From NCBI GenBank assembly GCA_902764145.1, contig CACWUS010000005.1, positions 4,207-68,206 of the forward strand: 64,000 bases of DNA, read 5' to 3'. Shown in pieces: positions 1 to 64,000 of this stretch. Source of the stretch: an uncultured Erysipelotrichaceae bacterium (lineage in GTDB: Bacteria; Bacillota_I; Bacilli_A; RF39; UBA660). The position numbers and the translations under genes were made by a program. The notes under the pieces were generated by a model. The model worked only from the letters and a program-made list of their open reading frames with translations. It searched no databases and was not told the origin of the DNA. How positions within the stretch are numbered: the stretch's first letter is position 1; each line of letters opens with the position of its first letter.

Positions 1-1
1 A

Positions 2-199
2 GATTTAAATAATCTTAAGAGTGATGTTTTACAAGTGGGACAAAAACTATTACTACCATCTAAGACGTATATTGTTAAAAAGGGAGATAGCTTGTGGAAA
101 ATAGCTAAAGAGTATAATACTACCATTAATGATTTAATTAAAAATAATAATTTAAAAAGCACAACTTTACAAATAGGTCAAAAATTGAATTTAGGATAG
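2..199 (+). CDS. 3' end of a LysM-repeat peptidoglycan-binding protein (partial, starts before window)
   Basis: Frame from nt 2 reads ...LQVGQKLLLPSKTYIVKKGDSLWKIAKEYNTTINDLIKNNNLKSTTLQIGQKLNLG*, i.e. end of one LysM and one full LysM; TAG at 197-199. Confidence 0.9.
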   Translation, partial: DLNNLKSDVLQVGQKLLLPSKTYIVKKGDSLWKIAKEYNTTINDLIKNNNLKSTTLQIGQKLNLG

Positions 200-220
200 A
201 ACATGTGATAAAATAATCAC

Positions 221-946
221 ATGAGAAGTTATGGTAAAAATAAAATATGGTTTTTTCTAATATTATTAATTGCTTGTTTGTATTTTGAATATAATGATTC
301 TTTAAAAAATACATTAGCTATAAATGATAAAAAAGAGGAATATATTAGTAATAGTAATAGTAATATTCCTGATTATAGTGGTAAAGATGTAATTATCTTA
401 AATAATAATGAACCTAATTTTGATGATCTTGCAAAAACCACTAACTCTTTTGAAGTATATAGTGAACTTGATAGTCTTGGTAGATGTGGAGAAGCATACG
501 CAAATATTGGTGTGGAATTAATGCCTACATCCAAAAGGGAAAGTATTGGAAGCATTAAGCCAAGTGGATGGCAGATAAAGAGATATGATATTATTACTGA
601 CGGACTATACTTATATAATAGATGTCATTTAATTGCTTTTCAGTTAACTGCAGAGAATGCTAATCCAAAGAATTTAATCACTTGTACTAGACATATGAAT
701 GCAGATGTAATGACTATATATGAATTAAAAGTTGGTAATTATATTCGTAAAACAAATAATCATGTTTTATATAGATCTACTCCAATATTTGAAGGAGATA
801 ATTTAATAGCTAAGGGAATTGAGCTTGAAGCATTATCAGTAGAAGATAATGGTAAGGGTATTAAATTTCATGTGTTTATATATAATGTTCAACCTGGAAT
901 TGAAATTAATTATAAAAATGGGAATAGTAGTCTTATTAAAAAATAA
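221..946 (+). CDS. Membrane-anchored DNA/RNA non-specific endonuclease (EndA/DNA-entry nuclease-like, His-Me finger)
   Basis: N-terminal TM; LDSLGRCG, YNRCHLI and NPKNLIT motifs typical of the Endonuclease_NS_2 family. Confidence 0.88.
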   Translation: MRSYGKNKIWFFLILLIACLYFEYNDSLKNTLAINDKKEEYISNSNSNIPDYSGKDVIILNNNEPNFDDLAKTTNSFEVYSELDSLGRCGEAYANIGVELMPTSKRESIGSIKPSGWQIKRYDIITDGLYLYNRCHLIAFQLTAENANPKNLITCTRHMNADVMTIYELKVGNYIRKTNNHVLYRSTPIFEGDNLIAKGIELEALSVEDNGKGIKFHVFIYNVQPGIEINYKNGNSSLIKK

Positions 947-1001
947 GACTTTTTAATTGAAAAAATTTTAATATATAGTATAATTACTATATGGTGATTT
1001 T

Positions 1002-2951
1002 ATGGGTGTATTATATAAAATTAGAGATTTTGTACATTCGAGCATCATAAAAGGTATTTTTGTAAAAATTAGGGATTTTATAAAGGTTAATTATAGACAA
1101 TATATACTTTGGATGGCTCTTCCTTTTATGCTTATGGATGTATTTATATATATTTTTGGTAGTGATATAAGTTATGTAAGTTATAATGTTTTATCTCCTG
1201 TTTTTTTTAGTCTAGCATGGATAATTTTATTTGTTTTTTTACCGCTATGTTTCAAAAGAAATACAGGAAGATTTTTATACTTATTATTTAGTATATTATT
1301 TTTAGCTTTATTTTTAGTTAATAATGTTTATTATTCTATGACTAAAACATTTTTTGATTTTAGTTTAATGGAGTCTGCTGGTGAAGGAGCTCCTTATATG
1401 ATAGAGGCAATTAAAAATTGTAATCCTCTTGTATATGTTGCTTTTTCTATTATAGTTGTATTTATAATAAATGGATTTAAGAAAATACCAGAAAACAAAA
1501 AGAGTAATCATGAATTAGCACTTGTAGTAATAGTTATTTTTGTTACTCTTCATTTACTAGCGCCATTAACTTTAGGTAAAGCAAATACAAGTTTAACATG
1601 GTCTAGTTGGAGAAATCCAAGAAATATATATAATTCATTTAATGATGCTAATAAAAGTATTAAAGTTAGTGGATTTTTTGAATATTCTGTTAGGAATTTT
1701 TATATAACATTTTTGAAAAGTGAAGAACAAATAAGTGAAGAAGATATAGAATTTTTAAATACTACATATGATAATGGTAAAATACATAAAAATAAATATA
1801 CTGGTAACTTAAAGGGTAAAAATTTGATCATTATTCAACTTGAAGGTACAGATAAATGGTTAATTAATAAAGAAGATACACCTGTTATGTATAAGATGAT
1901 GAATGAAGGAATTAATTTCAATAACCATTATTCATATTATAATGGAGGTGGAAGTACATTTAATTCTGAATTTGCTGTTAATACTGGATTCATTACTCCT
2001 CTTTCATATACAAGAAATGCATATTCATTCAATAAAAATGATTTTCCTAATTCTTTAGCTAATTTATTTAAAAATAATGGTTATAGTGTTAATGCTTTTC
2101 ATATGAATGATGGAGAGTATTATTCTAGAACAGTTAATTATTTAAATTGGGGGTATGATAATTATTATGGGTTATCTGAAATTGATAGTTATAGTAATTA
2201 TGAACATTATTTAGATAGAGAGTTAATATTAAATGAAAAATTTAATCAATTAATGTTTAAAGAAGATGGAAATTTTGTTGATTATATAATAGCTTATTCT
2301 GGACACTTGCCATTTAATAATACTAATCCTAAAAGTGTATGCAAATTATTGTATGACATAGATGTTCATGAAAAAGAAGAAGCAGGTGAAGTAATAGATT
2401 TTGTTCAAATGTCTGAAGAAGAGTGTGCAAGACGTCAAGCTCGAGAGACGGACTATATGGTGGAATTATTACTTAAAAATTTAGAAGAGAAAAATTTACT
2501 TGATAATACAATTATTACTATTTTTACTGATCACTATTTATATACATTAGAAGATCAAACTATTCTTGCTAAATATAAAGAAACATCTAATAATTTAATA
2601 AATAATACACCATGGTTTATATGGGGAAAAGGTATTAAAAAGAATAAAGTATCTAAAGTAACATCACAATTAAATATTTTGCCAACACTTTTAAATCTAT
2701 ATGGTATTTCATATAATACTAATAATTATATTGCTGAAGATGCATTGGATAGTAAATATAATGGTATAGTTTTCTTTAGTGATTATTCTTGGTATGATGG
2801 TAATGTGTATGTTGAAAATGGTGAAGTAACTAATAAAAAGAAAATTAGTAAAAGTAAACTTGAGGAAAAGAATGAATATATTAGTTATATTACTAAGAAA
2901 AATGATTTGACATTGAAGTATAATTATTTTAAAAATAAAAGTTCTAATTAA
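1002..2951 (+). CDS. LTA synthase family (LtaS-like) membrane sulfatase-fold protein
   Basis: About 5 N-terminal TM helices, then extracellular domain with QLEG, GGSTFNSEF (catalytic Thr), FHMN..YYSR and DHY motifs. Confidence 0.85.
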   Translation: MGVLYKIRDFVHSSIIKGIFVKIRDFIKVNYRQYILWMALPFMLMDVFIYIFGSDISYVSYNVLSPVFFSLAWIILFVFLPLCFKRNTGRFLYLLFSILFLALFLVNNVYYSMTKTFFDFSLMESAGEGAPYMIEAIKNCNPLVYVAFSIIVVFIINGFKKIPENKKSNHELALVVIVIFVTLHLLAPLTLGKANTSLTWSSWRNPRNIYNSFNDANKSIKVSGFFEYSVRNFYITFLKSEEQISEEDIEFLNTTYDNGKIHKNKYTGNLKGKNLIIIQLEGTDKWLINKEDTPVMYKMMNEGINFNNHYSYYNGGGSTFNSEFAVNTGFITPLSYTRNAYSFNKNDFPNSLANLFKNNGYSVNAFHMNDGEYYSRTVNYLNWGYDNYYGLSEIDSYSNYEHYLDRELILNEKFNQLMFKEDGNFVDYIIAYSGHLPFNNTNPKSVCKLLYDIDVHEKEEAGEVIDFVQMSEEECARRQARETDYMVELLLKNLEEKNLLDNTIITIFTDHYLYTLEDQTILAKYKETSNNLINNTPWFIWGKGIKKNKVSKVTSQLNILPTLLNLYGISYNTNNYIAEDALDSKYNGIVFFSDYSWYDGNVYVENGEVTNKKKISKSKLEEKNEYISYITKKNDLTLKYNYFKNKSSN

Positions 2952-3008
2952 CTGAACTTTTATTTTTTTGTTAATTATTATATAATAAATATACTAGGAG
3001 ATAATGAT

Positions 3009-4118
3009 ATGAATAATAAGGGTAATAAAGCTTTATTAATTGTAGCAATAGTACTGATATGTATGATTGCTTTCTTTGTGTATTATTTTTTCTTTAGTAG
3101 TATAAATGATAGTAAAATTAAGTATTATAATCCTAAAAGTATGGTAGAGGGATATATAAATGCATTAATAAAGAAAGACTATAAAGAGGCAATTAAATAT
3201 ATTTATCTACCGGATAATAGTTTTGTTAATAGTAAAGATATGGAATCTTTTATTAAAACAAAATACTATTATAATGATATTGATAAAATGCAAATAAGTG
3301 ATGTTATAGAAGAAGAACAAACTTTATACAAAGTTATTTTAAGTGATAGTAATGAAAATACTATTAAAATAAATATTAATTTAATTGAGAGAACTGTTAA
3401 TGACTATAGAATTGAGGAAAGTGATATATATATTACTGATTATATGATTAGTGTTCCTAAAAATACTGATGTATTTATTGATAATTATGAAGTAAGAAAA
3501 GAATTATTAATTAAAAATAATAATGATGAGGATATATATTTGATTCCTGCGATTGGCGCTTTTGAAAAAGATTTTAGATTAGTTAACAAGTTATCAACAA
3601 AAGAAACCAAGGTCACACCAATTAATTCTAGTGATATTATTAAATTATCTATTGAGTTAAGTAATAATGAATTAAAAGAAAAAGCATATTCATTTATTAA
3701 AACAACGTGGAATAATATGTATACTGGTTATAGTAAAAAAGATGATATATCTAATTATATGAAATATTTTGACGAAAGTTTTAAAGTTGATGATGTTAAA
3801 AATTATTATTCAAAAGGATTTAAAAAAATAAGTACTGGACTTACTTCTATTGGAAAATTTCAAAGTTATAAAATAACTAATATAATTGATAATGAAGAGG
3901 AACCATCAATAATCATTAATGACGAGTTAATTAAAGTTAATTTTGGTTACTCATTATCTTGGAAATGGAAATTTGCTGGAGCTAATAGTGCCGTTAAGAT
4001 GAATATGAATAGATATTCTAGTCTGGTTCTTAAAGTTAAGGATGATAGTTTTGTTATTTATGAAGTACCTGATATTGGACTATTTAATTATACTAGTCAG
4101 TATACAAGGGACTTTTAA
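3009..4118 (+). CDS. Hypothetical single-TM extracytoplasmic protein (weakly TcaA-like)
   Basis: 369 aa ORF with RBS (AGGAG); one N-terminal TM followed by a soluble beta-rich region. Confidence 0.6.
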   Translation: MNNKGNKALLIVAIVLICMIAFFVYYFFFSSINDSKIKYYNPKSMVEGYINALIKKDYKEAIKYIYLPDNSFVNSKDMESFIKTKYYYNDIDKMQISDVIEEEQTLYKVILSDSNENTIKININLIERTVNDYRIEESDIYITDYMISVPKNTDVFIDNYEVRKELLIKNNNDEDIYLIPAIGAFEKDFRLVNKLSTKETKVTPINSSDIIKLSIELSNNELKEKAYSFIKTTWNNMYTGYSKKDDISNYMKYFDESFKVDDVKNYYSKGFKKISTGLTSIGKFQSYKITNIIDNEEEPSIIINDELIKVNFGYSLSWKWKFAGANSAVKMNMNRYSSLVLKVKDDSFVIYEVPDIGLFNYTSQYTRDF

Positions 4119-4119
4119 A

Positions 4120-4143
4120 AAAAAGATGTATAAACATCTTTTT
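4120..4143. terminator. Bidirectional intrinsic terminator
   Basis: AAAAAGATGT-ataa-ACATCTTTTT inverted repeat between convergent genes. Confidence 0.75.
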
Positions 4144-4336
4144 ATATTGGTAATTTTTTATATAGAATATATCCTGCTAGGATTATGACTAATAATGTAT
4201 ATATTATTTTTATTAATAAAGATAAAAATTTAACTACTTTTTTATTCTTTATTTTTTTATCTAAATAAGATATAGGTTTTTTATAAAATGTTGTTGCAAA
4301 CCCTTCATTATAAAATTGCTTTTTCGCTTCTTTCAT
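4142..4336 (-). CDS. Small membrane protein (64 aa) translationally coupled to the GT2
   Basis: Start overlaps the GT2 stop by 1 nt; C-terminal hydrophobic helix. Confidence 0.65.
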   Translation of the reverse strand: MKEAKKQFYNEGFATTFYKKPISYLDKKIKNKKVVKFLSLLIKIIYTLLVIILAGYILYKKLPI

Positions 4337-5838
4337 TAGTTACCCCCATTAATATCATCGATTGTTATTTTACTTTCATGTGGTATTGGTTTCCAAGTTA
4401 CATCCATAAATAAAGCTGCGTATGTTGTATATCTTCCAATAATATCAAATGTTGGCCATGTGAATATGAATAATAATTTATTTTTAAAACTCATTTTTTT
4501 AATTCTGGCTTCTTCTATTATTAATAGATAAATTGCCATTAGCATGTTTGAAAAATATGCTCCAATTCTATATAAAATTCTAAACCATATAGCAAGTAAT
4601 CCACTTACTAATAATGCTTTATATCCACTAGGAATATTTATATTAATTACAAATACTTTTCTTAAGAATTTTGTTAAGAATGATCCACCACTAAACAGAC
4701 TAACATCCGCTATACCATTAATATATGAATAACATGAATAGATTATTACACTAACAATTAACCATCTAACTAAATTAATAAATGATATTGGTGTTAATTG
4801 AACTAATGTATCAAATGAAGCAAATCTATGTCTTATTGATTCGACAATATTTAATAATAATTGTTTATATGATTTTTTCCTTTTTTCATATTTTTGCTCT
4901 TTATTCCAGTTTGTTTTAATAAACTTCTTTCCAAAAAATATGTTTATAAATAGATATGGACCAGATTCAGCGAATGCTTGTAAGTGACCTTTTGACCAAC
5001 GCAATCTTTGTCTTAGGGCTACTTTTAAGCTAATAGGTTGTTCATCAAAAAACTCTGCCTCATCTTGATATGTAATTTGATAACCTTGAGCAACTGCGTC
5101 TGCTGTTAGAGCTCTATCTTCTGTAAGTGAAGTATATTTCCATCCATTCTTAACTATTTCATTTGAAAATAAAAAACCTGTTCCTTGAATATTAGTAGCT
5201 AATCTTAAAATACTTCTTGCTCTATGATTTGTTCTAATTGATCTTATCCAATGTAATGCGTAAGTAGAAGCTATCCAGTTTTCATCAAAGTTTTTTGTAT
5301 TCCTATATGAAGTAATAATTTTGCATCCTTCATCAAAAGCATCATTCATTTTTGAAATATAATCTTTTTTTAATAAGTTATCTGCATCAAATATAAAATA
5401 TCCTTCAAATGAGTCTGTCTTATAATCTTTTTCTATATTTTTAAATAAATATTGTAATGCAAATCCTTTTGTTTTGTGTACTTCATCATGTCTTTCATAT
5501 ACAATTGCACCTTTAGAAGCAGCTATTTTTGCTGTATTATCTGTACAATTATCTGCTACTACAAAAATAGTGTATAATTCACTTGGATAATCTTGCTTAT
5601 TAATACTATCTATTAAGTTTCCAATTACTTTCTCTTCATTTCTAGCTGCTATACATATACCATATTTATGATAGTTTTTTGCTTTTTTAAATTTTCTTGT
5701 AAAAAACATTCCTAGGACAAAATAAAATGCTTTATGAATTACTATTGCACTAAGTATTACACCTAGTAAATCATAAAAATCCTTACAGGCATTATATGAA
5801 AAGCCTAGTGATGTAATTATTATATTTATTATTTGCAT
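4336..5838 (-). CDS. Processive family 2 glycosyltransferase (IcaA/cellulose-synthase-like)
   Basis: ARNEE, ADNCTD, DAD, TED and QRLRW (QxxRW) motifs; N- and C-terminal TM helices. Confidence 0.88.
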   Translation of the reverse strand: MQIINIIITSLGFSYNACKDFYDLLGVILSAIVIHKAFYFVLGMFFTRKFKKAKNYHKYGICIAARNEEKVIGNLIDSINKQDYPSELYTIFVVADNCTDNTAKIAASKGAIVYERHDEVHKTKGFALQYLFKNIEKDYKTDSFEGYFIFDADNLLKKDYISKMNDAFDEGCKIITSYRNTKNFDENWIASTYALHWIRSIRTNHRARSILRLATNIQGTGFLFSNEIVKNGWKYTSLTEDRALTADAVAQGYQITYQDEAEFFDEQPISLKVALRQRLRWSKGHLQAFAESGPYLFINIFFGKKFIKTNWNKEQKYEKRKKSYKQLLLNIVESIRHRFASFDTLVQLTPISFINLVRWLIVSVIIYSCYSYINGIADVSLFSGGSFLTKFLRKVFVININIPSGYKALLVSGLLAIWFRILYRIGAYFSNMLMAIYLLIIEEARIKKMSFKNKLLFIFTWPTFDIIGRYTTYAALFMDVTWKPIPHESKITIDDINGGN

Positions 5839-5879
5839 AATACTCCTCTTTCGAAGTAAATTATACCAAATAATCTTGA

Positions 5880-6308
5880 TTAATACAATTCTTCACATAC
5901 TCCACTTTTTGGTGCATAGAAGCAGTGACTTTTATATCTACCAGTATTTATTTGATTAAACCATGTACCTTTGCATTCTTGATTTTTTGATGGAGCATAA
6001 AACCAAAGAGCATTAGTGGCTGGATAATAAGATTCTCCTTTTAATACTCGTTTAGCAAGTTCTTTTTCTTTAGTAGTGGCATTTCCACTGTTAAAAAGCT
6101 TACTATTAGTTCCAACAAATCCACCTGGTTTTTGATATATTACATCTGTAATTGATCTTATATTTTTAAAATCTAAACAGTTTGCTATTGCTCTGTTTAC
6201 TATAACATTACCTACCATTAGCATGGCTAGTTCTCCTTCTGATAGTGCTTCAGCTCTCATTAACCTAGCACATAAATCTAGTTCTTTATTTGTATATTTA
6301 ATTAACAT
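5880..6308 (-). CDS. cwlJ: Spore cortex-lytic enzyme CwlJ (Hydrolase_2 family)
   Basis: ARLMRAEA (catalytic Glu), MLMVGNVIVNR, CLDFKNIRSI, ALWFYAP and GRYKSHCFY closely follow Bacillus CwlJ; no signal peptide. Confidence 0.9.
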   Translation of the reverse strand: MLIKYTNKELDLCARLMRAEALSEGELAMLMVGNVIVNRAIANCLDFKNIRSITDVIYQKPGGFVGTNSKLFNSGNATTKEKELAKRVLKGESYYPATNALWFYAPSKNQECKGTWFNQINTGRYKSHCFYAPKSGVCEELY

Positions 6309-6322
6309 ATTATCACCTAAAT

Positions 6323-6351
6323 TATTATATGAAATTAATAAATATCATGTT
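6323..6351 (-). promoter_or_regulatory. sigmaK/sigmaE-type mother-cell promoter for cwlJ
   Basis: Minus strand reads AC-N17-CATATAATA, followed by RBS AGGTGA and the ATG. Confidence 0.55.
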
Positions 6352-6374
6352 ATAATTATAATGGAGATGATTGT

Positions 6375-6563
6375 ATGGCAGTTAAACAAGTCAAATTCAA
6401 TGATACTTATATCTATATTAATGATGAAGTAGATGATAAGGAAACTGGTATAAAAATATCTAAAGATAATTTAAGTGAAGAAACAAAAATAATTGAAAAG
6501 ATTAATATTCAAGAATCACTTGAGAAAACCTCTTTAGATATCATGGGTGATAAAAATGAGTGA
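6375..6563 (+). CDS. Small acidic hypothetical protein (62 aa)
   Basis: GGAG RBS upstream; overlaps the start of the next ORF. Confidence 0.55.
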   Translation: MAVKQVKFNDTYIYINDEVDDKETGIKISKDNLSEETKIIEKINIQESLEKTSLDIMGDKNE

Positions 6564-7983
6564 TAATCTTCCTAATACAAGTTTCTATTATGATTTGTCT
6601 ACTGCTAAAGAAATGGATTCATTTCTAAAATATATTAATACAATCGCTAAAAGTAATCCTGAATTATATATAAGTTCTGATATTATATATAATGAATTAA
6701 AACATAATAATTTGAGAAAGGCTGAAATTGATAATTATTCTCAAGGTATTTCTACTGAACATTTTTTTGAAATTTGGAGACAAAAATTTTCAGGAAGAAA
6801 TAATTTATTAGCATTTAGAGATGAAGTTAATCTTCCATATTTTTTTCAATTTATTAATCAAATAAAAAATGATAGTGGAGAATATATTAAGCTATATATT
6901 CCACTTGATTATGATCATTTATTAGATGGAGTAAATGAAATAATTGATTTTCTTGATAGAGAAGAAATAGAATATGAATCTAAAGTTAGTGCAAATATGA
7001 GAGTCGACAACGTAACTATTAGACTTAAAGCAAGTGATTTTGATAATGCTAATAAAATAATAGATTTTATTACCAATAATCCTAAAATTAGGGGAGGTTT
7101 AAATAAAAACAATCCTTTTGTTCCAACTCGTAAGGGTATTGGGATAATGTGTGATCATGGTAATAGCTATAATAGGGATATATCAAGATTAATTAGTTCT
7201 TATTTTGTTTACTGTAGAACTAATCATGTTGATGAAGTAAGTATAGAAGAATTTAGAAAATATATTAAAAGTGCTTGTTATGATATGAGTGTCTTAGATA
7301 CATTTGAACTTGCTTACAATGGTTATAGTAGGGTTAATACTAATGAAGGAATCTTAAATGGAATATTAAGTGAAGAACAAAAATTTATGCTTTTCTTAGA
7401 TACTATTAGGGAAACATATAATAAGCATGGTATTAAACAAGTTAAATCTGCTATTTCACTTGCAATTAGTGAAAATGATTATGGAAGTTTTTCTAGAGGT
7501 AGTGGTGTTACTAAATTAAGAGAAAACTTAGAAAAATATGTTACTGGTGAAGAAATGTTTAGTATGATAAATGATAGACTTAGATTGTTAATGGATCCAG
7601 AAGAAATTAGTGTAAGTGTTGATGGAGCAGCAAGTCAATTTTGTGATATTCTATTTAGTGATGAACTTATATTTATACTTGATGAAGTATCAAATGTAAC
7701 TATTGAATCTTATGGGGAATCACAACTTAAATATGCTTTAAATAATTTCTTATATACTGGAAGTACTAATGGTTTTTCAAGATATAGAAATAATGATACT
7801 TTAATTAATTATAGAAAAATGATGTCTCAATTTGATAATAGAACAATTTTAGATATTGTTTCTAAATCACTTAGAGTAAAAGGAATAAATACATCTGGCG
7901 TAGATATAAGAGATTTGATTAACGTTTATGCTCACTATTTAGTCGAATCAAAATATGAATTTAGTGAACAAATTAAAAGATAA
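6556..7983 (+). CDS. Hypothetical protein; central HopA1-like domain (tentative) and two C-terminal helical repeats
   Basis: KLYIPL...KV...RVDNVTIRL...NPFVP...GIGIMCD..NSYN pattern; repeated TxxxYGxxQxxxA...GFSR unit. ATG at 6556 preferred over GTG at 6547. Confidence 0.5.
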   Translation: MSDNLPNTSFYYDLSTAKEMDSFLKYINTIAKSNPELYISSDIIYNELKHNNLRKAEIDNYSQGISTEHFFEIWRQKFSGRNNLLAFRDEVNLPYFFQFINQIKNDSGEYIKLYIPLDYDHLLDGVNEIIDFLDREEIEYESKVSANMRVDNVTIRLKASDFDNANKIIDFITNNPKIRGGLNKNNPFVPTRKGIGIMCDHGNSYNRDISRLISSYFVYCRTNHVDEVSIEEFRKYIKSACYDMSVLDTFELAYNGYSRVNTNEGILNGILSEEQKFMLFLDTIRETYNKHGIKQVKSAISLAISENDYGSFSRGSGVTKLRENLEKYVTGEEMFSMINDRLRLLMDPEEISVSVDGAASQFCDILFSDELIFILDEVSNVTIESYGESQLKYALNNFLYTGSTNGFSRYRNNDTLINYRKMMSQFDNRTILDIVSKSLRVKGINTSGVDIRDLINVYAHYLVESKYEFSEQIKR

Positions 7984-8087
7984 ATCTAGTATTACTAGAT
8001 TTTTTTAATTGTGTAAAATAATATACAAAAATATTGTATAAAAAAAAATAATATGGTAATATTAGAATATATAATAGGAGGGAAGTT

Positions 8088-8648
8088 ATGAGACAAGAAA
8101 GAGGACTTCAAAATACTGTAATAGTAGTTTTAGCAATAGCAATATTAGTTATGTCTGTTGGTTTTGCAACATATTCTGAAAATTTAAAAATCAATGGTAC
8201 AGCTACATTTAATAAGGCAACATGGGATGTTCGTTTTAATAAAACATCATTTAATGAAACAAGCGATATCAAAGCTACTACTAAAAGTGTAGAAGATAAA
8301 GTAATTTCATATTCTGTTACATTACCAAAACCAGGTTCTATTTATTCTTTCACAGTTAATGTTCAAAACTATGGAACTATTGATGCAGAACTTAAGAAAA
8401 TTACTATGACTGGTTTAACAGCAGAACAAGCTAAGTATATTAGTCATAAAGTAACTTATGATGGAACTGATTATACTCAAACTACTGACAATATCACTGG
8501 TAAAGTGATCGCTGGTGGTGGTACTGCTACTGCTACAGTTGTAGTTACAGTTAAATATGAATTACCTGCAGAAGCAACAGATTTACCATCTGAAGATCAA
8601 ACAGTTAACTTAAATGTTGAATTTGATTATGTTGATGCAAACTTATAA
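8088..8648 (+). CDS. TasA/camelysin-like small secreted subunit, putative major fibre pilin
   Basis: Strong RBS (AGGAGG); signal ending MSVGFA/TYS followed by LKINGTAT; beta-rich Ig-like body (PGSIYSFTVNVQNYGTIDA); first gene before a SipW-type peptidase. Confidence 0.65.
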   Translation: MRQERGLQNTVIVVLAIAILVMSVGFATYSENLKINGTATFNKATWDVRFNKTSFNETSDIKATTKSVEDKVISYSVTLPKPGSIYSFTVNVQNYGTIDAELKKITMTGLTAEQAKYISHKVTYDGTDYTQTTDNITGKVIAGGGTATATVVVTVKYELPAEATDLPSEDQTVNLNVEFDYVDANL

Positions 8649-8664
8649 TAAAGAATAATAACTA

Positions 8665-8696
8665 TATAAGAATTATCCTTCGGGGTAATTCTTATA
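8665..8696 (+). terminator. Intergenic stem-loop (partial terminator or mRNA stabiliser) after the major subunit gene
   Basis: TATAAGAATTATCC-TTCG-GGGTAATTCTTATA: 14 bp stem (one G-U) with a UUCG loop and no clean U tract. Confidence 0.7.
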
Positions 8697-8715
8697 TATC
8701 AACTTGGGGTCAAGT

Positions 8716-9855
8716 ATGAAAAACATAAGATTATACTTAGTGGAGATACTGCTATTTATTTTTGTTATAGTATTTAATATTTTTTATAAAAATATATATG
8801 TTTTGAATGGCTTAATAATTGCTATATCAATTTTCTGTTACATATTTTTTGGATATAAAAAAGATAATTCATATATAAGAAATAGCGTAATTAGAATTGT
8901 GATAGCATGTTTGCTTTCTTTTTTGGTTATTTCTTATTCAACAGGACTTTTTTTAGGATTTAATAAGTCTGTTGCTACATTTAGTGCAAACTATATTACA
9001 AGAATAGTTTTGTTTAATTTTGTAGTAATAGTAAGTGAAGAGATAATAAGATATATAATAATCAATAAATCTATAAATAGTAAACTACCTATGATTTTGT
9101 TTACTATTATTATGTGTGTATTAAATATTATAACAGAAATAAATGGGAATATTTTATCTGATAGAGAATTAATTTTTGTCTTTATTAGTGTTACAGTTTT
9201 ACCAGTTATTTCTAGGGAAATTTTGTGTTCTTATTTAACTTATAGTATTGGACCAATACCATCTATTGTTTTTAAAAGTATAATTGTTTTATATGAATTA
9301 GTATTTCCAATAATACCTAGTTTAGGTAATTATTTGTATTCTGTATTTAATATTTTCTTACCATATTTTATTTACTATTTTTCAAGTAAAACAATTGCTT
9401 ATGCAGAAAAGTCTAAAAAATATTCAAGGAAAGTATCTAACAGAGTTGTTTATATACCAATACTTGTTGTATTAATAGTAATTATTATACTTGTATCTGG
9501 AGTTTTAAAATACAAAATGATAGCAATTGGATCTAACTCAATGCATCCTGTTTACGATAGAGGAGATGCAATTATTTATGAAAAGATTAAAAATGTAAAT
9601 AATCTTAAAATTGGAGAAGTTATTGCTTTTAGAAAAGGTGATATAGTAATTACACATAGAATAAGCAACATTACTAATAGAAATGGTGTAATAAGCTTTA
9701 AAACAAAAGGTGATAATAATAATAGTGAGGATTATTTTGAGGTTCCATCTTCTGATGTGTTAGGATTAGTTGAATATAGGATACAATATATAGGTTACCC
9801 TACATTATGGATAAATGAATATTTTAGAGGAGGGGAAATAGATTATGAACAATAA
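8716..9855 (+). CDS. sipW: SipW/ER-type (S26B) signal peptidase I fused to an N-terminal polytopic membrane domain
   Basis: GSNSMHP (Ser), ITHRI (His, not Lys) and TKGDNN..ED motifs in the C-terminal ~130 aa; about 7-8 TM helices upstream. Confidence 0.85.
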   Translation: MKNIRLYLVEILLFIFVIVFNIFYKNIYVLNGLIIAISIFCYIFFGYKKDNSYIRNSVIRIVIACLLSFLVISYSTGLFLGFNKSVATFSANYITRIVLFNFVVIVSEEIIRYIIINKSINSKLPMILFTIIMCVLNIITEINGNILSDRELIFVFISVTVLPVISREILCSYLTYSIGPIPSIVFKSIIVLYELVFPIIPSLGNYLYSVFNIFLPYFIYYFSSKTIAYAEKSKKYSRKVSNRVVYIPILVVLIVIIILVSGVLKYKMIAIGSNSMHPVYDRGDAIIYEKIKNVNNLKIGEVIAFRKGDIVITHRISNITNRNGVISFKTKGDNNNSEDYFEVPSSDVLGLVEYRIQYIGYPTLWINEYFRGGEIDYEQ

Positions 9856-10888
9856 AAAATATATTTTATTACAAATATTGTTTGTTTTTGGTATAGTCTT
9901 ATTTTCCCTAATGGATATATATTTATATAAGAATGGGTATTTTGAGGAAAAGAAAATAACTTTAAAATATAATGAATCTGGTCCTGATGTTGATTACAAA
10001 GTTTATTTAAAGGAAAATGATTTTTTTGATAAAAAGTATTTAACAAAAGAAGACAATAAAACATTTATTACTAGTTTGATTGATTATATTAATATTGAAT
10101 ATAATTATGTAATGCAATTTGATACTAAAGTTAATGCTAATTATAAGTATTATATAGTAGCAACTCTTGAAGCTAATAAAAATAATAGTGAATCTAATTA
10201 TTGGTCTAAGGATTATAGAATTACTGATGAAAAAAGTTACGAATTAAAAAATATAAATGAATATGTTATTCATAATAATGTTGATGTTGATTATAATAAA
10301 TATAATGGTATACTAGGTTCTTTTAAGAAAACATTAAATCTTAATGGTTCTAGTGGAGTATTAAAAGTATATATGGTTATAAATAGTGAAGTTAGTGGTA
10401 ATGGTATTGAAACACCAATAGAAAGTAAATTACTATTAGTAAAATTGCCATTAACTGAGATGACAATAGATGCTAGTGTTGAAACTTTACCTAGTGATAA
10501 TGTTAAAGAAATTAGTAAAGTAATTGATAGTAATAGAGTTCAAATAATGAAATCTATTGGATATATATACGTTGGCGCTGTTATCGTGTGTATAATTTTA
10601 TTAATTTATATATCAAATAGAAAAAAGAATGCCAATAGATATGAAAGTGAACTTAAGAAAATTTTAAATACATATGATAGCATTATAGTTAATGTTAAAA
10701 AATTACCAGATTTAACTGGATATAAAGTTATTGATGTTCTTAATTTTAATGAACTATTAGATGCTCATGGTGAAGTGAGAATGCCAATAAACTATTATAG
10801 AGATGAATATAGAAGTTTCTTTATACTTTTAAATGATAAAACAGCATGGAGATTTGTAATGAGTAGAATTAGAATAGAAAGGAAGTGA
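9845..10888 (+). CDS. DUF5305-like protein with TM at both ends of a beta-rich ectodomain
   Basis: N-terminal TM, VDYKVYLKENDFF, beta-rich middle, second TM, cytoplasmic YDSIIV...FNELLDA...PINYY tail; overlaps both neighbours. Confidence 0.55.
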   Translation: MNNKKYILLQILFVFGIVLFSLMDIYLYKNGYFEEKKITLKYNESGPDVDYKVYLKENDFFDKKYLTKEDNKTFITSLIDYINIEYNYVMQFDTKVNANYKYYIVATLEANKNNSESNYWSKDYRITDEKSYELKNINEYVIHNNVDVDYNKYNGILGSFKKTLNLNGSSGVLKVYMVINSEVSGNGIETPIESKLLLVKLPLTEMTIDASVETLPSDNVKEISKVIDSNRVQIMKSIGYIYVGAVIVCIILLIYISNRKKNANRYESELKKILNTYDSIIVNVKKLPDLTGYKVIDVLNFNELLDAHGEVRMPINYYRDEYRSFFILLNDKTAWRFVMSRIRIERK

Positions 10889-10893
10889 GTTAT

Positions 10894-13269
10894 ATGAATA
10901 ATAAGTTTAGGCTTATTGTAACTATAATAGTACTTTCTATTTTTCTTTTAATGAGCGTTGGTTATGCTACATATAATATAAAAACAAAAATTGCTGGAGA
11001 AGTAAGTCTTGGCGCTAATGGTGAAGTTGCAATTACTAATGTCGTATTGTCTGATTATAGTAATTTATCAAATCCAGGCGCTCCTACATATACTAAGGAT
11101 AGTATTTCTTTTGATTTAGTTTTTAATGTTGAAAATAATAGTGCTTTAGATGATGATTATTATGCTGAATATGATGTAACTATTTCGAATGATTCATTTT
11201 TTGGTTATGAGTTTGCTTCTTCTGTATTTACACCATCTGTTGAAACTTCAGCTAACGAAAATATGAATGTCGATTATGTTCTTGATGGAATTGAGCCAGG
11301 AGAAATAATACCTGCTTTAGAATCTAAAACTTTCAAATTAAAAATAATAATGTATCCACTTACTGCTGGAGAACATAATGTAACTGGGAATACAAATGTT
11401 GTGTTAGAGGAAGAGGAGGAAGAACCAACTGGAAATTTGCTTGCAAGTATTCCAAAGAATTCTACTATTGATTTAAGAGGAAATACTATTCGAGACAAAG
11501 TAACAGTAACTGTAATTAATTCATATAGTGAATCTAAGACATTTTCTTTTTCAATGAGCAATTCAAATTTTAAATTAGTGAATTCCAGTGGTACAGCTCT
11601 TGGAAACTTTACAATTGCTGCAAATGAAACTCAAACATATGATGTTTATATTGAAAGAAAGAGTGGTGTAACTTTTGCTACTAATCAACAATCTGTTAAT
11701 CTAGTTTTTGTAACTGATGAAGGCAATACAAGTTTAGGTAGTGTTAAAATTCTTGTTGATAAGGATGAAACTTTGCTTGATGATGATCCTCCAGTGATAA
11801 GTAATGTTAATGCTACATTTGTATCAGAGAATGGTAAAGTTAATCTTACATGGGATGCTACTGATATAAGTTCAATTTCTTATTTCATAATTGAAGCTTA
11901 TGATTCTAATGATTCATTAGTTGAGTCATATCAAACTTCAGATGGTTCTACTAGTTATACTGCTACAAATCTTTCTAATGGTACATATTATTTTAGAGTA
12001 TATGGTGTCGACTCAAAAAATAACAATGGAAAAAATAAAGCAACTTCTTGTGAAACTTCAAGTGGTTTTTGTTCAAGAAGTACAAGTGCAACATATACTT
12101 GGGTATTCACAGTAAATTATACTTTAGGAACTAATATTACAAGATCTAGTGGTCCAACTGAAATAGCAATAGGTGAGACATTATCTGCAAGATTTACAGT
12201 TAGTGGAAATAGAAACTTTAATAATATTACTGTAACTATGGGTGGACGAACATTGCAAAGAAATAGTGGATATACATGGTCTACAAATAATGGTACAGGA
12301 ACACTATCAGTACCTAATGTTAATGGAAATATAACAGTCAATATTACTTCTTCTGGTGGAGGATGCTTAGTAGAAGGTACTAAAATCAAACTTGCAAATG
12401 GTAAATTCAAAAAAATAGAAGATATTAGGTATACTGATTTATTAAGTGTATGGTCATATGAAAGTGGTAGCCTTACATATGAATATCCAATATGGATTGA
12501 AAAAAGTGAGAAAAGCGATTCATATCAAAAAGCTACATTTTCAGATGGAACTGTTTTAAAAACAGTTGAACTTCATCAAGTATTTAGTTTAGATGAGAAT
12601 AAATTTGTTAATATTTATGATGAAAATGGTTATATTAAAGTTGGAACAAAAGTTGCAAAAGAAGTGAATGGAAAAATAGTTCCTGTTTATGTTACAAAGG
12701 TTGAAACTGTTTTTGAAAAAGTTAAGTATTATTATGTTGCTTCTTCCATTTATTACAATATTATATCTGAAAATATAATAACAACTTCTGATCAAATAGT
12801 TCCAGGAGTAACTTTGTCAAATATGTATGGTTTCGATAATAGGATTAAATGGTTACCTATAAGAAAAGAAATTATTAATAAACCAAATGCTTTATTTGAA
12901 TATAGTGATTTGGATATAATGCCATATTATTTGTATTTAGGTTCTCGTGGTAATGAAACTAAATTGTTTGTTAATATGGGCTATGCTACTAAAGAAAGCT
13001 TAATAGAATATTTATTAACTACACAACTTGACCCAAAAAGAGCGGTGAGTGTAAATACAAATAAAAAGGGAAATAGATTATGGATGGTAACTACTAGTGT
13101 AGACAAAGTATTGAATTATAAAGATTATTTACATGAGGAAGGAAGTTATTATATTTTACCTAAAGTATTAGGCGTAAAAAAGTGGTATTCTACTTTTGAA
13201 GATAAATATTATTTACCAAATGATAAAGTAAAAGTTAATTATCCAATGCATTTTATTGAAGTTAAATAG
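10894..13269 (+). CDS. Large TasA-like minor subunit: prepilin-like N-terminus, Ig-like domains, Fn3, Hint domain, C-terminal domain
   Basis: Signal MSVGYA/TYN..KIAG matches the 8088 protein; Fn3 (VNLTWD...YTATNLSNGTYYFRVYGVD); SSGGG|CLVEGTKIKLANGKFKKIEDI Hint block A at 12364. Confidence 0.75.
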   Translation: MNNKFRLIVTIIVLSIFLLMSVGYATYNIKTKIAGEVSLGANGEVAITNVVLSDYSNLSNPGAPTYTKDSISFDLVFNVENNSALDDDYYAEYDVTISNDSFFGYEFASSVFTPSVETSANENMNVDYVLDGIEPGEIIPALESKTFKLKIIMYPLTAGEHNVTGNTNVVLEEEEEEPTGNLLASIPKNSTIDLRGNTIRDKVTVTVINSYSESKTFSFSMSNSNFKLVNSSGTALGNFTIAANETQTYDVYIERKSGVTFATNQQSVNLVFVTDEGNTSLGSVKILVDKDETLLDDDPPVISNVNATFVSENGKVNLTWDATDISSISYFIIEAYDSNDSLVESYQTSDGSTSYTATNLSNGTYYFRVYGVDSKNNNGKNKATSCETSSGFCSRSTSATYTWVFTVNYTLGTNITRSSGPTEIAIGETLSARFTVSGNRNFNNITVTMGGRTLQRNSGYTWSTNNGTGTLSVPNVNGNITVNITSSGGGCLVEGTKIKLANGKFKKIEDIRYTDLLSVWSYESGSLTYEYPIWIEKSEKSDSYQKATFSDGTVLKTVELHQVFSLDENKFVNIYDENGYIKVGTKVAKEVNGKIVPVYVTKVETVFEKVKYYYVASSIYYNIISENIITTSDQIVPGVTLSNMYGFDNRIKWLPIRKEIINKPNALFEYSDLDIMPYYLYLGSRGNETKLFVNMGYATKESLIEYLLTTQLDPKRAVSVNTNKKGNRLWMVTTSVDKVLNYKDYLHEEGSYYILPKVLGVKKWYSTFEDKYYLPNDKVKVNYPMHFIEVK

Positions 13270-13291
13270 TCTATTTATTAGACTATTTTTT
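13264..13291 (+). terminator. Intrinsic terminator closing the fibre operon
   Basis: AAATAGTCTA-N5-TAGACTATTT followed by T run. Confidence 0.75.
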
Positions 13292-13359
13292 ATGTAAAAT
13301 TTTTTGTGTTTTATTTTCAAATATTATTATTTTTTATAAAATAAATGTGGGTGAAGTCT

Positions 13360-14721
13360 ATGCAATTAAATGAAAGTATGTTTAGAGAATATGATATAAG
13401 GGGAGTATATGGAGAAGACTTAAATGGAGAAGTCGCTTATAATATTGGTCGTGCTTTTGGAACAAAATTAAGAGAAAAAAACATTTTATCTACAGTAGTT
13501 GGATATGATAACAGATTATCTTCAGTTGAACTAGAAGAAAATTTAGTTAAGGGTCTTATTGAATGTGGAATAAATGTTAAAAGACTAGGTCTTGTTACAA
13601 CTCCAATGTGTTATTTTGCAGCTAATTATTTAAATGTTAATTCTAGTATGATGATAACTGCTTCACACAATCCAAAAGAATATAATGGTTTTAAATTTTC
13701 ATATAATGGTATTCATAATGCATATGGTGATTCTGTTAAGGAAATATATAGAATTATAGTTAGTGGAAATTATATTGATGGAAATGGAACAAGTGAAAAT
13801 GTAGATATAAGGGATGCTTATATAGATTTAGTTATTAATAAACTTGATTTTGGTGATAAAAAAATAAAAGTAGTATATGATTGTGGAAATGGAACATCTA
13901 GTATAATAGCTGATGATATATTCAAACATTTGCCTATGGTAGATAGTTATGGATTATTTAATGAGTCTGATGGTAATTTTCCTAATCATCATCCTGATCC
14001 TTGTGTTGAAGAAAACTTAAGTACTCTAAAGGAAAAAGTAAAAGAACTTCATGCTGACCTAGGAGTTGGATATGATGGAGATGCTGATAGAGTAGGATTT
14101 GTTGATGAAAATGGAACATTTATAGAAATTGATAAATTTCTAGCGATTATGTGGAATTATTTATATGATAAAGTAGACAAAAAAGAATGCTTATTTGATG
14201 TTAAATGTTCTAAAACATTAGAAGATGAACTTAATAAGCTTGGTGTTAAACCTGTTGAATATAGAACAGGAAATTCATACACAAGAGCTGCTTCAAGTGA
14301 AGGAGATTATCCTCTTAGTGGAGAATTGTCTGGTCATGTTTATTTTAGAGATAAATTTCCAGGATATGATGATGGAATATATGTAGGAATGAGATTAATT
14401 GAAATGCTTAGTCACACAGATAAACCGCTAAGCTATTATGTTAATAAATTAAATAAGTATTATAGTACTCCTGAATTAAAAGTTAAAGTTACTGATGAAA
14501 CTAAGTTTGAAATAGTTAAAAAAATTCAAGAATACTGTGATTTTAAAGGATATCATTATATAACTTTAGATGGAGTTAAAGCTAAATTTGATGATGGATT
14601 TGCATTAGTTAGAGCTTCTAATACTGGTCCTAATATTACTATGCGTTTTGAAGCAACTACTGAAAGTAGATTAAATGAGCTAAGAAGCGAATTTGAAAGT
14701 GAACTTAAAAAGTATATTTAG
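13360..14721 (+). CDS. Phosphomannomutase/phosphoglucomutase
   Basis: FREYDIRG, ITASHNP (phosphoserine loop), DGDADR, GELSGH and VRASNT motifs. Confidence 0.93.
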   Translation: MQLNESMFREYDIRGVYGEDLNGEVAYNIGRAFGTKLREKNILSTVVGYDNRLSSVELEENLVKGLIECGINVKRLGLVTTPMCYFAANYLNVNSSMMITASHNPKEYNGFKFSYNGIHNAYGDSVKEIYRIIVSGNYIDGNGTSENVDIRDAYIDLVINKLDFGDKKIKVVYDCGNGTSSIIADDIFKHLPMVDSYGLFNESDGNFPNHHPDPCVEENLSTLKEKVKELHADLGVGYDGDADRVGFVDENGTFIEIDKFLAIMWNYLYDKVDKKECLFDVKCSKTLEDELNKLGVKPVEYRTGNSYTRAASSEGDYPLSGELSGHVYFRDKFPGYDDGIYVGMRLIEMLSHTDKPLSYYVNKLNKYYSTPELKVKVTDETKFEIVKKIQEYCDFKGYHYITLDGVKAKFDDGFALVRASNTGPNITMRFEATTESRLNELRSEFESELKKYI

Positions 14722-14729
14722 GAGGATTT

Positions 14730-14915
14730 ATGGAACTTGTATTAATTGAGCTTTTTGAAAATAAAAAGTATGGTAAGGTTGCTAGTTTTTTAGATCAAAA
14801 TAATAAAATATTTTATGCAAGAGTTATAGAAAAAGATGATGATATATTGTATGAAGAGTTAAGTGATGAAGAACAAAAGGATTTATTGCATGAACTTGAT
14901 AAAAATAACATGTAA
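14730..14915 (+). CDS. Small acidic hypothetical protein (61 aa)
   Basis: AGGAGG RBS directly after the mutase stop. Confidence 0.65.
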   Translation: MELVLIELFENKKYGKVASFLDQNNKIFYARVIEKDDDILYEELSDEEQKDLLHELDKNNM

Positions 14916-14973
14916 AATGTGTATTAGTAATTCTAAACACATTTTTTTATGGTATAATTAAGTAGGTGAAGAG

Positions 14974-15711
14974 ATGAAGATTGTTTATAAAGATATAAAT
15001 ATAAATTATGTATTCTATGACAATAAATCAGATATAAATTTAGTATACTTACATGGATGGGGTCAAAATATTGAAATGATGATGCCTATTGCAAAACCAT
15101 TTATTAAAAATAATAATGTATTAATATTAGATTTACCTGGTTTTGGTGATAGTATGGAGCCAAATGAAGTTTGGAGTATTTTTGACTATGCTGAAATGTT
15201 AGAATTTATATTTAAGAAGCTTAAAATAGACAATCCTATATTAATAGGTCATTCTTTTGGTGGTAAGATTAGTCTTGCTTATGCAATTAAATATAAACCT
15301 AAAAAAATAGTGTTACTTGCAAGTCCATATAAAAAGAAAATTAAAAAAGATACTTTTAAAATGAAAGTTTTTAAATTTGTTAAAAAAGTAAAAGTTTTAA
15401 ATAGATTTGAAAATCTTGCTAAGAAACATATTGGGTCAACTGATTATAAGAATGCTAGTGAAATGATGAGAAAGATTCTTGTTAATCATGTTAATTTAGA
15501 TTTAACAGAAGATGTTAAAAAAATCAAATGTCCTACATTATTAATATGGGGCACTAATGATGCAGCTGTTAATTATGAAGATGCAATTGAACTTGAATCA
15601 TTAATACAAAATTGTGGTCTTGTCACATATGAAGGATGTACACATTATGCATATTTAGAAAGAGTTAATCAAACAATAAATGTGATTAATAGTTTCATAG
15701 GAGGTAAATAA
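14974..15711 (+). CDS. Alpha/beta-fold hydrolase (esterase)
   Basis: LHGWG oxyanion motif, DLPGFG, GHSFGG nucleophile elbow, GTND acid, THYAYLE His. Confidence 0.9.
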   Translation: MKIVYKDININYVFYDNKSDINLVYLHGWGQNIEMMMPIAKPFIKNNNVLILDLPGFGDSMEPNEVWSIFDYAEMLEFIFKKLKIDNPILIGHSFGGKISLAYAIKYKPKKIVLLASPYKKKIKKDTFKMKVFKFVKKVKVLNRFENLAKKHIGSTDYKNASEMMRKILVNHVNLDLTEDVKKIKCPTLLIWGTNDAAVNYEDAIELESLIQNCGLVTYEGCTHYAYLERVNQTINVINSFIGGK

Positions 15712-17303
15712 TGAGATTATATTTTATTTTATCTTTATTTGTTGCTCTATATTATGTGATATTTAAAAGTAGAAAATATATGCATATGTTGCAACAAAAT
15801 TGGTATAATGATGGAAATAGATATTTTAATTGGATTATAGATAATAGTAAAAAAGTATTTCTAAATTTTGATATATTATTTTTAGTATTTATAGCATTGT
15901 ATTTTATTAGAAATATATATGTATCAATTGTATATTTTGTTATTTTATATTTACTATCTGATAAGATTTTTGAGAGTAAAATAAAAAAAGAACAATCTAA
16001 AAAGCCATTAGTAATAACAGCAAGAATTAAAAGACTATATGTAACTATGTTAATTATATATTTGATATGTGTTATCCCAATGATTTTATGTTTTGATCAA
16101 AATATAATTGACAAGTATTATTTCTTGATAGGTTTTATGATTTATATTAATCCATTTATAATAATGTGTGCTAATACAATTAATAAACCAATAGAGAAAA
16201 TGGTATTTAATCATTATAAAAGGCTTGCTAAAAATAAACTCGAATCTATGAATAATTTAAAGAGAATAGCTATTACTGGTAGTTATGGTAAAACTAGTAC
16301 TAAGAATGCACTAAATGATATATTAAATGTTAAGTTTAATTCTTTTGCTACTGAAAAGAGTTTCAATACTATGAATGGTTTAATGATATCAATTAATAAT
16401 AAGCTTGATAAATTTACTGATATATTTATAGCAGAAATGGGAGCTTTTAGAAGAGGTGAAATAAAAGAAAAATGTAATTTTATTGAACCTCAATATGGTA
16501 TATTAACTGTCATAGGAACTGCTCATGCTGAAAGCTTTGGTAGTCGCGAAAATATTCAAAAAGCAAAATTTGAATTAATAGATAGTTTACCTAAAAATGG
16601 AATTGCTATATTAAACATGGATGATGAATATCAGACAAGTTATAAAATTAAAAGTGAATGTAAAAAAGTATGGGTGTCTATTAAAAATAAAAAAGCTGAT
16701 GTTTATGCTAGCAATATTAAATTATCTAGTAAGGGAACAACATTTGATTGTACATTTAAAGATACTAATGAAAAAGTTACTCTTGAAACTAGATTACTAG
16801 GGGATGCTAATGTTTATAATATATTACAAGCAGTCGCGCTTTCTTATAATTTAGGAGTAAGTCTTGAAGAAATAAAAATTGGAGTTAAGAGAATTAAAAC
16901 TGTTGAGCATAGGTTAGAACTTAAAAAATATGGTGAAATAAATATAATTGATGATGCTTATAATTCTAATCCTGTTGGATCTTCTATGGCTGTTGATGTT
17001 TTAGGTCTTATGTCTGGTAAGAAAATAATTGTTACTCCTGGTATGATTGAGCTTGGAGATAAACAATATGAATATAATATGGAATTTGGACGTCATATAG
17101 CACGTGTTTGTGATGAAGTTATATTAATTGGACAGATGCAAACAAAACCTATTTTAGATGGTTTAAAGCGTGAAAAATATGATGAAAAGAAAATACATAT
17201 ATTAAATGACGTTAAAGAAGCATTTCCTCTTATGAGAAAACTAGCTAATGGGGAAACATATGTGCTGCTTGAAAATGATTTACCTGATATATTTAATGAA
17301 TAG
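15711..17303 (+). CDS. murF: UDP-MurNAc-tripeptide--D-Ala-D-Ala ligase, membrane-anchored type
   Basis: ITGSYGKTSTK, AEMGA, IIDDAYNSNP, TPGMIELG; about 4 N-terminal TM helices; next to ddl. Confidence 0.85.
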   Translation: MRLYFILSLFVALYYVIFKSRKYMHMLQQNWYNDGNRYFNWIIDNSKKVFLNFDILFLVFIALYFIRNIYVSIVYFVILYLLSDKIFESKIKKEQSKKPLVITARIKRLYVTMLIIYLICVIPMILCFDQNIIDKYYFLIGFMIYINPFIIMCANTINKPIEKMVFNHYKRLAKNKLESMNNLKRIAITGSYGKTSTKNALNDILNVKFNSFATEKSFNTMNGLMISINNKLDKFTDIFIAEMGAFRRGEIKEKCNFIEPQYGILTVIGTAHAESFGSRENIQKAKFELIDSLPKNGIAILNMDDEYQTSYKIKSECKKVWVSIKNKKADVYASNIKLSSKGTTFDCTFKDTNEKVTLETRLLGDANVYNILQAVALSYNLGVSLEEIKIGVKRIKTVEHRLELKKYGEINIIDDAYNSNPVGSSMAVDVLGLMSGKKIIVTPGMIELGDKQYEYNMEFGRHIARVCDEVILIGQMQTKPILDGLKREKYDEKKIHILNDVKEAFPLMRKLANGETYVLLENDLPDIFNE

Positions 17304-17314
17304 GAGTTGAAGTT

Positions 17315-18508
17315 ATGAAAATTAAATTAGGTGTAATATTTGGTGGAGAAACTGTTGAGCATGAGGTAAGTATAATATCAGCTTTACAAGCAATTCAAAA
17401 TTTAAATAAGGATAAATATGAAGTGATTCCTTTGTATATATCAAAAGATAGAACTTGGTATACAGGTCATGTTCTTTTAGATGTTGAAAATTATAAAGAT
17501 TTCGATTTTATAAAAAAATATACAAAGAAAGTAACTTTATACAAAAAGAATGGTAGATTTTATATACAAAATACTACTGGACTATTTAGACATGATATTA
17601 CAGACATAGATATTGTTTTACCAGTTGTTCATGGTAATAATGTTGAAGATGGTACTTTAGCAGGATACTTAGATACAATTGGTATACCATATGTTGGATC
17701 TCATGTTTTAGGTGCAGCTTTAGGTCAAGATAAAGTTACTATGAAACAAGTTATGATGTCTGAAAATTTACCTATTGTGGATTTTACTTGGTTCTATGAT
17801 AATGAATATTTAGAAAATAAAAATGAAATACTTAAAGATATTAAAAAACTTGGATATCCTGTTGTAGTTAAACCAGCTACTCTTGGTAGTAGTGTCGGAA
17901 TTACATACGTTAAGAGTGAAAAGGATATTGAAAGTGCTATAGACGAAGCAATATCTTATGATACTAAAATAGTAGTTGAAAAAGCTGTTGAAAATTTAGT
18001 TGAAGTAAATTCAAGTGTTCTTGGAAACTATGAACATCAAAGAGTAAGTCCTCTTGAAGAAGTAATGGGTGTTGATGAAATTTTAAGTTATTCTGATAAG
18101 TATTTATCTAATTCTAAAACAAAGGGTAGTGGAAGTAAAGGAATGGCTTCTGCTAGTAGAATAATACCTGCTAGAATTAGTAAAGAACTTACAAATGATA
18201 TTAAAGAAACAAGTAAAAAAGTATTTAAATTACTTAATTTTAGTGGAGTAGTTAGAATAGATTATTTAATTGATTCTAAAACGAATAAATTTTATGTTAA
18301 TGAGCCAAATACAATTCCAGGAAGTTTATCTTTCTATTTATGGAAGGAAGATGGATTAAAATATGAAGATTTACTTGATGAAATGATTAGTATAGCTATT
18401 CGTGAATATAAGAATAAATCTAAAAAAGTCAGAAGTTTTAAAAGTAATATTTTGTCTGGATTTAGTGGTTCAAAAGGAGTTAAAGGAATTAAAGGACTTA
18501 AAAAATAG
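17315..18508 (+). CDS. ddl: D-alanine--D-alanine ligase
   Basis: GGETVEHEVS, VHGNNVEDG, KPATLGSSVG, YSDKY omega loop, RIDYL, NEPNTIPG. Confidence 0.92.
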   Translation: MKIKLGVIFGGETVEHEVSIISALQAIQNLNKDKYEVIPLYISKDRTWYTGHVLLDVENYKDFDFIKKYTKKVTLYKKNGRFYIQNTTGLFRHDITDIDIVLPVVHGNNVEDGTLAGYLDTIGIPYVGSHVLGAALGQDKVTMKQVMMSENLPIVDFTWFYDNEYLENKNEILKDIKKLGYPVVVKPATLGSSVGITYVKSEKDIESAIDEAISYDTKIVVEKAVENLVEVNSSVLGNYEHQRVSPLEEVMGVDEILSYSDKYLSNSKTKGSGSKGMASASRIIPARISKELTNDIKETSKKVFKLLNFSGVVRIDYLIDSKTNKFYVNEPNTIPGSLSFYLWKEDGLKYEDLLDEMISIAIREYKNKSKKVRSFKSNILSGFSGSKGVKGIKGLKK

Positions 18509-18534
18509 TCCTTTTTTTTTATAAAAAAAAGAAT

Positions 18535-19245
18535 TTATTCTGTCTGAATAAATTCTAATGTTCCTTTTACTTTTTTATTTGAAAGTAAATTGTGTTCTTC
18601 AAGTTGATTCTTAACTCTTTTAGCAACGCCGTTATTTCCATCTATAAGTTTAGAGTTTGGAAAGAATGATTGAATTCTATCCTTTATAATTGGATAATGT
18701 GTACATCCTAGAACTACTGCATCAATATCTTTCTTTTTATATTTATCTAAATTATCATGTAATATTTTATCTATATCTTTTTTGTCATTTCTTTCTATAG
18801 CATTTGCTAGTTTATCACATGGAACTAATATAATATTTTCATTCTCTCTTTTATTATTAGTTATGAGTTCATGTGTTCTTTCTGAAGAAATTGTACCTGG
18901 AGTAGCCATAACAAGTGTATTTTTATAGTTGTTATCACATGCAACTTTAATAGCTGGTTCTGTTCCTACAAATATCATATTTGGAAATTCACTTCTTAAG
19001 TAATTAATGCATTGTGTAGTAGCTGTGTTACATGCTATAACAATTAATTTAACATTTTTTTCTAACAATTTATTAACAATATTTTTTGTAATTTTGTTAA
19101 GTTCATCTATGGTCTTTTCTCCATATGGATTGTTTTTAGAGTCTGCATAGAAGATATAATCTTCGTTAGGTAATATTTTTCTAATTTCTTCTAATGTTGT
19201 AAGGCCACCAATACCTGAATCAAATACTCCAATTTTTTTATTCAT
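18535..19245 (-). CDS. murI: Glutamate racemase
   Basis: FDSGIGGL, PYGEK, IACNTAT and LGCTHYP (two catalytic Cys). Confidence 0.95.
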   Translation of the reverse strand: MNKKIGVFDSGIGGLTTLEEIRKILPNEDYIFYADSKNNPYGEKTIDELNKITKNIVNKLLEKNVKLIVIACNTATTQCINYLRSEFPNMIFVGTEPAIKVACDNNYKNTLVMATPGTISSERTHELITNNKRENENIILVPCDKLANAIERNDKKDIDKILHDNLDKYKKKDIDAVVLGCTHYPIIKDRIQSFFPNSKLIDGNNGVAKRVKNQLEEHNLLSNKKVKGTLEFIQTE

Positions 19246-19316
19246 ATTAATCATCTCTCTAAATATTATAGCATAATATTATTGAATATGTTAAAATTAG
19301 AGTGTTAGGAGTGTAT

Positions 19317-19835
19317 ATGGAAAGTATAATAAACTCAATTATAAATTTATTTAGTGGATTAGTTTCTATGAAATTTGGAAAGGAATTAATAGTTTTTATT
19401 ATATCATTAATGCCTGTGCTAGAACTTCGTGGTGGTTTAATTGCTGCATCTTTATTGAAATTAAATCCTATAAATGCTTATATTGTATCAATTGTTGGTA
19501 ATTTATTACCAATTCCTTTTATATTAATGTTTTTATCTAAAATATTAGATTGGATGGAAAAGAGTAAAATTAAATTATTTAAAAGTATTTCTGTTTGGCT
19601 AAGAAAGAAAGCAGATAAGAATAAACCTAAAATTGAAAAATATGGTTATTTAGGTTTGATATTATTTGTTGGTATTCCATTACCTGGAACTGGTGCTTGG
19701 ACAGGAAGTTTAGTAGCAACAGCACTAAATCTTGATAGAAAAAAAGCATTCTTATGTACTATAGCCGGTGTACTAATAGCAAGTGTAATAATGATGATAT
19801 TATCTTATGGTGTATTAAGTAATTTAATTAAATAA
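19317..19835 (+). CDS. Small multidrug export-type membrane protein (Sm_multidrug_ex)
   Basis: MPVLELRGG and FVGIPLPGTGAWTG signature; 4 TM. Confidence 0.88.
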   Translation: MESIINSIINLFSGLVSMKFGKELIVFIISLMPVLELRGGLIAASLLKLNPINAYIVSIVGNLLPIPFILMFLSKILDWMEKSKIKLFKSISVWLRKKADKNKPKIEKYGYLGLILFVGIPLPGTGAWTGSLVATALNLDRKKAFLCTIAGVLIASVIMMILSYGVLSNLIK

Positions 19836-19851
19836 AAAAGCATAACTATTT

Positions 19852-20571
19852 TTATGCTTTTAGTTTGTCAAAAATATTTCTTAAATCATCATGAATAACA
19901 AGAGTAGCCATATTATCAAAATCTGTTTTATCTCTGTTTAATATTACTAGATTTTTCCCTTTGAATAAGTTTAGCATTCCGCTTGCTGGATAAACAGTTA
20001 GAGATGATCCTGCTACGATTAGTGTATCAGCATGACTAATTGCATAGCTTGCATTCGCATAATCATACTCTGGTAACATTTCTCCATATAGAACCACATC
20101 TGGTTTTATTATGCCACCACATTCACATGTTGGTACACCTTCTGAATTAAAAACAAATTCTGCACTATATTCTTTATTACATCTTATACAATGATTCTTA
20201 TATGTAGTACCATGTAATTCATATACTTTTTTGTTTCCAGCTTTAGAGTGAAGGCCGTCTATATTTTGTGTTACGATAGCACTTAATTTTCCTTTCTTTT
20301 CAAGTTCATAAAAGAATTCATGTATTATATTGGGTTTAACATTTAAACAGTTTAATTTATCTTTATAAAATTTATAAAATTCTTCAGTATTTGAATAGAA
20401 AAATCCACTACTTAGAATCATTTCAGGAGGCCATTTATATTTCAAATTATAAAGACCATCTTTGCTTCTAAAGTCTTTTATTCCACTAAGTGTTGAAATA
20501 CCAGCGCCACTAAAAAATACAATTCTTTCACTTTCATCTATAATTTTTTGTAATTTATCTATTTTATTCAT
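19852..20571 (-). CDS. cobB: Sirtuin NAD-dependent protein deacylase
   Basis: GAGISTLSGIKDFR, TQNIDGLH, ELHG, Zn-binding CxxC...CxCG, KPDVVLYGE, GSSL. Confidence 0.93.
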   Translation of the reverse strand: MNKIDKLQKIIDESERIVFFSGAGISTLSGIKDFRSKDGLYNLKYKWPPEMILSSGFFYSNTEEFYKFYKDKLNCLNVKPNIIHEFFYELEKKGKLSAIVTQNIDGLHSKAGNKKVYELHGTTYKNHCIRCNKEYSAEFVFNSEGVPTCECGGIIKPDVVLYGEMLPEYDYANASYAISHADTLIVAGSSLTVYPASGMLNLFKGKNLVILNRDKTDFDNMATLVIHDDLRNIFDKLKA

Positions 20572-21448
20572 TAGTATTCTCCTTTAATATTTTTATAAAT
20601 TTTTTTGCTGTAAAACTAGGATATAATTCATTTTTAATAGCATATCCTAAAAACCTTTTATTGATTTGTTTATCTGTTTTAATTTCAAATATTGTTTTAT
20701 TTAATTTATCTTTTATATATTCTTTTGTTAATATTCCAATACCAAAGTTATTTTCTACTAATTTTTCAAGTAGATTATGAGAAACAACTTCCATTTTAGG
20801 ATTACATTTTAAATTGTTTAATGTCAAAAAATTATTGAAATTTATTCTTGTTATGGATGGATATTTTTGTAAGATAATATCTTCTTTTAATATTTCATTA
20901 ATTTTATTTGAACTTGTTTTATAATCTTTTCCTCTTACAAATATATCATTAAGTTCAGTTAATTTAGTAATTGTTATATCATTTAATTTTTGATTTGGTA
21001 TAGCAATAATTATTATATCTAGGTTACCATTTCTTAAATTTTTAATTAAATTATCAGTAAGGTCATTTGTGATATTTATTTCTACATTAGGATATAATTT
21101 ATGAAATTTTTTTAAATGTTTCATTAGATAGTTTTCAGATACTACTGTTGTTGCTCCTATATTTAATGTGCCAGTGTCAAGATTTTTTAGTGAACTAAAT
21201 TTATTAGTTCCATTTATAAAATAATTTATACCATCTTTAATATAATTATAAAGTTCTTCACCTTCGTTTGTAAGTACTACTCCTTTTGGCGTTCTAATAA
21301 ATAATTTTCCTCCAAGTTGATTTTCTAATGTTTGAATTGACTGACTAACTGCTGGTTGTGAAATCATTAATTTATTAGCTCCTTTAGATATACTTTTTTC
21401 TTTAGCAACTTCATAAAAAACTTTATATAATTCAAAATTTATATTCAT
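20564..21448 (-). CDS. LysR family transcriptional regulator
   Basis: N-terminal HTH (SISKGANKLMISQPAVSQSIQTLE...LFIR) plus substrate-binding domain; RBS before MNINFELY. Confidence 0.92.
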   Translation of the reverse strand: MNINFELYKVFYEVAKEKSISKGANKLMISQPAVSQSIQTLENQLGGKLFIRTPKGVVLTNEGEELYNYIKDGINYFINGTNKFSSLKNLDTGTLNIGATTVVSENYLMKHLKKFHKLYPNVEINITNDLTDNLIKNLRNGNLDIIIIAIPNQKLNDITITKLTELNDIFVRGKDYKTSSNKINEILKEDIILQKYPSITRINFNNFLTLNNLKCNPKMEVVSHNLLEKLVENNFGIGILTKEYIKDKLNKTIFEIKTDKQINKRFLGYAIKNELYPSFTAKKFIKILKENTNE

Positions 21449-21534
21449 ATAATCTCTCCTTATATTATACATAAGATATATATATTTTAATTATATATAA
21501 TTATTTTTTATAATACAAGTGAAAGGAAGAAAAT

Positions 21535-22017
21535 ATGAATAATAATGAAATTAGAAAAATAATGATTTTGAAAAAAGAAATTCAAGAATTTAATGCAAAA
21601 GTTAGAGAATTAAACCATTTTCTTCGAACTTATGAAAGTTCTTTTGTAAATGAAAATAGTATTGAGGCGTTAAGTAGAATTGAAAAATTTAAAAATGAAC
21701 TAATAAGTAAATGCATAGATGATAAAAAAAGTATTCAAAAAATATCTGAATCTATTAATTGTAGTCATGAATTAATAATAAAAGATTTTTTAGAAGATGA
21801 ATGTCCAATGTGTAAAAGAAGGTTTAAACATGATGAAAAAAGTATGAATGTAAAATATGTAGTTAGTTCTTATTATAACTATGATGAAGATGAGAAAGAT
21901 ATTAATTGTATTGTTTTAGATGCAAAGGATGAAACTGATGCTTGTGAAAGTTTACTTGAATATTTTGGCAAAAAACAAATTTGTGAAAAGATATATATAA
22001 GGAGACTTTTAAAATGA
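21535..22017 (+). CDS. Hypothetical protein, coiled coil plus CxH...CxxC motif
   Basis: 160 aa ORF with GAAAGGA RBS; CSH and CPMC. Confidence 0.6.
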   Translation: MNNNEIRKIMILKKEIQEFNAKVRELNHFLRTYESSFVNENSIEALSRIEKFKNELISKCIDDKKSIQKISESINCSHELIIKDFLEDECPMCKRRFKHDEKSMNVKYVVSSYYNYDEDEKDINCIVLDAKDETDACESLLEYFGKKQICEKIYIRRLLK

Positions 22018-23162
22018 AAAGAGAAGAGTTGAAAAAATTAGTTGAATATAAACTATTTAGAATGAGACTAACTAGTAGTCATTTAAAAGATTTAACTAGA
22101 AAATATGAAAAGTTTGAAGAAGTTAAAATAGACGAAAATGATTGGTTTCCTAATGTTGAAGGTTTAGAAAGTGAATTTGAAATATTAAAGAGTGAAGTTA
22201 AAGATTTTTTAAAAATGGAAGTAGATAGTGAAGAATATTTTAGAAATTATAAATGTAATCACCAAATAAGAATGACTAATTATGATTTGCGTTTTATGGG
22301 TAAATACGAGAAATGTGTACTTTGTGAGCGAGAATTTTATAATACCAATTGTAAACATAGTAAGGATGATATTGCAATGTTTATATCAAAAGAAATTACA
22401 GGTTATGATGAAGATGAAATATGTTATACTACACACTATACTGATTATAAGATATTAAAAATATTATTAAACATTTGTGAAATTAGTACAGAAGAAGATA
22501 TAGATATTGTAAAAGAATTAAATAAATTAAAATTGGATCATTGTGATATTATTAGAAATAAAAATAAGCGTTTTATATTATTCATAATAGGTAGTAATAG
22601 AGAAAGAATTGATGATTACACATATTATAGTAGTGAGAATGGTATATATTATAAAGATCTTATTAAAAAGTTTATAGAGTTGTTTAATGTTCACATTACA
22701 ATTGCAGGTAGAAAAGAAGATTTAAAAGAATATGAAGAAGATAAAACACTAGAGTTGTTGTCATATGATTCTATAGATGACTTAGAGAAAATAATAAAAA
22801 TAGGTGTTTCTAAATATGATTTAGTGATTGATATGAGTAGTTTGTTTAAAGTCAAAGTGAGTGGTGGGAATGTTAAACCGGAAAGATATAAAATTAATTA
22901 TGATAAGTTTTTACCAAATACTAAAGTCATTAGAATCAATGATTTATCCAAAGATAATAGAAGTAAACTAATAGAATATTTAAAAGAGAATTCTAATGAA
23001 TTTGCATATAATAGAATAATTAATAGTTGGTTTAATTATTATAGATATGATGAAAATTTGAAAGATTTTGACGAAACTAATCCATCAGAAGAAAATTGCA
23101 AATTGAAGGGATACTTAGATAATGGATTATTTGATGAAACTAGAAAACTATTATTTAAATAA
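22014..23162 (+). CDS. Hypothetical protein, coiled coil plus CxH...CxxC motif and C-terminal alpha/beta domain
   Basis: ATGA overlap with previous gene; CNH and CVLC. Confidence 0.6.
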   Translation: MKREELKKLVEYKLFRMRLTSSHLKDLTRKYEKFEEVKIDENDWFPNVEGLESEFEILKSEVKDFLKMEVDSEEYFRNYKCNHQIRMTNYDLRFMGKYEKCVLCEREFYNTNCKHSKDDIAMFISKEITGYDEDEICYTTHYTDYKILKILLNICEISTEEDIDIVKELNKLKLDHCDIIRNKNKRFILFIIGSNRERIDDYTYYSSENGIYYKDLIKKFIELFNVHITIAGRKEDLKEYEEDKTLELLSYDSIDDLEKIIKIGVSKYDLVIDMSSLFKVKVSGGNVKPERYKINYDKFLPNTKVIRINDLSKDNRSKLIEYLKENSNEFAYNRIINSWFNYYRYDENLKDFDETNPSEENCKLKGYLDNGLFDETRKLLFK

Positions 23163-23218
23163 TGTAAAATCATTAAAAATAAATATTATTTAATAATTTA
23201 TTGTGATAAAATTTAGTC

Positions 23219-23851
23219 ATGAAAAAATTAAAAATTTTATTTGAGGACAAATATTTAATAGCGGTTTATAAAAAAAGTGGGCTTCCTACTATAAAGGATA
23301 AAAAACATGTTAATAATTTATATAGTGAAGTTTATGATTATTTGCATAAAAAGAATGAACGTGTTTTTATTGTACATAGATTAGATGCTGATACTAGTGG
23401 GATTGTTTTGTTTGCCAAAAATGAGAATGTAAGAAATAATTTACAAGTTAATTGGGATGCTGTAATAAGAGAATATGTTAGTGTAGTACATGGTAAAGTT
23501 AATGATAAAGGAATTATTAAATCATATTTAAAGGAGACTAAAAGTTTAATTACTTATTCAACTAATGATAAGAAAAATGGTAAATATGCTGAAACTCATT
23601 ATGAAAAAATTGATTCAAATGACAAATATAGTCTGATTAAAATAGAAATCAAAACTGGAAGAAAGAATCAAATTAGAGTTCATATGAAAGATAATAAAAC
23701 TCCAATACTTGGAGATAAAAAGTATGGGATTAAAGATAAATTTAAAGAAATGTATTTGCTTGCTAATAGATTATTCTTTGTTCATCCAATTACAAGGAAA
23801 AGAATTGATATTAAATTAGATATACCAAAAAATTATAGAGACTTAATTTAA
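23219..23851 (+). CDS. RluA-family RNA pseudouridine synthase (no S4 domain)
   Basis: VHRLDADTSG (catalytic Asp), TGRKNQIRVH, ILGDKKYG. Confidence 0.92.
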   Translation: MKKLKILFEDKYLIAVYKKSGLPTIKDKKHVNNLYSEVYDYLHKKNERVFIVHRLDADTSGIVLFAKNENVRNNLQVNWDAVIREYVSVVHGKVNDKGIIKSYLKETKSLITYSTNDKKNGKYAETHYEKIDSNDKYSLIKIEIKTGRKNQIRVHMKDNKTPILGDKKYGIKDKFKEMYLLANRLFFVHPITRKRIDIKLDIPKNYRDLI

Positions 23852-24568
23852 GTCTCTTTTTATTAATTTGGCGTGAACTACAGTTTTATCTGTATTGTTA
23901 TAGCAAGTTGAAAGTGTAAGAATATAGTCATCTATTGTAATATCTACATTATAGTTATAAATACTTCTTTTTTTAATTTTATTTATAAAAGTTTTAAAAT
24001 CTTTATCATTAAAATTGGTAGTAATATAATAATCTTCTGTTTTAATATGATAAGAACTAAATATTTGATAATAAAGAGTTTCATTTTCTAGATTTATTGT
24101 TATTATATGATTGTCCTTATTTTTATACCACTTCTTTGTTAATGTATTTTTAAGAGTTCCAAACATTGTTTTATCTTTTCTAGCATGAGCATATATTATA
24201 GTATTTTTATCATTAAAATTTTTATCATTTCTATAGTCCATAAATACCCATCCAGCAGTTGAATATTTATTATCAAAAGAATGTGTTAAATAATAATCAT
24301 TATTTTTATATTGGACAAATGGGTAATTAATATTAGTATTTTTTACTAGTAACCATCCAATTGTATTTTTGTTTTTACTTTTTAATTTTTTAAAATCTAT
24401 TTGTTTTTCGTTTGTTTCTTCATTAATAATAATGGACTTATCTATTTCTTCTATTAATTCTTCTGTATGAGTATTTTCTTTGTTCCACAAAATGATATTT
24501 ATAATGCTATAAATAAAAATAGCAAAAAAAATAATTGTTATACAAATTTGAAATGCTTTCTTCTTCAT
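23843..24568 (-). CDS. srtB: Class B sortase
   Basis: N-terminal TM; IGWL...TNINYP, YYLTH, FMDYR, IIYAH...MFG, LTLSTC (catalytic Cys) and VVHA. Confidence 0.92.
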   Translation of the reverse strand: MKKKAFQICITIIFFAIFIYSIINIILWNKENTHTEELIEEIDKSIIINEETNEKQIDFKKLKSKNKNTIGWLLVKNTNINYPFVQYKNNDYYLTHSFDNKYSTAGWVFMDYRNDKNFNDKNTIIYAHARKDKTMFGTLKNTLTKKWYKNKDNHIITINLENETLYYQIFSSYHIKTEDYYITTNFNDKDFKTFINKIKKRSIYNYNVDITIDDYILTLSTCYNNTDKTVVHAKLIKRDLN

Positions 24569-24593
24569 ATAACAATTATATAATAATTATAAT

Positions 24594-26645
24594 TTATTGT
24601 GTAGAAGTTTTTTCTACTTTTTTAACACTAGCTCTTCTTGTAGGTTGTGTTCCTTTTACAAATAAATGTAATTGACCACTTGATGATAGTAATGGAGGAT
24701 TTGATCCAACTGCTACCCTTGCAGCTACAATTCCCGAAGGACGTTTAAATCTTGATTTCTTTTCCATCACTTTATTTACAATTTCTCTTTGTATTTTTAT
24801 TCTTTCACTCCAAGCATGAGAAGAAGTGTTATAGGTTTTTTTAGTTAATTTATCATAACCATACCATATAGCTACTGAGTAGTCTGGTGAGAATGTTACT
24901 GTCCAAGCATCTCTTATAGTTGATGATGGTAATCTTAGTTTTTTAACTTGTTTATAGTCAGCACTACTTGTTCCAGTTTTAGTAGCAATATCAGTTCCTT
25001 TTACTTTTACAGTTGAACTAGTTACTTTTTTAAGCATATGAGAAATCATATAAGCTGTTGTGGCTTTCATGACTCTTTTTCTTTCAAAATTAAAATCTTC
25101 AACTATTTCTTCATTGGATTTTTTATAAACAATTTTAGTAATTGAATGTGGTTCTGCATAGTAACCACCATTACCAAATGCAGAATAAGCAGCTGCTAAT
25201 TGAACAGGACTAACTCCTGTAAAACCACCGATTGAGTGAGCTTCATTTATATATTTGGTTTTTCCTAAGTATTCTGGTGTTATTCCAAGAGATGTTACAA
25301 ACTTGTTAATTTTTGAATTACTTACTGCTTGAAAAGCTTGAAGAGCACATGTATTTCTTGATCTTACTAAGCATTGTTCAAGTGTTAAAAAACCTTGATA
25401 AGAGTTATCAACATTATGCATAACTCCACCATATGTATATTTAACTGGTCTATCAATAAATGGGGTATATGTTGACCAATTTTTATACTCAATTCCTGGT
25501 CCATAATCAAATAATGGTTTAGCAGTTGATCCTGGATGTCTACTTATTTGTGTAGCATAATTTAAAGACATTTCACTTTTTTTGTTTCTTCCTGCTCCAA
25601 CTGCAATAATTGCTCCTGTTTTATTATCAATTATTCCTATACCTACTTGTACTTTTTTATCTTTAAATTTATGCTTTTTATAAAATTTGTTTATTACGTC
25701 TTGTTTACTTTTAACCATTGTTGAATAAATATCCATGGAAACTTCATATGGGTTATTTCCAGTTCTATCAATTACTTCTTGAACAACAGTATCTATAAAT
25801 CCTTGATATGGATTAATTTTAGATGATTGTTTTTGTATAATATCTTCAACATCTATTTTCTTTGCTTCTTCTGCTTGTTCTTCTGATATATATCCGTGTC
25901 TTAGCATTAAACTAATTACTTCATTTTTTCTAGTTGTTGTTTTTTCTGGATTAACATATGGATCATAATCTCCTGGTGCTTGAAACATTCCAGCAATAGT
26001 AGCGGCCTCTACTAAGTTTAAATTACTAACGTCTTTATCAAAGTAAGTTTGTGATGCCATTTGAACACCATAATTCCCACCACCCAAATATGGAGCATTG
26101 ACATAAAATTCAAATATTTCTTCTTTTGAATAATCTCTTTCTATTTTAAATATTGACATATAAATATCAGTAAATTTTCTTACTATTCCTGCCATACCAG
26201 ACGCTTCTGTTGAAGTGAATGTATTTTTTGATACTTGCATAGTTATTGTAGAAGCTCCACCAGCATTGTTACCAGTAAAGTATCCATAACTAGCTTTTAA
26301 AAATCTTGGTAAATCTATTCCATGGTGATCAAAAAACCTTGAGTCTTCAGTTGCAACTATAGCATCAATTAATACTTGAGGTAACTCTTCATAAGTAACA
26401 ATTTCTCTTTTTTCAGTCCCAATTGTTGCGATTAAATCACCTTTGGAGTCATATATATTAGATGATTCTTGTTTATATAATAAATCTGTATTAAATTCAG
26501 GCGCATTAACATATATATAATAGAAGAAACCTGTCATAATCATACCTAAAAAAACTATAATAGAAAGAATTATAGTTAAAAACTTGTTCCAAAAAAGTTT
26601 GTTATTTTTATGATTAACTTTTTTATTAGTCTTTTTCTTTTTCAT
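24594..26645 (-). CDS. ponA: Class A penicillin-binding protein (transglycosylase/transpeptidase)
   Basis: ATEDSRF, GGASTITMQ, KEEIFEFYVN; SxxK (STAK), SxN (SRN), KTG motifs. Confidence 0.93.
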   Translation of the reverse strand: MKKKKTNKKVNHKNNKLFWNKFLTIILSIIVFLGMIMTGFFYYIYVNAPEFNTDLLYKQESSNIYDSKGDLIATIGTEKREIVTYEELPQVLIDAIVATEDSRFFDHHGIDLPRFLKASYGYFTGNNAGGASTITMQVSKNTFTSTEASGMAGIVRKFTDIYMSIFKIERDYSKEEIFEFYVNAPYLGGGNYGVQMASQTYFDKDVSNLNLVEAATIAGMFQAPGDYDPYVNPEKTTTRKNEVISLMLRHGYISEEQAEEAKKIDVEDIIQKQSSKINPYQGFIDTVVQEVIDRTGNNPYEVSMDIYSTMVKSKQDVINKFYKKHKFKDKKVQVGIGIIDNKTGAIIAVGAGRNKKSEMSLNYATQISRHPGSTAKPLFDYGPGIEYKNWSTYTPFIDRPVKYTYGGVMHNVDNSYQGFLTLEQCLVRSRNTCALQAFQAVSNSKINKFVTSLGITPEYLGKTKYINEAHSIGGFTGVSPVQLAAAYSAFGNGGYYAEPHSITKIVYKKSNEEIVEDFNFERKRVMKATTAYMISHMLKKVTSSTVKVKGTDIATKTGTSSADYKQVKKLRLPSSTIRDAWTVTFSPDYSVAIWYGYDKLTKKTYNTSSHAWSERIKIQREIVNKVMEKKSRFKRPSGIVAARVAVGSNPPLLSSSGQLHLFVKGTQPTRRASVKKVEKTSTQ

Positions 26646-26800
26646 AACAGTTCCCCCACAATTAATAAGTATACCACAATAATATTATTAACATAAATAA
26701 AAATTATATACTTTTTTATGAAATTTTTGTGTTTTTGTTTTTTCAGTATAATTTACTTATAAATATTTAAATGATATAATGTTTTTTGAAGGGTGATAAA

Positions 26801-27727
26801 ATGAAAAAATGTGTAGTTATTTATAATCCTAATAGTGGTAAATTATCAAATAGAAATGATGTTAAGAAAATATATAAATTACTTGAAAATTATGGTTATG
26901 AGACAGAAATAATTTACACAGAATATAAAGGACATGCAAAAGAATTAACTAAAAAACTTAAAGATGTTGATCTTTTGTTATGTGCTGGTGGAGATGGAAC
27001 TTTAAATGAAGTAATATCTGGAAATATAGAAAGAAAAAAGCCAATATTATTAGGTCATTTACCACTTGGAAGTGTTAATGATGTAGCTCATATGTATGGT
27101 ATGAGTGGCAACACTGTTCATAATATAGTTATGTTATTAAATGGAGTTTCTAAAAATGTAGATGTTTGTTTACTTAACAATAATCCTTTTGTATATGTAG
27201 CATGTATGGGAGCTTTTGTAGATATATCATATGCAACACCTAGAAAGTTAAAAGAAAAATATGGACGTATAGCATATGTTATGTATGGAATAAAACAACT
27301 AAAACAAAAAATGCAATTTCATAATGTTAAATACACTGTTGATGGAAAAGAATATGAGAATAAATTTTCTTTTATATTTATAACTAATAGTAATAGAGTT
27401 GGTGGAATGAATATTAAAGATATATATAATGATGTTAAGCTTGATGATAATAAGTTTGAAGTACTAATGTGTGATATTAAAAGTAAATGGGATATTTTAA
27501 AAGCACTTCATTATTTAAAAAGAAGAGAATTGAATGATATTCCAGGATTTACTTATTTTAAAACAGATTATATAAAGTTAGAGTTCGATGAAATACCACC
27601 TTCATGGTGTATTGATGGTGATGAATTAACACATGATAGTAAAGTTTTTGAAATAAAGATTAATAAAGATAATCATATGCTACTACCAAGTAAAAATATT
27701 GATATATTATTTGAAAATAATGATTAG
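26801..27727 (+). CDS. Diacylglycerol/lipid kinase (YegS/DagK family)
   Basis: YNPNSG, GGDGTLNEV, PLGSVND..H, IDGD. Confidence 0.9.
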   Translation: MKKCVVIYNPNSGKLSNRNDVKKIYKLLENYGYETEIIYTEYKGHAKELTKKLKDVDLLLCAGGDGTLNEVISGNIERKKPILLGHLPLGSVNDVAHMYGMSGNTVHNIVMLLNGVSKNVDVCLLNNNPFVYVACMGAFVDISYATPRKLKEKYGRIAYVMYGIKQLKQKMQFHNVKYTVDGKEYENKFSFIFITNSNRVGGMNIKDIYNDVKLDDNKFEVLMCDIKSKWDILKALHYLKRRELNDIPGFTYFKTDYIKLEFDEIPPSWCIDGDELTHDSKVFEIKINKDNHMLLPSKNIDILFENND

Positions 27728-27841
27728 ATTCTAATAAATAATAGAATCTTTTTATTTACAAAAACATGTTAATTCATGATAAAAATATTTTAAAAAAATA
27801 ATTATTAGTTTATAATATATTATAGGATAGGAGAAGTTAGT

Positions 27842-28804
27842 GTGGAATATGTTAAAGTAATATTTCTTCTTTTAGTTGGATTTGTAGTTCTTGTAAAAAG
27901 TTCTGACTATTTTGTTGATGCTGTAAGTTCAATTGCAACAAATTTTAAAATGTCTAAAATGATGATTGCTTTAACAGTAGCTGCATTTGGAACTTGCGCT
28001 CCTGAACTTGCAATATCATTTACTAGTATTTCTGGTGGAAGTGGTGATATTGCTCTTGCAAATGTACTTGGAAGTAATGTGGTTAATATTTTGCTTGTTA
28101 TCGGTTTAGCAGCAACTATTGCTCCCATAAAAGTAAAAAATGAAGTAATAAAAAAAGAGTTACCAATATTATTAGTAATAACATCAATGTTTGTTTTAGC
28201 AACTATTTCCCATTACTTTGGTGCATCAGATAATGATTTTATTTTAAATGGACAAGATGGAATATTATTTATATGTTTCTTCTTTATGTTTATCTTTTAT
28301 ATAATTTCTGTAGTTAAAGCTAAACAAGGTGTATTTGAATCTGAAAAACCTAAATATGGAATGGTAAAATCAATTATAATCACATTGGTGTGTTGTATTT
28401 TAATTATTATATCAAGTGATTTAGTTGTAGATAATGCTAAAGAACTAGCTACAATTTTAAATGTTAGTAATAAGTTAATAACTATGACAGTAGTTGTAAT
28501 TGGAACATCTTTGCCAGAAATGACTATGACAGTAGTAGCTGCTAAAAAAGGAGAATTTGATATAGCTCTTGGAAATATAATAGGAACTAATATATTTAAT
28601 ATAGGTATTGTTCTTGGTTTACCATTAATAATATATGGAGGTTTTTCTTCTCCTAGTTTTAGTTTAATAGATATATTATTTGTACATTTAGCTGCTTTTG
28701 TATTATATGCTTTTGCTAAAAATGATAAAGTATTGTCAAAAGTAGAAGGTGCGATAATGATTGTCTTATTTGTAATGTATTATACATATGTATTTATAGG
28801 ATAA
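27842..28804 (+). CDS. Ca2+/Na+ antiporter (YrbG/CaCA family)
   Basis: Two alpha-repeats GTCAPEL...GSN and GTSLPEM...GTN; about 10 TM. Confidence 0.92.
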   Translation: MEYVKVIFLLLVGFVVLVKSSDYFVDAVSSIATNFKMSKMMIALTVAAFGTCAPELAISFTSISGGSGDIALANVLGSNVVNILLVIGLAATIAPIKVKNEVIKKELPILLVITSMFVLATISHYFGASDNDFILNGQDGILFICFFFMFIFYIISVVKAKQGVFESEKPKYGMVKSIIITLVCCILIIISSDLVVDNAKELATILNVSNKLITMTVVVIGTSLPEMTMTVVAAKKGEFDIALGNIIGTNIFNIGIVLGLPLIIYGGFSSPSFSLIDILFVHLAAFVLYAFAKNDKVLSKVEGAIMIVLFVMYYTYVFIG

Positions 28805-28927
28805 AAATAAAAGAAGCATAAAATGCTTTTTTTCATTGGACAATTTGAATACTAACTTGTGTTAGTATTCTTTTTATTGCATTAATAAATGATTTTTTTT
28901 ATAATATTTATTGTGAGGTAATTGATT

Positions 28928-29782
28928 ATGAAGAAAAAATTTGGAAAAAGAGTTAAAAATGTTCCTGGAATGATGCAGTTAAATTGTGATATTAGAAAAA
29001 CAAGGCAAGAAAGTTATTTGTTTGCTAATCAAAAATTTGATGTTACGGAACTTATGAAATATTTAGAAAGTAGAAAAAAGAAAGGTGATCATATTACTTT
29101 CTTTCAAGCATTTTTAGCTGCTCTTGGAAAAACATTTTATAATCGACCTGTATTAAATAGATTTGTTAAAAATAGACGTATATATGAACATAATGATGTT
29201 TCTTTTGCTTTTGTAGCAAAGGTTGCATTTGATGATAAAGCTGAAGAAATGATGATTCAATGTAAGATTGAACCAGATGATAATATTGATTCAATTAGTA
29301 AAAAAGTATCTGCTAAAGTTAATAAAATTAGGGATGATGCTAAAAAGGTTGAAAAGAAGGGTGCCAATAGTGCTATGGATATTCTTTCTAAACTTCCTAA
29401 TATTGTTAGAATTCCTATTGTTGGATTTTTTAAATGGATGGATAAAATTGGATATTTACCTGATTTCTTAGCAGATGATAATATTTATTATAGTAGTTTG
29501 ATTCTTTCTAATTTAGGTTCTTTTCACTTTGGTGCAATTCATCATAATATAAATGAATTTGGTATTTCTAGTGGACTAGCTACTATTGGAGAAGTGAGAG
29601 ATGAAGAAATAATAGTTAATGGAAAAAAACAAATTAGAAAATTAGTTGAATTTGGTGCTAATTTTGATGAAAGAGCTTCTGATGGATTTTATTTGATTAA
29701 ATCTTTAAATTTATTACAATATATTTTAAGTAATCCTAAGTTATTGGAGGGACCTGCAAATGAAAAAATTGAAATCAAGTGA
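28928..29782 (+). CDS. Stand-alone 2-oxoacid dehydrogenase E2-type acyltransferase catalytic domain
   Basis: No lipoyl or E3-binding domain; LSNLGS; C-terminal FDERASDG in place of the canonical FDHRxxDG. Confidence 0.8.
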   Translation: MKKKFGKRVKNVPGMMQLNCDIRKTRQESYLFANQKFDVTELMKYLESRKKKGDHITFFQAFLAALGKTFYNRPVLNRFVKNRRIYEHNDVSFAFVAKVAFDDKAEEMMIQCKIEPDDNIDSISKKVSAKVNKIRDDAKKVEKKGANSAMDILSKLPNIVRIPIVGFFKWMDKIGYLPDFLADDNIYYSSLILSNLGSFHFGAIHHNINEFGISSGLATIGEVRDEEIIVNGKKQIRKLVEFGANFDERASDGFYLIKSLNLLQYILSNPKLLEGPANEKIEIK

Positions 29783-31664
29783 TAGACCTTGGATAAAATA
29801 TTATAAGGAAGGGGTTAGTCCTAATTTAAACTATAGTAGTGGTGCAATGGTGGGAATGCTACTTGATGCAGTTGCTAGGTTTCCTGAGTATACTGCCTAT
29901 GAATATTATGGTGCTACTGTTACTTTTAGAGAATTATATGAAAAGATAAGAACTAATGCTGCTTGTTTAAAGGAACAAGGTGTAAAAGAAGGGGATAAAG
30001 TTACTATTTGTATGCCTAATACACCATCAGCTATTATTATGTTTTATGCTATTAATATGGTTGGTGCCATAGCAGCTATGGTTCATCCATTATCTGCAGA
30101 AAAAGAAATAGAATTATATTTAAATGAATCTGAAAGTACTTTTTTATTTGTGCTTGATATGGTTTATGAAAGGGTACGTAATATAGTTGATAATACTAAA
30201 GTTAAAAAAGTAGTTATTGGATCTGTTTCTGATAACTTAAAACCAATTAAAAAAATATTATACAAATATAAATCAAGAGGACAAGTTCCTCATATTGAAA
30301 CAACTGATGATATTATGACTTATCAAGAATTTCTTAATTATGGATATGGTTATAGTGGTGAAATCATGACTCTTAGAAAACCCGAGGATCCAGCTGTAAT
30401 ATTATATAGTGGTGGAACTAGTGGAGACCCTAAAGGAATAGTTTTATCAAATTTAAATTTTAATGCTCTTGCATTACAAAGTCATTTAATGTGTGATCCT
30501 TCTAAAGAAGGTGAATCAATTTTAGCAATACTTCCAATATTTCATGGCTTTGGTCTTGGGGTATGCATTCATACAACTCTTTGTTGTGGCATGAAAGTAA
30601 TACTAATTCCTGATTTTTCACCTAAAAATATGGTTAAGGAAATAAAAAAACATCAGCCTAATTTCTTATGTGCTGTACCATCTCTTTTTGAAAGCCTTGC
30701 TAAGAGCAGTAAAATTGGAAAGAATGATTTATCTTGTATAAGATGTGCAGTTAGTGGGGGAGACTTTATGTCATCAACTTTAAAAGCAGAAGTAGATAAA
30801 TGCTTACGTGAACATGGTTCTACTGCTGAAGTAAGAGTTGGCTATGGTTTGACTGAAGCAAGTGCAGCTACATGCTTAACACCAACTGGTAGATATAAAG
30901 ATGGTTCTATTGGAATACCATTTCCAGATACATATTATAAAATAGTGGCAATTGGGTCACATGAAGAAGTACCATATGGAGTAGATGGCGAAATATGTAT
31001 AAGTGGTCCTACAGTAATGCTTGGATATTTAAATAGTCCAAAGGAAACTGTAAAAACGTTAAGAATGCATTCTGATGGAAAAGTATGGTTACATACAGGA
31101 GATATTGGTTGTATGGATGAAGAAGGATATGTCTTCTTTAAACAAAGGTTGAAAAGGGTAATTATTTCAAATGGATATAATTTATATCCTACATATATTG
31201 AAAATGTTATAAATTCATATGATAAAGTACTTACAAGTACAGTAATAGGTATTCCTCATCCTAAAAAAGTTCAAGTTGCTAAAGCATATATTGTTCTTAA
31301 AGATGATATTAAGCCAACTAAAGATATATTAAAGAGTATAAAGAAACATTGTGAAAAAAATTTAGCTGCATATTCTTTGCCAAGTGAATATGAATTTATG
31401 TCTTCATTACCAAAAACTCTTGTTGGAAAAGTTGCATATACCAAACTTGAAAATAGCGAGAAAGATAATAAGGTTGAAGTTGAAGAAAATACTGTGATTG
31501 AAACTGAAAAAGAAAAAAAGAAAAGATTAAAGAGAGAGCAAAAAGAAGCTTTGAAGAAAGAAAAGCTTGAGAAAAAGCTTTTGAAAAAAGCTCTTAAGGA
31601 AAAACGTAAAGAGGAGAAAAGAAAAGCAAAATTAGAGAAAAAAACACACAAAAACAACAATTAA
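29760..31664 (+). CDS. Long-chain acyl-CoA synthetase/AMP-binding enzyme with Lys-rich C-terminal tail
   Basis: YSGGTSGDPKG, GYGLTE, GEICISGP, HTGD, LVGKV motifs. Confidence 0.9.
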   Translation: MKKLKSSDRPWIKYYKEGVSPNLNYSSGAMVGMLLDAVARFPEYTAYEYYGATVTFRELYEKIRTNAACLKEQGVKEGDKVTICMPNTPSAIIMFYAINMVGAIAAMVHPLSAEKEIELYLNESESTFLFVLDMVYERVRNIVDNTKVKKVVIGSVSDNLKPIKKILYKYKSRGQVPHIETTDDIMTYQEFLNYGYGYSGEIMTLRKPEDPAVILYSGGTSGDPKGIVLSNLNFNALALQSHLMCDPSKEGESILAILPIFHGFGLGVCIHTTLCCGMKVILIPDFSPKNMVKEIKKHQPNFLCAVPSLFESLAKSSKIGKNDLSCIRCAVSGGDFMSSTLKAEVDKCLREHGSTAEVRVGYGLTEASAATCLTPTGRYKDGSIGIPFPDTYYKIVAIGSHEEVPYGVDGEICISGPTVMLGYLNSPKETVKTLRMHSDGKVWLHTGDIGCMDEEGYVFFKQRLKRVIISNGYNLYPTYIENVINSYDKVLTSTVIGIPHPKKVQVAKAYIVLKDDIKPTKDILKSIKKHCEKNLAAYSLPSEYEFMSSLPKTLVGKVAYTKLENSEKDNKVEVEENTVIETEKEKKKRLKREQKEALKKEKLEKKLLKKALKEKRKEEKRKAKLEKKTHKNNN

Positions 31665-31683
31665 TGTGTAAAAGGAGTAAAAC

Positions 31684-33081
31684 ATGAAAAAATATGATGT
31701 AGCAATTGTTGGAGCAGGTCCAGCAGGATTGTTTTGTGCTTATGAACTTATAGAAAAAAATAGTAAATTAAAAATAGCATTAATTGATAAAGGACGTAGA
31801 GCTGAAACAAGAATGTGTCCAATGAAAGTAAATGGTGGAAAGTGTTTAAACTGTAATCCATGTCAGATAATGTCTGGTTACGGAGGGGCTGGTACTTTCT
31901 CTGATGGAAAATTAAATTTTATACCTAAACTTGGAAAAAGTGATTTATTTAAATACATGTCTCAAAGTGAAGCATATAAAATAATTGATGATACTGAAGA
32001 AATATTTACTAAATTTAAAATGGATAGTGAGATTTATCCTTCTAATATGGACGAAGCTGAACAAATAAAAAAGGAAGTAGCTAAAAACGGAGCTAGGTTG
32101 CTTTTAATTAAGCAAAAACATTTAGGTAGTGATAAGTTACCTGGGTATATTAAAGATTTCACAGATTATTTAGAAAATAAGGGTGTAGATATTTATCAAA
32201 ATTCTGATGTTCTTGATATAATTAGTAAGGGCAAAAATGAACATGAATTAATTATTAAAAATTTAAAAGAGAAAACAACATTAATTAGTAAAAATGTAGT
32301 AGTAGCTCCTGGTAGAACTGGTGCTAAATGGGTACAAGAACTTGCTGATAAATATAATATTCCATATACTAGTCAAAGTATAGAAATTGGTGTAAGAGTA
32401 GAAGTTAGAAAAGAAATTCTAGAAGATATTACAAATGTAATATATGATCCAACTATTTTTATTAAAACAGATACATACACAGATGAAATAAGAACATTTT
32501 GTACAAACCCAGGAGGTTATGTTACTAAAGAAAACTATTATGGATTTATTTGTGTAAATGGGCATTCACTAAAGGAAGTAAAATCTCCTAACTCAAATTT
32601 TGCATTTATTAGTAAGGTTGGTCTTACAGAACCTGTTACTAATACTAGACTATATGGAGAAAGTATTGCTAGAATTGCTAATGTTTTAGGTGATGGAAAG
32701 CCAATTGTACAGTCTCTAAGAGATTTGAAAAAAGGTAGAAGAAGTGACTGGAAAAGAATTAATAAAGGATTTATTGAACCAACTCTTAAAGATTGCGTAG
32801 CAGGTGATTTAGCTTTAATTCTTCCTCATAGAATTATTACTAATATTTTAGAGGGACTTGAAAAATTAGATAAGATAATTCCGGGTGTAAATAATGATGA
32901 AACTTTATTATATGGGCCAGAAATTAAATTTTTTAGTAATGAAATAGATACAAATAATAAATTTAAGCTTGAAGATTATGACATATATTTTATAGGGGAT
33001 GGGTCAGGTAAAGCAGGTAATATTGTTACTGCTGCTGCGACTGGTTTAATAGCAGCAAGAGATATACTTGATAGAAAATAA
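31684..33081 (+). CDS. FAD-dependent oxidoreductase (COG2509-like)
   Basis: GAGPAG Rossmann motif, GGAGTFSDGK, RTFCTNP, GDGSG; N-terminal Cys cluster CPM..CLNCNPC. Confidence 0.88.
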   Translation: MKKYDVAIVGAGPAGLFCAYELIEKNSKLKIALIDKGRRAETRMCPMKVNGGKCLNCNPCQIMSGYGGAGTFSDGKLNFIPKLGKSDLFKYMSQSEAYKIIDDTEEIFTKFKMDSEIYPSNMDEAEQIKKEVAKNGARLLLIKQKHLGSDKLPGYIKDFTDYLENKGVDIYQNSDVLDIISKGKNEHELIIKNLKEKTTLISKNVVVAPGRTGAKWVQELADKYNIPYTSQSIEIGVRVEVRKEILEDITNVIYDPTIFIKTDTYTDEIRTFCTNPGGYVTKENYYGFICVNGHSLKEVKSPNSNFAFISKVGLTEPVTNTRLYGESIARIANVLGDGKPIVQSLRDLKKGRRSDWKRINKGFIEPTLKDCVAGDLALILPHRIITNILEGLEKLDKIIPGVNNDETLLYGPEIKFFSNEIDTNNKFKLEDYDIYFIGDGSGKAGNIVTAAATGLIAARDILDRK

Positions 33082-33082
33082 T

Positions 33083-34012
33083 ATGGATAAAGATTATTAT
33101 GAATTAGTATTAAATACATTTATAGAGTATTATGACACTCCTCATTTAGAATTTATAAGAAATAATATATTTATATTAAAAGAACTCAGTGCTGTTCTTT
33201 ATGAAGAAATATCAGATATAGACTTAAAAGATGAAGAATATACTGAATATTATAGTTTTTATGATTCTACTTCATTAGCAAGAGATTTTATAGGATATAT
33301 TAATCCAAAATATTTAGAATCTTATGACAAATTTATTGTTAATGGAACATTTGATATTATTAGTGAACCAGAAAGTATTGAAGAAGAAGGTTACGTTGAT
33401 AGTGAAATACTTGATGATGGTCAAATTAGAAATAGTATTAGAATTCCTCTAAAACATAATTTAGATGATGTTTATACTATTGTTCATGAGTTTTTCCATA
33501 CAACCAATATTGAATCTTTTGATACTTTTGATAGAGATTTATTAACTGAGTCTGTTTCTATATTCTATGAATTTATATTACATGATTATTTAAGTGATAA
33601 AAATGTAAATCATATTGATAATAATAATTCAATTAACTTTAGATTAAATCAAATATTAGATGATTGTTATTGTGTAAATTATGAATTAGATTATATATAT
33701 GATGTATTTAATGATATTGATTTAAACTATGGTGAAAAATCACAAGATGAAATGGATGAATACTTTGAAGAATTATTTAGTGATGTAAAGTATTTTGTTT
33801 CTTCTTTAATTGCAATTGTTAAGTATTATGAGTATAAAAATGGCTATATAAATATTGGTCAAATTGAAAGATTTAATGAGAGTTTAAAATATAGTGATAA
33901 TCTTAATAGTTTAGAATTTATATTTAATAGAAATATAAGTGAAGAAGATATTAAAGCATCATGTGATTACATTAAACAAGTGCTTAGTAAAGAATTTGGT
34001 ATGAAAAAATAA
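33083..34012 (+). CDS. Acidic hypothetical protein with zincin HExxH motif
   Basis: VHEFFH at 33485-33499 with downstream TESVSIFYE (gluzincin-like third ligand). Confidence 0.6.
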   Translation: MDKDYYELVLNTFIEYYDTPHLEFIRNNIFILKELSAVLYEEISDIDLKDEEYTEYYSFYDSTSLARDFIGYINPKYLESYDKFIVNGTFDIISEPESIEEEGYVDSEILDDGQIRNSIRIPLKHNLDDVYTIVHEFFHTTNIESFDTFDRDLLTESVSIFYEFILHDYLSDKNVNHIDNNNSINFRLNQILDDCYCVNYELDYIYDVFNDIDLNYGEKSQDEMDEYFEELFSDVKYFVSSLIAIVKYYEYKNGYINIGQIERFNESLKYSDNLNSLEFIFNRNISEEDIKASCDYIKQVLSKEFGMKK

Positions 34013-34149
34013 TTCATACCTTTTTTATTTTCTTGCAATTTATCGAGTCTATTTATATAATAGAAAATTGAGTAAATATTTATTAGAAAAAGATTTCAAA
34101 AATATATATTGTGTGTTAAAATATTATGTAGATAAGGAAGGTAATTGCA

Positions 34150-34938
34150 GTGGGAAAAGTAATATCATTAGTAAATCAAAAAGGTGGAGTAGGAAAAACA
34201 ACAACTAGTATAAATTTATCTAGTTCTTTAGGGCATCTAGGTAAAAAAGTTTTACTAATTGATTTAGATTCACAAAGTAATACAACTACCGGCTTAGGTG
34301 TTGAAAAAGCAAAAATTAAAAAGAGTATATACAATGTTATAATGAATGATTGTGATATTAAGGATGCTATTATTAAAACACCATTTAAGAATTTAAGTGT
34401 AATACCATCTGTTATTGATTTAGCAGCAGCTGAAATTGAAATAATACAAATAAGTTCACAAGATAGAAATTTCATTATGACAGAACAATTAAAGAAGCAA
34501 ATTGATAAAATAAGAGATAGATATGATTTTATTATAATAGATTGTCCACCTGCACTTGGTATTTTAACTACAAATGCACTTGCTGCATCTGATTCAGTAT
34601 TAATACCAATACAATGTGAATATTATAGTTTAGAAGGGGTTAATTTATTACTTAAAACAATATTACAAGTACAAAAGAAAGTTAATTCTGGATTAGAAAT
34701 TGAGGGAGTACTATTAACTATGCTTGATGGAAGAACATTATTAGGACTTGAAGTAGTCGAGGATGTTAGAAAATTCTTCAATGAAAAAGTGTTTAGTACA
34801 ATAATACCTAGACTTGTAAAATTAGTAGAGGCTCCATCACATGGAAAACCTATTATAGAATATGATCCAAAGAGTAAAGGGGCATTAGCTTATTTAAATT
34901 TAGCTAAAGAGGTGATAGAAAGAAATGGAAACAAATAG
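34150..34938 (+). CDS. soj: Chromosome partitioning ATPase Soj/ParA
   Basis: NQKGGVGKTTT, DLDSQ, DCPP, PIQCEYY, EAPSHGKP. Confidence 0.96.
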   Translation: MGKVISLVNQKGGVGKTTTSINLSSSLGHLGKKVLLIDLDSQSNTTTGLGVEKAKIKKSIYNVIMNDCDIKDAIIKTPFKNLSVIPSVIDLAAAEIEIIQISSQDRNFIMTEQLKKQIDKIRDRYDFIIIDCPPALGILTTNALAASDSVLIPIQCEYYSLEGVNLLLKTILQVQKKVNSGLEIEGVLLTMLDGRTLLGLEVVEDVRKFFNEKVFSTIIPRLVKLVEAPSHGKPIIEYDPKSKGALAYLNLAKEVIERNGNK

Positions 34939-35818
34939 AAAAGCATTAGGTAGAGGATTAGAACAATTATTTTCAAATGAGTCAATTTATTCAAATCCAT
35001 TGGATACGTTAGACAAAATGGTTGAAGAAACACCAAAAGAAGAAATTGTAGAAGTTAAATTAAGCGAACTTAGAAGTAATCCATATCAACCTAGAAGAAA
35101 TTTTGATGAAGAAAAATTAAATGAATTGGCTGCATCAATTAAAGAATTTGGTGTGCTTGAACCAATTTTAATTAAGAAAAGTATTCATGGTTATGAAATA
35201 ATTGCTGGTGAAAGAAGATATAAGGCTAGTCAAATTGCTGGTCTTGAAACTATACCTGCAGTTATTAAAGATTTCAGCGATGAAAATATGATGCAAATAG
35301 CATTGCTTGAAAATATTCAAAGAGAAGATTTAAGTGCTATTGAGGAAGCTGAAGCTTATTCAAAATTAATTAAATCTCTTGGAATTAGTCAAGAAGAATT
35401 ATCTCGTAGAATGGGTAAAAGTAGAAGCCATATAACAAATATGATAGGACTTTTAAAATTACCTGAAGAAATTAAAAAAGATGTAGTTGATGGACTTATT
35501 TCAATGGGACATGCAAGAGTTTTGAGTAAACTTGAAGATAAAGATAAAATCTTAGAACTTGCTAACAAAATTAAAAATAATCATATGTCTGTTCGTGATT
35601 TAGAAAATGTTGCTAGTAGTAGTGAATATAAAAGAACTAATCCAACTGTTAATAAAGTAAAAGAAACAAATCAATATAATTATGTTGAAGATGCTTTCAC
35701 TGATAAAATTGGAAATAGAGTAAGAATTAAAAATAAGAAGATTGTTATTCCATTTAATAGTGATAAAGATTTAGAAAGAATACTTGAAATATTAAGTGTA
35801 GAAGTGAAAGTTGATTAA
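34925..35818 (+). CDS. spo0J: Chromosome partitioning protein Spo0J/ParB
   Basis: RKALGRGL N-peptide, NPYQPR, AGERR box II, LLENIQREDL, GKSRSHITN HTH. Confidence 0.96.
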   Translation: METNRKALGRGLEQLFSNESIYSNPLDTLDKMVEETPKEEIVEVKLSELRSNPYQPRRNFDEEKLNELAASIKEFGVLEPILIKKSIHGYEIIAGERRYKASQIAGLETIPAVIKDFSDENMMQIALLENIQREDLSAIEEAEAYSKLIKSLGISQEELSRRMGKSRSHITNMIGLLKLPEEIKKDVVDGLISMGHARVLSKLEDKDKILELANKIKNNHMSVRDLENVASSSEYKRTNPTVNKVKETNQYNYVEDAFTDKIGNRVRIKNKKIVIPFNSDKDLERILEILSVEVKVD

Positions 35819-35819
35819 T

Positions 35820-36005
35820 ATGAATAAAGAATATAAAATAGGAAGTAAAGTTATTATGAAAAAAGACCACCCTTGCGGTACTAATCTTTGGGAAGTAACA
35901 AGGGTAGGTGTTGATATAAAAATAAAGTGTGTTAATTGTGGTAGAAGTATTATGATGGACCGCACTGAATTTAATAAGAAAATAAAGAAAGTAGAGGAAT
36001 ACTAA
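35820..36005 (+). CDS. DUF951 (YyzM) family protein
   Basis: MKKDHPCG...RVGVDIKIKC..CGR; usual position near spo0J/ychF. Confidence 0.9.
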   Translation: MNKEYKIGSKVIMKKDHPCGTNLWEVTRVGVDIKIKCVNCGRSIMMDRTEFNKKIKKVEEY

Positions 36006-37534
36006 TGTTTAAAAGGAAAAAGAAAATAAGTCCTATATTAGCATTTATTATTTTAACTCTTATAACTATTATTCTTAGTGGTTTTTTACATTTGCTTAAT
36101 GTTCAAGGTGAATATATAACTGTAAATAAAGCAACAAATGATTTTGTTAATAATGTGGTAGAAGTTAAGAATTTATTTAGTACAAGTGGTATTAAATATA
36201 TAGTAACTCATGCAGTTAAGAATTTTGTTAATTTTGCACCATTATCAACTTTAATAATTGTGTTAATTGGAATTGGTGTATTGGAAAAGTCAGGTTTTTT
36301 AAAAGCATTTTTTACATTAATAGCAAAACATACTAAAAAAAATACATTAACATTTTTACTAATATTCATAAGTTTATGTTTTTCATTGTTAGGTGATATA
36401 GGTTTTGTAATTATGTTACCTATTGGAGCTTTATTGTTTAAATATGGTAGAAGAAATCCTTTTGGAGGAATAATAGCATCATTTGCTGCATTATCTTTTG
36501 GTAGTGGAATTAATATATTCTTATCTGCTAATGATAGTTCGTTATTATCTTTAACGCTAAATGCTGCAAGGCTTACTGATCAATCTTATAAAATTGGATC
36601 ATTTTTTTCATTATTTATAATGATTGTATTATTATTAGTTGTAGCATTTGTATTTACTTATGTTACTGAAAAGAAAATAATGCCAAAACTACCAAGATAT
36701 GAAACAGAAGAAGAGGAATTAATAATTACTAACAAAGAATTAAGAGGGTTAATAATAGGACTTGGAATCGGATTTGTATATACGTTAATTATCATTTATA
36801 TGATAATACCTGGATTACCTTTATCAGGTGCACTTCTTGATTCACGTGCAACTATGTATATAGATAAATTATTTGGAGCAAATTCATTATTTAATCAAGG
36901 ATTTATATTTATTGTAACAGTTTTATTTGCATTAATAGGTTTTGGTTATGGATTTATGACTAAGAGTATTAGGCATAGTAAGGAAGTTACTGAAAGTTTA
37001 GCATATTCACTAGATGGAATTGGAAATATTCTAGTATTATTATTCTTTGCATCATTATTTATAACAGTGTTTACTGAAAGTGGAATAGGTGAAGTAGTTA
37101 CTGCTGGAATATCAAGTTTAATTGGTGGTCTTAAATTTACAGGAATTTGGTTAATATTAATTAGTATAATTTTAGTTTGTATTGCGAATGTATTATGTCC
37201 AGATTCTCTTACAAAATGGACAATTCTTTCTGCAACTATTGTTCCATTATTTATGAATGCAAGTATTAGTCCAGAGTATTCACAATTAGTTTTTGTAGCA
37301 GGCGATACTATTACTAATGGACTTACACCATTATTTGTATATTTTGTAATTTATCTTGCATTCTTAGAAAAATATAACAAAGGTGAAATGGTTACTTTAA
37401 GAGGAAGTATAAAATATATGATGCCTTATGCTATTCATGTATCTATAATAATGTTTGTAGTGATGGTAGGATGGTATATGATAGGAGTTCCAACAGGAAT
37501 TGGGTCATTCCCAGGTGTAATTTATGGCGCTTAA
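36005..37534 (+). CDS. AbgT family transporter
   Basis: NFVNFAPL, GVLEKSG, GRNPFGG, GDTITN..TPL motifs; polytopic membrane protein. Confidence 0.85.
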   Translation: MFKRKKKISPILAFIILTLITIILSGFLHLLNVQGEYITVNKATNDFVNNVVEVKNLFSTSGIKYIVTHAVKNFVNFAPLSTLIIVLIGIGVLEKSGFLKAFFTLIAKHTKKNTLTFLLIFISLCFSLLGDIGFVIMLPIGALLFKYGRRNPFGGIIASFAALSFGSGINIFLSANDSSLLSLTLNAARLTDQSYKIGSFFSLFIMIVLLLVVAFVFTYVTEKKIMPKLPRYETEEEELIITNKELRGLIIGLGIGFVYTLIIIYMIIPGLPLSGALLDSRATMYIDKLFGANSLFNQGFIFIVTVLFALIGFGYGFMTKSIRHSKEVTESLAYSLDGIGNILVLLFFASLFITVFTESGIGEVVTAGISSLIGGLKFTGIWLILISIILVCIANVLCPDSLTKWTILSATIVPLFMNASISPEYSQLVFVAGDTITNGLTPLFVYFVIYLAFLEKYNKGEMVTLRGSIKYMMPYAIHVSIIMFVVMVGWYMIGVPTGIGSFPGVIYGA

Positions 37535-38630
37535 AGCAGGTATAATTGGTCTTCCTAATGTAGGGAAAAGTACATTGTTTAATGCAATAACTAAGAAGAA
37601 TATATTAGCAGCAAATTATCCATTTGCAACAATTGATCCTAATGTTGGAGTTGTAACAGTTCCAGATCAAAGATTAGAAGTATTAAATGATATGTATATG
37701 CCAGAAAGATTAATAGCGACTCAATATGAGTTTATCGATATCGCTGGTCTTGTTAAAGGCGCTTCTACTGGTGAGGGGCTTGGTAATAAATTCTTAGCAA
37801 ATATTAGAGAAGTAGATGCTATAGTACAAGTAGTTAGATGTTTTGAAAATAAAGACATTATTCATGTTGAAGGTACAATTAATCCTAGAAGAGATATTGA
37901 AATAGTTAATTATGAACTTATTTTAAGTGATTTAGAAATAGTTGAAAATAGACTTGCTAAAATAGAAAAGAAAGCAGTTACTACAAATGATAAAGATTCA
38001 TTATATGAAGTTGCTTTACTTAAAAAAGCTAAAGAGAATTTAAGCAGTGGAAAAATGCTTAGATTGGTTAGTTTTGATGAAAAAGAATCTAAATTATTAA
38101 AGACATATAATTTAATAACTAACAAACCATTTATATATTTAGCAAATGTTAGCGAAGATGATTTACTAAATAATGGAAATAAATATGTAGATGAGGTTAG
38201 AGAAATAGCTTCTATTGAAGAATCTTCAGTAGTACTTATGTGTGCTAAGATTGAAAGTGAATTAAGCGAATTAGATGAGGAAACCAAAAAAGAGTTTTTA
38301 CGTGATTTAGGTATTGCTAATAGTGGTCTTGATCAATTGATTCATATTACGTATCATATGCTTGGACTTAAAACATTTTTCACGGTTGGAAAAGATGAAG
38401 TTAGAGCATGGACGTTTAAAGATGGAATGAAAGCTCCAGAATGTGCAGGAATTATTCATACGGATTTTGAAAAAGGTTTTATTAAAGCTGAAGTAATGAG
38501 CTATGATGATTTAATTACTTATGGTAGTGAATTAAAAGTTAAAGAAGCCGGAAAAGCTAGACTTGAAGGAAAAGAATATTTAATGCAAGATGGAGATATT
38601 TGTTATTTTAGATTTAATGTTACTAAATAA
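37524..38630 (+). CDS. ychF: Redox-regulated ATPase YchF
   Basis: [46 protein letters not shown]. Confidence 0.97.
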
Positions 38631-38681
38631 GAGTGTTAACACTCTTTTATTTTGATATAATATAGATAATAGGTGAATAAT

Positions 38682-39329
38682 ATGTATACAAAAGAAGTAA
38701 TTGAAAAAAAGAGTAAAAGAATTAATAATTTATTAATAGCTATTATTATTATAGTAATAATTTTAATGGTTGAGGTAACTTATATTTATTATCATTCTGA
38801 AGAAGATAAAAAAACAGTAATTGAATTTAATGATTCTATTACTAATGTAATAAACGTAGGTAAAATACCTAGTATTGATATTAATAATTTGAATAATGAA
38901 ATAAGTGCTTTAGAGTTTGTAGATTCAGTTGGAAGTGGATTAGAACTTGGTAATAATAAATATACTGCTCGAATAGATGAAAACAAAGTTATTGTATCAA
39001 TAAATGGCAATGAAAAAGAATATAATATTAAGAATCCTAAATCTATTGTAATTGGTGCTTTAGAAAATAAATATGTAACCATCTATATTCTTTCTAAAGA
39101 TGGAAAATTATATAATATAAAATATAATATTATTAATGATAGTGAAGAATCATGCATTTATTCTTTAAAAGATATTGAATCAATAGATATAGATACTGGA
39201 GAAGTTAATATTTTAAATAAAGATAATTTTGAACCATCCCTATATTTTAAAACAAGCGATAACAAAATATATACTAGTGATAAATTAGTTGATAATCAAA
39301 AGTATTTTGTAGAATTAATAAACAAATAA
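38682..39329 (+). CDS. Hypothetical single-TM extracytoplasmic protein
   Basis: N-terminal TM; AGGTG RBS. Confidence 0.6.
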   Translation: MYTKEVIEKKSKRINNLLIAIIIIVIILMVEVTYIYYHSEEDKKTVIEFNDSITNVINVGKIPSIDINNLNNEISALEFVDSVGSGLELGNNKYTARIDENKVIVSINGNEKEYNIKNPKSIVIGALENKYVTIYILSKDGKLYNIKYNIINDSEESCIYSLKDIESIDIDTGEVNILNKDNFEPSLYFKTSDNKIYTSDKLVDNQKYFVELINK

Positions 39330-39366
39330 AAAAAGGTAACTATTGTTACCTTTATTTTTTTGATAT

Positions 39367-39762
39367 TTATTTTATTTCTATGAATTTCTTTGTTTCTTTC
39401 TTTTCTTCTTTTGGGAAGGAAATTTTTAATACACCATTGTTAAATTTAGCATTGATTTCATCTTCTTTAATGTTTCCAACAGTAAATTGTCTTTTAAATG
39501 ATCCAAATACTCTTTCTTTTCTATAGTAATTCTTATCTTCATCTTCTTTTTCATTTTCTCTAGTAGCTTCTACTGTAAGAATTCCATCTTCAACATCTAG
39601 TTTAATATCATTTTTGTCAAATCCTGGAACATCTAATTCAATGTGAACATTACCACCTTTTTCATAGATATCACACTTCATATCCATTCTTGGCATTTTT
39701 GGCATTGGTGTAAAATCATCAAAGAAATCATCTAAATAAAATTTTCCTGGTAATAAACTCAT
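39367..39762 (-). CDS. Small heat-shock protein (Hsp20/alpha-crystallin)
   Basis: DIYEK...ELDVPGF, YYRKERVFGSFKR, AKFNNGVLKI; RBS AAGGAGA before MSLLP. Confidence 0.93.
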   Translation of the reverse strand: MSLLPGKFYLDDFFDDFTPMPKMPRMDMKCDIYEKGGNVHIELDVPGFDKNDIKLDVEDGILTVEATRENEKEDEDKNYYRKERVFGSFKRQFTVGNIKEDEINAKFNNGVLKISFPKEEKKETKKFIEIK

Positions 39763-39800
39763 TATTATCATCTCCTTACATATATAATTATACTCAATAA

Positions 39801-39827
39801 TTAGCACTTGTCAATAGAGAGTGCTAA
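39801..39827 (-). promoter_or_regulatory. CIRCE element (HrcA operator) upstream of hsp20
   Basis: TTAGCACTT-N9-GAGTGCTAA, one mismatch from TTAGCACTC-N9-GAGTGCTAA. Confidence 0.88.
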
Positions 39828-40005
39828 TTTTTTTAATCTTTTTTACATTAATATTATGTTCATTTTGTAAAATATTAGTAGTTTATAGTTGATTTTTCTT
39901 TTTTTAATATATAAAATATGATAAAATATTATTGTTTTAATGAACTTATAGTGTTTTGTTAATTTTTATTAAATTATTTAATATTATATTATTAGGGGTA
40001 GTTGT

Positions 40006-41217
40006 ATGAAGAAAGATAAAAAGTTTTTAAAAGATTTAGAAGATGGTCTTGGAAATATTAAAGAAAAATATAAGAAGAGTATTATTTCTAAATATGAAAA
40101 TATTATTAAGGAAGAAAAATCTAAAAAGAGAAAAATCACTGAAATTTTAAAAGAATTAGGTAATCCTAAAGATATTGCTGAAAACGAATTAAAGTTAATT
40201 AAGAAAGATAATGTATTTACTAAAGTAAGTAGTTTTTTTAAAAAACATTTTTCTAATGATAAAAAGGAAAAAGATTATGTTAAAGAAGAAACTAAGAGAA
40301 TTAACAAAGAAATTAGAAAAGAAAAAAGAAAAAATATTAAAAATAAATTAAAATCTTTTGGTACTTTTATAACAAAAGATATAAAATTTAATAAAAGTGA
40401 TAAACCTAAAAAGACTAAGGTAAAAGAAGAAACTACCATTGTTGAAGAAACTGTAAAAGATTTCGAAGATGAAATAAGTGATGTGGCTGAAATAGTTACT
40501 GAAAAAAAGATTTTTGAAAGTAAAAAAGATAGAAATAGAAGAATATTATTAAAAACTTTAGGAATTGTTTTAACAATATTGTTATTATTTATATGGTTAT
40601 GGGTTTCTGTTGTATTTATAGCAAGTATTTTTGCTTATTTAGATAAAATAAGATTTGTTGGTATTAATATTGCTTTATTTGGATTGGATGCTTTATTATT
40701 ATGGATTGTTATAATAGTGAATAGAGCTATATTTAAAAAGGAAAGTAATTGGAAACTTAATTTAATTGTATCTGTTATATGTTTAGTTATAATTGCATTA
40801 GGAATTGTTCTTACTATTAGACAAATATCAAAAATAGAAACTGTAAAAGATGTTAGCATAAAATATAGTATGACTACTAAATTAAGTAATTATACTTTAC
40901 CAAATGAAATTGATAAAAAGTTTACTATAACATTTAATAGTAATTATAAAACTCAGTACGTTATGAATTATGATGATACTTTAAAAGATAAGATTAAAGT
41001 TGAAGTAAAATATTATGAATGTTACTATGACTATTATGTTAAAGAGACATCTAATAGTTCATATATATCATTAAAATTAGATGATAGAGATAGACTAAGT
41101 GTATATATTGATGATTTAAAAGAAGGACTTGTATTTGATAATGATGAATTATCTAGATATGTAGTTAGAATTTCTATTAATCCTGATGATGTTGGAAGGT
41201 TAGTTATTAATGACTAA
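40006..41217 (+). CDS. DUF1700/HAAS-like membrane protein
   Basis: N-terminal FLKDLE...LGNPKDIA helical module, long charged linker, 3 TM, C-terminal beta domain. Confidence 0.55.
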   Translation: MKKDKKFLKDLEDGLGNIKEKYKKSIISKYENIIKEEKSKKRKITEILKELGNPKDIAENELKLIKKDNVFTKVSSFFKKHFSNDKKEKDYVKEETKRINKEIRKEKRKNIKNKLKSFGTFITKDIKFNKSDKPKKTKVKEETTIVEETVKDFEDEISDVAEIVTEKKIFESKKDRNRRILLKTLGIVLTILLLFIWLWVSVVFIASIFAYLDKIRFVGINIALFGLDALLLWIVIIVNRAIFKKESNWKLNLIVSVICLVIIALGIVLTIRQISKIETVKDVSIKYSMTTKLSNYTLPNEIDKKFTITFNSNYKTQYVMNYDDTLKDKIKVEVKYYECYYDYYVKETSNSSYISLKLDDRDRLSVYIDDLKEGLVFDNDELSRYVVRISINPDDVGRLVIND

Positions 41218-41594
41218 TCTTCTTTTTTTAGTTCATTTACTTTATCATTTAGTTCATTTATAGCATTAATTATTGTATCTATTTCAAAACTATGATTTGG
41301 GAATGCTTTGTCTATTATTTCTTTTGCTTTTTCAATTTTATAATATGAAGGATTATAAATTGACTTAACTTTTTTAGAATTAATATTTATTCCTCCACCT
41401 TTAATTCTTGCTTCTATAATATTTTGTGATGCAGCATGAGTAACTACAGTTTGGGCTATTAGCATGATCCAATTTCCTAAAGTATTTTGCTCTGTTACGC
41501 TCAAATCATCTATTAATAATAATCCTATTATATATGCAATTGTTGTAGAATAATTAGGATTAACATTAAATATATCATTATATGCTTTCTTCAT
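41214..41594 (-). CDS. Conserved hypothetical protein (weakly DUF6774-like)
   Basis: IIGLLLIDDLSVTEQNTLGNWIMLIAQ amphipathic motif; start uncertain, no clear RBS. Confidence 0.55.
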   Translation of the reverse strand: MKKAYNDIFNVNPNYSTTIAYIIGLLLIDDLSVTEQNTLGNWIMLIAQTVVTHAASQNIIEARIKGGGININSKKVKSIYNPSYYKIEKAKEIIDKAFPNHSFEIDTIINAINELNDKVNELKKED

Positions 41595-41623
41595 ATTTAA
41601 TTGTATGTTTAAATACATAAAAA

Positions 41624-41645
41624 AACTCAAGACTAATCTTGAGTT
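41624..41645 (-). terminator. Intrinsic terminator downstream of tRNA-Asn
   Basis: AACTCAAGA-ctaa-TCTTGAGTT flanked by A and T runs. Confidence 0.7.
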
Positions 41646-41655
41646 ATTTTTTAAA

Positions 41656-41731
41656 TGGCGCCCGATGTAGGACTCGAACCTACGACCTAACGGTTAACAG
41701 CCGTGCGCTCTACCGACTGAGCTAATCGGGC
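41656..41731 (-). tRNA. tRNA-Asn (GTT)
   Basis: GCCCGAT...AGCTCAGTCGGTAGAGC...CGGCT-GTT-AACCG...GGTTCGAGTCC...ATCGGGC-G-CCA; 76 nt, CCA encoded. Confidence 0.98.
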
Positions 41732-41844
41732 AATTTCAGCCAACTACATGAAATATTATATGATAGTATTATTGTTTTGTCAATAAAAATGTAGACTTTT
41801 ATAGTTAAAATTGGTAAAATTATTTTAGTTAAAGAGGGATTATT

Positions 41845-42819
41845 ATGAATGAAAATTTAGAAATAATTGAGTTAGACACAAAGAAAAAAGATGATAATAA
41901 AATTAAATATAGTATTCTTGATACATATGGTGAAAATTTAAGTAAAAAAGAGTATATAACTAATCCAGCTATAGGTCGTGATAAGGAAATAGAACAAACC
42001 ATTGAAATATTATTAACACCAGAAAAGAGTGCTTTACTTGTAGGTAAAGCTGGTATAGGTAAAACTGCAATTGTTGAAGGAATAGGATATAGAATGGTTA
42101 ATGGAACTATTCCAAATGCATTAAAGCCATATGAATTAATAAAGGTTAATATTTCTAGTTTACTTGGCGAAACAGTTGTTGATGGCCATACTGAAAATAG
42201 ATTACAATTATTAGTAGATGAATTAAAAACTAAAAAGAATATAATATTGTTTATAGATGAAGTTCATTTACTTGTTAATAGAAATACAACAAATATGAAT
42301 ATAGATTTTGCCAACATGTTAAAACCAGGTTTAGATCGTGGAGATATTAAAATGATTGGAGCAACAACTGATGAAGAATATGAAGCATATATTTTAAGAG
42401 ATAGAGCTTTCTTAAGACGTTTTCTAAGAGTTGATGTTTTAGAACCAACTGTTGAAGAATGTACACAAATATTAATGGGAACTTATCCAAAATATGAAAA
42501 GAGAACTGGTATTAAAATTAATTATACAGATTTCATTAAAGAAAAAATATTTAGATTTATTGTTGAAATGACTGATGAATATAAAAGAGTATATGAAATA
42601 GGTAATAGATATCCAGATATAGCTTTAACGATTTTGATGAGTGCATTTTCAATGGCATTATTTGAAAACGCAACAGAAGTTAAATTAAAACACTTCTATA
42701 GAGCAATTTGCCGCACAAAAGCAATATATGAAGATTCTAAAGTTAAAGAAATTGCTAGATTTAAAGAAGAATTTGCTGATTTAATTAAAGAAGAAAACTT
42801 AGATTTAAATCAAATATAA
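41845..42819 (+). CDS. ClpA/B-type AAA+ ATPase, first nucleotide-binding domain only
   Basis: PAIGRDKEI, Walker A GKAGIGKT, Walker B LFIDEVH, GATT..EY, AFLRRF, YPDIA; ends at 324 aa. Confidence 0.85.
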
Positions 42820-43009
42820 CTTGTTTTATACAAGTTTTTTTATTTTGTCTATATTTGTTTTTTATATTTATATAATTAATTAAAAAGTTAAAAATTACTA
42901 AGGAATAATTTAATAATTATGTAATAAATTTATTTAATAATTTAATTATATTGATTTGAACAATATTTATCATTTTTGTATACTCCTTTTAATGAAAGGA
43001 GTTATTTGA

Positions 43010-43894
43010 ATGCAATCTATTAAAGTAAGAAATGTTAGTAAGACAATTAATGGAAAAAAGATATTAAAAAACATAAGTTTTGATGCTTATGAAGGAGATA
43101 TTATTGGTCTTGTTGGTGAAAATGGAGCAGGTAAAAGTACTTTAATGAAAGTAATGACAGGATTATATAATTTTGATGAGGGAGAAATATACTATTATGA
43201 TTATAGCTTAAAAAAAGATTTTGAAAAATCAATGTCTATTATAGGTACTTTGATTGAATATCCTGATTTATATAAAAATTTATCTGGAAAGAATAATTTA
43301 AAAATATTTAAATCAATGTTTAAAGGAATAAGTGAAGATACAATAGAAGAAATAGTTAAAATTGTAGAAATGGAAAAATTTTTAGGGAAGAAATTTAAAA
43401 CATATTCGCTTGGTATGAAAGAAAGACTAGGAATAGCAAGTGCACTTATTAATAAGCCTAAAATATTAATTTTAGATGAACCTACTAATGGTCTTGATCC
43501 CTCAGGTAGTAAAAATATTTTGAATATTTTAAAAAGCATGAAAAATACTACCATTATTATTTCTTCTCATATGTTAAATGAAATGGAAAGTATATGCAAT
43601 AAAATAATATTTATTAAAAATGGTAAGATAGTTGATATAAAGATAATAGATAAAAGTGCTAAAAAGAAAAATATTAAATTTGAAGTTGATGATTTTTCAA
43701 AAGCGAAAATGATATTAAATGATTATTGTATTAATGAGAATTTAGAAGTATATGAATCAGATGAAACTATTTCTGATTTAAATAAAAAATTATTAGATAA
43801 TAATATAAATGTTTATAGGATATATGAAGATAACAGTAGTTTAGAACAGGAATTTTTAGATCTAGTTAATAATGATAAAATTAATCAACAATGA
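43010..43894 (+). CDS. ABC transporter ATP-binding protein (BcrA-like)
   Basis: GENGAGKST, YSLGMKERL, ILDEPTNGLD, SSH. Confidence 0.93.
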   Translation: MQSIKVRNVSKTINGKKILKNISFDAYEGDIIGLVGENGAGKSTLMKVMTGLYNFDEGEIYYYDYSLKKDFEKSMSIIGTLIEYPDLYKNLSGKNNLKIFKSMFKGISEDTIEEIVKIVEMEKFLGKKFKTYSLGMKERLGIASALINKPKILILDEPTNGLDPSGSKNILNILKSMKNTTIIISSHMLNEMESICNKIIFIKNGKIVDIKIIDKSAKKKNIKFEVDDFSKAKMILNDYCINENLEVYESDETISDLNKKLLDNNINVYRIYEDNSSLEQEFLDLVNNDKINQQ

Positions 43895-44582
43895 ATTTAT
43901 TAAAGTAAAGAAAATTAAATTAATAATGTCTCAATTACTATTGTTGATAATTGTATTCATCATAAACAAATATGGCAAAAAATTTTTACTTGATTCTATA
44001 TATAATATGATACCATTTATTGGAATGATGGCATGTGTAATTTTCTCTGGAAGTATATGTGGTGAAATAGAAAGTGGCACTATTAAATATTATTTAACAA
44101 AGCCATATAAAAGATGGAAAATATATTTATCTAAATTAATATGTGTATATTTATATTTAACTATTACAATATTAGCAATAATTCTATTTTCATTTATTCT
44201 TATAGATTATTTTGATTTAAGTTATATTAAAGATTATTATTTATATAATATACCAAATTATTTTATTGTAACATTTACTATGTATTTGTCTGTAAAATTT
44301 AAGAATCAATCATTATGTGTAGGTATTTCAGTTTTTTTATTATCTTTTTCATTAATAATAAGTCAAGTGTTATTTGGATATAATTTTAATGTTATAGAGT
44401 ATACTATATTACCTTATTTAGATTTTTCAATATTTAAAGACAAAAATACATTAAATATTATTAATGATGAGTTAAATACTAGTTTAAATTTAAATAAAGC
44501 AATTATAATTAACTTTATTAATATTATTATTTTTTATATTATAGGAAATTATAAGTTTAATAAAAAGGATATTAAAAATTAA
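43872..44582 (+). CDS. ABC-2 type permease
   Basis: EIESGTIKYYLTKP.KRWKIYLSK motif; about 6 TM; overlaps the ATPase gene. Confidence 0.88.
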   Translation: MIKLINNEFIKVKKIKLIMSQLLLLIIVFIINKYGKKFLLDSIYNMIPFIGMMACVIFSGSICGEIESGTIKYYLTKPYKRWKIYLSKLICVYLYLTITILAIILFSFILIDYFDLSYIKDYYLYNIPNYFIVTFTMYLSVKFKNQSLCVGISVFLLSFSLIISQVLFGYNFNVIEYTILPYLDFSIFKDKNTLNIINDELNTSLNLNKAIIINFINIIIFYIIGNYKFNKKDIKN

Positions 44583-45136
44583 TATCCTTTTTGTTTATAA
44601 TAATCTAATAATTCTGCGAATCTTGTGTAGTGAACAACTTCTCTTTGTCTTAAAAAACTAAGAGGTGCAAGCAAAGATTCGTCATTTGTTAAATCCATTA
44701 GATTTTGATAAGTTGCCCTTGCTTTTTCTTCAGCTGCCATATCTTCTTGCAAGTCTACAATTGGATTTCCTGTTGATGCTATGTAAGCAGAAGTAAAGGG
44801 TACTCCATTTGCATCTGCTGGATATAAACCTTTATTATGCTGAGTATACCATGCATCTAGGCCATTTGCTTTTAATTCTTCGATGGTAGCACCTTTTATT
44901 AATTGATTTATCATTGTACATATCATTTCAACATGCCCCAATTCTTCACATGCAATATCAGACAGTAAAGCTTTTCCTCTATCATCTGGCATACTAAATC
45001 TTTGAACGAAATATCTTAGTGATGCACTTAATTCTGAATCGGGTCCACCAAGCTGGGCCATTAGAAGTTTAGCCATTTTTAAATCTTTCTTTTTAACATT
45101 GATTGGATATTCTAACATTTTTTCATATTTAAACAT
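44579..45136 (-). CDS. cotJC: Spore coat manganese catalase-family protein CotJC
   Basis: QLGGPDSELSASLRY, EELGHVEM, EDMAAEEKAR, QREVVH. Confidence 0.93.
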   Translation of the reverse strand: MFKYEKMLEYPINVKKKDLKMAKLLMAQLGGPDSELSASLRYFVQRFSMPDDRGKALLSDIACEELGHVEMICTMINQLIKGATIEELKANGLDAWYTQHNKGLYPADANGVPFTSAYIASTGNPIVDLQEDMAAEEKARATYQNLMDLTNDESLLAPLSFLRQREVVHYTRFAELLDYYKQKGY

Positions 45137-45137
45137 A

Positions 45138-45590
45138 TTATTTACCTCCTTTGTCCCATGGCCAAGGATTATTTATCCATGTCCATTTGTCATCATTAGT
45201 TACATCACTTGCACATAATACTCCATATGTATTTTCATATTTAGTTTTGACATTTTCCAATTCTTTTCTTATTTTTTGAAATTCAAATAGAGCACTTTGG
45301 TCAGTTGGATGAGTATCTAAATATAAATTTAAATCTTTTAATGCAAAAGTATACATTTGTACTTTATATAGTAAATTATCTTTTTGATTCATAGTTTTTA
45401 ATTTATACACATGATTTTTATATTTTGAGTATAAATCTTTAAACATATTACCTTTGTTAAAACCATCTTCTACGCTATCTAATTGATTGCTTCTATTAAA
45501 ATTAATTTCATCTATATTAATGCTATAATCATTTAAATTATCTATTTGAAAATAATCATCAAAATAATTATTATTTTGATCAAAATACAT
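45138..45590 (-). CDS. cotJB: CotJA-CotJB fusion spore coat protein
   Basis: CotJB part YTFALKDLNLYLDTHP...W.WINNPWPWD; upstream EDGFNKGNMFKDLYSKY resembles the CotJA core. Confidence 0.82.
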   Translation of the reverse strand: MYFDQNNNYFDDYFQIDNLNDYSINIDEINFNRSNQLDSVEDGFNKGNMFKDLYSKYKNHVYKLKTMNQKDNLLYKVQMYTFALKDLNLYLDTHPTDQSALFEFQKIRKELENVKTKYENTYGVLCASDVTNDDKWTWINNPWPWDKGGK

Positions 45591-45609
45591 TTTAATCACC
45601 TTCCTAGAC

Positions 45610-45636
45610 TATTGTATGTAATGATATTTTAATTGT
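45610..45636 (-). promoter_or_regulatory. sigmaK/sigmaE-type mother-cell promoter for the cotJ operon
   Basis: Minus strand reads AC-N16-CATACAATA, then RBS AGGAAGGTGA and ATG. Confidence 0.6.
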
Positions 45637-45726
45637 TTGGACTAGTTAATTAAAAAAATATGTAAAATATACAAAAAAACTTGTATATAATTTTCTAATA
45701 ATGATAAAATGATAATGGTGATAATA

Positions 45727-46176
45727 ATGCAATATAAATTTACAGCTTATTCAGAGGATGATACTATTGAACTAGCGCAAAATATTGAATCTGAAAAATT
45801 TCCAAATATGGTGATTTGTCTTGAAGGAGATTTAGGAAGTGGAAAAACTGTATTTGCTAAAGCATTTGCTAAAGCTGATGGGATTAGTGAAAATATTACT
45901 TCTCCTACATTTACAATTATTAAAGAATATGATGGTGAATTGAAACTATTCCATATGGATGTATATAGATTAAGCGATGTTAAGCAAGATATTGGAATAG
46001 AAGAATATTTCACTAAAAAAGGAGTCTGTATTATAGAGTGGTCTGATCTAATCGAGGATATTTTACCTAAAAATAGATTGGATATAAGAATTAAAATTAT
46101 AGATGAGGATACAAGACAATTTATTATCACACCACATGGAAGTAAGTATGAAGATTTATGCGAAAGAGTTTTATAA
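45727..46176 (+). CDS. tsaE: tRNA threonylcarbamoyladenosine biosynthesis ATPase TsaE
   Basis: GDLGSGKT, TSPTFTII..Y, HMDVYR, IEW. Confidence 0.95.
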   Translation: MQYKFTAYSEDDTIELAQNIESEKFPNMVICLEGDLGSGKTVFAKAFAKADGISENITSPTFTIIKEYDGELKLFHMDVYRLSDVKQDIGIEEYFTKKGVCIIEWSDLIEDILPKNRLDIRIKIIDEDTRQFIITPHGSKYEDLCERVL

Positions 46177-46232
46177 CTCTTTCTTTTTATTTTGTTTTAT
46201 TATAAAATATTAATAGAAAATAGGAGGATAAA

Positions 46233-48563
46233 ATGGAAGAATTTGAAAAAATGGATGCTTATTTTAGAGCAGCTAATTATTTGTCATTAGGACAATTATA
46301 TTTAAAGGATAATCCTTTGTTAAAAAAGCCATTATCATTAGATGATATAAAACCAAATGTTGTAGGACATTGGGGTACAGCACCTGGACAAAATTTTATT
46401 TATGTTCATTTAAATAGAATTATTAAAAAATATGATTTAGATATGATATATATATCTGGACCTGGTCATGGAGGACAGGCAATAGTTTCAAATACTTATT
46501 TAGAAGGAAGCTATACTGAGACTTATCCTAGTATTACTGAAGATGAAGCGGGACTTAAAAAGTTATTTAAACAATTTAGTTTTCCAGGTGGAATAAGTTC
46601 ACATGTTGCTCCTGAAACACCAGGTAGTATAAATGAAGGTGGTGAACTTGGATATTCTCTTTCTCATGCTTTTGGTGCAGTATTAGACAATCCTGATTTA
46701 ATAGCTGCATGTGTAGTAGGTGATGGTGAAGCAGAAACTGGCCCTCTAGCAGCATCATGGCATTTGAATAAAATAATTAATCCACTTACAGATGGAATAG
46801 TATTACCAATACTTCATTTAAATGGTTATAAAATTGCAAACCCTACAATATTTGCAAGAATTCCTGAAGAAGAATTAATCAAATTTTTTGAAGGATGTGG
46901 TTGGCATCCATATATTGTCGAAGAAAAAAATACAATGAAATTGCATGAACTAATGGCTAAAACATTAGATAAATGTATAGAAGAAATAAAAGAAATTAAA
47001 TCAAAAACTAGACTTAACAAAAGAGCAGTTTTACCAATGATTATTTTAAAGACTCCTAAAGGATGGACTGGACCTAAAATGGTTGATAATAAGGAAATAG
47101 AAGGTAGCTTTAGATCACATCAAGTTCCAGTTTTAGTAAACAAAGCAAATCCTCAAAATTTACCAATTTTAGAAGCATGGTTAAAAAGTTATAAACCAGA
47201 AGAATTATTTGATGAAAATGGTAGATTAAAAGAGGAAATAAAAAGTCTTGCTCCAGTTGGAAATAGACGTATGGGAATGAATCCTCACGCTAATGGAGGC
47301 CAATTATTAGAAGAATTAAACATTCCAGACTTTAGAAATTATGGAATTGATATTAAGGATCGTGGGGAAGTTATTTCACAAGATATGATGGAACTAGGTA
47401 AGTTTATTAGAGATATTATTAAACTTAATGAAGATAAAAAGAATTTTAGAATATTTGGTCCAGATGAAGCTTTATCAAATAGACTAAACCACGTATTTGA
47501 AGTAACTAATAGGCAATGGAATGGAATAACATATGATAATGATGAATTTTTAGATAATAGTGGAAGAGTAATTGATTCCGTCTTGTCAGAACATTTATGT
47601 GAAGGTATGTTAGAAGGATATTTGCTTACTGGTAGACATGGGTTCTTTCATAGTTATGAATCATTTATTAGAATAGTTGATTCAATGACTTCGCAACATG
47701 CTAAGTGGTTAAAAGTAACAAAAGAACTTCCTTGGAGAAGAGAAATATCATCATTAAATTATATCTTAGCATCATACGTATGGCAACAAGACCATAATGG
47801 TTTTACTCATCAGGACCCAGGATTCTTAAATCACTTAGTTACTAAAAAAGCAGATACTGTAAGAATATATTTACCACCAGACACAAATACATTAATTTCT
47901 TGTTTTGATCATTGTATTAGAAGTAAAAATTATATAAATGTAATTGTTGCATCTAAACACCCTAGAGTTCAATGGTTAACTATGGATGAAGCAATTAAGC
48001 ATTGTACAAAAGGTTTAGGTATATGGGAATTTGCTAGTAATGATAATGGAGAAGAACCTGACTTAGTAATGGCATGTGCTGGTGAAACTCCAACTATTGA
48101 GGCACTAGCTGCTACTAAAATATTGAGAGAAAACTTCCCAGAACTTAAAATTAGATTTATTAATGTAGTTGATTTAATGAAGTTAGAAAGTGCAACTGCT
48201 CATCCACATGGGCTTGAAGAAGATGAATTTGATAATTTATTTACAAAGAAAAAACCAATCATTTTTGCATTCCATGGATATCCTCATCTAATTCATCAAC
48301 TAGCTTATAAGAGAACTAATAAAAACCTTCACGTTCATGGATATTTAGAAGAAGGTACAATAACTACAACATTTGATATGAAAGTTCAAAATAAATTAGA
48401 TAGATATCACTTAGTTATGGACGCATTAAAATATTTACCACAATTAGGTGATAGAAAAGCATCATTAATAGAATGGTGTAAAGATAAACTTATTGAACAT
48501 AAAGAATACATTCATGAATATGGTGAAGACATGCCTGAAATAAGAAATTGGACATGGAAATAA
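46233..48563 (+). CDS. xfp: Xylulose-5-phosphate/fructose-6-phosphate phosphoketolase
   Basis: [45 protein letters not shown]. Confidence 0.97.
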
Positions 48564-48588
48564 AAAAACCTACTTATGTAGGTTTTTT
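48563..48588. terminator. Bidirectional intrinsic terminator
   Basis: AAAAAACCTAC-ttat-GTAGGTTTTTT between convergent genes. Confidence 0.8.
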
Positions 48589-49123
48589 ATATTAAATCCA
48601 TTTGTGTAATTATATAATCATATTTACTCATATCAATTACTTGCTTGCAATATGGACATACCCCTGTATTATTAATATCTAATGTTCTTCCACAGCTTGT
48701 ACATCTTCTTGCTTCTTGTAATTTCTTAGCATTTATATTTTTAGAAAATATAATTCTATGTTCTTTTTCTATTCTCCTTTGATTATTACCGCTTACAAAA
48801 TTACCATTTTCATCTACAAAGTAATCCATATATCTAGATGTTAAATTAATCTCAATATTAATTTTATTGTCTTGTATATATGAATCTAAAATTTTAGTTT
48901 CTTTAACGTTCATTTCATCAAATATCCTTGTTAATCCTTTTTCTTTATAAGTGTTAACAAGATCATTAAACTTATTATAAACATTATCACTTAAATAATG
49001 CTTAACACTAATCATATCATTTTCTAATATTGCATCTAATATCATAATAAATATGTGGTCTACTTTACTTAAGAATAGTGCTTCATTAAAATTAGTATCA
49101 TTCTCAGTTATTTTTTCTATCAT
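48587..49123 (-). CDS. Tim44-like domain protein with C-terminal double zinc ribbon
   Basis: Tim44-like core (TSRYMDY); CTSCG...CPYC; TAATG overlap with upstream paralogue. Confidence 0.75.
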   Translation of the reverse strand: MIEKITENDTNFNEALFLSKVDHIFIMILDAILENDMISVKHYLSDNVYNKFNDLVNTYKEKGLTRIFDEMNVKETKILDSYIQDNKINIEINLTSRYMDYFVDENGNFVSGNNQRRIEKEHRIIFSKNINAKKLQEARRCTSCGRTLDINNTGVCPYCKQVIDMSKYDYIITQMDLI

Positions 49124-50052
49124 TAATAATCCCACCTTTGATTAATAGCTTCTTTTTTAGATAAAGTCCAGTCATAATTGTCACTAACTAAATTACTTTT
49201 ACAATATGGACATTTGTTACTATATTTATTATTTAAAGGAGCACCGCAATTAGGACATTTATTATCTTCTATAATTTGTTTTCTAACAAATGTTAATATA
49301 TAAGTCATTTCAACTTTTATATCTTTTTTACCTCTTAGTACAACATCATGTTGATTTATTATATAATCATAAAATTTTGCTTTTAGTAATACTTTAACTG
49401 TGTATTCTTTATTTGTTCTTTGAAAATCAATAATTGATACTTTTTGTCTTTCAAAATCTGTCATAATATTTTTTTCTTTTTTAGCCTTTAATACTTTTAG
49501 TTGTGAATTATACGTGTTATAAAGCTCGTCTGTTAATTGATCTTTTAGTTCATCAAGATTAAATTCTGACCATGCGTTTTGTATTTTAATATATTTATCA
49601 TATACTAAATCATTAAATTCTTTTTCATTGAAATCATTGATTTCTTCTTTGATTTTTAACATAGCTACTAAGTGTTTATCATTATAAATATTTTCATTGA
49701 AAGTTCTATATGAAGCTCTTGTTAGATTACTTTGTTTTTTCACATCTGAAATAATTGCTATGATTATTAATACTACAAATAATTGAAATACAACAATAGC
49801 TACAACTCCTGAAGGAAAACCACTATAACTACTATTACTACTACTGCTATAATCCCAGTCATAATCATCCCAATCTGAGTCCCAGCTACTAGAACCCCAA
49901 TCTGAGTCCCAGCTACTAGAACCCCAGTCAGAATCCCATCCAGAATCATAGTCTACATCCCATCCACTATCTGCATTAACAAATAGAGAACTTAAGAATA
50001 TAAGACCTAATATTGATAAAATTATTATTAAAAAAATTGTGCTTTTTTTCAT
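49123..50052 (-). CDS. Membrane-anchored Tim44-like domain protein with Trp/Asp/Ser repeats and zinc ribbon
   Basis: Signal peptide, DSDWGSSSW repeats, TM, Tim44-like core (KFYDYII...YILTF), CPNCGAP...CPYC. Confidence 0.75.
   Translation of the reverse strand: MKKSTIFLIIILSILGLIFLSSLFVNADSGWDVDYDSGWDSDWGSSSWDSDWGSSSWDSDWDDYDWDYSSSSNSSYSGFPSGVVAIVVFQLFVVLIIIAIISDVKKQSNLTRASYRTFNENIYNDKHLVAMLKIKEEINDFNEKEFNDLVYDKYIKIQNAWSEFNLDELKDQLTDELYNTYNSQLKVLKAKKEKNIMTDFERQKVSIIDFQRTNKEYTVKVLLKAKFYDYIINQHDVVLRGKKDIKVEMTYILTFVRKQIIEDNKCPNCGAPLNNKYSNKCPYCKSNLVSDNYDWTLSKKEAINQRWDY
49869..49922. repeat. In-frame 27 bp tandem repeat (2 exact copies plus a degenerate third to ~49938)
   Basis: CCCAATCTGAGTCCCAGCTACTAGAAC x2; encodes the DSDWGSSSW peptide repeat on the minus strand. 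Confidence 0.9.
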
Positions 50053-50282
50053 GTTTACTCCTATTATATATATATTATAGCACATTGTATTATAAGTTTT
50101 TTAATATTTATATTGCTTATTCACATAATTTTAACATTTCAATGTTAAATTATAGTTAAGAAGAGGATAATAGGTTAATTTATATATATATTTATTTAAT
50201 TTGGTATTAATAAGATTATATTAATATTCCTGCTCATTACATACACTCTATAGGAATTCATTTATATAGTTTTATTTACTAC

Positions 50283-50312
50283 ATGGGCATACATTGTATG
50301 CTCATTTTTTTT
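50283..50312 (+). terminator. Intrinsic terminator 60 nt upstream of carD
   Basis: ATGGGCATAC-att-GTATGCTCAT followed by T run. Confidence 0.65.
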
Positions 50313-50372
50313 GAGAAAAAACTTACGAAAAAAATTTTAAAAGATTATAATTAATATGAAGGGGATGATTGT

Positions 50373-50867
50373 ATGTATGATGTAGGAAGCGCAGTAGTAT
50401 ATAAAAGAGAAGTATGTAAAATTAAAGATATTAAAGAAATAAGAGATAGAAAATATTATGTTATTGTTCCTGTAACTGATGAATCATTAATTATTAATGT
50501 TCCTGTAGATGGAATAACTGGTATTAGAAATATTATTTCTAAAGAAAAGGTCGATGAACTTATTAAAAAAATACCAAGTATAGATATTATTGACTGTGAT
50601 AATGATAAGTTTATTGAATATGAATATAAGAATTTACTGCATGAAATGTCACATGAAGGATTAATTAAAATTATTAAAACCACGTATGTTAGAAATAAAG
50701 AAAGATTAGATAATAATAGAAAAATAGGGGAAAAAGATGATACTTATTTTAAGAAAGCAGAAAAACTTTTATATACGGAGTTTTCTTTGGCATTAGGTAT
50801 GTCTTACGATGAAACTAAGGAATATGTTTTATCAAAAGTTCAGGAAGAAATTAAAAGGAATGATTAA
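50373..50867 (+). CDS. carD: CarD/CdnL family RNA polymerase-interacting protein
   Basis: VGSAVVY...CKI.DIK...YYVI.P...INVP; RKIGEKD..YFKKAEKLLY.E. Confidence 0.88.
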   Translation: MYDVGSAVVYKREVCKIKDIKEIRDRKYYVIVPVTDESLIINVPVDGITGIRNIISKEKVDELIKKIPSIDIIDCDNDKFIEYEYKNLLHEMSHEGLIKIIKTTYVRNKERLDNNRKIGEKDDTYFKKAEKLLYTEFSLALGMSYDETKEYVLSKVQEEIKRND

Positions 50868-52228
50868 TCATTCCTTTTATATTTTAATACTTCTTCTGCA
50901 TCATCTAAATGATATTTTGTTTTACCTATTATTTGATAATTTTCATGTCCTTTACCAAGTACTAGTAAAATATCATTTTTATTTAGCATGTTAACTGCTT
51001 TTTTTATTGCTTCTTTTCTATCTAATTCTATTTCATAATTATTTGTTTTGACACCTTTAACAATGTCATCCATTATTTTTTGTGGATCTTCTGTTCTTGG
51101 ATTATCGCTAGTTAGTATTACATAATCTGATAATTTCGTAGCTATTTCTCCCATTATTGGTCTTTTTTTAGGATCTCTATCTCCACCACAACCAATTATT
51201 GTTATTACTTTATTTTTCTTTAATTCATTATATGCAGTTATAACTTTTTCAACAGCATCTGGAGTATGTGCATAATCTATAATTGCATATGCCCCATTAA
51301 TTTTATATGCTTCACATCTTCCTTTAGGAGCTTTGATTTTATTTGTATTTTTAATTATTTCATCTATACTGTATCCACAATTATTTACTAAGCTTAGCAT
51401 TGTAAGATAATTATATACATTAAATTTGCTAGTTAGTGGAATAATTACATTATAGTTTTTATTTTCAAAACTAAAGTTTAAATTAGTTTCACTTGGTGTT
51501 GTAGAAAAATCTTTTATAGAATAGTCTGCATTATAACCTAAAGTTAAGAATTTATGATTTTCTTTTTTAAACTTAATATAATTATTATCATCTTTGTTAG
51601 TAATTATTATAGCATCATTTGTTAGATGGTCTAAAATCATGAGTTTAGCTTTTAGATAGTTTTCCATTGTCTTATGGTAGTCTAAATGATCTTCTGTTAA
51701 ATTAGTAAATGCTATTAATGAATAATTAATTCCATAAAGTCTATCATATGAAAGTGCTTGACTACTCACTTCCATAACAACTGTTTTGCATCCTGTTTCC
51801 GCTGCATGAACTAACAATTTATAAACAGTTAAAACATCGGGTGTTGTATTATTAAGTTCGATGTATTCATCTTTGTGGTAATAACCAATTGTACCGATAT
51901 ATGCAGCATCTTCACCAAGATTTAATAACATTTGATAAGTTAAATAGCAAGTTGTTGTTTTACCATTTGTACCAGTAACACCTATTAGATTTAATTTATT
52001 TATTATATTTTTATATTCATTATATAGTGTTTCTTTTAAATATTGATTTGAATCATTTACTTTAATATAAGGAACGTTTAATTTTAAATCTTTTTCACCA
52101 ACTATAGTAGTTGCACCATTCTTAATTGCTGCATCTATATAATCATGTCCATCAACAGTTAATCCTTTGATGGCGATAAATGTTTGACCTTTTTCTACTT
52201 TTCTTGAATCACATTCATATTTAAACAT
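50864..52228 (-). CDS. murE: UDP-MurNAc-L-Ala-D-Glu--meso-diaminopimelate ligase
   Basis: DSRKV, VTGTNGKTT, NTTP, MEVSS, DHLDYH, DYAHTPD, GCGGDRD, SDNPR (mDAP signature), GKGHE. Confidence 0.95.
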   Translation of the reverse strand: MFKYECDSRKVEKGQTFIAIKGLTVDGHDYIDAAIKNGATTIVGEKDLKLNVPYIKVNDSNQYLKETLYNEYKNIINKLNLIGVTGTNGKTTTCYLTYQMLLNLGEDAAYIGTIGYYHKDEYIELNNTTPDVLTVYKLLVHAAETGCKTVVMEVSSQALSYDRLYGINYSLIAFTNLTEDHLDYHKTMENYLKAKLMILDHLTNDAIIITNKDDNNYIKFKKENHKFLTLGYNADYSIKDFSTTPSETNLNFSFENKNYNVIIPLTSKFNVYNYLTMLSLVNNCGYSIDEIIKNTNKIKAPKGRCEAYKINGAYAIIDYAHTPDAVEKVITAYNELKKNKVITIIGCGGDRDPKKRPIMGEIATKLSDYVILTSDNPRTEDPQKIMDDIVKGVKTNNYEIELDRKEAIKKAVNMLNKNDILLVLGKGHENYQIIGKTKYHLDDAEEVLKYKRND

Positions 52229-52346
52229 AATTTTTCCTCCATTTAAAATTATATCATTATTTCATTATTTAATATACATTTATAATTCCACAAATATTCC
52301 ACACTTTTAAAAATATATGATATTATTATATTAGGAGAAAATATAT

Positions 52347-55085
52347 ATGTATAAGAAATTATTTAAAATTAATTTTAATAATAAAAAAATATTACTTTTT
52401 TCTAGTGAAGAAAATAGAATAGCTTTTTTAGAAGTTACTAGTGATAATAAATTAAGATATATTACTCTCCAAGAATTTTTTGTTTTAAATAAAATATATA
52501 ATTATAAAGATAGTAGTATTTTATATGATATTAAAAAATTGTTTTTTGATGAAAAATATATTAGTAAAAATGGACTAATAAGTGTATTACTCGCAATTAA
52601 TCTTTTTAATTTAACTATGTTAGCTGCTCCTAGTATTGATAAATATCGAAATGATGTTAATTCTAGTTCATATGAAGAAACTACTAAAACAATGTACTCT
52701 CAAGGATTTACTACTGATTATGAAATTAAAAAGTACTTGTTAAATCAACGTTTTAATAATGAAAATATAAGTAGAGAAGATGTTATTGAAGCAGTTAATT
52801 CTAATGCTAATTTATCTAATCATGATAAAGAAATGGCTATTATGCAATTAGATTCAATGCTTAAATTAGATCCTGAAATGGATTTAAGAATTTACTATGA
52901 AAATTTAAAGACAATAAAAGTTGAATGGGTTTCTCATAAAAATTGGGATTTAAGTAATTCTGCAGTAGGATATTATTTACCAAGAGAAAATATAATTAGA
53001 ATTTTAAAAGGAACTGATAATCATGTTTTGTGTCATGAACTTGCTCATGCAGCTCATACATATTATAGAAATGAAGATGATGAAATTATAGAAGTTTTTG
53101 AAGAGAATTTTCTTACTGAAGCACTTACCGATGAAGCAACATTATATTCATATTATGAAGCTAGTTATGAAATTGAAAATAAAGTATTAAAGTTTTTTAT
53201 TGAAAATGCAAAAGAATTTAATACTTCAGTATATAATCAAAAAGGTATTCAAGCATTATTATTAGAATTAAAAGATTTATATCCAAGTGTTGATATTGAC
53301 TATATTTTTGATATGTTTGAAAATAATAGAATAACAAGATTAAATTTGGGTCAAAATATAGTTTTAGAGGATGAAGAAGAATTGTTAGATGAATTATTTA
53401 AGATTACAATTTTAAATATTGATGAAAATAATTTATTTTCTTCTTTTAATTCATTTGTGAAAATAATAGGTAATAATGATAATTTGTATTCTAAATATAT
53501 GAATAAGTATCTAGATGTTTTAAAAAATAATGGATATTTAAATGATACAGAATTATATAGTATCTCTTCTATTAGTAATTTTATAATTGTGGAAGACAAT
53601 ATATATTTATGTTGTGATAATGAATATTTTTATGATTATGAAGGAAATAAACAAAAGATAGAAAATGAAGATTATGTATTTCCTATTTCTCCTAAAATAA
53701 AATCAATTTTGATTGAGTCAATTTTAAAAAATGAAAATATATATTCAGAGGAATACATTAGTAAGTTTTGTAGTAGTGGTGAAATATTAGAAGGGTTTAA
53801 CTCTAATGAATTTACAAATGTAAGCAAAGAGGATTTAATTAGAATTTTAGATGTTGTTTTTAATATTAAAGTTGATAATGAAAAAGATTATCATTCAATG
53901 CAACAATCATATCTAGATTTTAAAAATTTTTTAACAAATTTTGGACATGAAAGAAAAGACAATGAGTTTTTTACAAATAAAAGGGAAATAGTATCTGAAA
54001 ATAGATATTTCAATATGTATAAAGATGCTTGTGTCGGTAAAGGATATATAACATTGGATAGATTTGATCTTGCAAATGAAATAACATCTTTTGTAAAAAT
54101 AGATGGTAAATTTTATCCGGTGACTAAATTTTTAACTAGTCCTGATTGTACTATTATGGGTGAAGACTCCAATCAAGTTATTAGAATAATTAATTCAGAG
54201 AGATTGATATGTGAAATTATTAATGAAGAAGGAAATAAGGATACAATTGAGCTATATAATGGAGTATTTATTTTTTATAAAATAAATGATGAAGCAAAAA
54301 TGAAACTGGAAAGCTTGTTTGCTAATGATGATGCTTTTGAACTCGATAGTATTATAAATGTGATTAATGAAGAGTCTATTATTACTCAAAGAAAATATGA
54401 AAATATATTTAAATTATCTAATGGAGAATCAATATGTGATAGGTCTTTAGATGATAGTTTTTATATCGAATTTGGTAAAGAAGGAAATAATATAACGTAT
54501 AGAATAAGCAGAAATAACAATAATATTTATTCATCGTGTGAAAATTTTGTTTCTTTGTCATCTAAAATAAAGTTTATTGATTTTCTAAATAGTATAGTTT
54601 TTTATAATGATGATGGTTTAGATAAAATACTAACTCAAGATGTATTGATAAAAACATTAAATGAATTTAGTAACATAATGCCTGAAGTAGAGTTTGTGAG
54701 AAAGAATGGCGAAATAGAATATATGGATCCTTCTACTAATGAACGTGTAAGAAAAATAGCAAATGAGGATAGTATAGAATTTGTTAATCCACCTATGGTA
54801 GTTATAGAAGGAAATGAATATTATGCTAGAAATGTTATGGTGTCACAAGATTATAGTACTAAAACAATTTATATGTATCTTCCTGATGGTAGAAAATATG
54901 AAGTGTTTAAATATGAGAATGAAGATATAGCTGAAGCTATGAATATTTATTTGGATGAATTAATTAATTATTATCATATTGAAAGTGAAAATAATATTTA
55001 TTATTATTCTCCACAGGAATTGATACAATTATTTAAAAATATGGAATGTGAATTATTTTTTGATACTGATGAATATATAAGGTGA
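52347..55085 (+). CDS. Large (912 aa) hypothetical membrane-tethered protein with zincin HExxH motif
   Basis: ~60 aa N-terminal segment, one hydrophobic helix, GYY...CHELAHAAH (53034-53048) and FLTEALTD. Confidence 0.6.
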   Translation: MYKKLFKINFNNKKILLFSSEENRIAFLEVTSDNKLRYITLQEFFVLNKIYNYKDSSILYDIKKLFFDEKYISKNGLISVLLAINLFNLTMLAAPSIDKYRNDVNSSSYEETTKTMYSQGFTTDYEIKKYLLNQRFNNENISREDVIEAVNSNANLSNHDKEMAIMQLDSMLKLDPEMDLRIYYENLKTIKVEWVSHKNWDLSNSAVGYYLPRENIIRILKGTDNHVLCHELAHAAHTYYRNEDDEIIEVFEENFLTEALTDEATLYSYYEASYEIENKVLKFFIENAKEFNTSVYNQKGIQALLLELKDLYPSVDIDYIFDMFENNRITRLNLGQNIVLEDEEELLDELFKITILNIDENNLFSSFNSFVKIIGNNDNLYSKYMNKYLDVLKNNGYLNDTELYSISSISNFIIVEDNIYLCCDNEYFYDYEGNKQKIENEDYVFPISPKIKSILIESILKNENIYSEEYISKFCSSGEILEGFNSNEFTNVSKEDLIRILDVVFNIKVDNEKDYHSMQQSYLDFKNFLTNFGHERKDNEFFTNKREIVSENRYFNMYKDACVGKGYITLDRFDLANEITSFVKIDGKFYPVTKFLTSPDCTIMGEDSNQVIRIINSERLICEIINEEGNKDTIELYNGVFIFYKINDEAKMKLESLFANDDAFELDSIINVINEESIITQRKYENIFKLSNGESICDRSLDDSFYIEFGKEGNNITYRISRNNNNIYSSCENFVSLSSKIKFIDFLNSIVFYNDDGLDKILTQDVLIKTLNEFSNIMPEVEFVRKNGEIEYMDPSTNERVRKIANEDSIEFVNPPMVVIEGNEYYARNVMVSQDYSTKTIYMYLPDGRKYEVFKYENEDIAEAMNIYLDELINYYHIESENNIYYYSPQELIQLFKNMECELFFDTDEYIR

Positions 55086-55138
55086 GACTTGAAGTGATAA
55101 GTAAAATTTGTTAAAATAATCTCGAATTGGAGGGAATT

Positions 55139-55606
55139 ATGAGTAAAAAAGAAAAATTAGCTGCTGCTAAAGAAAAATCTTTAGGTTTGTTTGGTGAATT
55201 TAAGGAATTTGTTAAAAGAGGAAATGTTCTTGACATGGCAGTTGGTGTTGTAATTGGTGGTGCTTTTGGAGCAATAGTTACTTCTTTAGTAAATGATATT
55301 ATTATGCCACTTGTGTCACTTGCAACTGGTGGACTTGATTTTACTAATTGGTTTGTTGCATTAGATGGCAAAACTTATGCTACTATTGAAGAAGCACAAG
55401 CTGCAGGTGCTGCAACATTAAATTATGGTAATTTAATTTCTGTAGTTCTTAATTTCTTAATTGTAGCTTTTTGCATCTTTATGGTTGTTAAAGCTATGAA
55501 TAAGTTTATGAAGAAAAAAGAAGAAGTAAAAGAAGAAGAACCACCTAAGAAACCTGATGATATTGTTTTATTAGAACAAATTAGAGATTTATTAAAAAGA
55601 AAATAA
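55139..55606 (+). CDS. mscL: Large-conductance mechanosensitive channel
   Basis: FKEFVKRGNVLDMAVGVVIGGAFG, NFLIVAF, LLEQIRDLL. Confidence 0.96.
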   Translation: MSKKEKLAAAKEKSLGLFGEFKEFVKRGNVLDMAVGVVIGGAFGAIVTSLVNDIIMPLVSLATGGLDFTNWFVALDGKTYATIEEAQAAGAATLNYGNLISVVLNFLIVAFCIFMVVKAMNKFMKKKEEVKEEEPPKKPDDIVLLEQIRDLLKRK

Positions 55607-55618
55607 CTTATTATTAAG

Positions 55619-56503
55619 TTATTTTTTTGTTATTATTTCTATTAATTTCCTTGTACTAAAATTTGGTATATGATTTTTAGATACTGCAATTCCAATGCTT
55701 CTTGGTGGAATTTTAGGATAAACATTTAATTCGTAAAGAGATTTATTTAAATCATCTTTAATGAATTCTTTTACTAAATAACCAATTCCCATATTAATCT
55801 TTGTAAATTCTTTAACTAAAGTATAGCTTGCTAATTCTATATTTGGTTTAAGTACAACATTATTTTTTTCACAAAAATTATCTAGTATACTTCTTGTATT
55901 AGAATTTTTTGTTTGCAATATTAATGGATAATTATTAAGTTCATCTAATTTTATTTTTTTATTTGCAAGGTCTTTATAGTTTGATCCAACTACAAAAATA
56001 TCACTAACTTTCTTGCATTCAATTATCTTAATATCTTTATCTATATTATTTGGAATATTTAAAATTATTAAATCAATTAAACCATTCCTTAGTTTATTAA
56101 TAAGTTCATTTCCTGCATTAGTTATTATTTGTATATCTATGTTTGGATATAATCTATGAAATGTTTCTAAATATGGTAATAAGAAGTTTTGTGTTAATGT
56201 AACACTTATTCCAATTTTTATTATTCCTGTTTCAAGATTAACTAGTTCTGTGAACTTACTTTCTGCATTATTTATGTATTCTATAGCTTGCCTAATATAG
56301 TTATAGAATTCTTTTCCTTCTTCTGTTAATATTACTCCTCTTTTGGTTCTAGTAAATAATTCTCCACCTAGTAAACTTTCTAACTTTTTAATAGATTTAC
56401 TTATTGCTGGTTGAGAAATATGTAATTCTTCGCTAGCTTTAGTAATATTATTATAATTAGCAACTGTATAAAAAATTCTATATAATTCAAAATCAATATT
56501 CAT
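55619..56503 (-). CDS. LysR family transcriptional regulator (paralogue of 20564-21448)
   Basis: NITKASEELHISQPAISKSIKKLE...LFTR HTH; divergent from the coaE operon. Confidence 0.92.
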   Translation of the reverse strand: MNIDFELYRIFYTVANYNNITKASEELHISQPAISKSIKKLESLLGGELFTRTKRGVILTEEGKEFYNYIRQAIEYINNAESKFTELVNLETGIIKIGISVTLTQNFLLPYLETFHRLYPNIDIQIITNAGNELINKLRNGLIDLIILNIPNNIDKDIKIIECKKVSDIFVVGSNYKDLANKKIKLDELNNYPLILQTKNSNTRSILDNFCEKNNVVLKPNIELASYTLVKEFTKINMGIGYLVKEFIKDDLNKSLYELNVYPKIPPRSIGIAVSKNHIPNFSTRKLIEIITKK

Positions 56504-56589
56504 AATAACCTCCAGTTATGATAAATATATCTAATATGTATTTTTATTATATCTTGTTTTCTTTTATAATACAAGTAGAGGAGAAAAAT

Positions 56590-57144
56590 ATGATAATAGG
56601 TATTTGTGGAAAAAGTGGTAGTGGTAAAAGTACTTTGGCAAGAGAAATATCATATATGCATGATAATGTTATACATATAGATATTGATTTGATTGGACAT
56701 AAAGTATTGGAATTAGATGAGGTTAAACAAGAATTAATTAATTCTTTTGGAGAAGAAGTTATTAATAATGGAAATGTTGATAGAAAAGTATTAAGTGATT
56801 TGGTATTTAATTCTAGAAATAAAATGAATAAATTATCAGATATAACATGGCAACATATGCAAACTATTCTAGATGAATTAATTAATAAAAATAAGGATAG
56901 AATAATTCTTTTAGATTGGATACTTTTGCCAAAAACGAAATATTTTAAGATTTGTGATTTTCGTATATTAATCGATGTTCCATTTGAAATAAGAAAGCAA
57001 AGAATTATATTAAGAGATAATATTTCACAGGATAAAATAGATTTAAGAGAAAGTGCCAGTATTGAATATGATTATAATGATTTTGATTTTGTAATAAATG
57101 ATATAAGTGATGAATTTAAAAGAAAGCTGGTGAAGATAATATGA
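56590..57144 (+). CDS. coaE: Dephospho-CoA kinase
   Basis: IGICGKSGSGKST, DIDLIGH, VDRKVLSDLVF; RBS GAGGAG before ATG 56590. Confidence 0.88.
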   Translation: MIIGICGKSGSGKSTLAREISYMHDNVIHIDIDLIGHKVLELDEVKQELINSFGEEVINNGNVDRKVLSDLVFNSRNKMNKLSDITWQHMQTILDELINKNKDRIILLDWILLPKTKYFKICDFRILIDVPFEIRKQRIILRDNISQDKIDLRESASIEYDYNDFDFVINDISDEFKRKLVKII

Positions 57145-57641
57145 CAAAAGTACTATATCCAGGAAGTTTTGATCCATTAACAAGAGGGCATATGAATATA
57201 ATTGATCAAGCAAGTGATTTGTTTGATGAAGTAGTAATTGCAGTTTTAAAGAATCCTTACAAAAAAGATAGTTTATTTACTGTTGAAGAAAGAATACAAA
57301 TGATTAATGAATTGTATTCAAGAATGAATAATATTAAGGTTATTAGTTCATCTTCTGCAGCTATTGATGTTGCACTATTATATGAATGTAAGGCTATAAT
57401 TAGAGGACTTAGAAGTCTTAGTGATTATGATTATGAAGTCCAGTTACAGCAAATAAATAAAGATATGTCAGATAATAAAATTAACACTATATGTTTATTT
57501 GCAGATAAAGAATATCAATTTATTTCATCTAGTATGGTAAAAGAAGTTATGAGACTTGGGAAAGATATATCTAAGTATGTTGATCCAATTGTTGAAAAAT
57601 CGATGATTCTTAAGAAAAGAGATATTTATGGAAGATTTTGA
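57141..57641 (+). CDS. coaD: Phosphopantetheine adenylyltransferase
   Basis: YPGSFDPLTRGH, IIRGLR..SDYDYE, FISSSMVKEV. Confidence 0.96.
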   Translation: MTKVLYPGSFDPLTRGHMNIIDQASDLFDEVVIAVLKNPYKKDSLFTVEERIQMINELYSRMNNIKVISSSSAAIDVALLYECKAIIRGLRSLSDYDYEVQLQQINKDMSDNKINTICLFADKEYQFISSSMVKEVMRLGKDISKYVDPIVEKSMILKKRDIYGRF

Positions 57642-58368
57642 AATTAAAATATTAGGCAGTGTATCCCCATTTTGTTATAAAAATAAAAATTGTGTTGGAA
57701 TTTTAATTTATCATAATAATCAAAAAATATTGCTTGATTGTGGAAATGGAATTACTAGAAATATGATTTTTCCTAATGATTTAGAGAATTTGAATGTTAT
57801 TATTACTCATTTGCATAAAGATCATTATGGTGATTTAAGTTCTATCAATTATGCTGCTTATGTATATCATAGTTATCATATGTTAAAAAACAAAATAAAA
57901 ATATATATTCCAAGTGTTAATAGTATGCAAGATGATATAAATTATTCAGAGTATTACGAAATTAAAAATGGTGAAATATATATTGGAGATTTAAAAGTAA
58001 CATTTCATGATAACAATTCACATGGCATAGAATCGTATATGATAAAAATAGAAAGTAAAGATAATACAATAGTATATACTTCTGATATAGGAAATACAAA
58101 TTTAGAAGATGTAATTAGATATAGTAATGAAGTAAATTTACTGGTGTGTGAAAGCTCATTATTAACAACTGATAATAGTAAATTAAATACTCATTTGCAT
58201 GCTTATGAAGCAGGAATTATTGCAAGAAAAGCTAAAGTAAAAAAATTAATATTAACACATTTTTGGCCATTAACAGATAAATATAATTATTTAGAGGAGG
58301 CAAAGCGATATTTTGATAATACTACTTTAGCAGAAGAAAATAAAACAATAATTTTAAGGAGAAAATAA
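57628..58368 (+). CDS. Metallo-beta-lactamase-fold phosphodiesterase (RNase Z/YhfI-like)
   Basis: LLDCGNG, THLHKDH, YTSD, CES, THLH, LTHFWP. Confidence 0.88.
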   Translation: MEDFEIKILGSVSPFCYKNKNCVGILIYHNNQKILLDCGNGITRNMIFPNDLENLNVIITHLHKDHYGDLSSINYAAYVYHSYHMLKNKIKIYIPSVNSMQDDINYSEYYEIKNGEIYIGDLKVTFHDNNSHGIESYMIKIESKDNTIVYTSDIGNTNLEDVIRYSNEVNLLVCESSLLTTDNSKLNTHLHAYEAGIIARKAKVKKLILTHFWPLTDKYNYLEEAKRYFDNTTLAEENKTIILRRK

Positions 58369-58371
58369 TAT

Positions 58372-58962
58372 ATGGAATCAAAAGATAGTGAATTGATAAG
58401 CAAATATTTAAATAACTTTAAATACAATGCATTTAGAACAAAAATAATTCTTAAGAAATATGAAGGCTTGATTAAAAAAGAACAACATGTTAATAAAGTT
58501 CGGGCTATTATTATTGATGATGGCAAAATATTAGTATGTAAGTACAGTGATGTTTTTATGTTACCGGGTGGTAAAAAAGAAAATGAAAGTGACATAGAAG
58601 CTCTTAAAAGAGAACTCGCTGAAGAATTAGGCATTATTATTGATGACAATTGTAATTGTTTATGTGAATATAACCAAATATACCCAAACTATTATGACAC
58701 TAAAACAAAATCAATAGTTGAAAGACACAACAGTACAAAATACTATTTAGTTGAAAAAAACAATATTATTGGTTATACTGAAAGAGATTTAACTGATAGC
58801 GAAATTAAAAATAATTTTGAAGCATTTTATATAGGACTAGATGATTTAAAGGATATGCTTACTTGTTATTCATCTTCAAATGAAAAATATGACTTTTTTA
58901 AAGATGAATTATTACATGTACTTAATATTTTATCTTCATCATCAAAATTAATATTAAAATAA
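58372..58962 (+). CDS. Nudix hydrolase
   Basis: PGGKKENESDIEALKRELAEELG Nudix box. Confidence 0.9.
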   Translation: MESKDSELISKYLNNFKYNAFRTKIILKKYEGLIKKEQHVNKVRAIIIDDGKILVCKYSDVFMLPGGKKENESDIEALKRELAEELGIIIDDNCNCLCEYNQIYPNYYDTKTKSIVERHNSTKYYLVEKNNIIGYTERDLTDSEIKNNFEAFYIGLDDLKDMLTCYSSSNEKYDFFKDELLHVLNILSSSSKLILK

Positions 58963-58980
58963 AGAAGTTGAGGTGATTAT

Positions 58981-59967
58981 ATGAAAGATTATAAAACGGC
59001 AGCTGATTATTATGCAGAAGCAGAAGACAAAGAAATTGCACTCGCAATAGAAGGATTAAAAAGAATAAGTGAAAAAAGATTTAATGAATATAAAAAGGCA
59101 AAAAGATTTATAGACTTACATACTCATACATGTTATTCTGATGGAGAATTAGAGCCAATAGAATTATTGAATCTTGCAGTTGATAAGAAAGTATCTACTT
59201 TATCAATTTGTGATCATGACACATTGGATGGTATAAAAGATGCTAGGGAAAATCATTCTGATTTTATAAAAGAAAGTGGTATTGAATTAATAAATGGTAT
59301 TGAACTATCTGCACAAGTTTCTAAAGGAATAATGCATATACTTGGATATGATATAGACATTTATAACAAAGATTTGAATGATAAAATTATAGAACTAAAA
59401 AACAATAGTATGTATTCTATGATTTCCTATTTAAATGAATTAAAGAATAACTATGGTATTAGATTTAAAACAGAGGACATACAAGAATTATTTAATATTA
59501 AGGGTAATTTAGGAAGGCCTCATTTAGCAAGATTATTAGTGAAATATAAATATGCTGTTAATATTCAAGATGCATTTGATAAATATTTAATTCAGGTATA
59601 TGAAAATGTAAGAGATTTAAATGAAAAACCAAGTTATGAAGAATGTATTTCATTAATAAAGAATGCTGGAGGTTATGCAGTGCTTGCTCATCCTTATTCA
59701 TTAAGACAAAGTAAAATAGAATTATTAAAAACAATAAAAGATATGGTTTCATGTGGACTCGATGGGATAGAAGTGTATCACTCAAATCATAGTCTTGATC
59801 AAATGAACTATTATATGCAAATGGTTCAAGATTATAATTTGTTATATACTGCTGGAAGTGATTTTCATGGTAAAAGAGTCAAACCTGATATCGAATTAGG
59901 AAGTGGAAAAGATAATAATTTAAATATCAGGTATGTATCATTGGTAAAAAAAATAAGCAAACGTTAA
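58981..59967 (+). CDS. PHP-domain phosphoesterase (TrpH/YciV-type)
   Basis: DLHTHTCYSDG, CDHD, GIELS, HILGY, GRPHLA, AHP, GIEVYHS, GSDFHG. Confidence 0.92.
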   Translation: MKDYKTAADYYAEAEDKEIALAIEGLKRISEKRFNEYKKAKRFIDLHTHTCYSDGELEPIELLNLAVDKKVSTLSICDHDTLDGIKDARENHSDFIKESGIELINGIELSAQVSKGIMHILGYDIDIYNKDLNDKIIELKNNSMYSMISYLNELKNNYGIRFKTEDIQELFNIKGNLGRPHLARLLVKYKYAVNIQDAFDKYLIQVYENVRDLNEKPSYEECISLIKNAGGYAVLAHPYSLRQSKIELLKTIKDMVSCGLDGIEVYHSNHSLDQMNYYMQMVQDYNLLYTAGSDFHGKRVKPDIELGSGKDNNLNIRYVSLVKKISKR

Positions 59968-60401
59968 AGTTTGCTTATTTTTTGTAATGCTTCTTTATAT
60001 TTATTTTCAGTAAATCCTAAAGTAGGTGCTGTTTGTACATGATATGGAGCCATTTCACTACTGAAATAAGCATCATCAATAACAATAAATTTTCCTACAA
60101 GGTTTTCATCCAAATATTTTTTTATTTCAAACTCTTTTCCATAATGAGATGTTCCAGTTTTGCCTAATATCTCTATACTTTTATCTAAACCAGAGTTATA
60201 TAAAAAGTCTTTATAGTCCATATGATTTCTCCATGAACTACATACAACTATCTTAAAACCAGTTTCTAAACATAATTTATTCAAATAAAAAATAGCGTCA
60301 GGATTTTCAAAAGTGCCACTAAAATTATCGGATTTGATATTAATTACTCCATCAAAATCCAAGAAAATAACATTATCTAATTCAGAATTATTATTCTTCA
60401 T
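59964..60401 (-). CDS. HAD phosphatase of the Swiss-army-knife RNA-repair-like type (HAD_SAK_2)
   Basis: FLDFDGVI, VVCSSWR, VIDD, GFTE motifs. Confidence 0.8.
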   Translation of the reverse strand: MKNNNSELDNVIFLDFDGVINIKSDNFSGTFENPDAIFYLNKLCLETGFKIVVCSSWRNHMDYKDFLYNSGLDKSIEILGKTGTSHYGKEFEIKKYLDENLVGKFIVIDDAYFSSEMAPYHVQTAPTLGFTENKYKEALQKISKL

Positions 60402-60479
60402 TTATCCCTCCACTCTTAATTTAGTATAACATATGAAATAATATTAATTCAATATTAGATGTTAAAAACAGCACGAAAT

Positions 60480-60508
60480 TTGACTTTTGAGGCTAATTGT
60501 GGTATAAT
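60480..60508 (+). promoter_or_regulatory. sigmaA promoter with extended -10
   Basis: TTGACT-N17-TATAAT with TG at -15/-14. Confidence 0.8.
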
Positions 60509-60514
60509 TTATAT

Positions 60515-60628
60515 GTCCTTTGGGATGGGGATATTAGGTTTGACTTATAAGATTGAGATATAAGTACCTAATAATATAAATACATTTTATTATCAGATAA
60601 AAGAACTATTCATTTGAATAGTTTTTTT
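60515..60628 (+). ncRNA. Candidate stand-alone structured small RNA (~115 nt), family unknown
   Basis: Bounded by a sigmaA promoter and an intrinsic terminator; 15 bp bulged hairpin at 60532-60573; next gene has its own promoter. Confidence 0.55.
60604..60628 (+). terminator. Intrinsic terminator of the candidate sRNA
   Basis: AACTATTC-attt-GAATAGTT plus T run. Confidence 0.75.
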
Positions 60629-60635
60629 ATTTGTA

Positions 60636-60664
60636 TTGACAAACTGTTCTGAAAATAATATAAT
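60636..60664 (+). promoter_or_regulatory. Consensus sigmaA promoter for the PfoR-like gene
   Basis: TTGACA-N17-TATAAT. Confidence 0.85.
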
Positions 60665-60705
60665 GTTATTAACAAAAAGTTAAAAACAAAAGAAAGAGGC
60701 GTTTT

Positions 60706-61776
60706 ATGAAAAAGAAAATTAAAAAAATATTTAATCACATTTTTATTGATGGATTAACAGGAATGGCATGGGGATTATTTTCAACTCTTATTATTGGACT
60801 TATTATTGAACAAATAGGTAAATTAGTTGGAGATTGTTTGGTTGGTAATACTTTAATAATGTTTGGAAAGATTTGTTCTATATTAACAGGTGCTGGTATT
60901 GGAGTTGGGGTTGCAATAAAATATAAGAGTTCTAACTTTGTTACTTTATCTGCTGCTGGTGCTGGTTTAATTGGAGCTTATGCAAGTAAAATAATAACTG
61001 GTAGCATATTTGTTAACGGTAGTATTGTATTGAGTGGTCCAGGTGAACCATTAGGTGCATTTTTAGCAAGTTTTGTTGGTGTTACATTTGGAAACTTAGT
61101 AAGTGGAAAGACTAAAGTTGATATTATAGTTGTTCCTCTTGTAACAATTATACTTGGTGGTGCGGTTGGTTTATTGGTGGGGCCTAGTATATCAAGTATG
61201 ATGAGTGCATTAGGTAACTTAATAAATTGGTCAGTGGAAAAACAACCTTTTGTAATGGGAATTTTAGTTTCAATTATTATGGGTATGATATTAACTTTAC
61301 CAATTAGTTCTGCAGCTCTTGCAATTATTTTAAATTTGAGTGGCTTAGCAGCTGGAGCTGCAACTGTTGGTTGTTCAGCTAATATGATTGGTTTTGCTGT
61401 TGCAAGTTATAAGGAGAACAAAGTATCTGGTTTATTATCTCAAGGGTTAGGAACAAGTATGCTTCAAGTTCCAAATATTATGAAAAAGCCAATTATTTGG
61501 TTACCAGCAATTGTAGCAAGTGCTATTTTAGGGCCTCTATCAACTATGGTATTTAAAATGACAAATAATTCTTCTGGAGCTGGTATGGGAACTTCTGGAT
61601 TAGTTGGCCAATTTATGACTTGGCAAACTATGTCAGGAGTAGAAAATCATTTAACTCTTTTAATTAAAATATTATTATTACATTTTATATTACCTGGATT
61701 AATTGCTTATGTAGTTTCATTTATTATGAGAAAAAAAGGTATTATTAAAGAAGGAGACATGAAACTTGAACAATAA
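60706..61776 (+). CDS. PfoR-family membrane protein (PTS EIIC-like, COG3641)
   Basis: GLTGMAWGLFSTLIIG, GPGEPLG, LTLPISSAA, QGLGTSMLQVPN, GMGTSGLVG. Confidence 0.88.
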   Translation: MKKKIKKIFNHIFIDGLTGMAWGLFSTLIIGLIIEQIGKLVGDCLVGNTLIMFGKICSILTGAGIGVGVAIKYKSSNFVTLSAAGAGLIGAYASKIITGSIFVNGSIVLSGPGEPLGAFLASFVGVTFGNLVSGKTKVDIIVVPLVTIILGGAVGLLVGPSISSMMSALGNLINWSVEKQPFVMGILVSIIMGMILTLPISSAALAIILNLSGLAAGAATVGCSANMIGFAVASYKENKVSGLLSQGLGTSMLQVPNIMKKPIIWLPAIVASAILGPLSTMVFKMTNNSSGAGMGTSGLVGQFMTWQTMSGVENHLTLLIKILLLHFILPGLIAYVVSFIMRKKGIIKEGDMKLEQ

Positions 61777-61841
61777 AAGTAGCTTTGCTACTTTTTAATT
61801 TTTTAATTATGTTATATAATTAGAACATATAATTATGATGG

Positions 61842-62297
61842 GTGATTACTTTGAATAAATACAATGATTTAATAAATGAATATGCATCTGATATATTAAA
61901 TAATGAGAATGTTTTAAGTCAAAAAAAATATATGCAACATGGTAATACTAGTACATATGAGCATACATATAAAGTTACTCTTGAAGCTTTGAAACTTTCT
62001 GATAAATTAAAATTAAAAGTTGATAAAAAAACGCTTATTAGAGGTTGCTTATTACATGATTATTATTTATATGATTGGCATGAAAATGATAAAAGTCATA
62101 GACTGCATGGATTTCATCATGCTAAGAAAGCACTTGATAATGCAAAGAGAGATTTTAATTTAAATAAAATAGAAGAAAATATGATATATACTCATATGTT
62201 TCCTCTAAATTTAAGAATACCAAAATATAAAGAAAGTATAATATTATGTGTTGCTGATAAAATTAGTGCAGTAAAGGAAACATTCAATAGAAAATAA
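61842..62297 (+). CDS. HD-domain phosphohydrolase
   Basis: QHGNTSTYEH, LLHDY, HGFHH, HMFP, ADK. Confidence 0.88.
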   Translation: MITLNKYNDLINEYASDILNNENVLSQKKYMQHGNTSTYEHTYKVTLEALKLSDKLKLKVDKKTLIRGCLLHDYYLYDWHENDKSHRLHGFHHAKKALDNAKRDFNLNKIEENMIYTHMFPLNLRIPKYKESIILCVADKISAVKETFNRK

Positions 62298-62321
62298 AAA
62301 ATTTGGAAATTCCAAATTTTT

Positions 62322-62750
62322 TTAATTACATTTTGCATTTTGTCTTTCAAAATATTTTTGTATTTCTTCTTTACTCATAGTTGGTTTAAATAAACCATTT
62401 TCAAATTTTTCTAATTTTGCCAAATCTAAGTCAAAAGTAAGTGTAACTATTTTTCCATTAATAGATTTTCTACAATTACTATACATATCTGATTGAGTAT
62501 TTAAGTTTTTAAGTATACTATCACAAAAATCTTGATTTTTAATTGAATCAAATTGTTCATCAGTTAAACTACTAAATTTAAGATCCATAACAGTTTCACC
62601 GCTAATAGCGATTTTTTTAGTGTCATTATATGTAATATTGATTCTTGCAGAAGCACTTTCTTCATCTCTTGCACAAGAAATAACACTTGTTTTTTCAGTA
62701 CATCCAGTTAATAAAAATAATATACACGCTAGCACTAATAATTTTTTCAC
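62322..62750 (-). CDS. Lipoprotein of unknown function
   Basis: Lipobox LLTGC after a basic/hydrophobic signal peptide. Confidence 0.75.
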   Translation of the reverse strand: MKKLLVLACILFLLTGCTEKTSVISCARDEESASARINITYNDTKKIAISGETVMDLKFSSLTDEQFDSIKNQDFCDSILKNLNTQSDMYSNCRKSINGKIVTLTFDLDLAKLEKFENGLFKPTMSKEEIQKYFERQNAKCN

Positions 62751-62829
62751 TATTTACACCTCCATTTTTATTATAGAATGCTTGACTTTGAAAAATAAAT
62801 AGCTATAATACCTCTTTAAGGAGAGTGTT

Positions 62830-63468
62830 ATGTCAAAAGAAGAAAGTGTAATAAAATATTATTTAATTTGTAATAAATTAAAAGATGTTATTAGAACAGG
62901 TTGGAAAGATTGGAATGTTAAAAGAGATAGAATAGAAAGTGTAGCTGAACATATATTTGGAGTTCAAATGTTAGCAATAGCTATGAAATCAGAATATCAA
63001 TATGATATAGATATTATGAAGGTAATATTTATGATTGCTATTCATGAATTAGGTGAAACTGTAATAGGGGATTTAACTCAATTTCAAATTTCAAAAGAAG
63101 AAAAAGAAAAATTAGAGCATAAGGCAGTTCATGATATTCTTAGAGGTTTATTAGATGGAGAACAAATAGAAGAATTATTTTTAGAATTTGATTCTCATCA
63201 AACAAAAGAAGCAATATTTGCATATCAATGTGATAAATTAGAGTGTGATATTCAAAGCAAAATATATGATTGTGAAAACTGTGTTGATTTAAATAATCAA
63301 GAAAAAAATAAGACTTTTAAAAATGCAAGAGTACAACAACTATTGAGTGAAGGAAATTCTTGGTCATCTATGTGGTTAAAATTTGGTCAACAAGTATATC
63401 CTTATGATGAAAATTTCCTAGCAGTATCAAATTATGTCATCAATAATGAACTTAAAAGAGTTAAATAA
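62830..63468 (+). CDS. HD-domain hydrolase (YfbR/HD_3 5'-deoxynucleotidase-like)
   Basis: LKDVIRTGW, ESVAEH, AIHELGE..IGD, CDKLE. Confidence 0.85.
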   Translation: MSKEESVIKYYLICNKLKDVIRTGWKDWNVKRDRIESVAEHIFGVQMLAIAMKSEYQYDIDIMKVIFMIAIHELGETVIGDLTQFQISKEEKEKLEHKAVHDILRGLLDGEQIEELFLEFDSHQTKEAIFAYQCDKLECDIQSKIYDCENCVDLNNQEKNKTFKNARVQQLLSEGNSWSSMWLKFGQQVYPYDENFLAVSNYVINNELKRVK

Positions 63469-63547
63469 CTCTTTTTTTATTTTTCACATTAAATAACTAG
63501 TTTTTGTTTGATAAAATTGTTATAATGTAAAATAGGAGAGTGATGTT

Positions 63548-64000
63548 ATGAAAAAACATTTCTTTGTTTTGGCAATTTTATTGTTATTTATATTAAATAT
63601 TAGAGTTTATGCTGAAGAAACTCCTACTATTACATTAAATGGAGTAAATGATATTCTATCAAACGATGATAATGATAACAATGAATTAGTAGAAAAAGAC
63701 AGTGATAACTATTACTCTATTAATGGAAGTTATTTTCAAGTTCTATATGGAATAAACAATATTAGTAGTGATTATTGCTTATTAAGAGAAACTTATGAAG
63801 TGAGTGGTCCGGAACTTGCAGAAGTTAACTGTGATTATGCGGAAGATGGCATGGAAGAATATATGGCTTGTGATCACTGTCACTTGAGATATTCTATTGT
63901 TAAAAAAAGTGATTATGAAGAAATGTCAGAAGAATATGAAGAGGTACCTATGGAGACTCTTACAACACTTAAAAAGTATGATAGCATTTTAGTTAATCTT
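63548..64000 (+). CDS. Secreted acidic protein, partial (runs off window), contains CxxCH
   Basis: AGGAG RBS; MKKHFFVLAILLLFILNIRVYA signal peptide; open frame to the window end; not in the supplied track. Confidence 0.75.
   Translation, partial: MKKHFFVLAILLLFILNIRVYAEETPTITLNGVNDILSNDDNDNNELVEKDSDNYYSINGSYFQVLYGINNISSDYCLLRETYEVSGPELAEVNCDYAEDGMEEYMACDHCHLRYSIVKKSDYEEMSEEYEEVPMETLTTLKKYDSILVNL

What the first reader, a model, noticed from the sequence alone, without database searches (positions are those of the whole stretch)
12364..13269. Hedgehog-like Hint domain (GGG|C, no terminal His-Asn) that could leave a reactive thioester on an adhesin C-terminus
Seen: after a SSGGG linker the protein reads CLVEGTKIKLANGKFKKIEDI (Hint block A, Cys494 of the 794 aa ORF). 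His564 (KTVELH) sits 70 residues later at the block-B position. The domain ends YYYVASSIYYNIISENIITTS, aligning with blocks F/G but lacking the His-Asn needed for splicing or C-terminal cleavage. A further ~155 aa follows, ending in a degenerate InlB-B-repeat-like segment. Known: Hedgehog Hint domains form an N-S thioester at Gly|Cys and transfer the N-fragment to a nucleophile chosen by the downstream domain (cholesterol). Inference: the TasA-like/Ig/Fn3 fragment could be released or covalently ligated to a lipid, wall polymer or host amine, a chemical-harpoon mechanism distinct from TED thioester pili. The extra domain would act as the nucleophile-recognition region.
Basis: partly seen in the sequence, partly recalled or inferred. 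Interest (0 to 1): 0.85.

Follow-up and report, generated by a model that had tools for sequence, protein, structure and literature searches.

The report
Self-cleaving Hint module on fibre protein
The last 300 residues of a secreted fibre-associated surface protein of an uncultured gut bacterium are a genuine Hedgehog/intein-type self-cutting domain plus a conserved, unannotated tail. It most likely cuts itself off the finished protein, and whether it also re-attaches the new end to another molecule is untested.

Summary
ORF 10885-13269 (794 aa, probable start ATG 10894) reads SSGGG|C494LVEGT, TVELH564 and NIITTS635 without His-Asn. A profile of 34 relatives hits the Tetrahymena BIL2 domain (E 3.6e-6). 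The AF2 model (pLDDT 92) matches BIL, intein and Hedgehog Hint structures (TM 0.76-0.88).

Cys494, His564 and Thr633 are invariant in 121 relatives. The -1 Gly is not (24/121). The terminal-Asn position is Asp/Ser/Ala and no +1 nucleophile exists, so only the N-terminal acyl shift is possible.

The 159-aa tail is a helical subdomain with no Pfam or PDB match, plus an InlB-B/Flg_new-type domain. In every full-length protein it directly follows this Hint.

The cassette ends TasA/AbpX-type fibre subunits (conserved small subunit–SPase–DUF5305 operon), LRR adhesins and some type IV pilin-like proteins. A shorter Hint+helical version ends most pilin-like proteins and phage tail-fibre-like proteins.

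One clade has cleanly lost Hint+tail 1-2 codons after the Cys while keeping the operon.

Best reading: a self-removing C-terminal pro-domain. Thioester transfer to a lipid, wall polymer or target remains possible (about 0.25). It is a new variant of a known kind, and no cleavage or adduct has been observed.

The parts
10885..13269 (+). ORF of the Hint-bearing large fibre-associated surface protein (794 aa from GTG; probable start ATG 10894, 791 aa; stop TAG 13267-13269)
   Evidence: 193 homologues of the C-terminal module were found. Near-invariant M4 in alignment A3.
10894..10974 (+). Signal/TM segment with the conserved motif LxMSVG[FY]ATY. The small subunit at 8088-8648 carries the same motif. 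G26 and A28 are conserved.
11782..12039 (+). Fibronectin type III domain (residues about 300-385)
   Evidence: Pfam fn3 E 1.7e-5. A3 profile vs PDB titin/fibronectin Fn3, E 2e-25 to 1e-6.
12334..12363 (+). Flexible Ser/Gly/Thr-rich linker before the scissile bond (residues 484-493). The -1 residue Gly493 is not conserved in the family.
   Evidence: pLDDT below 50 for model residues 1-8. Column counts.
12364..12789 (+). Hint domain, residues 494-635. Key residues: Cys494 (12364-12366), Glu539 (12499-12501), Thr560 (12562-12564), His564 (12574-12576), Asn625 (12757-12759), invariant Thr633 (12781-12783), and Ser635 (12787-12789) at the position of the intein terminal Asn.
12790..13029 (+). Helical subdomain of the C-terminal extension (residues 636 to about 715). 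It carries the conserved PYYLYKG686LR688xxE691 motif and is homologous to the 62-78 aa tails of the pilin-type and phage-type Hint proteins. It has no Pfam or PDB match.
13030..13266 (+). Beta subdomain of Listeria-Bacteroides repeat / InlB B-repeat (Flg_new) type (residues about 716-794)
8088..8648 (+). 186-aa small secreted protein (DUF11-like), the candidate major fibre subunit. It has the same signal motif as the large protein.
   Evidence: Conserved upstream in most related loci.
8704..9855 (+). Archaeal/SipW-type signal peptidase I with a long polytopic N-terminal extension
   Evidence: TIGR02228 E 6.5e-25, SipW model E 6e-20. Matches the multi-TM dedicated SPase I described for AbpX/TasA-superfamily loci (bioRxiv 10.64898/2026.01.04.697558).
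9845..10888 (+). DUF5305 protein, the proposed SPase I accessory subunit
   Evidence: Pfam PF17231 E 6e-10..

Best explanation
Residues 494-794 are a portable C-terminal autoprocessing cassette. It consists of a BIL/Hog-type Hint domain that keeps only the first step of intein chemistry, fused to a conserved helical extension and a Flg_new-type beta domain.

After Sec export and removal of the signal peptide by the operon's SipW-type peptidase, Cys494 attacks the carbonyl of residue 493. This N-to-S acyl shift is assisted by the block-B His564. The resulting thioester is resolved by water or an incidental nucleophile, and the 301-aa Hint-CTD piece is released.

The mature product is the TasA/AbpX-type minor fibre subunit (signal-cleaved N-domain, Ig-like domains and Fn3) ending at residue 493. 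The cassette most likely acts as a transient, self-removing C-terminal pro-domain. It would cap or assist folding and assembly at the distal end of a fibre subunit. This is functionally analogous to the self-cleaving intramolecular chaperone domains of phage tail fibres, though unrelated in fold.

Shown here: the Hint fold, the invariant catalytic residues, the absence of splicing and C-cleavage residues, the obligate Hint-tail coupling, the range of host proteins, and the natural deletion at the junction.

Inferred: that cleavage happens, that hydrolysis is the outcome, and the chaperone/cap role.
For: Fold and homology:
- A1 profile vs PDB BIL2 6Y75, E 3.6e-6, over the whole domain.
- AF2 pLDDT 92, pTM 0.89.
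- Foldseek BIL2 E 8.6e-9 TM 0.84; gp41-1 0.88; 2LWY 0.82; 1AT0 0.76.

Catalytic residues:
- Cys494, His564 and Thr633 are 121/121; Asn625 is 120/121.
- Cys494 is the only Cys of the module in 104/121 members.

No second-step chemistry:
- Position 635 is D83, S27, A9, G1, N1.
- The penultimate residue is Thr (111/121), not His.
- Position +1 is G/D/A/H, not C/S/T.

Cassette behaviour:
- In 279 clusters at 50% identity, every full-length protein with the whole CTD has the Hint directly before it, always at the extreme C-terminus.
- Passenger proteins range from 425 to 2470 aa and carry fn3, Flg_new, DUF285 or BspA-LRR domains, or a pilin N_methyl start.

Same Hint + helical tail elsewhere:
- About 45 clusters (90% identity) of pilin-like or signal-peptide proteins, including a paralogue in this genome.
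- Phage tail-fibre/spike-like proteins (Mtd_N, collagen, tail-spike PHROGs; IMG/VR contigs; BFVD hits). In these fibres the C-terminus is usually the distal tip (general knowledge).

Natural experiment:
- Four clusters (77-89% identical to each other) form one clade nested among full-length members.
- They end ...C-G(-I)/C-N-N, 1-2 codons after the catalytic Cys.
- A hairpin followed by a run of T follows the stop in L094, and no Hint remnant lies downstream.
- The small subunit–SPase–DUF5305 operon is intact.
- So the N-fragment works without the cassette, and the deletion boundary coincides with the predicted scissile bond.

Literature: BIL domains without a +1 nucleophile give mainly cleavage products (PMC7664689).
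Against: - No cleavage product, neo-N-terminus or adduct has been observed. Everything about the reaction is inferred from conserved residues.
- The block-B Thr is displaced (TxxxH) and is present in only 108/121.
- The block-F Asp is replaced by His/Tyr/Phe, so the rate could be low.
- A tail of 160 residues with its own near-invariant residues (N646, F650, W656, G686, R688, E691) is more than a leaving group needs. It would fit substrate recognition, as in the Hedgehog SRR.
- The high pTM of Hint+CTD (0.89 vs 0.72 for the CTD alone) suggests the tail packs on the Hint domain.
- The operon contains no other obvious cell anchor. Related AbpX loci in other bacteria carry SLH or LPXTG anchor proteins in this slot.
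- The Hint-less clade shows dispensability only in that lineage.
Confidence: 0.55

Rival explanations
1. Hedgehog-like or sortase-like transfer. The Cys494 thioester is not hydrolysed. It is attacked by a specific nucleophile selected by the conserved helical/Flg_new tail: a membrane lipid or sterol, a wall precursor or polymer, another fibre subunit, or a host or prey surface amine. The C-terminus of the fibre subunit then becomes covalently anchored or 'harpooned'.
For: - The layout Hint + obligatory conserved C-terminal extension mirrors the Hog domain (Hint+SRR/ARR).
- Near-invariant residues in the extension (G686, R688, E691, W656, etc.) are shared with the pilin and phage tails (YYxGLRxxE).
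- Glu539 falls in the same register as Hedgehog Asp46 (15 residues before the DG turn, 25 before the His). This is my manual alignment, plus the active-site list in PMC12054796.
- In AbpX/TasA-superfamily loci of other bacteria, the equivalent slot holds SLH or LPXTG anchor proteins. Here no other anchor lies in the operon.
- One phage-type relative matches the Pfam Hedgehog Hint model through positions 10-209 of 213, which includes the post-Hint region (E 1.2e-4).
Against: - The Hedgehog-specific Cys143 (branched intermediate, PMC12054796) has no equivalent (D/S/A at 635).
- Gly at -1 is not conserved.
- An acidic residue at the Asp46 position is also common in ordinary inteins (my knowledge), so it does not discriminate.
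- The same Hint+tail sits on phage tail fibres assembled in the cytoplasm and on pilin-like proteins. Wall or lipid anchoring is implausible there.
- A clade lost the cassette cleanly and kept the operon.
- The genome has five sortases for conventional anchoring.
- No structural or sequence similarity of the tail to any lipid- or wall-binding domain was found.
Confidence: 0.25
2. A catalytically silent or very slow Hint fold, kept as a structural or binding module at the fibre tip. The precursor stays intact on the surface.
For: Block-B Thr displaced, block-F Asp missing, no terminal His-Asn. Some Hint-like folds have lost autoprocessing (AXH gave weak Pfam hits in 24/34 members).
Against: - Cys494 and His564 are invariant in 121/121 sequences spanning 40-99% identity.
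- Cys is otherwise nearly absent from the module. That is hard to explain without chemistry at this residue.
- The natural deletion falls exactly at the junction.
Confidence: 0.1
3. A polymorphic-toxin-type PT-HINT that releases a C-terminal toxin domain.
For: HINT peptidases placed just before C-terminal toxin domains are common in secreted polymorphic toxins (PMC3482391). A Hint followed by about 155 aa fits that layout superficially.
Against: - The tail is not polymorphic. It is the same domain in all 279 clusters and co-varies with the Hint.
- It ends in a Flg_new surface repeat.
- No toxin family was hit.
- The downstream gene is a phosphoglucosamine-mutase-type housekeeping gene, not an immunity gene.
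- Downstream genes differ between loci.
Confidence: 0.02
4. A non-canonical intein or BIL that splices or cleaves at its C-terminus.
For: Asp at the terminal position (83/121) can substitute for Asn in a few atypical inteins (my knowledge).
Against: - This protein has Ser635.
- The position is D/S/A/G/N, and the penultimate His is absent.
- The +1 residue is never a conserved C/S/T.
- The tail is always retained and conserved with the Hint.
Confidence: 0.03

Closest known systems
Bacterial intein-like (BIL) domains: Tetrahymena BUBL1 BIL2 (PDB 6Y75/6TMM) and Clostridium thermocellum BIL (2LWY)
   Same: Hint fold. Best sequence-profile hit (E 3.6e-6) and best Foldseek hit (TM 0.82-0.84). N-terminal Cys, block-B His, no +1 nucleophile. 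Found in secreted or surface proteins. Expected outcome is cleavage rather than splicing.
   Different: BIL2 and A-type BILs keep the terminal His-Asn and can cleave at both ends. This family has [IL]-L-T-[TS]-[D/S/A] instead, with an invariant Thr. It always carries a conserved 70-160 aa C-terminal extension and always sits at the extreme C-terminus of the host protein.
Hedgehog/Hog autoprocessing domain (Hint + sterol/adduct recognition region; PDB 1AT0)
   Same: Hint fold (TM 0.76). Uses only the N-terminal acyl shift. No terminal His-Asn. C-terminal location with an obligatory, largely helical extension of similar size directly after the Hint. Secreted N-terminal 'passenger' domains of many kinds.
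   Different: No Cys143 equivalent and no conserved Gly at -1. TxxxH instead of TxxH. No demonstrated homology of the extension to the SRR. Bacterial and phage hosts. No evidence of an adduct.
Self-cleaving C-terminal intramolecular chaperone domains of phage tail fibres and spikes (Peptidase S74 type, e.g. T5 pb1, K1F endosialidase)
   Same: Functional analogy only. A conserved cassette at the extreme C-terminus of fibrous proteins, including phage tail fibres, that removes itself autocatalytically after assembly.
   Different: Unrelated fold and chemistry (Ser-Lys dyad versus Cys thioester). A chaperone role for the Hint cassette is inferred, not shown.
PT-HINT of polymorphic toxin systems (Pfam PF07591)
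   Same: A Hint peptidase near the C-terminus of secreted multidomain proteins.
   Different: There the downstream domain is a variable toxin with an adjacent immunity gene. Here the downstream domain is constant and no immunity gene is present.
TasA/AbpX-superfamily fibre loci with a dedicated multi-TM SPase I and DUF5305 (bioRxiv 10.64898/2026.01.04.697558)
   Same: Operon of a small subunit, a polytopic archaeal-type SPase I, DUF5305 and a large minor/tip/anchor subunit that shares the signal motif.
   Different: Described loci use SLH or LPXTG anchors or assorted tip proteins. A Hint-terminated subunit is not mentioned in the passages I read.

Membership tests
Hint (Hedgehog/intein) superfamily | Hint fold | tested here: met
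   AF2 pLDDT 92. Foldseek PDB: 64 hits at E<=1e-3; the 50 best listed are all Hint domains, TM up to 0.88. Profile vs PDB E 3.6e-6 over the whole domain.
Hint (Hedgehog/intein) superfamily | N-terminal nucleophile (Cys/Ser) as first residue (block A) | tested here: met
   Cys494 in 121/121.
Hint (Hedgehog/intein) superfamily | Block B TxxH | tested here: inconclusive
   His564 in 121/121. Thr560 in 108/121 and one residue further away (T-x-x-x-H).
Hint (Hedgehog/intein) superfamily | Match to curated Pfam/NCBIfam Hint models above their cut-offs | tested here: not met
   Hint PF01079 13.9-15.4 bits vs cut-off 29.7. intein_Nterm 12.6-14.5 vs 24.5. Precomputed annotations list no Hint family for any listed member of this subfamily.
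Inteins (class 1-3) | Terminal Asn (or Gln/Asp) with penultimate His, and a Cys/Ser/Thr at +1 | tested here: not met
   Position 635 is D83 S27 A9 G1 N1. Position 634 is Thr 111/121. Position 636 is G/D/A/H.
Inteins (class 1-3) | Insertion inside a conserved host protein whose exteins are ligated | tested here: not met
   Always at the extreme C-terminus, followed only by its own conserved tail.
BIL domains, A-type | C-terminal His-Asn retained, no +1 nucleophile | tested here: not met
   No His-Asn. The no-+1-nucleophile part is met.
Hedgehog Hog domain | Active site C1, D46, T69, H72, C143 (PMC12054796) | tested here: not met
   C1 and His are present. Glu539 aligns with D46 only by manual register. 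The C143 position is D/S/A. hhalign to 1AT0 was uninformative.
Hedgehog Hog domain | Conserved Gly-Cys scissile junction | tested here: not met
   Gly at -1 in 24/121.
Hedgehog Hog domain | Adduct/sterol recognition region after the Hint, required for transfer | tested here: inconclusive
   A conserved helical extension of about 75 aa always follows. Homology or function as an ARR is not shown. No Pfam or PDB match.
PT-HINT / polymorphic toxins | Variable C-terminal toxin domain and adjacent immunity gene | tested here: not met
   Tail conserved in 279 clusters. Downstream gene is a phosphoglucosamine-mutase-type gene here and Mur ligase or L28 elsewhere.
Thioester-domain (TED) adhesins | Internal Cys-Gln thioester domain | tested here: not met
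   No TED family among Pfam hits at E<=1. The only Cys residues outside the Hint are C389 and C396.
TasA/AbpX-type fibre locus | Dedicated archaeal-type SPase I (polytopic) + DUF5305 + subunits sharing a signal/donor motif | tested here: met
   TIGR02228 E 6.5e-25 and DUF5305 E 6e-10. Shared LxMSVG[FY]ATY motif. Both genes lie within the flank in 59/80 related loci.
TasA/AbpX-type fibre locus | TasA-like jelly-roll fold of the subunits with an N-terminal donor strand | not tested
   No sequence hit to TasA for either subunit.

The most novel reading that the evidence does not exclude
The Hint + conserved-extension cassette is a single-turnover, built-in transpeptidase/esterase. It is a bacterial and phage counterpart of Hedgehog cholesteroylation and a sortase-independent route. 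It would covalently join the C-terminus of fibre tip subunits (TasA/AbpX-type, type IV pilin-like, phage tail fibres) to a specific nucleophile on the cell envelope, on another subunit or on the target surface. The helical extension would choose the acceptor.
Probability: 0.25. Interest if true: 0.85.

Novelty: new variant of a known kind. Interest (0 to 1): 0.55.

Why it matters
Hint domains that perform only the first acyl shift are known from BIL proteins and from Hedgehog. This cassette is a distinct, unannotated branch with its own block-G signature ([IL]-L-T-[TS]) and an obligatory conserved extension.

It recurs on hundreds of surface-filament subunits and adhesins of uncultured, small-genome gut and rumen Bacilli, and on phage tail-fibre-like proteins. 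It therefore marks a general way of maturing the distal end of fibres.

If it only cleaves, it is a new class of self-removing pro-domain, and a potentially useful traceless C-terminal tag-removal or thioester-generating module.

If it transfers, it would be the first prokaryotic analogue of Hedgehog-type C-terminal ligation.

The Hint-less clade and the invariant Cys/His/Thr give direct, cheap experimental handles.

Tried and rejected
1. Single-sequence Pfam and NCBIfam scans gave only sub-threshold Hint, AXH and intein hits. Profile and fold searches were needed.
2. Profile-profile alignment of A1 to Hedgehog Hh-C gave a spurious 27-column match. The Glu539/Asp46 equivalence therefore rests on a manual register only.
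3. CTD alone: a confident model (pLDDT 91) but no Foldseek PDB match (best E 0.86). No PDB sequence match. No Pfam family except weak Flg_new.
4. The polymorphic-toxin reading was rejected: constant tail, no immunity gene.
5. The intein/splicing reading was rejected: no Asn/His, no +1 nucleophile.
6. 'Replacement for missing sortases' was rejected. The genome has five sortase genes.
7. tblastn of the window module and of a phage-type module against 50,697 GenBank phage records found nothing. The phage link comes only from metagenomic proteins, two IMG/VR contigs and BFVD models.
8. The promoter/terminator scan of the operon was uninformative.
9. The literature searches listed no paper that ties a Hint domain to SipW/TasA fibres, pilins or tail fibres. 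In one search no listed paper contained 'Hint domain'.
10. I could not map the conserved tail residues onto the model, because coordinates are not exposed.
Full report
**Observation**

The finding covers the last 301 codons of ORF 10885-13269 (+), 794 aa counted from a GTG. The probable start is the ATG at 10894. It follows an AGGAAGTGA ribosome-binding site, it is near-invariant in the family alignment, and close homologues are 791 aa.

- Gly493|Cys494 (TGC 12364-12366) after SSGGG.
- His564 (12574-12576) in KTVELH.
- The end of the domain, YYNIISENIITTS635, without His-Asn.
- 159 further residues.

**Is it a Hint domain?**

Single-sequence HMM scans are all sub-threshold: Pfam Hint E 0.04, AXH 6e-4, NCBIfam intein_Nterm 0.06-0.2.

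The module has at least 193 homologues at 40-99% identity and about 100% coverage, all unnamed. A profile of 34 diverse members (A1) matches the BIL2 Hint domain of Tetrahymena BUBL1 (PDB 6Y75/6TMM) over its whole length, E 3.6e-6. Members individually touch Hom_end_hint (22/34), Hint (17/34) and Intein_splicing (12/34).

AlphaFold2 on A1 gives pLDDT 92 and pTM 0.89. Foldseek against the PDB returns only Hint domains:

| Structure | E-value | TM |
|---|---|---|
| BIL2 | 8.6e-9 | 0.84 |
| gp41-1 intein | – | 0.88 |
| C. thermocellum BIL 2LWY | – | 0.82 |
| Hedgehog 1AT0 | – | 0.76 |

The fold assignment is secure.

**Which chemistry is possible?**

Across 121 relatives:
- Cys494, His564 and Thr633 are invariant, and Asn625 is 120/121.
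- The block-B Thr (Thr560) is 108/121 and sits at -4 from the His.
- The residue aligned with the intein terminal Asn (and with Hedgehog Cys143) is Asp 83, Ser 27, Ala 9, Gly 1, Asn 1.
- The penultimate residue is Thr, not His.
- The +1 residue is Gly/Asp/Ala/His.

Splicing and Asn-cyclisation cleavage are therefore out. Only the N-to-S acyl shift at residue 493|494 and resolution of that thioester remain.

The -1 residue is variable (S31, G24, I22, T22 and others), so the Hedgehog-like Gly|Cys is a lineage detail. Cys494 is the only Cys of the module in 104/121 members. That argues for chemistry at this residue.

Hedgehog's active site is C1, D46, T69, H72 and C143 (PMC12054796). Here C1 and His are present, and Glu539 falls in the D46 register by manual alignment only. 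The hhalign attempt failed, and my Hh-C sequence was verified against 1AT0. C143 has no equivalent.

**The tail**

Residues 636-794 modelled alone give pLDDT 91. There is a helical subdomain (about 640-713) and a beta subdomain (about 731-794).

Foldseek finds nothing in the PDB (best E 0.86). Sequence profiles find no PDB entry. The only Pfam family is Flg_new, weakly, in 5/34 members.

An exhaustive profile search found 279 clusters at 50% identity. My own HMMs for the Hint and CTD show that every full-length protein with the complete tail has this Hint directly before it, always at the extreme C-terminus. 'Tail-only' hits are gene fragments, or Flg_new repeat proteins that match only profile positions 94-158. 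The helical part is new.

**Host proteins and distribution**

In GTDB genomes the module occurs in 97 loci. These are almost all uncultured gut and rumen MAGs labelled Tenericutes, Bacilli, Erysipelotrichaceae or Mollicutes (a few bins carry other labels, e.g. Muribaculaceae, Bacteroides). One is a 1.34-Mb closed genome. The window's genome is 1.45 Mb at about 25% GC.

In 59 of 80 fetched loci, a SipW/archaeal-type signal peptidase I and a DUF5305 gene lie within the flank. In 51 of these they are in the same upstream order, usually preceded by a small DUF11-like protein.

In the window:
- The 186-aa small protein (8088-8648) and the large protein share the signal motif LxMSVG[FY]ATY.
- The peptidase (8704-9855) has a long polytopic N-terminal extension.
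- DUF5305 follows at 9845-10888.

This matches the AbpX/TasA-superfamily fibre loci described in bioRxiv 10.64898/2026.01.04.697558. Those have a ten-TM dedicated SPase I, a DUF5305 accessory protein, minor and tip subunits, and SLH or LPXTG anchors in bacteria. The Hint protein occupies the minor/tip/anchor slot.

Other passengers of the same cassette are DUF285, BspA-type LRR, Flg_new and fn3 arrays of up to 2470 aa, and type IV pilin-like N-termini.

**A wider superfamily**

The genome holds two more Hint ORFs. One, on contig C11, is a 666-aa type IV pilin-like protein (MKKRGFTLVELL...). It ends in a Hint plus a 74-aa helical tail carrying the same YYxGLRxxE motif.

About 45 clusters (90% identity) share this layout behind pilin or signal-peptide N-termini.

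The same Hint+tail also ends phage tail-fibre-like proteins:
- P0298 has an Mtd_N start and sits in a row of three Mtd_N genes.
- P0299 matches tail-spike PHROGs.
- P0301 has collagen repeats.
- Two IMG/VR contigs carry it: a 901-aa tail-fibre-like ORF, and an ORF of more than 2191 aa on an RIIA-bearing contig.
- BFVD hits include a Gaeavirus Hint protein aligned over 220 columns (E 1.8e-16), and fn3- or collagen-annotated Caudovirales proteins.

No cultured phage record has it.

The block-G signature [IL]-L-T-[TS], with the invariant Thr, is shared by all three groups.

**A natural experiment**

Searching with the N-terminal 300 residues found four clusters of 492-493 aa. They end ...TSSTSN-C-G-I...GNI-C-N-N...NNI-C-G and ...TNV-C-G. 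That is one or two codons after the catalytic Cys.
- They form one clade nested among full-length members and are 77-89% identical to each other.
- Their loci keep the small subunit, the peptidase and DUF5305.
- The gene is followed in L094 by a hairpin with a run of T, and then by a convergent Mur ligase gene. No trace of Hint or tail remains.

So the N-fragment is functional without the cassette, and the deletion boundary coincides with the predicted scissile bond.

**Interpretation**

Most likely (0.55) the cassette is a self-removing C-terminal pro-domain. After export, Cys494 forms the thioester. This is resolved, probably by water, releasing Hint-CTD and leaving a mature fibre subunit that ends at residue 493.

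This reading accounts for four observations:
- It occurs on extracellular TasA-type and pilin-type subunits and on cytoplasmically assembled phage fibres alike.
- It always sits at the C-terminal end, which is usually the distal tip of such fibres.
- The second-step residues have been lost.
- It is dispensable in one clade.

A cap or assembly-chaperone role is an analogy to the S74-type intramolecular chaperones of tail fibres, and is inferred.

The main rival (0.25) is Hedgehog- or sortase-like transfer of the acyl group to a specific acceptor chosen by the conserved extension. In its favour:
- The Hog-like layout.
- The conserved residues of the extension.
- The lack of another anchor in the operon.

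Against it:
- There is no Cys143 equivalent.
- The phage and pilin contexts do not fit wall or lipid anchoring.
- Five sortases are present.
- The Hint-less clade exists.

The remaining readings are unlikely, for the reasons given in their entries: a silent Hint (0.1), a polymorphic toxin (0.02) and an atypical intein (0.03).

**Comparison and novelty**

By sequence and fold, the nearest characterised relatives are BIL domains. By logic, the nearest is the Hog domain. The family fails the defining tests of inteins, A-type BILs, Hog and PT-HINT, and is not captured by curated models.

Bürglin (PMC2362128) already noted further poorly characterised bacterial C-terminal Hint groups in secreted proteins. 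The kind is therefore known.

What appears undescribed in the library searched:
- The specific cassette, with its invariant Thr and obligatory helical extension with or without a Flg_new domain.
- Its association with TasA/AbpX-type, pilin-type and phage fibres.

An earlier agent of this scan reached a similar reading on a relative in another genome. That is not independent evidence.

**Verdict**

A real, well-supported feature. It is a new variant of a known kind, and the mechanism beyond thioester competence is inferred. Interest 0.55.

Noticed in passing
own genome contig C11:5881-7887 (outside the window) and C15:3-1205: Two paralogous Hint ORFs. One is a 666-aa type IV pilin-like protein (MKKRGFTLVELL...) ending in a Hint + 74-aa helical tail (YYYGLRFGD), without the Flg_new subdomain. 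The other is a contig-edge fragment of a similar protein.
   Followed up: partly
L089:8001-10262, L090:6282-8543, L093:3967-6672, L092:76-6651: Metagenomic phage tail-fibre/spike-like proteins (Mtd_N, collagen, tail-fibre PHROGs; one ORF of more than 2191 aa on an RIIA-bearing contig) end in a homologous Hint + about 55-90 aa tail. No GenBank phage record has it.
   Followed up: partly
L094:7001-8479, L095:5828-7306, L096:7001-8482: Orthologous operons in which the large subunit stops 1-2 codons after the catalytic Cys (…SN-C-G-I*), with the Hint+CTD cleanly deleted. All four truncated clusters still keep the now C-terminal Cys while the residues after it vary. The reason is unknown.
   Followed up: partly
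window 12781-12783 (Thr633): A Thr two residues before the position of the intein terminal Asn is invariant in 121/121 members and in the pilin and phage subfamilies. No known Hint family conserves a Thr there, and its role is unexplained.
   Followed up: no
window 8704-9855: The SipW/archaeal-type signal peptidase I has only its last about 130 residues as the peptidase domain. A roughly 250-aa polytopic extension precedes it, as in the ten-TM SPase I reported for AbpX loci.
   Followed up: partly
window 10885-10896: The listed GTG start overlaps the DUF5305 stop.
   Followed up: yes
window 6547-7983: A 478-aa ORF just upstream of the fibre operon has no Pfam family and no signal peptide. It recurs (73% identity) only in the near-identical MAG L004.
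   Followed up: no
window 23843-24568 (-): One of the genome's five sortase genes lies about 10 kb downstream of the operon. It is not part of the operon.
   Followed up: partly

Follow-up and report, generated by a model that had tools for sequence, protein, structure and literature searches.

The window, by which we mean the whole 64,000-nucleotide stretch that was analyzed, contains five genes lying head to tail and divergent from a gene for a LysR-type regulator (Table 1). This layout had been proposed from the letters of the DNA and was borne out, with overlaps of 4 and 14 nt and gaps of 3 and 18 nt between successive genes. The start of coaE was placed at the in-frame ATG at 56590, which has AGAGGAG just upstream; the longest ORF would begin at 56518. 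A scan of the operon for internal terminators gave none that was convincing. The catalytic motifs of the predicted hydrolases were all intact.

Table 1. Features of the coaE-coaD operon and its divergent regulator (positions in the window)
Feature	Position	Strand	Remarks
LysR-type transcriptional regulator	55619-56503	(-)	Divergent from operon; HTH_1 E 8.5e-21, LysR_substrate E 1.8e-28
Putative promoter/operator region	56504-56589		lysR RBS, AT-rich inverted-repeat block, TATAAT -10 element, coaE RBS
coaE, dephospho-CoA kinase	56590-57144	(+)	TIGR00152 85.9 bits; PF01121 E 1.2e-22
coaD, phosphopantetheine adenylyltransferase	57141-57641	(+)	TIGR01510 167.8 bits; 4-nt overlap with coaE
YhfI/BA1088-like MBL-fold phosphodiesterase (predicted)	57628-58368	(+)	14-nt overlap with coaD; matches Lactamase_B_2
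Nudix hydrolase (predicted), operon-specific	58372-58962	(+)	PF00293; 3-nt gap after MBL; Nudix box intact
TrpH/YciV-like PHP phosphoesterase (predicted)	58981-59967	(+)	PF02811; 18-nt gap after Nudix

The recurrence of this arrangement was examined at the loci of the best 80 MBL relatives in species-representative genomes. coaD was directly upstream of the MBL gene at 56 of the 80 loci, and the PHP gene was directly downstream at 33. The spacing was 20 nt or less from coaD to the MBL gene in 49 of 51 loci and from the MBL gene to the PHP gene in 29 of 31, and this tight coupling was kept although the proteins had diverged to 40 to 50% identity. The synteny therefore recurs, as the original prediction had asked, and its repetition at short spacing in dozens of related species is far beyond chance. 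The Nudix gene, however, is facultative. It occurs between the MBL and PHP genes, at the head of the operon, or in fusion with the PHP gene; it was present at 4 of the 80 loci, in addition to the window and its nearest relative (G019). Nudix-PHP fusions made up 48 of 120 among the clusters listed, and all three fusion contexts examined read LysR<>coaE-coaD-MBL-Nudix::PHP. The MBL protein also occurs in natural fusions, namely, CoaE-CoaD-MBL (589 aa, adjoining LysR), CoaE-MBL, and MBL-CoaD. Because the gene set recurs so widely and because both types of fusion exist, the hydrolases are truly tied to CoA synthesis. Sequence and context support a pathway shared by the MBL phosphodiesterase with CoaD and CoaE, since most species couple its translation to that of coaD and some fuse it to CoaE and/or CoaD; they likewise support the Nudix and PHP proteins as a second coupled pair, often a single polypeptide. 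The operon is thus a real CoA module, apparently undescribed so far.

CoaE scored over the curated equivalog cut-off (85.9 versus 65.55 bits; TIGR00152) and has the P-loop GKSGSGKST, with a score below that of CoaE from more distant relatives in the class (110 to 190 bits). CoaD was also over its cut-off (167.8 versus 103.3 bits; TIGR01510), and the motifs GSFDPLTRGH and ISSSMVKE, of the T/HxGH and ISSxxxR/K types, were found. Each gene had a single match in its own genome. When this 1.45-Mb genome was searched for coaBC, coaX, and coaA, none was found, which confirmed a suspicion raised earlier. Among 40 other operon-bearing genomes, 27 had no match for CoaB or CoaC, and only 3 had both halves. 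These absences are not absolute, because the genome of the window (91.6% complete) and the others are MAGs; the search for type II PanK was run without a positive control. With CoaD and CoaE as its only CoA-building enzymes, the cell cannot derive CoA from vitamin B5 and must start from 4'-phosphopantetheine, or a precursor close to it, that it scavenges. Within the genus, coaD, coaE, and the MBL gene were confined to one small set of genomes; about 18 of 25 genomes had none of the three. In this respect, the three genes behave as one unit.

The regulator has the N-terminal HTH_1 and the LysR_substrate domains of the LysR family, and its gene is divergent from the operon. LysR proteins 40 to 72% identical to it were encoded divergently and next to the cluster at 50 of the loci of the best 80 MBL relatives. 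The lysR-coaE intergenic region, about 88 bp long, was conserved among 39 aligned species, conservation reaching 90% or more in many columns, and the consensus was AATAACCTCC AGTTAT..ATAAT.AATATGTATTTTAATTATATC-N12-TATAATACAAGTAG-AGGAGG. No Rfam family matched this region. We infer from the alignment that the block is a putative operator, through which LysR would probably turn the operon on upon sensing a CoA-family ligand.

The nearest solved relatives of the MBL-fold protein were 1zkp (3e-31) and 6kns (7e-29); RNase Z/ELAC and Apyc1 were weaker. Its metal ligands H61, H63, D65, and H66 (HxHxDH), H132, D153, H189, and H211 were invariant in 13 relatives. The Apyc1 family of Pfam was flagged on nearly all MBL relatives, and the protein fell under the cut-offs for class II cyclic-nucleotide phosphodiesterases (NF041851, 94.9 versus 400 bits; PF23023, 20.7 versus 50). 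Assignment as an RNase Z was considered and rejected: TIGR02651 gave 90.8 versus 292.95 bits, only two separate end stretches matched instead of the full length with its flexible-arm region, and the protein has 246 instead of about 300 aa. Like Bacillus subtilis YhfI, Bacillus anthracis BA1088, and phage Apyc1, the MBL-fold cyclic-nucleotide phosphodiesterases to which its best solved relatives belong, it is a single-domain MBL protein of about 250 aa with HxHxDH and the other ligands. The identity to them is only moderate, and in the operon clade the protein is tied to CoaD and CoaE by coupling or by fusion; we know of no linkage of YhfI to CoA genes.

YhfI, the nearest characterized relative, prefers cAMP and cGMP in vitro (PMC9117128), and 18 of the best 80 MBL relatives are solitary, beside unrelated genes and with no CoA gene nearby. 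Both observations count against a role in CoA salvage. They suit a different reading, in which general nucleotide housekeeping enzymes (a cAMP/cGMP or 2',3'-cNMP phosphodiesterase, a nucleotide 3'-phosphatase/nanoRNase, and a sanitizing Nudix enzyme) merely sit on the coaED transcript and have no CoA-related substrate. The generic appearance of the Nudix protein and the frequent mixing of housekeeping genes within operons of reduced genomes agree with it. However, it leaves unexplained the in-frame fusions of the MBL protein to CoaE and CoaD, the tight coupling across such diverged proteins, and the dedicated, conserved regulator with its putative operator. The distribution of the MBL gene also speaks against it: within the genus, the gene was found only in coaD-carrying genomes, except for one match at a contig edge, and none was found in 16 more distant relatives at an E value of 1e-10. 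We therefore regard this reading as improbable.

The MBL protein had also been proposed to release phosphopantetheine from carriers. In the genome of the window, a dlt-like cluster encodes AcpS and a single carrier protein. A PPTase was found in only 7 of 40 operon-bearing genomes, the other 33 having none, and G010 (94% complete) had neither ACP nor AcpS. In view of these 33 genomes, release of phosphopantetheine from own carrier proteins cannot be the general task of the MBL protein, nor can pAp generally come from AcpS; as a general role on own carriers, the proposal was not upheld. The pptT-pptH operon of Mycobacterium tuberculosis and AcpH of Escherichia coli, which involve phosphopantetheinyl hydrolases, are a precedent both for a phosphodiesterase that releases phosphopantetheine and for opposing CoA-related reactions in one operon. 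Neither hydrolase has the MBL fold found here, PptH belonging to the metallophosphoesterases and AcpH to the HD family, and most operon-bearing genomes lack a PPTase.

The Nudix box of the fourth gene product, GGKKENESDIEALKRELAEELGI, fits GX5EX7REUXEEXGU and was intact in 26 of 27 family members. The protein is 30 to 42% identical to the Nudix half of the Nudix::PHP fusions and 37% identical to a Nudix protein encoded by the first gene of another operon (L126). CoA diphosphatases of the NuCoA subfamily, such as E. coli NudL, yeast Pcd1, mammalian NUDT7/8/19, and Deinococcus radiodurans DR1184, are defined by the upstream motif LLTxR[SA]x3[RK]x3Gx3FPGG. The operon family shares with them the Nudix fold, the intact box, and a connection with CoA metabolism at the genome level, but not this motif: the regular expression of PROSITE PS01293, [LM][LIVMF]TxR[SA]x3[RK]x3Gx3FPGG upstream of the Nudix box, and a looser version of it matched none of the 27 members. 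A caveat first voiced for the protein in the window thus holds for the whole family, which has its own conserved positions instead (K42-x-R44, Y58, T122, Y124, and N170-x-R172). The AF2 model (pLDDT, 81.6) had only generic Nudix neighbors in Foldseek, with BdRppH among the similar folds; CoA diphosphatases were absent from the top 50 structural neighbors, which counts against CoA salvage. Matches to RNA pyrophosphohydrolase models were weak. The missing motif, the generic neighbors, and the absence of the gene from most operons weaken the original assignment as a CoA-type Nudix enzyme.

The PHP protein has solved relatives in 9etk, 7ug9 (E value, 1e-23), 3e0f, and 2yb1 and carries an extra N-terminal segment of about 43 aa. 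Its best NCBIfam match was the 3',5'-nucleoside bisphosphate phosphatase model, but the score was under the curated cut-off (NF041577, 159.1 versus 400 bits), as was that for RNase Rnm (NF047791, 153.9 versus 375 bits). All nine ligands of the trinuclear site are conserved (equivalents of H13, H15, D20, H45, E72, H83, H198, D255, and H257). The 5'-phosphate is held by an arginine cluster, R107, R110, and R141 in E. coli RNase AM and R99, R102, and R134 in Cv1693, while R201 of RNase AM is at the scissile phosphate. We compared these positions in a sequence alignment of 20 operon-type PHP proteins, that of the window included, and four solved relatives. In RNase AM numbering, R141 and the base-stacking F161 were kept in the operon clade, whereas R107 was replaced by Ser throughout, R110 mostly by Ser but also by Ala, Tyr, or Asn, and R201 by Ser, Thr, or Gln; the four solved relatives had Arg at both 107 and 110. 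The clade thus appears to have an altered 5'-phosphate pocket, in which two of the three clamping arginines are lost. The protein is like Cv1693 (2yb1) and RNase AM (7ug9) in its PHP barrel with insertion domain, metal ligands, R141, and F161 and unlike them in the three replaced arginines, the N-terminal extra segment, and its frequent position behind a Nudix domain. Because of these replacements, a classical pAp phosphatase is doubtful, and the substrate may not be pAp. Separately from the PHP protein, the genome of the window encodes an NrnA-type DHH/DHHA1 protein, as well as an RNase J-like ORF recognized by its HGHEDH motif only. Housekeeping work as nanoRNase or pAp phosphatase is therefore probably not the role of the PHP protein.

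These results bear on the strict closed loop of the original prediction, in which the Nudix enzyme splits CoA into 4'-phosphopantetheine and 3',5'-ADP, the PHP enzyme is a classical pAp phosphatase, CoA is put together again by CoaD and CoaE, and the MBL enzyme frees phosphopantetheine from own holo-carriers. The auxotrophy and the recurring gene set on which it was built stood, and the Nudix::PHP fusions suit the two steps from CoA through pAp to AMP; the best NCBIfam match of the PHP protein and the AcpS and carrier protein in the genome of the window are also in its favor. The steps assigned to the Nudix, PHP, and MBL enzymes fared worse, given the lack of the NuCoA motif, the absence of a Nudix gene from most operons, the low PHP score and lost arginines, and the scarcity of PPTases. 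In addition, the NrnA-type protein could serve as the pAp phosphatase, and such a loop is energetically futile. We consider it unlikely in this strict form.

The nearest characterized relatives of the PHP protein include RNA exonucleases in addition to pAp phosphatases, which again counts against CoA salvage. E. coli RNase AM is a 5'-3' exoribonuclease that also frees intact FAD from FAD-capped RNA (PMC9410882). The operon could accordingly be read as an RNA 5'-end module, in which the Nudix enzyme removes pyrophosphate or a cofactor cap such as dephospho-CoA, the PHP enzyme degrades or decaps the 5' end, the MBL enzyme is an RNase Z-like nuclease, and CoaD and CoaE recycle phosphopantetheine or dephospho-CoA. 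Decapping and 5' exonuclease activities would be logical partners in one fused protein, the Nudix protein has its weak RNA pyrophosphohydrolase matches and a BdRppH-like fold among others, and RNase Z/ELAC proteins are the second-best relatives of the MBL protein. However, the PHP clade lacks two of the three arginines that bury the RNA 5'-monophosphate in RNase AM, and the MBL protein reached only about 91 to 96 bits against RNase Z cut-offs of 252 to 293, with only the two ends aligning. A set of genes that comes and goes with the sole CoA synthesis genes, and whose MBL protein is fused to CoaE and/or CoaD, would be odd for RNA decay, for which the genome already has the RNase J-like ORF and the NrnA-type protein. 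An RNA module thus seems quite improbable to us.

The best explanation, to which we give roughly an even chance of being right, is a self-contained CoA salvage and remodeling operon under LysR control, in reduced-genome gut Bacilli that are unable to produce 4'-phosphopantetheine and scavenge it, with the three additional enzymes as putative hydrolases. The MBL enzyme would act just before CoaD, where it would either remove a by-product or free 4'-phosphopantetheine from a precursor of the phosphodiester type. Dismantling the adenosine-3'-phosphate side of CoA-type nucleotides would fall to the Nudix and PHP enzymes, with CoA, dephospho-CoA, or analogues that are acylated, damaged, or mis-made as candidate targets. 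CoaD could then adenylylate the scarce pantetheine-phosphate half anew, and CoaE could phosphorylate it again. Enzymes that make CoA and enzymes that cleave it, when coexpressed, would run a futile cycle if the hydrolases did not favor noncognate substrates, and this counts against salvage. A bolder version, which we hold only tentatively and think rather unlikely, is a new route by which gut bacteria deficient in the B5 pathway live on the CoA debris of others. In it, the MBL enzyme would be a new, third structural class of 4'-phosphopantetheine-generating phosphodiesterase, CoA-type nucleotides would be dismantled by a bifunctional Nudix::PHP enzyme, and CoaD, CoaE, and a ligand-sensing LysR would complete the route. 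The MBL enzyme would supply CoaD from a source of the phosphodiester type, for example, cyclic pantetheine phosphate or the phosphopantetheinyl-serine peptides left when carrier proteins of other microbes are digested.

Scavenging of 4'-phosphopantetheine with only PPAT and DPCK is an accepted pattern in Mollicutes, and Mycoplasma has HAD-DPCK fusions and PPAT and DPCK genes without a consistent arrangement (PMC8721197). The reduced genome, with only coaD and coaE left, the inferred dependence on 4'-phosphopantetheine, and a phosphohydrolase physically linked to DPCK are common to both systems. In contrast to Mycoplasma, where the fused hydrolase has the HAD fold, coaE and coaD overlap here under a dedicated LysR and are joined by the MBL, PHP, and often Nudix genes.

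The operon bears on how bacteria with only PPAT and DPCK obtain and manage 4'-phosphopantetheine. To our knowledge, the CoA-degrading enzymes of bacteria are poorly known, and abundant uncultured gut Bacilli here offer three candidate enzymes, natural fusions that lend themselves to biochemistry, and a regulator that may sense a ligand and has a conserved putative operator. Since most members of the genus have none of the CoA synthesis genes, the patchiness of the operon offers a natural experiment in cofactor dependency. Should the hydrolases prove active on compounds of the CoA family, the operon would represent a new branch of cofactor metabolism, serving salvage or repair, would account for dependencies on cross-feeding in the gut, and would bring functions to the large, mostly unassigned families of YhfI-like MBL and TrpH-like PHP proteins.

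The coordinates and junctions originally predicted for the lysR gene and the coaE-coaD-MBL-Nudix-PHP operon, in which MBL is a YhfI-like phosphodiesterase and PHP a TrpH-like phosphoesterase, were matched exactly by the ORF list. The window (G+C content, about 25%) belongs to contig C5 of an assembly of 1.45 Mb in 50 contigs that is 91.6% complete. The sequence AGAGGAG precedes the coaE ATG at position 56590, and TATAAT is found about 25 nt upstream of that ATG. CoaE and CoaD passed their NCBIfam equivalog cutoffs (85.9 versus 65.6 bits and 167.8 versus 103.3 bits, respectively); MBL, Nudix, and PHP fitted named families only loosely. An Rfam scan of positions 55000 to 61000 for a riboswitch or leader gave nothing at E values up to 0.1. 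The PADLOC defense models did not match CoaD, MBL, or PHP and gave only weak generic matches for CoaE, LysR, and Nudix (candidate family PDC-S07, 33 bits); by this measure, the operon carries no defense-system signature.

Features of the window in and around the coaE-coaD-MBL-Nudix-PHP operon
Feature	Position	Strand	Remark
912-aa ORF	52347-55085	+	Without a match in Pfam (E ≤ 0.001)
LysR	55619-56503	-	Divergent from the operon
coaE	56590-57144	+	First operon gene
coaD	57141-57641	+	4-nt overlap with coaE
MBL hydrolase	57628-58368	+	14-nt overlap with coaD
Nudix	58372-58962	+	3-nt gap after MBL
PHP	58981-59967	+	18-nt gap after Nudix
HAD_SAK_2 gene	59964-60401	-	Convergent with PHP (4-nt overlap of the gene ends); E 6.7e-20 to the "HAD domain in Swiss Army Knife RNA repair proteins"
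Promoter pair	60480-60664	+	Two near-perfect sigma-70 consensus promoters (11/12 and 12/12 matches) upstream of an EIIC gene; no Rfam family match
HD-domain phosphohydrolases (two)	61842-62297 and 62830-63468	+	One HD_3/YfbR-like; 2 to 3 kb downstream of the operon

G019, the closest relative, was alone in keeping the HAD_SAK_2 gene; all 80 related loci lacked it, and it was ruled out as a member of the module. At locus L059 (3968-6088), a stand-alone MBL relative lies between a HAD hydrolase and an HD_3 protein orthologous to that of the window. The area downstream of the operon may be a loose nucleotide-hydrolase neighborhood.

The original prediction supposed a CoA auxotroph whose genome would lack coaBC, coaX, and coaA, and profile searches bore this absence out. 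The models for coaBC (TIGR00521), type III pantothenate kinase (TIGR00671), and type I pantothenate kinase (TIGR00554) had no match in the genome holding the window, and all three gave matches in control genomes; type II pantothenate kinase had no match either, with a model that also matched none of the control genomes. The single copies of coaD and coaE are both within the operon. Among 40 other operon-bearing genomes (all genomes compared were MAGs), 27 had no CoaB or CoaC match and only 3 had both halves. Genomes with only CoaD (PPAT) and CoaE (DPCK) have been read as those of 4'-phosphopantetheine scavengers (PMC8721197). In some carriers, a stand-alone coaB immediately precedes the operon or is close by (L029/L088, 4001-4774, in genome G012; L099, L057, and L061). 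The G012 gene, directly upstream, scored 180 bits on NF005231, below the cutoff of 265. Several genomes had CoaB-like matches without CoaC, and at L122 (10533-11479) a second LysR gene is divergent from a CoaC-like flavoprotein gene.

CoA is required in the genome holding the window at least for the AcpS-dependent carrier protein of a dlt-like cluster (contig C31:601-6377), which adjoins the only AcpS of this genome. The cluster encodes an AMP-binding enzyme, an Orn/DAP-decarboxylase-like PLP enzyme, which is unusual for a dlt operon, and a 75-aa carrier protein, together with a 524-aa ORF that is MBOAT/DltB-like and a 311-aa ORF that is DltD-like, both by appearance and not by family scan.

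Within the genus, a coaD-anchored search found coaD in only 6 of 25 genomes, with coaE in the same genomes. MBL was present in five of these six; the sixth, G014, had coaD and coaE and no MBL match. Genome G009 had an MBL match at a contig edge and no coaD or coaE match. Neither coaD nor coaE was found in about 18 of the 25 genomes, nor in G025, from the nearest other family. These roughly 18 members apparently make no CoA and need to import CoA or a late precursor, and the CoA operon acts like an accessory island within the genus. A second "coaD" match in G019 was set aside as probably not a PPAT; its neighbor ORFs resemble, by eye and not by family scan, PnuC, nucleoside-transferase, and kinase genes. 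Subthreshold CoaE-like matches inside 488- to 490-aa ORFs (G004:C12:37923-38408 and G006:C5:28823-29278), in genomes without coaD, recall the HAD-DPCK fusions known from Mycoplasma.

Recurrence of the synteny was upheld, with Nudix as an optional member. A Nudix-anchored search found the full order only in G019 (five operon proteins 66 to 86% identical), and genomes G010, G012, and G017 have the divergent arrangement LysR<>coaE-coaD-MBL-PHP, with Nudix absent. A profile from 13 MBL relatives then yielded the 80 best loci in species-representative genomes, mostly gut MAGs labeled "uncultured Bacilli." By tblastn, the linkage of LysR, coaD, MBL, and PHP recurs widely: coaD adjoins MBL in at least 56 of the 80 loci, almost always directly upstream, PHP is directly downstream of MBL in at least 33, and a divergent LysR gene is present in at least 50. 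Nudix, however, stands between MBL and PHP in only 4, likewise a minimum; all these counts are lower bounds because many loci stop at contig edges. Spacing was 20 nt or less between coaD and MBL in 49 of 51 loci and between MBL and PHP in 29 of 31. The lysR-coaE intergenic region (about 88 bp) was strongly conserved in 39 species; within it lie TATAAT, an AT-rich block with an inverted repeat, and the ribosome-binding site of each gene. The neighbors of 18 stand-alone MBL relatives included no consistent partner. At L027 of G017, coaE (5203-5529) is seemingly truncated or degenerate, with a product of just 108 aa that has 31% identity by tblastn; coaD, MBL, and PHP are intact.

Several of these genes also occur as fusions. 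At L102, Nudix and PHP form a single 463-aa ORF; in a search with this ORF, 48 of the best 120 clusters had both Pfam domains, and all three fusion contexts examined were LysR<>coaE-coaD-MBL-Nudix::PHP. The same Nudix family (37% identity) also occurs as the first gene of the operon. An exhaustive MBL search revealed three types of in-frame fusion: CoaE-CoaD-MBL (589 aa, adjoining a LysR gene), CoaE-MBL (441 aa), and MBL-CoaD (397 aa, on three contigs). The MBL-CoaD fusion P0283 (L128, 4001-5194) lies without LysR in a context unlike the usual operon, amid many short ORFs without family matches and near SASP and fn3 genes. Judging by the fusions, the pattern of co-occurrence, and how tightly the genes are coupled, MBL very likely shares a pathway with CoaD and CoaE, and Nudix and PHP very likely act on linked substrates. 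The fusions and the co-occurrence speak against the idea that nucleotide housekeeping enzymes merely hitchhike with coaED, which we consider improbable, and equally against an RNA 5'-end or cap module, to which we give marginally less credence still.

The nearest solved relatives of MBL are Bacillus anthracis BA1088 (1zkp) and Bacillus subtilis YhfI (6kns), with RNase Z/ELAC and Apyc1 more distant, and its metal ligands are all invariant. YhfI prefers cAMP/cGMP in vitro (PMC9117128). Nudix has a perfect Nudix box; the CoA-type (NuCoA) motif, already noted as missing from it, was absent from each of the 27 family members checked, and its confident AF2 model (pLDDT 81.6) had only generic Nudix neighbors at a TM score of about 0.5 (MutT-like proteins, Ap4A hydrolases, and BdRppH), which gave no guide to its specificity. 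The relatives of PHP are 9etk, RNase AM (7ug9), 3e0f, and Cv1693 (2yb1). In a MAFFT alignment, the nine metal ligands, R141, and F161 (RNase AM numbering) were all conserved, and R107, R110, and R201 were replaced, mostly by Ser, in 20 operon-type PHPs; Arg at 107 and 110 is kept by all four solved relatives. The 5'-phosphate is buried by three arginines, R107 and R110 among them (PMC9410882). Because of these replacements, the operon PHP clade, judged by sequence, is unlikely to consist of classical pAp phosphatases or 5'-P exoribonucleases. From FAD-RNA, RNase AM additionally frees intact FAD (PMC9410882); therefore, the PHP fold is able to accept 5'-pyrophosphate-linked substrates. Alongside PHP, the genome holding the window encodes an NrnA-type DHH/DHHA1 protein and, by its HGHEDH motif alone, an RNase J-like ORF; PHP is therefore probably an accessory enzyme.

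The original prediction envisaged a strict loop in which Nudix splits CoA, PHP removes pAp, CoaD and CoaE rebuild CoA, and MBL frees phosphopantetheine from carriers. The last step failed as a general job: any phosphopantetheinyl transferase (PF01648) was found in only 7 of the 40 operon-bearing genomes, and neither ACP nor AcpS was found in G010 (94% complete) or G017. These findings exclude the turnover of endogenous holo-carrier proteins (holo-ACP) as a general role of MBL and PHP, and AcpS is therefore not a general source of pAp. The lack of coaBC, coaX, and coaA and the CoA-linked hydrolases support the original interpretation in part. The strict loop itself is weakened by the absence of the NuCoA motif, a Nudix that is optional, a changed PHP pocket, the scarcity of phosphopantetheinyl transferases, and its futility, and is left as an unlikely special case of a broader reading. 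With its observed gene content, auxotrophy, conservation, fusions, and intact catalytic sites, we are about evenly inclined to regard the operon as a LysR-controlled CoA salvage and remodeling operon of 4'-phosphopantetheine scavengers. MBL would provide or clean up the substrate of CoaD, and PHP, with or without Nudix, would take apart CoA-type molecules on their nucleotide side and thereby free the scarce pantetheine-phosphate half for reuse.

Literature searches turned up neither an account of this operon nor one of a cyclic phosphopantetheine phosphodiesterase. Earlier work covers the scavenging pattern as well as Nudix CoA diphosphatases, pAp phosphatases, and YhfI individually; as far as these searches went, it does not cover the conserved combination of such enzymes, their fusions, or the changed PHP pocket. 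The operon offers real experimental leverage.
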